From positions 1-26,176 of the IMG/VR virus record IMGVR_UViG_3300047545_000482: a stretch of 26,176 nucleotides of DNA; one strand, written 5' to 3'. Positions within the stretch are counted from its first letter, which is position 1. Each line of letters begins with the position of its first letter. Shown here in pieces: positions 1 through 26,176 of this stretch. Position numbers and translations under genes: made by a program. Source of the stretch: a virus (Duplodnaviria; Caudoviricetes). The notes beneath the pieces are model-generated. The model did not search any database, was not told where the DNA came from, and saw only the letters and a program-made list of their open reading frames with translations.

Positions 1-2
1 AT

Positions 3-353
3 TTAATCGGGATATATAGTCCAAAAGGCATTTCGCGCCAATAGCGATACCGATATACTGGGGCGTCCGACGCCATTGACCACATTTGAATAGTAAGCCT
101 CCACATAATACGTGCGTTTGATTGCCGGAACAACTACCTTGAAATATCTACTCGATGGTTTAACGATATTGAAGGGACCGACTGGCGGATCTACCTTCTC
201 CACATGAGCCGAACCAAGAGACTTAGATATAATGGCTAAGTGGTTAGGTTCTTGAGGTTCACTTGGCCAAGCGGTGATACAAATCGCAACGACGACCGCT
301 ATAGGTATCACGATAAGCCACCCGCGCCCTAAATCTGGCATCCAATTATTCAT
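3..353 (-). CDS. hypothetical membrane-anchored protein
   Basis: 116-aa ORF with an N-terminal hydrophobic stretch (WLIVIPIAVVVAICITAW); ATGA overlap with the upstream gene. Confidence 0.7.
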   Translation of the reverse strand: MNNWMPDLGRGWLIVIPIAVVVAICITAWPSEPQEPNHLAIISKSLGSAHVEKVDPPVGPFNIVKPSSRYFKVVVPAIKRTYYVEAYYSNVVNGVGRPSISVSLLARNAFWTIYPD

Positions 354-535
354 AAATGCTTCTCCTCCAAAACCGTGCGCAAAAAATCAATTTCCTCTCG
401 CACGGCCTGTTTATACCCATCGAGCGCGGATTGGGGCTTCTCCGTCGCGGCTTCTGACGGAATGGGGCCAAGAAACGAGAGTTGCTTAGTTAGACGACTC
501 TGTAACATGCGCAGGAGTAAAGGGTGTTTAATCAT
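350..535 (-). CDS. hypothetical protein
   Basis: 61 aa; fills the gap in a tightly packed minus-strand run; its stop overlaps the next ATG. Confidence 0.6.
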   Translation of the reverse strand: MIKHPLLLRMLQSRLTKQLSFLGPIPSEAATEKPQSALDGYKQAVREEIDFLRTVLEEKHL

Positions 536-542
536 AATCGCC

Positions 543-815
543 TTAATTTGAAAATCCTACATCCGTATGCATTGTCGCCGCCCATGATACTAGGGCCACC
601 TGCGCCAATCCATATCGAATAGTTACATTTACTTGAATGGATTTTTCAGACGTATAGACACTGGCGTCCGCGCCATACTTTTCCCTATCTTTATTCGCTG
701 CGTCTAAATAGCGTGAGAAAGCAATTTTGGCAGAAGAAGCGTTCGCGTAGATAAAATCATGATGCTTTCCGTCTATATAGACCAAACGAATATATGAATA
801 GGTCACGATTTCCAT
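543..815 (-). CDS. hypothetical protein
   Basis: ORF 543..860; start moved to ATG 815 (MEIVTYSY) to minimise overlap with the upstream gene. Confidence 0.6.
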   Translation of the reverse strand: MEIVTYSYIRLVYIDGKHHDFIYANASSAKIAFSRYLDAANKDREKYGADASVYTSEKSIQVNVTIRYGLAQVALVSWAATMHTDVGFSN

Positions 816-1273
816 CCCTCCGCGCGTTGACTCATCAAAAACTCTCTCACAATCTCCCACTCGCGATTTCGGTAGCCAGATTCCACGTAAATTCGAGGCT
901 CGCGCAGGTTATGTCCATTTACGGCGATATAGTCTTTGGCCCCTTGTTCAGTAAAGAACGGCATCTGATGATGATAGACGTCCTGATAGTAGACCTTAGT
1001 ATAATCACATCTATCTCGTGGCAGGGACCGGCCAAACTCATCCGCGTCATCCGGGTGAAAAAAACCCCAGTTCCCTTTCTCTTCCGCCTCATCAAGGCGT
1101 TTGCCTACTTCATCATCGACTCGTTCCCAGTCGCGGTTAACCCAGTAATAGGGATCGCCATTGTCTGGGTCGCCGCGCTCGCGCACCTTAACTTGTACCA
1201 TGAAGATCGGCAAATGAGTCATGCGACCATCTTGCGTATGCAAGTTCTCTGCAATAGTGGCTATATCATTCAT
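803..1273 (-). CDS. phage Ead/Ea22-like protein
   Basis: Motifs HTQDGRMTHLPIFMVQ and FFTEQGAKDYIAVNGHNLREPRIYVESGYRNREW resemble the conserved domain of this phage family (recognised from memory). Confidence 0.65.
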   Translation of the reverse strand: MNDIATIAENLHTQDGRMTHLPIFMVQVKVRERGDPDNGDPYYWVNRDWERVDDEVGKRLDEAEEKGNWGFFHPDDADEFGRSLPRDRCDYTKVYYQDVYHHQMPFFTEQGAKDYIAVNGHNLREPRIYVESGYRNREWEIVREFLMSQRAEGWKS

Positions 1274-1291
1274 GATTTTTAGTATGTCTCT

Positions 1292-1320
1292 AAGTTATAC
1301 CGCCTGCTCATCATTGTCAA
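1292..1320 (-). promoter_or_regulatory. sigma70-type promoter
   Basis: TTGACA-17 nt-TAACTT, 18 nt upstream of ATG 1273. Confidence 0.45.
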
Positions 1321-1630
1321 CCACAATCTCTCTAAGCCTCTCTTCTAATTCTTCCGCCCGCTCGCGCCAAGAGATGTCTCCTTCTTTGCTATACAGACTA
1401 GCTCGATACAATCTCTCGTTTTCTTGATGATAGAGTAAATGACTGTCGAGCAACCACTTAACGTCTTGCTGAACTTGTTCAAGAGTCGCGTCTTCGGATA
1501 CCGACGACCATGCGCGCAGCCGTTCGGTCACGGCCAATAACTTAAGCGGCTCAAAATCATCGGCGCGGCGCAGGGGCTTTGGATAGCCGTGATACGGATT
1601 ATCGAGAATGTACTTAGCTAAGGGATTCAT
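1295..1630 (-). CDS. hypothetical protein
   Basis: Start at ATG 1630 (MNPLAK) gives an ATGA overlap with the upstream stop. Confidence 0.65.
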   Translation of the reverse strand: MNPLAKYILDNPYHGYPKPLRRADDFEPLKLLAVTERLRAWSSVSEDATLEQVQQDVKWLLDSHLLYHQENERLYRASLYSKEGDISWRERAEELEERLREIVVDNDEQAV

Positions 1631-1932
1631 TTTGACTCTACCTTCTCCTCCCACTCATATTCTCTCTTCAACTTAACCGTAAGCCTGCTCAATGATTCCG
1701 ACCAAGCATTTGCGTAGCTCCAACCTTCGGTCCATCGCCACCAGTTGCGGCAACGAGACCAACGGTAAAGAATGTAGGTGGGCTTAGACCAGCCTTTATC
1801 CATAGTTGCAGCAATCAGATGGCGATCATCTTCGAAAGCCACTCGATTAAGGCTTCCGCTAAGAAATTCTTCGTAGGGGACAGAGCCGCGCTTAGGAGCG
1901 GCGGGAAGGGATAGGAATTGGTCTAGTGTCAT
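1627..1932 (-). CDS. hypothetical Trp-rich protein
   Basis: Probable start ATG 1932 (MTLDQF), just after the upstream stop at 1950. Confidence 0.6.
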   Translation of the reverse strand: MTLDQFLSLPAAPKRGSVPYEEFLSGSLNRVAFEDDRHLIAATMDKGWSKPTYILYRWSRCRNWWRWTEGWSYANAWSESLSRLTVKLKREYEWEEKVESK

Positions 1933-1949
1933 AAAATAGCTTAGATAAG

Positions 1950-2465
1950 TTAACTCCACATCAATCGACGATTCGCTACTACCCACGCGAGGTACTTGTC
2001 CTCCTTCTCGTCGAAGAGCCCCTGAAGGCGGTCGACCTCTCCATAACTCTGTGTATATGAAGCTCTTGTAACAGTCGTGAAATCGAGGTCTTTAATCGGT
2101 GGATACGCCGCGTCAATCTCTTTGAGCGCAATTGCTCTGTCGGTCCTTGCCCAAAGGTATACCTCTTTAAGCATACTTGCTTCCTTTCGCGCTGGATGTT
2201 CGTGGCCTTGATGTTCCCACGTCTCCAACCCCTTTTCCCGTTCGACGTAACTGATTACGGCGGCATACAACACGTTCTCAATACAGGTATCAATATCTAC
2301 CCATGTGCGGGGAATTGCGGCGCGCAGTTCGGAGTGCTTTGGCCAGAAAACGGGCTTGACGTGGTCATACCACAGATAGTAGACCCAAGTAAAGCGCAGA
2401 CGGTCGCGCAGCCAATAGGAAAGGCCGAAGGTGCGAATGTCGTTGATATGATCTCGTGAACTCAT
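1950..2465 (-). CDS. hypothetical phage protein
   Basis: 171-aa ORF; 4-nt spacer after the upstream stop. Confidence 0.75.
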   Translation of the reverse strand: MSSRDHINDIRTFGLSYWLRDRLRFTWVYYLWYDHVKPVFWPKHSELRAAIPRTWVDIDTCIENVLYAAVISYVEREKGLETWEHQGHEHPARKEASMLKEVYLWARTDRAIALKEIDAAYPPIKDLDFTTVTRASYTQSYGEVDRLQGLFDEKEDKYLAWVVANRRLMWS

Positions 2466-2469
2466 GGGT

Positions 2470-2646
2470 TTAACTCCTCCACCGATAATGCGGCCCCATA
2501 GCGTCTCGCCTATCTAGTTCCTCCATACGCGCATCATATTTAGCTCGCGACTCTTCAAGACGCAGGTCTTCGGCCTCGTTGAGTTCGTAATCAGAGTCGG
2601 ATTCAATAAGATTGATGGGCTTAGGAATGTCGGGGTCTTGGTTCAT
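2470..2646 (-). CDS. small acidic hypothetical protein, probably leaderless
   Basis: ATG 2646 lies 6 nt downstream of a -10 box; the TTG start in the track falls in the promoter region. Confidence 0.6.
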   Translation of the reverse strand: MNQDPDIPKPINLIESDSDYELNEAEDLRLEESRAKYDARMEELDRRDAMGPHYRWRS

Positions 2647-2652
2647 AAAAGA

Positions 2653-2681
2653 ATAATGGAATAAATGACCTTCTTTGTCAA
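2653..2681 (-). promoter_or_regulatory. sigma70-type promoter (leaderless geometry)
   Basis: TTGACA(2681-2676)-17 nt-CATTAT(2658-2653)-6 nt-ATG. Confidence 0.6.
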
Positions 2682-2691
2682 ACAATTTATT

Positions 2692-3006
2692 CTATTGGGG
2701 CAAGTAATTTGCTAGCACCGCCGCGACCTTTTGACCGGCTAATGTGGGAGATACGGAAAGACCGTGCGGCAATTCATGGATTGAGAACTGCGAGCGAGTG
2801 CCGTCGCGCATACGAATAATGATCGTGGCGTAGGCAGATGTGCGAGGAATAGAAATCTTTGGCACCGTATAGCCCTCGACGTAAACGTCCTTTCGTGCGG
2901 CAATCTTTTCAAGCCTCCTCTGTTGGTCTAACTTTCTATTTTTGGAACGCCACCGATTGTAACTCTGCCACTTGCGGGCAGTTGGAGAAGTTAGTGATTT
3001 TTGCAT
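2692..3006 (-). CDS. hypothetical basic protein
   Basis: 104-aa ORF, Arg/Lys-rich N-terminus. Confidence 0.7.
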   Translation of the reverse strand: MQKSLTSPTARKWQSYNRWRSKNRKLDQQRRLEKIAARKDVYVEGYTVPKISIPRTSAYATIIIRMRDGTRSQFSIHELPHGLSVSPTLAGQKVAAVLANYLPQ

Positions 3007-3024
3007 GATGGGTTAATGTCTTTG

Positions 3025-3276
3025 TTAGGCCAAGTGGTCGCCAGAGAGGACGAGGGTCATGCGGGTTTTCACCTGTCCGTTTGCCAGCGTTGCCGTCCCG
3101 CCGTCGTCATCTGAGATTTCGATCACGCGCAGGTCCGCCGTCTCGACGGGCAGAATTACGCAGCCGTCAGATTCGAGCGGGTGCTTGTAGGTGTCTTTGC
3201 TGATGCAGACCGAGCGACGGCCTGCGCCTTTGGCGATGAGTTCGCCAGTGATTTTGTGGAGTTGTTTGATTGTCAT
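3025..3276 (-). CDS. hypothetical protein in cassette 1
   Basis: MTIKQLHK...; stop TAA lies in the core site (GCC TAA C); alternative in-frame ATG at 3321 inside attC1. Confidence 0.7.
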   Translation of the reverse strand: MTIKQLHKITGELIAKGAGRRSVCISKDTYKHPLESDGCVILPVETADLRVIEISDDDGGTATLANGQVKTRMTLVLSGDHLA

Positions 3277-3287
3277 GTGAAATTCGG

Positions 3288-3401
3288 GCCTAACCAAGCG
3301 GCCACAGCGAACGCTCACCATCCGTCCTTTTTCGTTCGTCTGTTCTCCGCTCGGTCATGGTTGGTTATTCGGGTGAGCGCCGCTGATCCGCGATGTTCTG
3401 C
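3288..3401 (+). repeat. attC-like recombination site 1 (114 bp)
   Basis: AAC CAA GCGG CCA CAGCG AA CGCTCACC ... GGTGAGCG C CGCTG AT CCGC GAT GTT: paired blocks separated by asymmetric unpaired bases. Confidence 0.8.
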
Positions 3402-3829
3402 AAAAGATCAGCCACCGCATCGCGGGGCGTTTTCCCGAAGCCCGCGACCGACTCTTGGAGGTTTACGAAGCCGTCGAGTGTCGCGCACCATGCGTCTCCG
3501 TCACGGAATACGTTCACCTGCGTTTCCCACCAGTCGGGAGCCGGTCCCGCGCTGCACGCGAATTGGTTGGCGCTGTGGCAGCAGTAGTCGTCATGGCACG
3601 TCCAACCGCAGCCGTAGGTCGATGTCGGAGTGCCGCAGTTAGGGCACGGTCCGCGCATCCAGTGGCTCGGCGCATGATTCCACGAGTCGAAGCGGATGGG
3701 TGTTCCGTAGCTCCATTGGTGCTTGCCGGTGTCGTAGGTTTTACGCGGAACACGGAGCAGAACCAAGTGCCCAGAGCCAACAGGCGCGGGCGTCACGTTT
3801 TCGGTCGGTTGATTTGCATTCATGGTCAT
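3365..3829 (-). CDS. Cys/His-rich hypothetical protein (possible Zn-binding) in cassette 2
   Basis: CPNCG...CGWTCHDDYCCH; starts inside attC2 and stops inside attC1. Confidence 0.7.
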   Translation of the reverse strand: MTMNANQPTENVTPAPVGSGHLVLLRVPRKTYDTGKHQWSYGTPIRFDSWNHAPSHWMRGPCPNCGTPTSTYGCGWTCHDDYCCHSANQFACSAGPAPDWWETQVNVFRDGDAWCATLDGFVNLQESVAGFGKTPRDAVADLLQNIADQRRSPE

Positions 3830-3871
3830 AGAGTTTTCTGCCGCGCCTGCGGCTCATGCACGACGTTCTCT
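3757..3871 (+). repeat. attC-like recombination site 2 (115 bp)
   Basis: AAC CAA GTGC CCA GAGCC AA CAGGCGCGG ... CCGCGCCTG C GGCTC AT GCAC GAC GTT: same architecture as attC1 with compensatory substitutions. Confidence 0.8.
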
Positions 3872-4140
3872 TCCGGCTGTCGCTGAATCGGGATTCCCGC
3901 GCGTTGGCGGAGTTCATCAGCGCAGAGTAGATAGGTCGCTGAGCGCACAGAGTTGGCTAGTGCCAGATCATCGTCACCGGCCCTACGCGCTTCGATATTG
4001 CGCTGGTTGCATTTTAGCGAGCGCGTGAGCCATTCCTGCGCCAATGCTTCCGCCTCAACGACCGGAAGAGAACAAGTCGCCCCAGCATCAACGACCTTAG
4101 TGGGGCCGCGAGATTCGGGCGGGCTGAGTTCGCTCGACAT
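3826..4140 (-). CDS. hypothetical protein in cassette 3
   Basis: Start ATG 4140 (MSSELSPP) or 4197, both inside attC3; its TGA overlaps the ATG of the next gene in the attC2 loop. Confidence 0.65.
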   Translation of the reverse strand: MSSELSPPESRGPTKVVDAGATCSLPVVEAEALAQEWLTRSLKCNQRNIEARRAGDDDLALANSVRSATYLLCADELRQRAGIPIQRQPEENVVHEPQARQKTL

Positions 4141-4254
4141 TGGATGAATCGTGATGGTGGCTTGGGTGCTGGAGGTTTGTGGCGTGTCAAAGTGCATTGG
4201 ATTTTCGAGGGTTAAAGTTTCACGTTCTGGTCGTGGCTGATCTCCACGTTAGCC
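4067..4254 (+). repeat. attC-like recombination site 3 (188 bp, degenerate or hybrid)
   Basis: AGAGAAC...CAGC ATC AA CGACC ... GGTCG T GGCTG ATCTCCAC GTTAGCC; weaker pairing and a long central region. Confidence 0.55.
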
Positions 4255-4440
4255 AAGAGCGTCCTCGGCGCGACGGCGCGCGTCTGTGTCTCCGGACGCG
4301 ATGATTTCCAGTGCCGCGCGCATCCGTGCGTTTTCGCGTTCAATTTCGCGCGCGTGAATCTCAAGCGCGGAGTATTCCGATGTGACCGCGTGGTCGGGGC
4401 GTATCGTGATCGCGTCAGTTCTGGGTGTGTCGGTATTCAT
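4249..4440 (-). CDS. small phage protein (TPRTDA-motif, coiled-coil-like)
   Basis: MNTDTPRTDA...HAREIERENARMRAALEIIA; stop TAA lies in the GTTAGCC core. Confidence 0.75.
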   Translation of the reverse strand: MNTDTPRTDAITIRPDHAVTSEYSALEIHAREIERENARMRAALEIIASGDTDARRRAEDALG

Positions 4441-4465
4441 AAGAGTAGGCGTTCATCTAAGTAAG

Positions 4466-4494
4466 AGAGTCTACTTAATGTCCTCTTTTGTCAA
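4466..4494 (-). promoter_or_regulatory. probable promoter facing the cassette array
   Basis: TCTTGACAAAAGAGG is identical to the promoter at 14496-14510; -10 ambiguous (TAGACT at 15-nt or GACTCT at 17-nt spacing). Confidence 0.5.
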
Positions 4495-4609
4495 GACTAA
4501 ATCTAAAAAATTTCCCTAGCTACCGACGTCTCGGTCATTCACGCGTTATTTCGCGATAAAACCGTAATAGGAAAAGCTCCTAACAGAGGAACTTCTTGGA
4601 TAAGATTGT

Positions 4610-4647
4610 AAAAAATGTGCTCTCGTTTTAGCATAGTTATCGAGAGC
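4610..4647 (-). terminator. possible intrinsic terminator downstream of the tmRNA
   Basis: GCTCTCG/CGAGAGC stem with a 15-nt loop, followed by ACATTTTTT. Confidence 0.4.
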
Positions 4648-4705
4648 GGGGCTACGAATTAACGAAGAGAATCAAAAGAACTCCGCCATGCGGCCCCAAG
4701 TAAAG

Positions 4706-5102
4706 TGGTGGAGGGCGAGAAGGGTTTCACTCCTCGTGTTTGAATCTTATCCTATCGCCTTCTCCACGCTCAGATAATAATTCGTCTATTTCTCCAACCG
4801 CCCCAAATTATTTCAATAAAGCGGTTGCCCGACTCGTCTGCTATCCGGCTCAAATTACGAGTATGTTGAACCATTGCCCCTATTGGTTGATGAGGCTAGT
4901 GACTCAGCCCCATGCAGTCGCGGTTAGGCGAAAGCAAGACCCATCGCGGGCTCAGGAAGCGCGAACGCCGCCCGGACTTTAGCAATGAGGTTTTTGATAT
5001 ACGATTTAGCGTTTATCGATTACCCGATGGATTATAGCGAGATCAGGTGCTCGCTGCGTGCTAACGATAGGGGATCGACTCAAGTCGAAAATGCTGCCCC
5101 CC
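4706..5102 (-). ncRNA. ssrA: tmRNA (transfer-messenger RNA), 397 nt
   Basis: 5' GGGGGGC pairs with 3' GCCCUCC-ACCA including G3.U70; UUCGAC near the 5' end; helix 2 pairs TTGAGTC/GATTCAA, CCTATCG/CGATAGG, CACGC/GCGTG; PK1-like AGCGAG/CTCGCT and CCTGAT/ATCGGG; ATAAAC-GCT resume context; tag ORF ending LAFA*. Confidence 0.93.
4924..5010 (-). other. tmRNA tag reading frame AKSYIKNLIAKVRAAFALPEPAMGLAFA*
   Basis: Translated by hand from resume codon GCT (5010) to TAA (4924): 28 codons plus stop. Confidence 0.85.
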
Positions 5103-5128
5103 GATGATGTAAAAGAACAAAAAAAGAG

Positions 5129-5283
5129 TCTCCAATTGCGCGGAATCTCGTCCGCGCTCAAAGACCTGCTATCGCCGGGTCAAACGATTTCCCGTTATTT
5201 CGGTCGGCACTTGGCCGCTTACTAAGGGATCGGGAACAAACGAACGCATTGAAATGGGTCCGCGTATTAAGTGTAACTGGAGA
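5129..5283 (-). ncRNA. candidate structured RNA upstream of the tmRNA
   Basis: 9-bp closing stem TCTCCAGTT/AATTGGAGA enclosing several hairpins, followed by a U-rich tract. Confidence 0.45.
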
Positions 5284-5320
5284 AAAGAACGTGAGGATTG
5301 CCTCAACTAAAGATACACCG

Positions 5321-5349
5321 ATATTAAGCAGATTGAACGGTCGTGTCAA
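5321..5349 (-). promoter_or_regulatory. sigma70-type promoter for the non-coding RNA region
   Basis: TTGACA(5349-5344)-17 nt-TAATAT(5326-5321); no ATG at the usual distance. Confidence 0.65.
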
Positions 5350-5551
5350 TCTTTTTCATTGCCTCATTCAAGCGATATTGGTCAAGAATCGCGGGAATAA
5401 GAGCTTGCCAGCGCGGAATCGCGTCAATCGGACCATTGAGTCCGGGCATAGGCTTAGCGAGTTTAAGCTGTTCTTCGGCATCGAGGCCCTTGAGGAGGCA
5501 GTAATGGCGAGCGGCGGCTTCGAGTTGAGAGGCTGAGGGATTATTTTGCAT
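5324..5551 (-). CDS. hypothetical protein
   Basis: 75-aa ORF in the minus-strand run. Confidence 0.65.
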   Translation of the reverse strand: MQNNPSASQLEAAARHYCLLKGLDAEEQLKLAKPMPGLNGPIDAIPRWQALIPAILDQYRLNEAMKKIDTTVQSA

Positions 5552-5580
5552 AATATTGTAGAATTGTTGACAAAAATGCG

Positions 5581-5850
5581 TTAGAGCCCCTTACGCAACA
5601 CGTAGTACTTGAACACTTTAGGCAGTGCTGCCCAAGCAGCCTGAGTTTTTGCGCGAAAAGATACGGGCTTGCGCCAATTGGCGTCAAGGCGGCGCGGATA
5701 ATGGCGACCTACCCACGGAACAGGACGCCATGACTTAATCATAGTGGACATATCAATATGGTAATATTGAGTTAGCCAGTCGGAAAACTCGCCGACCTGC
5801 ATTTCTTCCCAGTCTGGGGAGCCGACGGTATTTGGATGAAGGGAGAGCAT
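5581..5850 (-). CDS. hypothetical protein
   Basis: Probable start ATG 5850 (MLSLHP); the upstream part of the track ORF is a promoter. Confidence 0.6.
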   Translation of the reverse strand: MLSLHPNTVGSPDWEEMQVGEFSDWLTQYYHIDMSTMIKSWRPVPWVGRHYPRRLDANWRKPVSFRAKTQAAWAALPKVFKYYVLRKGL

Positions 5851-5866
5851 AATGATGTTATTGGTT

Positions 5867-5895
5867 ATAATAGATAGATTGGGGTCGGTTGTCAA
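5867..5895 (-). promoter_or_regulatory. sigma70-type promoter
   Basis: TTGACA-17 nt-TATTAT. Confidence 0.65.
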
Positions 5896-6176
5896 CAAAA
5901 ATCATCATCAAACCGATAGGAGCAGGAATCAGTCACTTTAACCATCTTTGCCGCCATATCAGGGTGCATGTAAATCTCATTAGTATTCTTATTGAACAAT
6001 GCCTTGGTCATGGGTCTCCAATTTTCAGTTCTCTTAGCCCACTTGCGCCGGATTCTGCGCTTTTTTGATTTCGGGAATCTAAATTGCTCGACCATGATTT
6101 TGGACGGGCGAATGACCGGCGCGGGCGGGAATTGGTCAGCGAGATTTAGGAGGTCGTTGTAAGAGAAATTACTCAT
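5892..6176 (-). CDS. basic phage hypothetical protein
   Basis: QFRFPKSKKRRIRRKWAK motif; TAATG overlap with the upstream gene. Confidence 0.7.
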   Translation of the reverse strand: MSNFSYNDLLNLADQFPPAPVIRPSKIMVEQFRFPKSKKRRIRRKWAKRTENWRPMTKALFNKNTNEIYMHPDMAAKMVKVTDSCSYRFDDDFC

Positions 6177-6385
6177 TAAGAAATTGGCTCAATCGGGCGG
6201 TTATCGCCCCTCTTTGCGGCCTCTATATCATACATTTCGCTCCTATAAGCGTATCGCCTATCGCACAGGCTCATAAGTTGCCAATAGCGACCGTAATTAG
6301 ATTCCATATAGCGAGATACCTTAGCGGCAGCTTCGATGACGTCGGCAGGGATGGAGATATTGGGATTTAGAGGGGGAGGGGTCAT
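6176..6385 (-). CDS. hypothetical protein
   Basis: 69-aa ORF, translationally coupled to the next gene. Confidence 0.65.
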   Translation of the reverse strand: MTPPPLNPNISIPADVIEAAAKVSRYMESNYGRYWQLMSLCDRRYAYRSEMYDIEAAKRGDNRPIEPIS

Positions 6386-6399
6386 GCCAGTGCTTAGGA

Positions 6400-7545
6400 T
6401 TAAGGAAAGTTTAACTTGTCGAGATGCAGTTTATGAGATTTCATAAATTTGTCAACTGCTTTCGCCGCATCTATCTCTCTTTTGAAGTAGCCAAGTCTTA
6501 TCGTCTTCCCCTTGGCGACCCTTTTCTGTGCGGTCCATAATCTATCCGTCTTCTTCTTGGTTACCCCATAATACTTCGAAGCCTTTACTGAGGTTGGACA
6601 ACTGTTCAAAAGATATGAGAATATACTTCGTTTTCGCCGAAGAGGGACATCCTTAGGAACATCTCGATACAAGTAGTCATAAATGATCTTCACTCGATTG
6701 GCAGCAGTCCCACCAAAGCATACCGTATACATTTCACAAGTCGCGTGTTTGTATAGCTTAGTCGGCCTAAACCCGAACTGTCGACAAAAGTGACTCATGC
6801 AATTTTTGGCGAATGAAGGGGCCGCTAATATCGAGAATTGCCAACAAATGCGTCCATTTGTTTTGCTATAGGTAATACATCCGTCCCCATCAAAGTAACC
6901 CAAGAGATAGCTATTAAGGTATTTTTTCGGCACCTGTTGACTAGTTGGAAAGGGGTAGACTAGACTCTTTCGGTCAAATATCCCCAACCTATTTACTTGT
7001 TTTGCTAAACGAATATCTTTAATGCCGAATCTATAGTAGCCCTTCTTACTTCTCGTGACCCTTTGACCTCCAGAAATGGCTTTTTTGAATTTATCCAAAT
7101 GTCCAAAATCTTTGGTACAAATAGACAGCCAATTCTTATGCAGATTACCGTCCGCTCCTATGAATCCCAACCAGTAGGCTTTTTCGTGCGAGTCAATACG
7201 AGAAAAGAACGTCTTATCGTAGGGTAGGTTATGGTAGGTGCCAGAACCTCGAATGGATAGTCCCGCACCCAAAATAATCTTGTCTATCCACTTCCGGCTA
7301 AATCCATGCTTGTCTTTTAGCTTGGCGACCGACAATCCTTTCTTATAATCTTTCAATATCGCTTTAGCCGACTTCTTGTAAATATCTCTAGAACGAATTC
7401 TAGGCACACCCATTTTCTTCGCCTTGGCAATAATAGTAAACATATTTCGCCTCGGTAGACGGGGAACGCAACCCCGAATCCCATATTTAGGAAAATACTT
7501 GCGAATGACATTCTGTTCTTTAGCCGTCCACTTATTTTGTATCAT
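6400..7545 (-). CDS. free-standing LAGLIDADG homing endonuclease with C-terminal AP2 domain
   Basis: AYWLGFIGADG and YLLGYFDGDG motifs; N-terminal HTH-like region; SKYYGVT...WTAQ...LGYFKREIDAAKAVD AP2 signature. Confidence 0.85.
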   Translation of the reverse strand: MIQNKWTAKEQNVIRKYFPKYGIRGCVPRLPRRNMFTIIAKAKKMGVPRIRSRDIYKKSAKAILKDYKKGLSVAKLKDKHGFSRKWIDKIILGAGLSIRGSGTYHNLPYDKTFFSRIDSHEKAYWLGFIGADGNLHKNWLSICTKDFGHLDKFKKAISGGQRVTRSKKGYYRFGIKDIRLAKQVNRLGIFDRKSLVYPFPTSQQVPKKYLNSYLLGYFDGDGCITYSKTNGRICWQFSILAAPSFAKNCMSHFCRQFGFRPTKLYKHATCEMYTVCFGGTAANRVKIIYDYLYRDVPKDVPLRRKRSIFSYLLNSCPTSVKASKYYGVTKKKTDRLWTAQKRVAKGKTIRLGYFKREIDAAKAVDKFMKSHKLHLDKLNFP

Positions 7546-10102
7546 TAGTCTTTTTTATTTGAACCGGAACCTGCTGGATGATCGCCTGATCACCGAATAC
7601 CAAACCCTCTCCATTGTAAGAGCCATGAAAAATTACAATATCATCGGTTTCGGGCAGTTTTCCGTTAAACTGTTCGCATATGTCTATTTTATTGCCATTT
7701 AACATGCCCTTTATCGTTCCTGACTCATCGGATAAAACGAATCTTATATAAGGTTTCTTGTTTTTTAGAGAAATAGCTTTCTTAAAGTCGTCGACAAAAG
7801 CGACAAACGATACCTTTTCTCCTTTGTTTAGTGCCGCTATGCTTCCAATAGGAATAAGACCTTCCACCTTCTTACTAAAAAGTCCATAAAGCGTTCCACT
7901 ATAAGAAAATCCGATTAAATGTCTTTCAAATAGGTAACTCGCTAGTTCTTCATGTTTAGCGTTTGCCTGATATTGAGCCCAAATACTCTTAATGTCTCGG
8001 CGATAGGTCTCCATGCGAGACGGCTTAATATAGGGCTTACCTTTTTCGTCTACCTTGGATTGGATACCTTTAAGGAGTTCAATAAGGTCGTAATTATATT
8101 CGGCGGCGAATAGGGGAATGATGTTATCTCGTTCTCTCTGAGTGAGTTCGTTAAACATGGCTGATTCGACGGCGAGTTTTGTTCGAGGGGTCTTATCGAT
8201 GTTGACGCAGCCACTCATTATCAAACTTTGAAGTACCCCAATGGTCAATCCCGCTTCTTTAGCACCAGAGAAGAGAGCGAACTTGTCGGGAAAGTCTCGC
8301 TTGAAGGATACGAGTTTAGACATTGTTGTGTCAGAGATACCGCGAATGTGGGATAGCCCAAAGCGAACGCCATCGGGCTCAATCGTAAAGTCGGCCTCTG
8401 ATTTCGTAATGTCAGGAGGGAGTACATTAATGCCCATCTGCTTAGACTCCTTAATGATATTGTTGAGCACTGTTTGGGAGTCGGGCTCATGGCGCGAAAG
8501 AGTTAGAAGGGCGAAGATGAACTCACGAGGATGATTGGCCTTCACATAGGTCGTTTGGGCAGTAAGATAGGCATATTCATAGGCGTGTGCCTTGACGAAA
8601 AGATAATCCGCCGACGCATTACATGTATCCCAGAAGTATTTAATAATGTCCTCGGGAACCCCATTGGCGCGGCCCTTCTCATAGAGAATAGGCTCAATCT
8701 TCTTCATCTCGTCCTTGAGCTTCTTGCCGACGTTGTATCTTACGGTATCAGCGGAAACTGGGTCCATTCCAAACATCTTTTGGCAGACTTCCGTAATCGT
8801 CTCTTGGAATAGAATAACCCCACCGGTCGGACGAAGAATCTCATCAAGAACAGGGTGAATAGACTTGAATATCCCCTTTTGCACATAATCTTCGAGCTGT
8901 CCCATGTGTTTCAAACTTCCGGGTCGACTAATCGCGAGGCAACTAGCCAACTCGTCGATATTGCGAGGAATAATCTTTCGTACTCCTTCCTTGGTGAGGC
9001 CCGATTCAATCTGAAACAAGCCGCCATAAAGGTCGGTCTTGGCATAGTATTCGTAGATAGAGGGGTGGTTGACGTCAATGTCATTGGGCTTAATTCCCAC
9101 CTTGTCACAAGCAATTTGCAGGGCGTCAAGCGTACGAATACCGAGCGCGTCATATTTCACTCCTTGGGTGGCCGAAACCTGCATGTCGTTCGATGTAACA
9201 ACCTCCTTATTCTTCGACATCTCTACTGGAACATTGCCATCAAGCGGCGCATAGGAAATGAATACGCCGCTCGGATGCTGTCCGCGAGCCACGTTCAAAT
9301 TTTCTAGTTGACGGGCGATGTCGAAAGCTCTTTTGTTCTCTGGTTTCTCTGCTACCCAAGCAGCCAAGTCCTTATTCTTTTCAATGGCTTTAGATAAGCT
9401 GTCCACGGTCCCGAATTGAGATTCAACCATATCGCTAATGTGTTTGGCGGATGAATCATCATATTCTAGGTATGTCTTGATTGCGTCCTTTAGTGCCATT
9501 TTACCAGTGAGTTGGAGACGAGTAGAAATCTTACACGTATGCCCCGGATACTTCTCATCAATGTATCGAATGACCTCCGGGCGACGCAGATATTGGAAAT
9601 CTGTATCAACGTCCGGGGCCGATTTTCCATCGACATAAACCACACCGTCAATAATCTTGGGCTTCAAACGCGCCTGACTTAGGAAACGAGAGAAATGGAG
9701 CCCATGCTCTAAAGCATTGATGTCGATGATATTAAGAAAGTGCAGGGAAAGCGCGCCGCCTGAAGAGCCACGGCCTCGGCCCCGCAAGATACCTTGTTCA
9801 TCACACCATTTTGCGATATCCCATAAGAGAAGAAAGTAATCGACAGTTCCTGTTTCAGCAAAGACGGAGACCTCCATACGAAGACGGTCTTTAACCACCT
9901 CTTCCGAAAATCCCTTAAACTGACCAGAGGCGAGTTTCGTCTTATACCCGGCCCAGATAAGGGTCTTCAAGTAGTTGAGATTCGAAGCCCCGGATTTTAG
10001 TCCGACTTTGGCCTTATCCTCAGCGGTTATCTTGATCTCAGGAAAGCGAACGAGACCGAGCAGGGGAAATGAATAGGGGGTGAATTGAGAGTAAAATGTC
10101 AT
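7532..10102 (-). CDS. dnaE: DNA polymerase III alpha (DnaE) core lacking the PHP domain
   Basis: GRGS, PDVDTDF (catalytic Asp), HPSGV, KYDALG, GLFQ, RPG, FQE, F.KAHA..Y, PPDI..S, RFGL..I.GI motifs; C-terminal OB fold. Confidence 0.95.
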   Translation of the reverse strand: MTFYSQFTPYSFPLLGLVRFPEIKITAEDKAKVGLKSGASNLNYLKTLIWAGYKTKLASGQFKGFSEEVVKDRLRMEVSVFAETGTVDYFLLLWDIAKWCDEQGILRGRGRGSSGGALSLHFLNIIDINALEHGLHFSRFLSQARLKPKIIDGVVYVDGKSAPDVDTDFQYLRRPEVIRYIDEKYPGHTCKISTRLQLTGKMALKDAIKTYLEYDDSSAKHISDMVESQFGTVDSLSKAIEKNKDLAAWVAEKPENKRAFDIARQLENLNVARGQHPSGVFISYAPLDGNVPVEMSKNKEVVTSNDMQVSATQGVKYDALGIRTLDALQIACDKVGIKPNDIDVNHPSIYEYYAKTDLYGGLFQIESGLTKEGVRKIIPRNIDELASCLAISRPGSLKHMGQLEDYVQKGIFKSIHPVLDEILRPTGGVILFQETITEVCQKMFGMDPVSADTVRYNVGKKLKDEMKKIEPILYEKGRANGVPEDIIKYFWDTCNASADYLFVKAHAYEYAYLTAQTTYVKANHPREFIFALLTLSRHEPDSQTVLNNIIKESKQMGINVLPPDITKSEADFTIEPDGVRFGLSHIRGISDTTMSKLVSFKRDFPDKFALFSGAKEAGLTIGVLQSLIMSGCVNIDKTPRTKLAVESAMFNELTQRERDNIIPLFAAEYNYDLIELLKGIQSKVDEKGKPYIKPSRMETYRRDIKSIWAQYQANAKHEELASYLFERHLIGFSYSGTLYGLFSKKVEGLIPIGSIAALNKGEKVSFVAFVDDFKKAISLKNKKPYIRFVLSDESGTIKGMLNGNKIDICEQFNGKLPETDDIVIFHGSYNGEGLVFGDQAIIQQVPVQIKKTNDTK

Positions 10103-11109
10103 AGGGTATTCAACTTGGCCTTAGATCCATGTAGCTTAACTGCTAATTGGTTATACTCGCGAGCAGCTTGGGTGGGATCGTCGAAAAACGAAACGTGCAA
10201 CAACTTATTGTGTCCAATCTGCATCTTCCATCGTTTTGCCTGTTTGTCCCAAAATACGCCCTTATATGGAGATGTTTTCCGTAAAACTATTTTACTTTTG
10301 TGAGCCAGATATTGTTGGTATTTATTTAATTTTCGTAATAGTCCAAACGACTCTCCAGAATAAATGTAGTCGCAAAAACGACGAATCGGAGTCTCCGACT
10401 CAAGACACACTCGCGATGAACACCCTTTTGAAGTAATAGAAGTCCGACGCACATAACATATACCCAAAGAATGAAACAATTCAGCGGCAAACGTCCAATC
10501 TTGATTGATATGACTTGTAATAGATATCGCCCCTTTATTGTCTTTTTTGCCCAAATAAAAGCATCCGTCTCCGTCAAAATACCCTCGCCACCAGTAGTGT
10601 TTTAAGTGCTCAGGAATTAGATTCAAGATTTTGATTGGAGCGGACCTTGATTTTATATGAAAGTCATGTTCAATCAGGTGTTGTTTCAATGCATGGCTCG
10701 ACATATTATACTGCGTATACTTTTTATGGGCATATTCCCCATAACCGTTAAATGACCAAGAATACCAACTACTCGCTGTCGAATGAATCAATTGCTTAAG
10801 AGATTTTCCATCAGATGCCTTCAATAACAAGGTAATGACGTTTCCCTTCGTAGAAATATGGCCATCTGCCCACAATAGTCCCAAAAGATAGGCTATTTTT
10901 GGATTGTTTACGCTTTTGAATGCTGACATATCTTCGGTATTACGTGGACGATTTTTATTAACGAGGCCAAGATTCCGAGCCGTGGACTGCACTGACTTAA
11001 GTCCATGTCTCTCTATTATATCGGTTAAACCGACAATACCAAATTGATGGTAAGTAGCTTTCAGCCGAGAAACTTCTTCGTGCGTATATGGAATTCGTTT
11101 CGACGTCAT
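10099..11109 (-). CDS. free-standing LAGLIDADG homing endonuclease with C-terminal AP2 domain
   Basis: AYLLGLLWADG and WWRGYFDGDG; SPYKGVFWDK...W...AAREYN...LHGSKAKLN AP2 signature. Confidence 0.85.
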   Translation of the reverse strand: MTSKRIPYTHEEVSRLKATYHQFGIVGLTDIIERHGLKSVQSTARNLGLVNKNRPRNTEDMSAFKSVNNPKIAYLLGLLWADGHISTKGNVITLLLKASDGKSLKQLIHSTASSWYSWSFNGYGEYAHKKYTQYNMSSHALKQHLIEHDFHIKSRSAPIKILNLIPEHLKHYWWRGYFDGDGCFYLGKKDNKGAISITSHINQDWTFAAELFHSLGICYVRRTSITSKGCSSRVCLESETPIRRFCDYIYSGESFGLLRKLNKYQQYLAHKSKIVLRKTSPYKGVFWDKQAKRWKMQIGHNKLLHVSFFDDPTQAAREYNQLAVKLHGSKAKLNTL

Positions 11110-11110
11110 A

Positions 11111-11743
11111 TTACACCTCTATACGCCATTTAAGTTGCTCCCAAATAAGTCTAGTCCTTTCGATGTCGTAAAGTGCTGCATGTGCTTGATACTCATCATA
11201 TTCGATACCTAATTCCCGACAGGCGTAACCCATATTACTCTTCAACCCCTTTTCGCGCCAATTTTGAACGCAGTTCTGCCAACGACGGTAGTCCTTCAAG
11301 TCGGGTTTCCACCCTTTTTTCATAGCCTTAAATAGACAATGGGTGTCAACCATCCGATCCATCCAGCTAAAATCCGGCTCCTTACCCACACCACGCCGCC
11401 AACTCGCATGCATATAAGCGTCGAAATAGAAGTTGTGGCCAATAATGAGTGTAGACGAATCAAAGAGTCTGTCTTCGTAGCGAGCAAGGACTTGGTCTGC
11501 GGGCATTGCTTTCTCCTTATATGCCTTATAGTCAAATCTCGTCTTTGCGGCGGCTCCTGCGCTAATATGAAGATCGGGCCACCAAATATACTCAACAACG
11601 CTTTCGTAGACGTTATTAGCATCACAGACGGCGTAGGCCACCTCCCATGGGCGGTCGTAAAAAAGGTTCAAGCCCTCTGTTTCTTTATCCGCCACAGTAT
11701 AACGCTGATTTGGCGCATAACGTTTTAGCTCATTGCCGATCAT
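11111..11743 (-). CDS. DnaQ-like DEDDh 3'-5' exonuclease
   Basis: ExoI DKETEG, ExoII GHNFYFD, ExoIII HAALYD; start ATG 11743 overlaps the PHP gene stop (ATGA). Confidence 0.9.
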   Translation of the reverse strand: MIGNELKRYAPNQRYTVADKETEGLNLFYDRPWEVAYAVCDANNVYESVVEYIWWPDLHISAGAAAKTRFDYKAYKEKAMPADQVLARYEDRLFDSSTLIIGHNFYFDAYMHASWRRGVGKEPDFSWMDRMVDTHCLFKAMKKGWKPDLKDYRRWQNCVQNWREKGLKSNMGYACRELGIEYDEYQAHAALYDIERTRLIWEQLKWRIEV

Positions 11744-12540
11744 GGTGTTACTTCCTTTGTCAATCGCTTCCAATCCTCAAACGAAAAATGGTCACTGGCC
11801 AAATTGTCTACGTTCGGCTTACTGAACTCACCCTTGTTAAGGATCGCTCGATATACAACATAAGCCATAAAATCAGCTCGTTTCTCATAGTAAACGCTCT
11901 TTACCGGCTGAATCCTAGCCCCCGTATCCGCCGCGAATCGGTCAATAGTGACATCGATTAAGTCGGCAAACGGAAGGCCACTATCAATCTCCTTGAATAA
12001 AAAGACCTCATTTGTAGGGATGGGTAGTTCTGGAACTAATGAGACGAAAGTAAGTGTGTTTTCGGCCAAGAAAGATGATGCCCACGGAAGAGCCATACTC
12101 AGATTGTCCGTCCAAAATTCACGTATCATCTTCCAATCTAATCTGCCGTAGCCTGATTCGCGGGCGGGGGTATAAAAGCCATCAACCCAAGCTCTTGACC
12201 ATAGCCTCACTACATCGTTATATCCTTGCGTGTCCTTAACAAGGACAATGATACGACTCTCAAGCCGCTTACTCTGCTCGGTCTTATCATTTATATCAGG
12301 AACGACAACGAAACGAAGGCCGTAGACCAATTGAACCCCTATCTTAGAAAGATTTTTGTAAGCCTCAATAAACCCGTCGACGCGATCTTCAATCAACGTA
12401 ACCTGTTTAAGGCCATTGGCTTTCGCGATATCACACACCGATACCGCATTACCCGGCTCAGTCTTCCCCGCTTCCTCAAGCGTCAAAATCGACGAAAAGG
12501 AGTAGTGGGTCGTAAAACAAGGCAAGATGTCCTGAATCAT
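11740..12540 (-). CDS. stand-alone PHP domain of DnaE (metal ligands degenerate)
   Basis: THYS...AKANG, VYGLR, IVLVKDTQGYNDVVRL.SRAW.DGFY...RLD, SVYY...D..AY match the DnaE N-terminus; start ATG 12540 follows a promoter. Confidence 0.88.
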   Translation of the reverse strand: MIQDILPCFTTHYSFSSILTLEEAGKTEPGNAVSVCDIAKANGLKQVTLIEDRVDGFIEAYKNLSKIGVQLVYGLRFVVVPDINDKTEQSKRLESRIIVLVKDTQGYNDVVRLWSRAWVDGFYTPARESGYGRLDWKMIREFWTDNLSMALPWASSFLAENTLTFVSLVPELPIPTNEVFLFKEIDSGLPFADLIDVTIDRFAADTGARIQPVKSVYYEKRADFMAYVVYRAILNKGEFSKPNVDNLASDHFSFEDWKRLTKEVTP

Positions 12541-12546
12541 ACCAGA

Positions 12547-12575
12547 AGTATACCCTTTTACGGGCTCTTTGTCAA
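12547..12575 (-). promoter_or_regulatory. sigma70-type promoter (leaderless) for the polymerase genes
   Basis: TTGACA-17 nt-TATACT-6 nt-ATG. Confidence 0.8.
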
Positions 12576-12581
12576 GAATAT

Positions 12582-12839
12582 TCATGATTCATTACCCTTC
12601 TCCACCCACGGTCTCGCCAAGTCGCCGCTCAAACACCACCCCATCTTCCCATCCGCCCGCTTTTTACCTTTAACCACGCCAAGTTTTTGCAACCTCATAA
12701 CGCTAAAACCCGTGGCCGTCCAGATTTCGGACGATGAGGCATTGGGATTGGCCCTGAGATAATCCACTACCTTGCGCGAATTGAGGGTGCGCGTGCGGTG
12801 GGCTTTGTTGGCTGGAATAGTGGGGTCGAGAAGGCTCAT
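12582..12839 (-). CDS. small putative winged-helix DNA-binding protein
   Basis: VVDYLRANPNASSSEIWTATG...LQKLGVV resembles an HTH. Confidence 0.55.
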   Translation of the reverse strand: MSLLDPTIPANKAHRTRTLNSRKVVDYLRANPNASSSEIWTATGFSVMRLQKLGVVKGKKRADGKMGWCLSGDLARPWVEKGNES

Positions 12840-13264
12840 ATTGATTTAGGCAACGCCCCACCCAACCAAACAGGCGTAAGATAAGACCAGCCGCGCAAAT
12901 CAGAACCGTCCTGCTTGTAACGAATCTTGGCGGACGGATCTAGAACACATAACCCTTCATCGCGACTATAACGCACGAGAACTTGATGATTACCACCTCG
13001 ATTGTTAAGACTTGGAACTACCACCATATACCAACCCTCGTATACCATCGTCCCATTAGTCATTTGGTTCCATACTACGCCACATTCAGTAAGCGCGTGG
13101 CATAGATACTGCTGATTCATGGGTTCTGAACCATACAGCTCAATGACGTCGGCTACCGGCGTATTAATTACCATAGCTAGACATGTTTGCGCGCAGGTGC
13201 AGCTTGTTGGCTGGGTTTGTGGCGTAATGCCAAATATTTCGTTAGATTCCATGGGTAGGTTCAT
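12836..13264 (-). CDS. peptidase C39-like protein
   Basis: QPTSCTCAQTCLAM (Q...C), GNHQVL (H), VLDP (D) pattern. Confidence 0.7.
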   Translation of the reverse strand: MNLPMESNEIFGITPQTQPTSCTCAQTCLAMVINTPVADVIELYGSEPMNQQYLCHALTECGVVWNQMTNGTMVYEGWYMVVVPSLNNRGGNHQVLVRYSRDEGLCVLDPSAKIRYKQDGSDLRGWSYLTPVWLGGALPKSI

Positions 13265-13267
13265 GGG

Positions 13268-13471
13268 TTAACGGCTTAGTGCTTTTGCTTTCTCAATCAC
13301 CTTATCAATATCTCGCAGAATGCGAACTTCATCGTTGAAATCGATGCAGCTATCTTTTACAATAGCCCGCGCAATAAGGAGACCATCGACCGTCGCATTA
13401 TGAAGGCCATAGTCTTCGATATGATAAGAAAATGGAATAGGGAGTGGAGTGTAGGAGGGCATAAAAATCAA
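13268..13471 (-). CDS. hypothetical protein
   Basis: About 64-67 aa; fills the gap between coupled genes. Confidence 0.55.
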   Translation of the reverse strand: MIFMPSYTPLPIPFSYHIEDYGLHNATVDGLLIARAIVKDSCIDFNDEVRILRDIDKVIEKAKALSR

Positions 13472-13734
13472 GGGATAACGGAAACCTCATATCCATGGAG
13501 ATGAAAATCCCCAAGACCGCCGCTGTCGATTACCAAACGAGTCTGTCCGTCAAAGAGCGTAACTTGTGTACCATCGTGACACTCAATCATGTTTTCGGGG
13601 ACGCCCACGCAATCGAGGAATAGGTTCATGGCGAAAATATTATCTCCAGCCTGTCCATGATCTCTGATGGAGTAGCTACACGCACCATTCTCAAAGAGCT
13701 GACGCACACTATCCGGAATGTTGTATTCGGTCAT
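13468..13734 (-). CDS. hypothetical acidic protein
   Basis: Start ATG 13734 (MTEYNIP), 1 nt after the upstream stop; the rest of the track ORF overlaps the nucleotidyltransferase gene. Confidence 0.65.
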   Translation of the reverse strand: MTEYNIPDSVRQLFENGACSYSIRDHGQAGDNIFAMNLFLDCVGVPENMIECHDGTQVTLFDGQTRLVIDSGGLGDFHLHGYEVSVIP

Positions 13735-13735
13735 A

Positions 13736-14473
13736 TCAATCAACGTAAACCACGGCATTCGCATCCATTGCTCCTTGGAACTTCTGAATCTCTTCACAGA
13801 TCTTCGCCAAAGAGCCGGGGCAAGCGTAAAATCCTTTATGAGCGTACTTAATAATCCGGCGCAAAGTACTAGCTGGAAACTGGCACCGGTGCATGACAAT
13901 TCGTTTTCTCGACAGGTCAATCCACGCCATGGGGTTATACGTAATGCCCGTTTGCGTAACGGCGAATTGGCACAAAGTAAGATCAAATGTGTCGATAACG
14001 TGCTCCGCCGAATCATACCACACCATGCGCAGGAGCTGGAGGGCCGGGCGCGAAGGGTGCTCGAATACGAGGAAGCGCAAATCGCCTAGCTTATCGAGGT
14101 CCGGCATCTTGCCGCCCTTAATCGTATAGCCCGCATAGGCCCATGATCCGTTTTCCTTGTGGAAGGCGTCGCCCTTAGTTAAGAAAGCTATGGTATCGCG
14201 AAACGCGGCTTCAGACAGAAAGAACATGTCGATGTCCTTGGATTTATCTTCTTCCGTAATAACTGATGTTAAGAACCCGCCCGCGATAATCGCGCCGCCC
14301 GGCAGGAACTCGACAAGGTTGTTAAGCAAACGATTCTCAATGCCGCGATCTGAGAGGGTGGAAAGGGGCGCGTGAGCGTATTGCGTAGATGTTCGCGTCA
14401 TGAAGTGAGCAAAGCGCGCAGCGAACGGGGGCTGCGCGGGCGTATCAGGCGTAGAGTCGGGAATATTGTCCAT
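13736..14473 (-). CDS. Pol-beta-superfamily nucleotidyltransferase (CCA-adding/poly(A) polymerase head-like)
   Basis: IIAGGF...KDIDMFF, FDLTLCQ, RRIIKYAHKGF. Confidence 0.8.
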   Translation of the reverse strand: MDNIPDSTPDTPAQPPFAARFAHFMTRTSTQYAHAPLSTLSDRGIENRLLNNLVEFLPGGAIIAGGFLTSVITEEDKSKDIDMFFLSEAAFRDTIAFLTKGDAFHKENGSWAYAGYTIKGGKMPDLDKLGDLRFLVFEHPSRPALQLLRMVWYDSAEHVIDTFDLTLCQFAVTQTGITYNPMAWIDLSRKRIVMHRCQFPASTLRRIIKYAHKGFYACPGSLAKICEEIQKFQGAMDANAVVYVD

Positions 14474-14479
14474 GTTTCT

Positions 14480-14509
14480 ACTATCCCTACCTTGACCTCT
14501 TTTGTCAAG
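14480..14509 (-). promoter_or_regulatory. leaderless promoter with a dyad overlapping the -35 box
   Basis: TTGACA-17 nt-GATAGT-6 nt-ATG; CTTGAC-N7-GTCAAG inverted repeat. Confidence 0.6.
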
Positions 14510-14527
14510 AGAGAAAAGAAGACTGGG

Positions 14528-15448
14528 CTATGAATTGAACCTCGGGCACCCACCGTGTCGCGATTCTTCTGCATACTCATCGTCACCCGGCAATGGCGCG
14601 AATTCGGGCAGGTAGTTCTTGACAAGTTCCTTGGTGGCTTTCTTGCGGATGGAGATGTAGGTCTTGGGGCCGAAAAAGGAACACACGTTTCGGCAGAACC
14701 CCTCGTCCGTCATAAAATTGGATCGTGCCTCTTCTGGCCCAAAGTTATTGACTACCCCATACATGTACTCAAGGTAGCTTTCGAATCCTTCTAAGATCGC
14801 CGGGGTTGCGGGCGGGGTAATCTGGAGATGACGCGTTGGGCTCTTCTTGTTAGGCGGGAATCGTAACATTACGTAGCGAACCTCCGCCAACTCCTTGAAT
14901 ATGCGCCAAACCGCGAGTTGGTAAGTTAGCGACTGGAAGCTATTTAGCACGGCCTCCTCTGTGAATAACTTGCCTTGGCTCTTATAATCCCATATTACAG
15001 GACCGTCTTTATATCGAGCAAATCTATCAAAGAATCCTTTTACGACTCCTCCGTTCTTGAGATTGAGCCTGAACTCGTATTCGGGCTTGAATCGCTCGAT
15101 GGCCCCCTCGTCCAAGAAGTTGGTATGGTTAATAACTACCATGGCCATAGGATCAATATCGGCAATAATCGCATCGTTTACCTTGGTCTTATATTGCCAA
15201 GCGCGAACGAGGCGCATGATCGCGGGAGAGGCTTGAATGGTCCCGGCTTCCTTGATGGCGTCGTAGTGGTGGCGATACTTGTCCAGATAGAGAGATTCGA
15301 GGACTGAGTGTACGGTCGACCCAGCGTGCGTTTTGGGCCAGACCTTTTCAGGTAAGCCTAACACTTCACCCATGTAGAACTTCATGGTGCAGTCGTCAAT
15401 CGATTTAAGTCTACTTGCGCTTACGCGGCGTGGTTCGGGTGTGCTCAT
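14528..15448 (-). CDS. PD-(D/E)XK exonuclease, Cas4/AddB-like
   Basis: SASRL....C, GSTVHSVLE, GFFDR, WDYKS, Q...Y; one N-terminal and three C-terminal Cys. Confidence 0.88.
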   Translation of the reverse strand: MSTPEPRRVSASRLKSIDDCTMKFYMGEVLGLPEKVWPKTHAGSTVHSVLESLYLDKYRHHYDAIKEAGTIQASPAIMRLVRAWQYKTKVNDAIIADIDPMAMVVINHTNFLDEGAIERFKPEYEFRLNLKNGGVVKGFFDRFARYKDGPVIWDYKSQGKLFTEEAVLNSFQSLTYQLAVWRIFKELAEVRYVMLRFPPNKKSPTRHLQITPPATPAILEGFESYLEYMYGVVNNFGPEEARSNFMTDEGFCRNVCSFFGPKTYISIRKKATKELVKNYLPEFAPLPGDDEYAEESRHGGCPRFNS

Positions 15449-16332
15449 AATAGTTCCTTTCTTAAAATATCAAATGCCGCGTCATCGCCTTTTTCCGCCA
15501 TTTCGCCATAATCTTTATATGGGGCACTCGGCAGCACAATCCGCACATCACTAAAGAAGTTGCCTAATTTCTCAGCAATTTTATTGGCAGCGGCTTGACC
15601 CTTGCGCGGATCATCATCTCTATTCAAACTTACGATCACGCGCTTTACACCGCTTCCGATTAGGGTCGATATAATAGTGCTATTGATATTTAACCCAAAT
15701 AAGCATAGCGCATTGTGGACACCCGCCTGATGGACGAATAGCCAATCGCTCCACCCCTCTAACAAAACCGCTGTCTTAGTTCTCTGTATCTCGTTGCCTA
15801 CGATGTGGAACGGAAAACAGGCCTGAGAACTGCGAAATAAGTGCTTATATTTCGGCGCGTAAGTGGAGTCCGTCAATATTCTCCCGCTAAATCCGTTTAT
15901 CTGACCAGAGAGGCCGCGAATGGGTATGACATAGCGATTCGAGAGCTTGGACTTGACGTTATCGGGGGAGATTCCGCCCTGAAGGAGAGAGATTACGGAT
16001 TCCTTGACGCCGCGCTTAACCCAGTAGGAGTGGTCGGGTAAGAGGGATGAGAGCATGGATTCGGGGTAGACAGTTTCGACGTCGAGTTTGGGCTCGATAT
16101 AGACGATTTCCGAATTATCGCTTCCATCAATAAAGCCGCGCAAAATAGCGCGAATAGCGCGATTGTGAACGATATCTTTGCCCGCTTTAATGCACGAGAA
16201 TGCCCCCGTATTGTATACTCTTAAATGAGAGCGGGTTGAGTCTCCGCCCTCCTTACGGCATACTGGGCACGCGCATGTAAATCCGTCAGGGGTCAGACGA
16301 ACATTTTCTAGCCTTGAGGTATCAATATTCAT
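15445..16332 (-). CDS. DnaG-like DNA primase
   Basis: N-terminal CPVC...H...C Zn finger; GFSGR; PKY; TOPRIM LEGWSD and NRDD; KDYGE. Confidence 0.88.
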   Translation of the reverse strand: MNIDTSRLENVRLTPDGFTCACPVCRKEGGDSTRSHLRVYNTGAFSCIKAGKDIVHNRAIRAILRGFIDGSDNSEIVYIEPKLDVETVYPESMLSSLLPDHSYWVKRGVKESVISLLQGGISPDNVKSKLSNRYVIPIRGLSGQINGFSGRILTDSTYAPKYKHLFRSSQACFPFHIVGNEIQRTKTAVLLEGWSDWLFVHQAGVHNALCLFGLNINSTIISTLIGSGVKRVIVSLNRDDDPRKGQAAANKIAEKLGNFFSDVRIVLPSAPYKDYGEMAEKGDDAAFDILRKELL

Positions 16333-17081
16333 GTCAACTCCAACCTTTTCTTACATACCTCAACATACTCAGGCTCTTTCTCTATAAGAATAAAATTGCG
16401 CCCAGTATTACGAGCAGCTACGCCGGTCGTGCCACTGCCCGCGCAGTTGTCGAGAACGAGTTCGCCGGGTTTGGAGTAGGTTTTAATTAGGTATTCGAAT
16501 AGGGCGACGGGCTTTTGGGTGGGGTGTAGACCTCGTTCGGCGTCTCTATTTGAATACTGGATGATTGAAACAGGATATTTTTCGTCGTATATTTTGGCTT
16601 TTACAGCAGTAATCGCGGATTCGCTACTCGCATTCGGTATTGCCGAGTTCGGCTGTTTTGTTACTTTACCAGCTTTTATCGACTTCTCTCTCTTAGTCAT
16701 TTGAGGGTAGTAGTTAGGCTGTCCGCCATTCGAGCAAAAAACTAAAATATCTTCATGCGTTTTTATTGGCTGTCTTTTCGCCTGTACAAAATTACCACCA
16801 AATACCTTATCCCAAGACCATGAAAAAGCGAACTCCTTCGGATTACTCATTACCAAAGCCGACGTAAACGGCTGGCTTGCCGTCAGGACAATCGCAGCCT
16901 TGGGTTTACAGATACGTCGATATTGCTCCCATAAAGGCTCAAATGGAATAATAGAGTCCCATTTGCAGGCGGTCGTTCCATACGGCAAATCACAAAGGAT
17001 TAAATCTACCGAGTTATCGGGAATTTGCTTCATTAGTTCAAGGCAATCGCCTTGGTGAATGGTATTAATGGGGAGACTCAT
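16329..17081 (-). CDS. beta-class N6-adenine/N4-cytosine DNA methyltransferase
   Basis: DLPYG, HPTQKPV, VLDNCAGSGTT. Confidence 0.92.
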   Translation of the reverse strand: MSLPINTIHQGDCLELMKQIPDNSVDLILCDLPYGTTACKWDSIIPFEPLWEQYRRICKPKAAIVLTASQPFTSALVMSNPKEFAFSWSWDKVFGGNFVQAKRQPIKTHEDILVFCSNGGQPNYYPQMTKREKSIKAGKVTKQPNSAIPNASSESAITAVKAKIYDEKYPVSIIQYSNRDAERGLHPTQKPVALFEYLIKTYSKPGELVLDNCAGSGTTGVAARNTGRNFILIEKEPEYVEVCKKRLELT

Positions 17082-18571
17082 GGCATCTGCCTCTTAGTGG
17101 AATCCGTGCTCAAATCGACGGCGGTATGCCCCAGCATCCTCAGCATGTCAGCGTGCCGCCCCTTATCCTCAAAGTAGAACCCGTGGTAATCTAGGTTAAA
17201 GTGGTCGTCGACGTAGCCATTGCCAACCTTGATTGGGCGAATGAAGCTCTCGAAATCGCGGCCAAGACCTTCTCGCGTCTTCAGGTTCTTGAGGACCATG
17301 TTGCCAAACGAGTTTTTTTCTCTGCTAAGTTCATCCATCACTTTGAAACGCATCAGAAAATTGGTGGTGCAGTTGTCTTTGATGCGGTCAGAGAGCGAGA
17401 TAACCGAATCATTATCCTGTAACTCCTCAATCTTCTTGCCCTTAGAGATACCCATGCGGTTAGACTGTGTGAACGTCATAAACCCACCGTTAATCTCATC
17501 TGTTACAAGATTTTTCACGTCAGAAGTGTAGTACCCAATACTCATATACTCCTTCGTCTCTTTGTTGAGACTCTCCATTCCCTTAAGATAGTCATCTACA
17601 ACGACTAAGAAATGTTCTTTGCCCACTTTATTGAAGTAATGACGACGCATGTAGTTCGTCTTTTCCTTGGCGGACATCCCACTCACGTTCTTAAACTCAC
17701 ATCGCCCGATTAGGCGTTGAACTCGCGGCCAAACATCTCCTCTAATGACATCTACCCAGTCTTTATTCTTGCGCCATTGACCTGAACGAAGAGCCCATAA
17801 GGGAACACGCCCCTTGGAGAAACAGGCGGCGGCTCGGAACTGAAGCTGCTGAAGAGTCATTTCCCCAGCATCTAGCCACAATAGCCTCATATCTGGGTGC
17901 TTTTCAACCGTCGAAACGGAGTAGAAGAAGCCAAACGAACTTTTGCCCACGCCTGATCTGGCCGAAATGTTACAAAAGCTGCCGCCCCTATGGATAAGTG
18001 GTCCAATTGTAAGGTCTACCGAAGGCAAGACCCCCACGTAACCAAGGTCTTCATCGTTATTACCTCTCTCCTCAATCATCTCTACCATTCCCGCGAACAT
18101 GTCCTCTGTCTGTCCCGACTTAAAAAACTCGGTATTGACCTTAGTCAGTGTCCCGGTGACCGCCCCCACCATCTCGTCAAGCCCACTCGCCTTCTTAATC
18201 TTCTGCTCCGCCTCCCGACACGCCGCAATAAGTTCACGCCTTACGGTCGCCGTTTTCAACTCCTTAAGTAAATTAATGGCCTCAGATGGCTTAATCAGTC
18301 TCCCCAATGTCTCTAAACCCTTTAAATAGGTCAGCGCGTCAACGCCACCAATATCCGTGCTATGGCCGTAGCTCTTGAGCCTTTCGACTAGGATAACGGG
18401 AGAAACTGAGCTGGGAGGGGTAGAATTAAGCTGCTGGGCTATAACTTGAAATAGGGGGCGTCTAATTTCTGCGAAATCTTTATCCGCCAACAAATTAAGA
18501 TCCGCCCAAACCGAGGGATCGTTAATAAGCAGTCCAATTAGATGCTGTTCTGGTTCTAGGAGATAAGACAT
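17078..18571 (-). CDS. DnaB-like (SF4) replicative helicase
   Basis: Walker A ARSGVGKS, GEM, Walker B VVVDDYL, Q.NR, SDRI, K.R; start ATG 18571 overlaps the upstream TAA. Confidence 0.9.
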   Translation of the reverse strand: MSYLLEPEQHLIGLLINDPSVWADLNLLADKDFAEIRRPLFQVIAQQLNSTPPSSVSPVILVERLKSYGHSTDIGGVDALTYLKGLETLGRLIKPSEAINLLKELKTATVRRELIAACREAEQKIKKASGLDEMVGAVTGTLTKVNTEFFKSGQTEDMFAGMVEMIEERGNNDEDLGYVGVLPSVDLTIGPLIHRGGSFCNISARSGVGKSSFGFFYSVSTVEKHPDMRLLWLDAGEMTLQQLQFRAAACFSKGRVPLWALRSGQWRKNKDWVDVIRGDVWPRVQRLIGRCEFKNVSGMSAKEKTNYMRRHYFNKVGKEHFLVVVDDYLKGMESLNKETKEYMSIGYYTSDVKNLVTDEINGGFMTFTQSNRMGISKGKKIEELQDNDSVISLSDRIKDNCTTNFLMRFKVMDELSREKNSFGNMVLKNLKTREGLGRDFESFIRPIKVGNGYVDDHFNLDYHGFYFEDKGRHADMLRMLGHTAVDLSTDSTKRQMP

Positions 18572-19074
18572 TAGATAGATGTAAAGGCGATTGGCCCTTG
18601 ATAGTTCTTTTGCAAATAAACTGCCGCGACTTGAAAGCCTGCTTGAGGCCAGCCCGTGCTTTTCGCTGGCGTCTCTACACACGCAATTTCACGAATGCCA
18701 AAATGCGCTTGCTTAATATCGCGTAACCTAGCCTTCATAAAAATGGCGTTAATAAAACACAAGAAAATTACGTTATCAGAAACCTCCATGGCGCGGGCAA
18801 GGAACGGGCGAATGAGGGAGAAAGGCGGATTAGTTATGACGTAATCGAATCTCTTGCCACCAAAATCGTAGGTCAAGAAGTCTCGACCTTCGTCAATCTC
18901 GCACCAGTCTACTTGACAACCGGCTTTTTCTAATGGATGAGTGAACGCTCCTTGGCCGCGACAGGGTTCGAGAACGTGACCTTTGGGCGCAAAATGGTTT
19001 ACGATATTTTGGGCGAGGTAATCGGGCGTCATAACTCGATTGTTGCCGCCTTGGGGCGTGAGAGGACGAGACAT
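18571..19074 (-). CDS. small gamma-class adenine DNA methyltransferase
   Basis: VLEPCRGQGAF precedes ITNPPFS; 167 aa. Confidence 0.85.
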   Translation of the reverse strand: MSRPLTPQGGNNRVMTPDYLAQNIVNHFAPKGHVLEPCRGQGAFTHPLEKAGCQVDWCEIDEGRDFLTYDFGGKRFDYVITNPPFSLIRPFLARAMEVSDNVIFLCFINAIFMKARLRDIKQAHFGIREIACVETPAKSTGWPQAGFQVAAVYLQKNYQGPIAFTSI

Positions 19075-19080
19075 AGAGTT

Positions 19081-19103
19081 AATAAGCAGGCGAATTAGCC
19101 TGC
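19081..19103 (-). terminator. intergenic hairpin, possible terminator
   Basis: GCAGGC-6 nt-GCCTGC followed by TTATT on the minus strand. Confidence 0.4.
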
Positions 19104-19131
19104 GTAAAAAAGGTTACCATCAACCCAGTAT

Positions 19132-20670
19132 TTATAGACTGAGGGGGAGAGTCAAGAGGGAACTGGAATTGCCTACAATTTCCGGTCGTTCTGTAAGAAA
19201 GTCCATAGGCGAAGACTGGTTTATGGGCGCTTCTCCAGCAATTAATTTTCGCAACAGAGTGGTCACAAGATCTGGAGCCTTATTTATCTCAGACTCCCAA
19301 ATGAAGTATATTTCGTAACCCGTTTTTCGGGCTAATTTGTTTTTAGCTACGTCTCTCTTTTGTCCCTTGATCTGCTCGGCCCTCGGCTCGGGGAAAACCC
19401 GGGGATGTCCATGCCAGTAATCTCCGTTGCACTCAACAAGTAGGTTGAAGTCTGGCAAGTAGAAGTCATATACACGCTTTTCGACTTTGAGGTGCTGTTC
19501 AAATCGAATCCCTAGTTTATCCAATATGCGTTTAAAGCGACGCTCTAGCGAGCTTTCTTCGTATCTAGAATCTCTGGATTCCCAACCCCATTTTTTCATG
19601 ATACTCCGAATGGGGTTAGTACTAATCTTTAGGATGGTGGCAATCTCCTCCACGGATAGGAATTGGACGTTGTACAGGTCGTGGATTCTCTCCTTGTTGA
19701 CTTCTAGGATGGCCTTATTCTGGTCTCTAATTTTATAGGAAGGAGCTAATCCAGCCTCTCTCAAAATCTGAAGAATAATCCTTTTGTGAACGCCTATATC
19801 TTTGGATATCTTAATAGAACTGTCACCGGCATTGTACCTTATAACGATATGCTCCTTGTTCTGTTCTACTAATGACGAGAAATTCTCGCGAGGACTTTTA
19901 ATACCTTGACGCTTGAGAGCAGCATTGATTGTTGGTGGGCTTACTCCGTAATAATCCGCCGTATCGGTAATGCTTTTGAGTTCGAGATACTTCTGAGCCA
20001 CCTCTGCTTCGGTCGCGCCAGTTTCGTCAACCAACTTTGAAGTCCGTTTAACAATCGGTATGCCCCAAACCACTAAACGATCTTTGATTGATTGAGGGGT
20101 GATATCGTACTTTGTACCTATATATTGAAAGGAATGCCCCTTTTCGTACAAGCTAATAATGTCAGCTTTAGCGTCGTCTACGTGCGTTAGGGTGTTACCT
20201 CGTACCTTAACGTTATTGCGAGCAAGCAACCCAAAAACGGCACCTCTGCCCATCTTAAAATGCCTAGCGGTTTTCTCAACATACCCGCATCTGAGGTAAT
20301 GCGCTATCACCTCCTGCTCGTCTATTCCCATTTTGACAGATTGAAATGCATTACCCCTCCTTCGTTTGACGTTTTGAGAACGCATAACTCTCTCAATAGT
20401 TGCTCTGCTTATTGAGAACTGCTCGCCTATAGCCTTAAAACTCAAGTTCTCATTGTACAGCGTAACCATTCGTTGTATATCTTCGGAAGAAAACTCTATA
20501 GGCAAAAACTCTTTCCTCCCGCGCAGTATAATCCCCTTGCGTTTGACTATGCGTGTTACCTGATTCGGAGAAACACTACACTTGACAGCAATCTCTCTAA
20601 CTAGTAGAGAACTGTTAGTATACAACTCAACCACCTCACTAATCTTCTCCGAAGTCACCGTCGCCATCAA
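19132..20670 (-). CDS. multi-HTH protein with C-terminal Vsr/DUF559-like endonuclease (homing-endonuclease-like)
   Basis: Tandem I..LY..G.S...IA......I...L...G repeats; SSLE...YDFY...VECNGDYWHG...RD..K...GY....WE. Confidence 0.8.
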   Translation of the reverse strand: MMATVTSEKISEVVELYTNSSLLVREIAVKCSVSPNQVTRIVKRKGIILRGRKEFLPIEFSSEDIQRMVTLYNENLSFKAIGEQFSISRATIERVMRSQNVKRRRGNAFQSVKMGIDEQEVIAHYLRCGYVEKTARHFKMGRGAVFGLLARNNVKVRGNTLTHVDDAKADIISLYEKGHSFQYIGTKYDITPQSIKDRLVVWGIPIVKRTSKLVDETGATEAEVAQKYLELKSITDTADYYGVSPPTINAALKRQGIKSPRENFSSLVEQNKEHIVIRYNAGDSSIKISKDIGVHKRIILQILREAGLAPSYKIRDQNKAILEVNKERIHDLYNVQFLSVEEIATILKISTNPIRSIMKKWGWESRDSRYEESSLERRFKRILDKLGIRFEQHLKVEKRVYDFYLPDFNLLVECNGDYWHGHPRVFPEPRAEQIKGQKRDVAKNKLARKTGYEIYFIWESEINKAPDLVTTLLRKLIAGEAPINQSSPMDFLTERPEIVGNSSSLLTLPLSL

Positions 20671-21905
20671 TCAATCGGTTTAGAATAGAAAATGGCCTCA
20701 AGACCGTGTTCTTTGTTATAAAGTAGCCCCTGCGACGTGCGAATAGTCCCTACATAACCCTGAGAAAAGTGCCATTGGTCGGGGCCGCATAAGGCGTTAC
20801 AAGTGCGGACCTTTACTCCATGTAACTCCTCTGTTGCCTCTATGTGTCGATGCCCCGTCAGCCATTCGTAGTACTTGTATTGTGAGACGGACGCTTGATT
20901 CTCCCTCATCATTATTAAGGGCAGATCTTTAAGCTTCTCGCGATGGCCGTGTACTAGCCCCAAAAGCACCTTACCAAACGCGTGATACTTTCGGCTCTTA
21001 GGCTCGTTATCCACCGACACATTCTTGTGATTACGAAACCATGCGGACAGATACGCCCCCAGAAAATAGCTGAGTTGTTCGTCGTGATTTCCGGGAATAA
21101 CGATGATCTTGACCTCAAAACGCGCCCCAAGCGTCTCTGCCGTTTCCGTGAGCAACGTGCAACCCTCCGTAAAGGTCTTAGCCAGACGACCATCCGAATC
21201 AACATAGGTTCCGGCTGTGGTTGTGGACTTATTCGAGTCGGCCTGAAAATAATCCGAACCTACTATCATCAAAATCTGCGCGACCCTGTCCTGTGGAACC
21301 TTTTCCATGAGGTCTTTAACCGCGTCTTTGTAAACCCGCTTGGCAATATTGATATCGTAATCAGCGCCAGATTCCTTTTCCCATGCCAACTTGGAGAGGT
21401 GTAAATCTTGGATATTCAACACGTAACAACAGTCGGCTTGACCGGGTTTCACTTTCGCATAAGAGAATGACTTCGGCGCGTTCTTCTCGGCCTGTTGGGC
21501 GAAGTCGGAGAGCAGTAGGTTGATATCTATAGTCTTATCCCTCTCAAACGACGTCCGCCACACGAATGCCCCGCTCTTATTCTGGCTCACGGCGAAGGAC
21601 TTAACGCGCCAAGTTTTTTCATCCACTTTACAGAGCTTAACTACATCGTCAAGTTCTTGAACATCAAGAGTCTTAACCTCTGTCTCCATCGTATTATCCA
21701 TGGTTTTCTTGGTCACCGAAGGCACAAACGGTGCGGCGGGCGGCGGCGTATAATTACCCGCGATATAAGTAGCATACGCACTGCGCGCCGCTCGCTCACT
21801 AAGTTTAAGGCGTTTTCCCAATGCTTTGACGCCATCGGCGCGAGGCAGTTTGGATGTCAGGTTCTTTAGTTCGCTAATCAGTTCTGGCGTATAGTTGGTA
21901 GGCAT
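20667..21905 (-). CDS. calcineurin-like metallophosphoesterase
   Basis: DLH, GSD, GNHD, HGH, GHRH motifs. Confidence 0.9.
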   Translation of the reverse strand: MPTNYTPELISELKNLTSKLPRADGVKALGKRLKLSERAARSAYATYIAGNYTPPPAAPFVPSVTKKTMDNTMETEVKTLDVQELDDVVKLCKVDEKTWRVKSFAVSQNKSGAFVWRTSFERDKTIDINLLLSDFAQQAEKNAPKSFSYAKVKPGQADCCYVLNIQDLHLSKLAWEKESGADYDINIAKRVYKDAVKDLMEKVPQDRVAQILMIVGSDYFQADSNKSTTTAGTYVDSDGRLAKTFTEGCTLLTETAETLGARFEVKIIVIPGNHDEQLSYFLGAYLSAWFRNHKNVSVDNEPKSRKYHAFGKVLLGLVHGHREKLKDLPLIMMRENQASVSQYKYYEWLTGHRHIEATEELHGVKVRTCNALCGPDQWHFSQGYVGTIRTSQGLLYNKEHGLEAIFYSKPID

Positions 21906-22019
21906 ATTGTCTAGGTTAAATAAATAAATTTGCGGCTCCTATTCGGCTGCCGGGTTATGTAGCATACACGGGAATGGCGGCTGCACGGCTGCCGTGGAGG
22001 TGGGTATTAGAAAAGGTAA

Positions 22020-22436
22020 TCACAAAATCACTTCCCATGTTTCTTTAAACCATTGGGGAGAAAGCTTACTTAAATCTTCTGGCCGAATACGAACCATTTT
22101 AAATCCTGATGCCTCTGCAAGTTTGTCCTTAAGAATGTCTCGCTTAATCTGCGCTTTATAGTCTTCGCGACTCTTGTGGAAAAATCCCTCGATAAAGTTC
22201 TGGTGCTGATTGCCGTCAAATTCGCAAATCACTTTCTTAGAGACATTTACATAGTCGTAGGACATGCGTGTACCCACGCAAGGGACTTGGCAACAGACTA
22301 CATCGTGCCTCCAATAAGGATAGAGGAAGTCGGCCAACTGGGAAGATTGCTCAGAATCTTGATCATCATCCCAGTCGATGAGGTATTTATGCATCGGCAC
22401 ATCCTTGAACTTGCCCGAGGGAGTCTTCCACTTCAT
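22020..22436 (-). CDS. Vsr/DUF559-like endonuclease
   Basis: YDY...EFDGNQH...RD..K...GFKMVRI. Confidence 0.75.
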   Translation of the reverse strand: MKWKTPSGKFKDVPMHKYLIDWDDDQDSEQSSQLADFLYPYWRHDVVCCQVPCVGTRMSYDYVNVSKKVICEFDGNQHQNFIEGFFHKSREDYKAQIKRDILKDKLAEASGFKMVRIRPEDLSKLSPQWFKETWEVIL

Positions 22437-23371
22437 AGAGAATCCTCTTTCATCACACGTTTTGATACGTTGGGTTGATCTTCTAAGAGATAGGCAACGA
22501 ATTTATCTTGGTAATTCTGCGCGAATTTGAGGAGCCCATCTATATACGCCCTAGCGATGAATGAAGAGCGAATAGGTTCGTCGACAAGTATGTAACGCAA
22601 GCCTTTCGTCGCGCAGAAAACTTCCGCCGCCTCTTTCTTTGCAACGATTAATGGGCTAGCATGTAGTTTTGTGGGCTTAAGTTCGATTAGCTGATTGTTG
22701 ACCACGAAATCGGGGCGGTAGGTGCGTTCCCTGCCGTCAAGCATATAAGGAATGGTGTACTCCTTTCTCTCTGCCGTTTTCCATTCCTTACCCTCTCTAT
22801 CCATACGAATCATGAAAGTAGCTTCCCGTAAACTCCTGAAGTAGTGTCCTTTATACCATCCTTTCCAGCCGTTACCTGAGCCTTGAGGGGTGGGTTTACC
22901 ATACATGGGGTTTCCAGAACCAGAGGATCTCTCACTGAAGTTCGCAATAACCCCCTTCATCTTCTGCTCCGCTTCTTGCGGAGACATCTTTCTCTGCCAA
23001 ACTTCCCTAAAGTACCGCCTCTTCCAAACCAAGCGCGTCCACCCTTTTTGAGCAAACAGCTTAAATAGGCTATTTTTGCCTACCCCATACTTGATCGCCA
23101 TCTCCTTAATATCTAGATCGGAATATACATAATCGTGCTCCAATTCATCTATTCTCGAAAGATATTCTCTTCCCGTTCTACATTGAACCCCCTCTTTTTT
23201 TAGTTCTTTTTTTACGGTATTGGCGCTTATCCCCATCTTTAGTGCAACTCTATCAAGGCTTTTTGAGGTCTCGTACTCTTGTTGCATATACGCTCGTTCG
23301 GCCTCGGAAAGCACAATCCGCTTGGTTTTGTTGCCCTTAGGCCTAGGAAGAGTAGGTGGACAAACAACCAT
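22433..23371 (-). CDS. HTH + NUMOD3-like + TnsA-like PD-(D/E)XK endonuclease (homing-endonuclease-like)
   Basis: N-terminal HTH, SGSGNPMYGK, FRSLRE, YRPDF...IELKP. Confidence 0.75.
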   Translation of the reverse strand: MVVCPPTLPRPKGNKTKRIVLSEAERAYMQQEYETSKSLDRVALKMGISANTVKKELKKEGVQCRTGREYLSRIDELEHDYVYSDLDIKEMAIKYGVGKNSLFKLFAQKGWTRLVWKRRYFREVWQRKMSPQEAEQKMKGVIANFSERSSGSGNPMYGKPTPQGSGNGWKGWYKGHYFRSLREATFMIRMDREGKEWKTAERKEYTIPYMLDGRERTYRPDFVVNNQLIELKPTKLHASPLIVAKKEAAEVFCATKGLRYILVDEPIRSSFIARAYIDGLLKFAQNYQDKFVAYLLEDQPNVSKRVMKEDSL

Positions 23372-24519
23372 TACGATCCTCCAATCATCTTTTGGAACTT
23401 GGTAAAGAGGTGCTTAGAAACGCCGGGATTGTCCTCAAGATACTTGCGCCAATTGTCAAGACCCTGAATTTGGACGGGGACTTCTCCGTGCCCGGCGTCA
23501 GCAAGTTCCTTACGAATCGACTCGTCTATCGCCAACCAACTCCCCTTCTTCTTCAAGAGGTCAAACATGAGAAGAGCGTCAACGATCTCGTACTCAGTCC
23601 AAACGGACTTGCCTTCTGATCGACCGTATTTGACGGGATATTCAACTGTAATGCCGCTCTTCTCGTTCGGGCTTTTCTTGATAAGAATCTTAACTTTATG
23701 GCCAACGATGGGGTTGGTAAGACGATCTGGCTTCTCCGAGGGCTTTTCGAGAATAAGATCGCTTTGAGACTTGGGGCGAAAGATAAAGATGTGGTTACCC
23801 CAATGGTCCTTAGCATTACCGCCGCCACCGGGGCCTGAGCGAGGAGCAGTAGGACTATATGGGTCAAGTTGAATATTGGCGGAAACCTGTCCGGCTAATG
23901 CACAAATATGTCCGCGCTTAGCCATAGCATTAGCCATCTTTTGTAGAAATTGCTTGGTCAGCAAGGGACCTCCAGCAACCTTATTTGCTGTACCCACGTC
24001 CTTTACGATATCATCGCGAAGGGACATCCCGTCCATCGAATCAATAAAGAAGAAGTATTTACGCTTAGCCTCGTTTTCAACAATCAGACGACGAAGAATA
24101 TTGAGAGTAAACTCCCACACATTGGTTTCGAGAACAAAACAGGTGCCGTCAACCCACTCCTCGGCCTTGAATACGAATTTAATACCTGTGCGTTCCTGCA
24201 TCTCGGGAGAGAGGCGACCCTCCGCTTTCACATATAGAGCGCGAGCATCGGGCATCGTGTCTAACATATTCTTGATACAGGAAAGTGTGAACGAGGTTTT
24301 GCCAGATTCAAACGGCCCAGATACGACAAAAACACCGGGATTAACGCCCCCCTTAGTTTCGATATCCATAGAGAGGCTTCCAGTAGATACCTTATAATAG
24401 ACTTCTTCTTCGAAGTTGAGGTGGTCCTCTTTATTACGGGTCAGTTCGCTTCCGAGAATAGACTCGGGAGTAATCTTAGGCTCTTCATTTTCTTTAGCAG
24501 GTTTTTTGATAGGTGGCAT
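23371..24519 (-). CDS. RecA/UvsX-like recombinase
   Basis: STGSLSMD, GPFESGKTS, AE, FIDS, GQV, GGNA, KGSW. Confidence 0.92.
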   Translation of the reverse strand: MPPIKKPAKENEEPKITPESILGSELTRNKEDHLNFEEEVYYKVSTGSLSMDIETKGGVNPGVFVVSGPFESGKTSFTLSCIKNMLDTMPDARALYVKAEGRLSPEMQERTGIKFVFKAEEWVDGTCFVLETNVWEFTLNILRRLIVENEAKRKYFFFIDSMDGMSLRDDIVKDVGTANKVAGGPLLTKQFLQKMANAMAKRGHICALAGQVSANIQLDPYSPTAPRSGPGGGGNAKDHWGNHIFIFRPKSQSDLILEKPSEKPDRLTNPIVGHKVKILIKKSPNEKSGITVEYPVKYGRSEGKSVWTEYEIVDALLMFDLLKKKGSWLAIDESIRKELADAGHGEVPVQIQGLDNWRKYLEDNPGVSKHLFTKFQKMIGGS

Positions 24520-24543
24520 ATTGTAAAATAGTTTATTGATGAA

Positions 24544-24984
24544 TTACTCTTCGCTCTCCTCGTTCGGATAAAGCCCTTCAATTTCTTCCCAAGGATCGAG
24601 ACCAAAGTGCGCACATAACTGTGCCGACGTTGTGCTGCCGTAACAAAAGGTATCTTGAACGGCTACCCAGCGCGGGGCTTTGCCGTAGCTGTGTGGCCGC
24701 GCATTCCTAATCGCTCGCTCAATTAGTGCCTCCATAGAGTAGTTGCCGGAGAAGTCGAAAGGAATAGCCCTATTTGTTACCGTGAATCCGTGTAGTCCAG
24801 CCGCGTATTCGGGCGTATCCGTATACATTTCTCCCTCTCCTGTCATATCTAGGCCGAGACGAGGGCAAATAGAGTAAGGACCACCCTTATACTTAAAGCC
24901 TCGCTCGGTGTGAGCGGTTACAACGGCTTCTTGCCCATTATCAAATACAATGCGAGAGTGAATAGCGGGGCGGGTCATTTCCAT
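24544..24984 (-). CDS. hypothetical protein
   Basis: 146-aa ORF. Confidence 0.7.
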   Translation of the reverse strand: MEMTRPAIHSRIVFDNGQEAVVTAHTERGFKYKGGPYSICPRLGLDMTGEGEMYTDTPEYAAGLHGFTVTNRAIPFDFSGNYSMEALIERAIRNARPHSYGKAPRWVAVQDTFCYGSTTSAQLCAHFGLDPWEEIEGLYPNEESEE

Positions 24985-25376
24985 GAATACCTCCGGGCCT
25001 CAATTTCGCGCTTAATAAGGTTGTCTCGATTTAGCATATATAAGGGCACGCCACCAGTAACCATTCCGAAGGGCTTCCCCTCTTGCGCGGACTTAGCGTA
25101 AGCATCGGCATCTCGCTGACGCGCTTTCTCGCGCAGATCATCGATATAGGCCGCAACCTCCGCTTCGTCCACCTCGTTAACAATTACGTAAGCCGATAGA
25201 TCCTCAATGGGCTCCTTAGTTCCATCCTCGAAGCACGCGTAGATACATCCATCAATTCGCGGCATAGGGGTCCAACGACCGCACTTAAGACTCTCGACCA
25301 GATTGTCTAGTGTGGGGTAGACTTCTTGCGTGTCACCATAATCATAGGTAAATAGATATGCGAATGGTTGCTTCAT
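24975..25376 (-). CDS. hypothetical protein
   Basis: Start ATG 25376 (MKQPF), ATGA overlap. Confidence 0.7.
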   Translation of the reverse strand: MKQPFAYLFTYDYGDTQEVYPTLDNLVESLKCGRWTPMPRIDGCIYACFEDGTKEPIEDLSAYVIVNEVDEAEVAAYIDDLREKARQRDADAYAKSAQEGKPFGMVTGGVPLYMLNRDNLIKREIEARRYSWK

Positions 25377-25669
25377 GAGAAGAGGCTCTCCCAAAAGCCT
25401 TTCTTTGTAGATTGCTCCTCATTAACCTTTACGCACCTAGTCTTATGTACCCACTGGTGACCGATTTTATCGGTCTTAAACAGACCGGTGTCGCCACTAA
25501 TGGACTCGCAAACGAGCTTCTCAGTGGAAGTCATTTCTGACTCAAACTTTGTGCCGCAAGATATGCGCTGCCAGACATACGGATACGTAACCCAATAAAA
25601 TTGGCCCACAACAAGGGCACTAGGATCAGCGGGAGGAGTCCACATGCCAGATGGATTAAAATCGTTCAT
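25373..25669 (-). CDS. hypothetical protein
   Basis: 98-aa ORF. Confidence 0.65.
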   Translation of the reverse strand: MNDFNPSGMWTPPADPSALVVGQFYWVTYPYVWQRISCGTKFESEMTSTEKLVCESISGDTGLFKTDKIGHQWVHKTRCVKVNEEQSTKKGFWESLFS

Positions 25670-25706
25670 TTTAGCAACTCCGCTATCATTTTTAATTGCT
25701 TACTAA

Positions 25707-26027
25707 TCATTGGTAATAAATATCAAGATAATACGCCAGATCACAAAGCGGAATATCATACGGTAATGATGGGTAATTACCCCCTTCTCTGTTTATCCAA
25801 ATATTACGTTTATGGTCATAAGCCAACCCATCTTCGCCAATTCTTTCCTGCTCCGTTCTCAGTACATGACGATAGATCTTCTTGTCTTTATTCTCGATCT
25901 CGGACGACCAAGCTACCAACGCATTAAGCAGTCGCGAATCCTCAGAATCGTTAAAGGGCGGGGTCACAAGGTTATAGCTAAACCAGTGTCCTTTAATTCG
26001 GGTCAATTCTATGGTCGCTTTATTCAT
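25707..26027 (-). CDS. hypothetical protein
   Basis: 106-aa ORF. Confidence 0.7.
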   Translation of the reverse strand: MNKATIELTRIKGHWFSYNLVTPPFNDSEDSRLLNALVAWSSEIENKDKKIYRHVLRTEQERIGEDGLAYDHKRNIWINREGGNYPSLPYDIPLCDLAYYLDIYYQ

Positions 26028-26030
26028 AGT

Positions 26031-26099
26031 CTATTTCAATAGCTCCGCCACCGTTCTCGGCTTCTTATTTACCACAATATCTTCGCCCACTTTAGTCAT
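26031..26099 (-). CDS. 22-aa leaderless small ORF MTKVGEDIVVNKKPRTVAELLK
   Basis: ATG 6 nt after a -10 box; TAG ends 3 nt before the next ATG; below the ORF-track cut-off. Confidence 0.45.
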   Translation of the reverse strand: MTKVGEDIVVNKKPRTVAELLK

Positions 26100-26105
26100 C
26101 TCTAA

Positions 26106-26134
26106 CTTATACTCTGTTTGCGTGGGAATGTCAA
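26106..26134 (-). promoter_or_regulatory. sigma70-type promoter (leaderless geometry)
   Basis: TTGACA-17 nt-TATAAG-6 nt-ATG. Confidence 0.65.
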
Positions 26135-26176
26135 GAGAAAAAGTTGCCCAATCACGCGCAAGCTGGGCTTGACCAT

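Follow-up and report, generated by a model that had tools for sequence, protein, structure and literature searches.

An Integron-Type Cassette Array with Antisense Genes in a Phage Genome Record

Integron-type gene cassettes are found in a phage record in an inverted format. The DNA analysed here, called the window, is the whole of the linear virus record IMGVR_UViG_3300047545_000482 (G000; 26,176 bp). The array in this record consists of three attC-bounded cassettes, with genes running antisense to the attC sites and mostly starting or stopping in attC loops. An integron integrase (IntI) from the host, a co-infecting phage or an unsequenced part of the phage genome is the likely agent by which these cassettes were inserted and exchanged at G|TT. 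Integrons are commonly regarded as belonging to bacteria, and the origin of new cassettes is a standing problem. The portion consulted of PMC8352920 treats the mechanism of cassette genesis as native and unspecified.

The record is estimated to be 18% complete, and a full genome of about 145 kb would follow from this estimate. Its gene content includes DNA polymerase III alpha, a primase, a DnaB-like helicase and a UvsX-like protein, and of the annotated genes the long ones are on the minus strand. Annotated phages gave no match to G000. Between 6400 and 12585, the DNA polymerase III alpha gene appears split into PHP, exonuclease and catalytic parts, interleaved with two LAGLIDADG/HNH endonuclease genes, and additional HNH-type genes are found at 19132-23371.

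Table 1. Features of the array and its surroundings (window coordinates). The R1 scores of attC1 and attC2 are not independent, since part of the training sites were found with the attC1/attC2 pattern.
Feature	Position	Strand	Remarks
Gene, 104 aa	2692..3006	-	Directly after the array, at the place of intI in related phages
First crossover, G3024|T3025	3015..3030	+	Candidate attI-like simple site, AAT-N6-GTT at 3015-3026
Cassette 1, 371 bp	3025..3395	+	8-bp offset complement
Cassette 2, 470 bp	3396..3865	+	7-bp offset complement
Cassette 3, 383 bp	3866..4248	+	12-bp offset complement
attC1, 114 bp	3288..3401	+	72.2 bits, model R1; loop holds ORF2 stop and putative leader start
attC2, 115 bp	3757..3871	+	79.9 bits, R1; loop holds overlapping ORF3 stop and ORF2 start
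attC3, 188 bp	4067..4254	+	Long, degenerate; 21.9 bits, E 0.0019, R1
ORF1, 83 aa	3025..3276	-	Start in cassette body, stop codon in leading core
Putative leader ORF, 22 codons	3290..3358	-	From attC1 loop through left arm to stop in inverse core
ORF2, 154 aa, Cys-rich	3365..3829	-	Starts in attC2 loop, runs through left arm, ends in attC1 loop
ORF3, 123 aa	3826..4197	-	Starts in attC3 loop, ends in attC2 loop, overlaps ORF2 start
Phage gene, 63 aa	4249..4440	-	GC 0.61; stop codon within last core
UvsX-like gene	23371-24519		

Structure of the Cassette Array

A sequence-only reading of this DNA had proposed an integron-like array delimited by four G|TT cores, and these are present at 3024, 3395, 3865 and 4248. 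Its central argument, that each leading core is the exact reverse complement of its own inverse core and not of the core closing the site in the linear array, was borne out: the complements have the lengths given in Table 1, against just 3, 5 and 3 bp with the closing core for cassettes 1, 2 and 3. Complementarity to the own inverse core, as would be left by a circular intermediate, is thus a property of all three units. The bona fide arrays of G070 and G005 are alike in this respect, with an offset complement of 7 bp or more in every cassette scored (28 of 28 and 10 of 10).

With three attC sites in less than 1 kb and no integrase in the 26,176 bp of a record that is 18% complete, the array is by definition a CALIN, a class for which IntegronFinder 2 takes at least two attC sites close together, according to the part of its description consulted (bioRxiv 2022.02.28.482270). 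It is a CALIN of an inverted phage format, differing from canonical cassettes in one of the traits tested, namely gene orientation.

The array had also been described as clearly richer in GC than its flanks. This holds for the composition (0.59 versus 0.47 elsewhere) and less well for the limits, the GC-rich island ending at 4440, beyond the array. The short phage gene in between, at 4249-4440, is possibly a fourth cassette that has lost its attC. A homologous protein, P0050, agrees with it at the C-terminus and is extended at the N-terminus by a stretch that, at the protein level only, resembles an attC arm. The DNA encoding P0050 was not found, the loci returned by that search carry no attC match, and no match to the attC model R1 lies to the right of the gene.

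The attC Sites and Their Family

Sites were searched with R1, a covariance model built from 21 sites, all from outside the window, which stands in for the IntegronFinder/HattCI model. In the window it finds the three sites, all on one strand, and the next match has an E value of 0.34. Our own site detector called two sites (attC3 was missed). In 100 shuffled sequences it called 0.13 sites on average, and two of these sequences reached two; a chance origin of the sites was rejected on this control and the R1 scores. With respect to the consensus boxes R''(RYYYAAC) and R'(GTTRRRY), AAC and GTT are present in all three sites and the full consensus at some cores only (GCCTAAC, GTTAGGC, GTTAGCC).

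The unpaired bases shared by attC1 and attC2, and the paired blocks that covary between them, had been read as a common hairpin, and they do fold as claimed, in the circular form. The attC fold is predicted for attC2 (z about -2.1) and, in the circular form only, for attC1, whose linear form misfolds. Both hairpins then display an L box, extra-helical bases, an unpaired central spacer and a variable terminal structure. The central spacer of attC sites usually has five bases; those of attC1 and attC2 are one base longer. For attC3, which the model aligns as an attC, no attC fold is predicted (z 0.24). The refuting condition named in the earlier reading, no attC-model hit and no attC-like fold, is not fulfilled by the array, as R1 finds all three sites. 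The length of attC3 is not unique, as sites of 188-189 bp also occur in the G005 array.

The bottom strand, which is the one that would fold and recombine as usual, is not favoured energetically: bottom and top strands of the three sites reach -22.2/-22.2, -26.0/-26.1 and -18.7/-22.6 kcal/mol. In the sections consulted of Nivina et al. 2016 (PMC5027507), greater bottom-strand stability is an average tendency of attCs and no strict rule; the R boxes, extra-helical bases, central spacer and terminal structure are the features treated there, and a crossover at R'' is considered possible at a low rate. The missing bias, the misfolding of linear attC1 and the fold of attC3 nevertheless count against an IntI-driven array.

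Chromosomal integrons in the G006 family (the record title of G006 being Opitutaceae) carry attC sites of the type seen in the window. As evidence independent of the window pattern, R1 has matches in 39 of 61 genomes of this family, and in G070, G052 and G018 they form long arrays next to intI. Judged from the site family only, the host of the phage is likely to fall within the same group. Within the attC family, both partners vary in 14 of 21 pairs, a number reached by none of 500 shuffles in a control that ignores relatedness. Simple patterns taken from the arms were also used: of the stretches hit by those of the attC1 and attC2 left arms, real sites were present in 6 of 12 from viruses and in 2 of 9 from genomes, and the right-arm pattern hit 59 stretches, with detector calls in eight, of which the convincing ones are five contigs already known.

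The hairpins might instead be substrates of another recombinase, or RNA elements that couple the translation of neighbouring genes, with an attC resemblance and nothing more. The gene junctions inside the loops and the absence of a bottom-strand energy bias would suit such elements. We regard this as very improbable, because R1 also finds chromosomal integron sites beside intI, the recombinases adjoining related phage arrays are IntIs by profile and by residues, and no Rfam family was found.

Inverted Layout of the Cassette Genes

The anatomy of a cassette array was thus confirmed, but the earlier account made no mention of the orientation of the genes. Usual cassettes contain a gene that is sense to attC and enclosed in the cassette; here, all three genes are antisense, on the minus strand, and ORF2 and ORF3 extend into the neighbouring cassette and end in its attC loop.

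The start of ORF1 at 3276 agrees with 14 of 15 homologues, which begin at the same Met, the fifteenth having this Met after a short extension; an alternative start at 3321 was rejected on these homologue starts. ORF1 belongs to no Pfam or PHROG family. The putative leader ORF ends 13 nt before it. ORF2 has 23 homologues, in which N-termini and tails switch at the cores, and three proteins share with it just the first 23 aa, their remaining bodies being unrelated. It gives a weak DUF317 match, under the cut-off. The seven homologues of ORF3 are 38-78% identical in alignment and keep SLP and EEN, the residues encoded by the terminal inverted repeats.

Start and stop codons built into attC loops are a design common to many phage records. 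Of 49 phage-like sites, 45 have an antisense start inside or just beyond them, 36 have an antisense stop within them or at the core, and 34 have both. In 106 chromosomal sites from five arrays, the corresponding counts are 26, 21 and 6. Conversely, a sense stop was seen at 4 of the 49 phage-like sites versus 59 of the 106 chromosomal ones, where it falls at the inverse core. Fisher values for the two layouts, 1e-16 and 6e-9, overstate the difference, since the sites are not independent. The 49 sites, among which are short metagenome contigs of unproven phage identity, comprise 40 of 47 R1 matches, the three of the window and six from the loci L005, L007 and L009. The matches dropped from the 47 were four chromosomal sites of L099, one cut-off site, one reverse duplicate and one weak site of L112.

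The start codons in the loops would be used for translation. Of 28 read-throughs, 27 have the core AAC as an in-frame codon, so that an exchange at G|TT, as computed for the window array, would keep the frame and alter a short C-terminal tail only; the stop-start junction of the operon would be preserved.

Exchange of Neighbours at the Cores

Variation in cassette content among relatives and breaks of homology at the G|TT positions had been predicted, and both were encountered: units of the array occur with other neighbours in public contigs, and the homologues break at the cores. Neighbours are exchanged at the G|TT cores, the altered junctions lying at G|TT or a few bases away. In run X3, from another study, one contig is identical to 3296-3399 and continues into a body like that of cassette 3, with cassette 2 absent. 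Run X4, also from another study, has attC1 joined to another body at 3398, a different sequence upstream of cassette 2 at 3395, and the left arm of attC2 joined to another body at 3764. Near-identical copies of attC2 sit on other bodies in three further loci (L002, L006 and L007).

Run X2 is probably the source sample of the window. There the array has a depth of 19.4 and two upstream neighbours at 3021-3024, the window flank (14.6) and a sequence resembling an attC right arm (5.5). This second neighbour is suggestive, as the contig has 65 letters with 30 of them on the window, under the bar set for a bridge. Runs X1 and X2 show more branch points at 2411-2503 and 4449-4542, a sign that strains with different array flanks live together. 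Further loose ends fall inside arms or flanks, e.g., at 3302, 3334, 4081 and 4098. Run X10 contributed no contig to the window, and runs covering the window by a small share only were excluded as evidence of habitat. The cassette circle junctions that had been proposed as a check were absent from all assembled contigs of seven runs.

The same array could be a fixed relic of a phage integron, passed from phage to phage today through nothing but homologous or illegitimate recombination in similar arms, aided by the UvsX-like recombinase. The window contig lacks an integrase and encodes such a recombinase, the folds of attC1 and attC3 are weak, and identical arms carry different bodies at the AAC side, a pattern that ordinary bottom-strand crossover does not explain. 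A fixed relic is nonetheless unlikely in our estimation, given that loose ends gather on the G|TT cores or a few bases from them (3021, 3395, 3398, 3399, 3864), that one sample contains the second upstream neighbour as well, with roughly a quarter of the array's depth, and that the pairs in the attC family covary. Insertion or exchange by IntI is the preferred reading.

Integrases and attI-Like Junctions in Related Records

No tyrosine recombinase had been noticed beside the array, and indeed no PF00589 or PF13495 match exists in the 26,176 bp. The absence of an integrase from the window and from the complete phage G004 counts against the IntI model, and so does the presence of an N-terminal piece only in another complete phage, G001. 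Related phages do possess an intact IntI gene next to arrays of this kind. Five viral records with the same sites were compared: a full IntI is encoded in G005 and G008, the N-terminal piece in G001 and none in G004 and G009. Both G005 and G008 encode portal and terminase or capsid genes, and their IntIs have the IntI insertion and the catalytic residues.

A search with these two proteins gave 10 loci, five of them new and tested, and seven viral records now have an IntI above the TIGR02249 cut-off (G005, G008 and five others, whose phage identity is the label of the collection and two of which are proviruses). Three of the 10 loci (L263, L264 and L266) have no cassettes beside the integrase gene, and no R1 match was found in the integrase region of the virus Rctr41k. 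In a protein tree of 36 sequences, which includes 26 of 30 fetched chromosomal loci and leaves out L266, the phage IntIs fall into two groups on long branches, separate from the 27 chromosomal proteins. The five-member group has a support of 100/100, and the topology is compatible with a single origin as well as with several. In the G006 family, 54 of 121 genomes have an IntI above the cut-off.

In G005, the integron (L255 6691-13888) sits between HNH and small terminase genes; 11 attC sites lie on the array side of intI and one beyond it, this outlying site following the small terminase gene. The G005 cassettes include a gene of the PAPS-reductase family. G001 is a complete phage of 69.9 kb in which the N-terminal part of IntI (L256 477-962) adjoins five attC sites of the inverted format.

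An attI-like junction directly precedes the intI start in six of the seven IntI-encoding viral records, L267 being the seventh, and in G001; in these records the cassette genes are on the intI strand and read into intI. AAT stands 4-6 nt before GTT in 11 of 11 other first-cassette junctions (seven viral and four chromosomal; one further was left out), against 46 of 786 GTT in the window (6%). The AAT in front of the first core makes the 3024 junction a suggestive candidate for an attI-like site, and new cassettes would enter there or at an attC.

The gene at 2692-3006 occupies the place that intI has in the related phages. It has no family match and no related locus, and nothing usable was obtained for it from the Atlas. 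Its interpretation as an integrase remnant was rejected, as the window is devoid of the two recombinase profiles. No close relative with an empty site was found in viral contigs with the flank gene, ORF2 alone or the DNA polymerase as queries.

Predicted Transcription of the Array

The phage's own leftward transcription would read the cassette genes, and no Pc promoter would then be needed. A Pc reading from attI into the array would be on the plus strand, and no promoter-like site was found on this strand in 2400-5400; the genes face attI. The promoter scan gave two sites versus 2.3 expected by chance. Upstream of the array, about 880 bp at 4440-5320 are free of ORFs above 80 aa and of ORFs resembling phage genes, and a minus-strand sigma-70-like site is found at 5349, such sites being no more frequent than by chance. 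The RNA library X5 contributed one contig of 259 letters over 3105-3363, which does not establish transcription.

Comparison with Known Systems

The notion that an attC array in a phage is new does not hold, as such arrays have already been published (PMC9892861). Qi et al. 2023 (PMC9892861) obtained from 10,705 phages 17 attC clusters without integrase, three complete integrons and one lone integrase, and five of six tested phage attC sites recombined with IntI1. The window resembles their CALINs in having at least two attC sites without an integrase in a phage. According to our own mapping, the two sites of TJE1 in that study are sense to their cassettes, unlike those of the window, and in P12002L attC1 is antisense to the flanking genes, with attC2 sense to gp35. 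The one site that failed to recombine was this P12002L attC1, which counts against the IntI model. The parts of Qi et al. consulted note the divergent P12002L sites and describe no inverted cassettes translated through the arms, and the complete integrons of that study are fragments from host chromosomes or of class 1, with no integrase groups peculiar to phages.

With the sedentary chromosomal integrons of the G006 family, the window shares the attC family, the offset complementarity of the cores and, at the candidate attI-like site, the AAT before GTT. In these integrons intI lies on the strand opposite the attC top strand, as in the related phages. The chromosomal genes are mostly sense to attC, whereas those of the window are antisense, an orientation that is also that of intI in the records possessing one. 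One cassette cluster on a G006 chromosome (L099 3230-6065) has an attI-like site and no intI, and is situated between sugar transferase and HAD hydrolase genes.

IntI can also insert cassettes at GWT (attG) sites outside integrons, leading to small clusters without integrase, the SALINs (bioRxiv 10.1101/2022.09.11.507474). The sections consulted of that preprint do not treat the orientation of genes within cassettes, and the 3024 junction has an attI-like feature beyond GWT. Top-strand recombination, as presented in the portion consulted of PMC5027507, inverts a whole cassette relative to its array; in the window, the attCs are co-directed and the gene is inverted inside the cassette. A literature search mostly confined to journals outside subscription yielded nothing on phage cassettes that are inverted and translated through the arms of attC, nor on IntI groups specific to phages.

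Origin of the Cassettes

Ordinary host cassettes from a chromosomal integron might have been inserted at a secondary GTT (attG) and kept because they fitted the phage operon by chance. The window sites are indeed of the same family as the chromosomal arrays, and insertion of cassettes by IntI at GWT sites across genomes has been reported in the part consulted of bioRxiv 2022.09.11.507474. We give this origin very little credence. Chromosomal cassettes are mostly sense, the ORF2 family has plain members in viral contigs too, the ORF3 family was not found in 301 genomes of the class (in a search that had no positive control), and many phage records share the design with start and stop codons in the loops. 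The original suggestion, that the phage gains or shuffles accessory genes through integron machinery, is kept as far as the integron type of the cassettes is concerned, but the cargo looks phage-like and its inverted format phage-adapted, which does not correspond to ordinary host cassettes.

The ORF2 family was followed at the DNA level through 37 loci. About ten have cassette ends where ORF2 has them, and six of these, some of them redundant, show the 8-bp complement. L112 and L113 have different cassette ends, with complements of 10 and 9 bp as read by eye. Most of the remaining loci, in viral contigs, are plain genes with their own ATG and no arms. R1 found no site in any of the 17 plain loci scored (six more were left out) and sites in 7 of 11 loci of the cassette type. 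In L108, an ORF2 homologue has both cores changed (GTC/GAC) and its own start, and it is possibly a decayed cassette with its attC lost. The coexistence of plain and cassette forms could come from capture as well as from attC loss.

The chromosomal integron of G052 contains, among mostly sense cassettes, two adjacent inverted cassettes of the phage type with long attC sites (L333 14588-15329), one of them weakly similar to the window gene at 4249-4440 (E 0.002). The phage and chromosomal pools can therefore meet. A bolder and rather doubtful proposal is that phages run an inverted integron system of their own with phage-specific IntI lineages, and that they make cassettes: an existing attC would be copied around an ordinary phage gene, repeatedly and with different end points, and the products would then spread to unrelated phages and to host integrons. 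The ORF2 family, with its plain form and at least three kinds of ends, might then represent a before-and-after series.

Conclusions

If this account is true, phages keep a pool of cassettes in their own format and with their own integrases, in which small genes would be swapped without breaking the operon. The plain and cassette forms of one gene family provide concrete sequences for testing how cassettes are generated. For annotation, it means that cassette proteins carry attC-coded N-termini and tails outside their domains.

Follow-up and report, generated by a model that had tools for sequence, protein, structure and literature searches.

The window, by which we mean the whole stretch of DNA analysed, is a 26,176-base virus record whose recognised genes lie on the minus strand and which encodes pieces of DNA polymerase III alpha, a primase, a helicase, RecA, methylases and a tmRNA-like gene. 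The tmRNA-like gene (4706–5101, minus strand) scored 44.8 bits against Rfam, slightly below the gathering score of 47 (E 6e-15); besides this match, Rfam returned one chance match in the window and none on the cassette array described below. Between 6400 and 12585, the functions of DNA polymerase III alpha (PHP, exonuclease, catalytic) are spread over separate ORFs, and two LAGLIDADG-like ORFs flank the catalytic polymerase gene. No tyrosine recombinase or integron integrase was found among the 38 ORFs scanned in the 26-kb window, and predicted promoters and terminators between 2400 and 5400 stood at chance level (2 and 5 found, 2.3 and 4.0 expected).

Three attC sites share the plus strand as their top strand: attC1 at 3288–3401 (R'' 3288–3294, R' 3395–3401), attC2 at 3757–3871 (R'' 3757–3763, R' 3865–3871) and attC3 at 4067–4254 (R'' 4067–4073, R' 4248–4254). 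They were called by an ORF-blind detector, which demands AAC...GTT enclosing L boxes that pair and, on the 3' arm, two unpaired additional bases, and which correctly called the IntI1-tested TJE1 site as classical and in its published orientation. The scores of attC1 and attC2 (43.5 and 47) exceeded the best score in six shuffled windows (29); attC3, which has a long loop and a weak canonical fold, scored 28, so its score alone is not above chance. The hallmark of an integron cassette is an R'' box complementary to the R' box of the same cassette, and in the window each R'' box was the exact 7-nt complement of its own cassette's R' box (3/3), with contiguous matches of 8, 7 and 12 bases for attC1, attC2 and attC3. 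These end matches place the cassettes at 3025–3395, 3396–3865 and 3866–4248; the ends of cassette 3, at attC3, form a 12-bp inverted repeat. An exact repeat search of the window did not single out the attC sites, which have no long repeats among them. Under the clustering rule in the consulted portion of Cury et al. 2016 (PMC4889954), the sites called by our detector constitute a CALIN, with at least two same-strand attC less than 4 kb apart and no integrase nearby.

In the window sites the R''..AAC and R' GTT.. boxes, together with the inner L boxes, close an imperfect hairpin, weakest in attC3, and the extrahelical bases on the R''-L'' arm match only when the bottom strand is the minus strand. 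The R' boxes of attC1 (GTTCTGC) and attC2 (GTTCTCT) deviate from the consensus GTTRRRY, which those of attC3 and the attI-like site fit; GTTC-type R' boxes are frequent in our bacterial comparison set as well. Folding of the DNA as attC, a check suggested in the initial annotation, held best for attC2, whose energy minimum coincides with the canonical fold (P 0.88, z -2.1), whereas the canonical fold of attC1 lies 1.8 kcal/mol above the minimum (P about 0.05) and that of attC3 is not the minimum-energy fold either (P 0.0006). A 22-codon ORF (3290–3358) lies wholly within attC1 on the bottom strand, and the loop sequence there pairs with the R'' arm in an alternative hairpin, which prevails over the canonical fold and might reduce excision.

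All genes of the array lie on the attC bottom (minus) strand, antisense to the usual cassette orientation as the initial annotation had it, and the array reaches further left than the interval of 3288–4254 first given for it, to an attI-like site at 3012–3030. This site, on the plus strand, is hairpin-less and consists of TAAT, a 6-nt spacer and GTTAGGC, with a predicted crossover at 3024/3025; its box complements the R'' of attC1. The cassette 1 gene (83 aa, 3025–3276, minus strand) starts just outside attC1 and has its TAA stop on the attI crossover. The cassette 2 gene (154 aa, 3365–3829, minus strand) takes its head, ..PVGSGHLVL, from attC2, crosses into attC1 with Asn at 3395–3397 and finishes in the tail NIADQRRSPE and a stop, encoded by the bottom strand of attC1. 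The cassette 3 gene (3826–4197, minus strand; 123 aa from 4197 or 104 aa from 4140) starts in attC3, reads Asn at 3865–3867 and finishes in attC2 with the tail NVVHEPQARQKTL and its stop. A single site, attC2, holds the tail of the cassette 3 gene, the head of the cassette 2 gene and the overlap between the TGA of the former and the ATG of the latter (ATGA). In both genes the read-through crosses the R' GTT/AAC in frame as Asn. The other two array crossovers (4248 and 3024) read as TAA stops rather than Asn, the outermost of them ending an upstream phage ORF (63 aa, 4249–4440, minus strand) that had no match in family searches.

These heads, tails, overlap and Asn codons are present in the sequence as first described, and two further points of that description changed. 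The start of the cassette 3 gene does lie in attC3, probably at 4197 rather than 4140, because most of its 45 homologs have about 25 more N-terminal residues. The stop-start pair of attC1 (TAA-CCAACC-ATG) exists, and its ATG at 3358 opens only the 22-residue peptide, which ends at R''; coupling of this pair to the next gene was rejected, the ATG being out of frame and Met 3276 being the alignment start of the cassette 1 gene in 15/15 homologs. Among the cassette 3 homologs P0053–P0097, about 25 mutually unrelated N-terminal residues precede a common segment, and these residues apparently come from the long attC loop. A 259-nt contig from an RNA run spans 3105–3363 with 7 differences, and such contigs reveal neither strand nor transcription.

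Directly after the attI-like site, in the slot that intI occupies in relatives, lies what we call the anchor gene (2692–3006, minus strand), which encodes a conserved protein of 104 aa from no known family. It has 13 other homologs and no match in Pfam, PHROG or NCBIfam; its predicted model (pLDDT 81, pTM 0.35) had no PDB or viral-fold match at E 0.001 or better, and an Atlas search gave no usable match. The protein is predicted to consist of a long helix of basic character, three strands and, at the C-terminus, a helix that bears a near-invariant SPTLAG motif. Nineteen viral loci were picked by this protein alone; attC lay upstream in the same orientation in 16 of them and in the opposite orientation in none. 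Of 16 loci inspected by eye, 14 have a site similar to the attI-like site 19–44 nt ahead of the ATG of the anchor gene. The downstream ends of arrays are formed by a hairpin-less top-strand site, TAAT-N5/6-GTT, resembling a Shewanella attI printed in PMC9892861. Its spacer is 6 nt in the window versus 5 in most others, and the 6-nt type recurs in other phages.

The slot after the attI-like site differs among relatives. No integrase was found in the five anchor-gene contigs tested, three of them at least 90% complete. In a comparison of 10 array-bearing contigs, a similar attI-like site preceded intI-like genes in G002, G003 and G010. The gene of G010, directly after the site and on the coding strand, is an integron integrase (308 bits, over the integron cut-off); those of G002 and G003, also directly after the site and on the coding strand, scored 194 bits, under the cut-off, with integron integrase as the best family, and are likely intI. 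On locus L208 (7014–9051), the reverse strand of G010, the integron integrase sits between the reversed array and a P27-like small terminase gene, and one further attC-like site lies beyond the terminase gene. A second type of small basic gene follows attI-like sites in other arrays (L001, 6340 onward; L096, 230 onward).

Relatives among viral contigs came from an alignment search; with a single protein as query, none was recovered. The cassette 2 ORF had 18 homologs that covered 62–99% of the query; in 12 of the 18, the crossover column was Asn and was followed by unrelated tails. Its first 23 residues are identical in three unrelated proteins, with divergence just past the Val at R''. The predicted sharing of attC-derived termini was found: three unrelated proteins have the head in common, and the body occurs with at least four other tails after Asn.

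Among 160 loci oriented by protein alone, at a detector score of at least 36, the bottom strand was the coding strand at 30 sites and the opposite strand at none, with 1 in shuffles. Loci from the protein, motif and anchor-gene searches were pooled; with near-duplicates and sites within 150 bases of a locus end left out, they provided 131 distinct attC junctions, spread over 52 loci. Genes were called as the longest open frame, and a junction without an open frame of 40 codons was counted as having no gene. The frame bias suspected at the crossover AAC was evident: 94 junctions were read through as Asn and 9 in other frames, 16 had stops on the crossover and 12 had no gene, compared with 1599 Asn, 2117 other frames, 125 stops and 1380 without a gene at other AAC triplets on the same strands. 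Asn accounted for 91% of read-through AACs at crossovers versus a codon background of 43%. Where loci had been selected with a motif that takes no account of the crossover, 56 of 66 junctions read Asn; where the anchor gene was used for selection, 20 of 35 did. Asn formed the majority in 35 of the 52 loci. The loci are related, so these counts are not independent and a nominal P value overstates their independence.

A stop lay within attC in 74 of 79 Asn junctions, many tails being merely Asn-Ala-stop, and stop and start overlapped by 1 or 4 bases in 26 of the 79. An ATG inside the core opened a long frame at 87 of 131 phage sites (92 of 130 in the set compared with bacteria) versus 15 of 95 bacterial sites. 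At R'', where heads stay with bodies, the frame was mixed (43/27/17).

For the bacterial control, the arm motif of the relatives matched 96 genome loci, which gave 95 distinct sites; 55 of the 80 matches listed were titled Verrucomicrobiota. Asn was read at 7 of the 95 sites, and 73 of the 95 had a top-strand ORF ending at R''. The same attC family is thus classical in chromosomes and reversed in these phages, and a verrucomicrobial host for the phages may be suggested, indirectly, by the shared motif. Bacterial sites had early stops in the Asn frame almost as often (71 of 95) as phage sites did (108 of 130). The attC family itself thus accounts for part of the frame pattern, and the in-core stops are weakened as a phage-specific signal.

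Evidence of exchange came from the arrangement of cassettes. In 56 neighbour pairs, R'' matched the R' of its own cassette 4/4 in 42, versus 2 for the in-array partner. Tail swapping, one of the initial predictions, was seen directly between reordered arrays of one phage: G002 and G003 have common flanks, differ in cassette order and content and show three clean tail swaps. The body family of cassette 2 carries four further tails in relatives, identity dropped immediately past the AAC in 10 pairs, and breaks fell at AAC/GTT triplets even where the attC were dissimilar. Groups with a shared body had different downstream arms in 6 of 29 cases and the same neighbour in 23 of 29, the latter mostly near-duplicate contigs. 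One contig of run X2, which may be the source sample, forks at 3021, with an attC-like arm beyond the fork; contigs of run X3, which belongs to a different study, diverge at positions 3395, 3398 and 3764. Two near-identical phages, L210 and L211, have arrays unlike in order and content, in which several cassettes look, by eye, like DNA methyltransferases.

A second class of breaks lies at the other box. In 27 pairs and 9 of 31 groups, near-identical cores adjoined unrelated bodies and the break fell at the R'' GTT; among them, L199 carries a 90% identical copy of the attC2 core on unrelated bodies. Bottom-strand shuffling cannot explain breaks at R''; top-strand recombination there is 1,000–10,000 times rarer, according to the relevant part of PMC5027507. 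Members of the cassette 2 family also occur free of attC, and the box pairs and box positions found in the family are of at least four kinds. A tree of 27 homologs, in which support was low, one locus was left out, L003 looks like a chance match and L090 like a recombinant, rejected a single clade for the 11 box-flanked copies (p-AU 0.00017), a hint that these copies do not form one clade. Together, the R'' breaks and the varied box pairs hint that genes were captured repeatedly, with cuts at the two boxes.

We interpret the locus as a phage integron array with no integrase in the contig and with its genes on the attC bottom strand, likely reshuffled by an integrase borrowed from the host; we put the probability of this reading at about 0.78. 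IntI cuts the bottom-strand AAC of R' in the systems described in PMC5027507 and PMC7439510, so with genes on the bottom strand each cassette, read in the phage direction, opens with a whole attC. That attC would first give a tail and a stop to whichever gene lies upstream and would then often give a start and head to its own gene, whose body would end in AA. Bodies in relatives mostly put this AA at codon positions 1–2, or have a stop on AA, so that Asn is completed by the C of whichever cassette follows and reading meets the usual early attC stop. We infer that selection maintains this common frame convention, since reading in another frame would often continue past the hairpin and enter the following gene. 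Shuffling by the borrowed enzyme, presumably still active, would swap short C-terminal tails, leave heads with bodies and retain all genes on the phage transcript, from which they would presumably be translated. The attC-coded tails are probably tolerated by-products, not functional modules. The initial description of attC as a dual-coded connector is upheld by the frame bias and the tail swaps and is narrowed by starts within attC at 87 of 131 sites and tight stop-start pairs at 26 of 79. The reversed cassette design itself is real and general within the phage group.

Four other explanations were weighed against this array of reversed, exchangeable cassettes. That the window holds ordinary bacterial cassettes, with genes on the plus strand or none and the minus ORFs as shadows, is barely credible: of the 21 body-homolog rows listed, 9 leave the 143-codon plus ORF (3455–3886) open and 12 break it with internal stops, so it was rejected as a conserved gene, and the minus frame is conserved, even in cassette 2 family members from phages without attC around them, which confirms the minus strand as the coding strand. 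The cassettes could instead be reversed as we describe and their frame bias passive, a product of AAC abundance, attC composition and shared ancestry, without interchangeability having been selected for. The early stops at 71 of 95 bacterial sites fit such an account, as do the many tails of only Asn-Ala-stop and the relatedness of the loci; we nevertheless regard it as unlikely, given the 43% Asn codon background against 91% at crossovers, the recurrence of the Asn excess in three differently chosen sets and the mixed frame at R'' (43/27/17).

The remaining two explanations concern the recombination. The array in the window might be a frozen relic of formerly mobile cassettes that no longer recombine, as the lack of an integrase in the contig, the weak canonical folds of attC1 and attC3 and the 6-nt attI spacer would suggest. 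All end matches are intact, however, the 6-nt spacer type is found in other phages, and the X2 branch at the attI-like site and the X3 divergent ends at the attC1 and attC2 boxes argue against a relic, which we consider about as improbable as a passive bias. Exchange might also be driven by a recombinase other than IntI, or else by recombination, homologous or illegitimate, of hairpins that resemble one another; this would account for breaks at R'' as well and for anchor-gene phages without intI. Such an explanation is more doubtful still, since breaks fall at AAC/GTT even between dissimilar attC, intI adjoins attI in relatives and the window sites have no long repeats.

Going beyond the preferred reading of an array reshuffled by a borrowed integrase, we tentatively consider, at well under even odds, that the phages run an integron lineage of their own, in which cassettes are built as well as shuffled, cores and bodies are joined at both boxes and the ~100-residue anchor-gene protein recruits or redirects the host integrase. 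A break at R'' would then swap the native start of a captured gene for an attC-coded head, and a break at R' would swap its end for an attC-coded tail. If this were true, cassette genesis, a long-open question, would become directly observable and testable.

The array resembles known integron arrays (Nivina et al. 2016, PMC5027507; Cury et al. 2016, PMC4889954, as far as the consulted sections describe them) in its attC hairpins, which have R and L boxes and carry additional bases on the R'' arm, its simple attI-like site at the array head, its matching cassette ends and, in phage relatives, a bottom-strand intI beside attI. Classical cassettes carry a promoterless top-strand ORF ahead of attC, whereas the phage genes lie on the bottom strand, co-directional with intI, and the phage attC stands ahead of its own gene and itself supplies starts, stops and protein termini. 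The newest phage cassette would come last on the transcript, and no Pc-type arrangement is implied. Compared with a complete integron, the window lacks intI next to attI, which is present in G010 and likely in G002 and G003. The verrucomicrobial chromosomal arrays share the arm motif of the phage relatives' attC and are opposite in layout, with genes on the top strand and a bottom strand without Asn bias.

Clusters of attC without integrase in phage genomes were described by Qi et al. 2023 (PMC9892861), who report that 5 of 6 tested phage CALIN sites recombined with IntI1. TJE1, the one we checked, is classical with top-strand genes, in contrast to the bottom-strand genes of the window; the parts of that paper available to us, on CALINs of virulent phages, contain no antisense genes, frame bias or attI-like site. 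Synthetic attC built into lacZ and into linkers between peptides (Nivina et al. 2020, PMC7439510) likewise code and work as a site at once, according to the sections consulted; those sites were engineered, whereas the phage dual coding is natural and recurs across many contigs. IntI is described as joining attC to any GWT triplet at attG sites (bioRxiv 10.1101/2022.09.11.507474), a possible route to the capture of gene ends, although the preprint, in the portion seen, concerns single chromosomal insertions through the bottom strand and does not describe cassette building. We found no account of reversed, frame-biased phage cassettes in the open literature, to which our search was confined, and on present sequence comparisons the window array would be an integron with reversed cassettes, a variant not previously described there.

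The locus thus points to integron machinery repurposed by phages with a mirror-image cassette, in which the recombination site is at once a gene boundary and a protein terminus. Integron scans that assume a gene-then-attC order will misassign the genes of reversed cassettes, and attC-coded ends explain odd shared termini on many unrelated hypothetical phage proteins. Free and cassette-borne copies of one family, together with one core on unrelated bodies, provide natural material on the making of cassettes.
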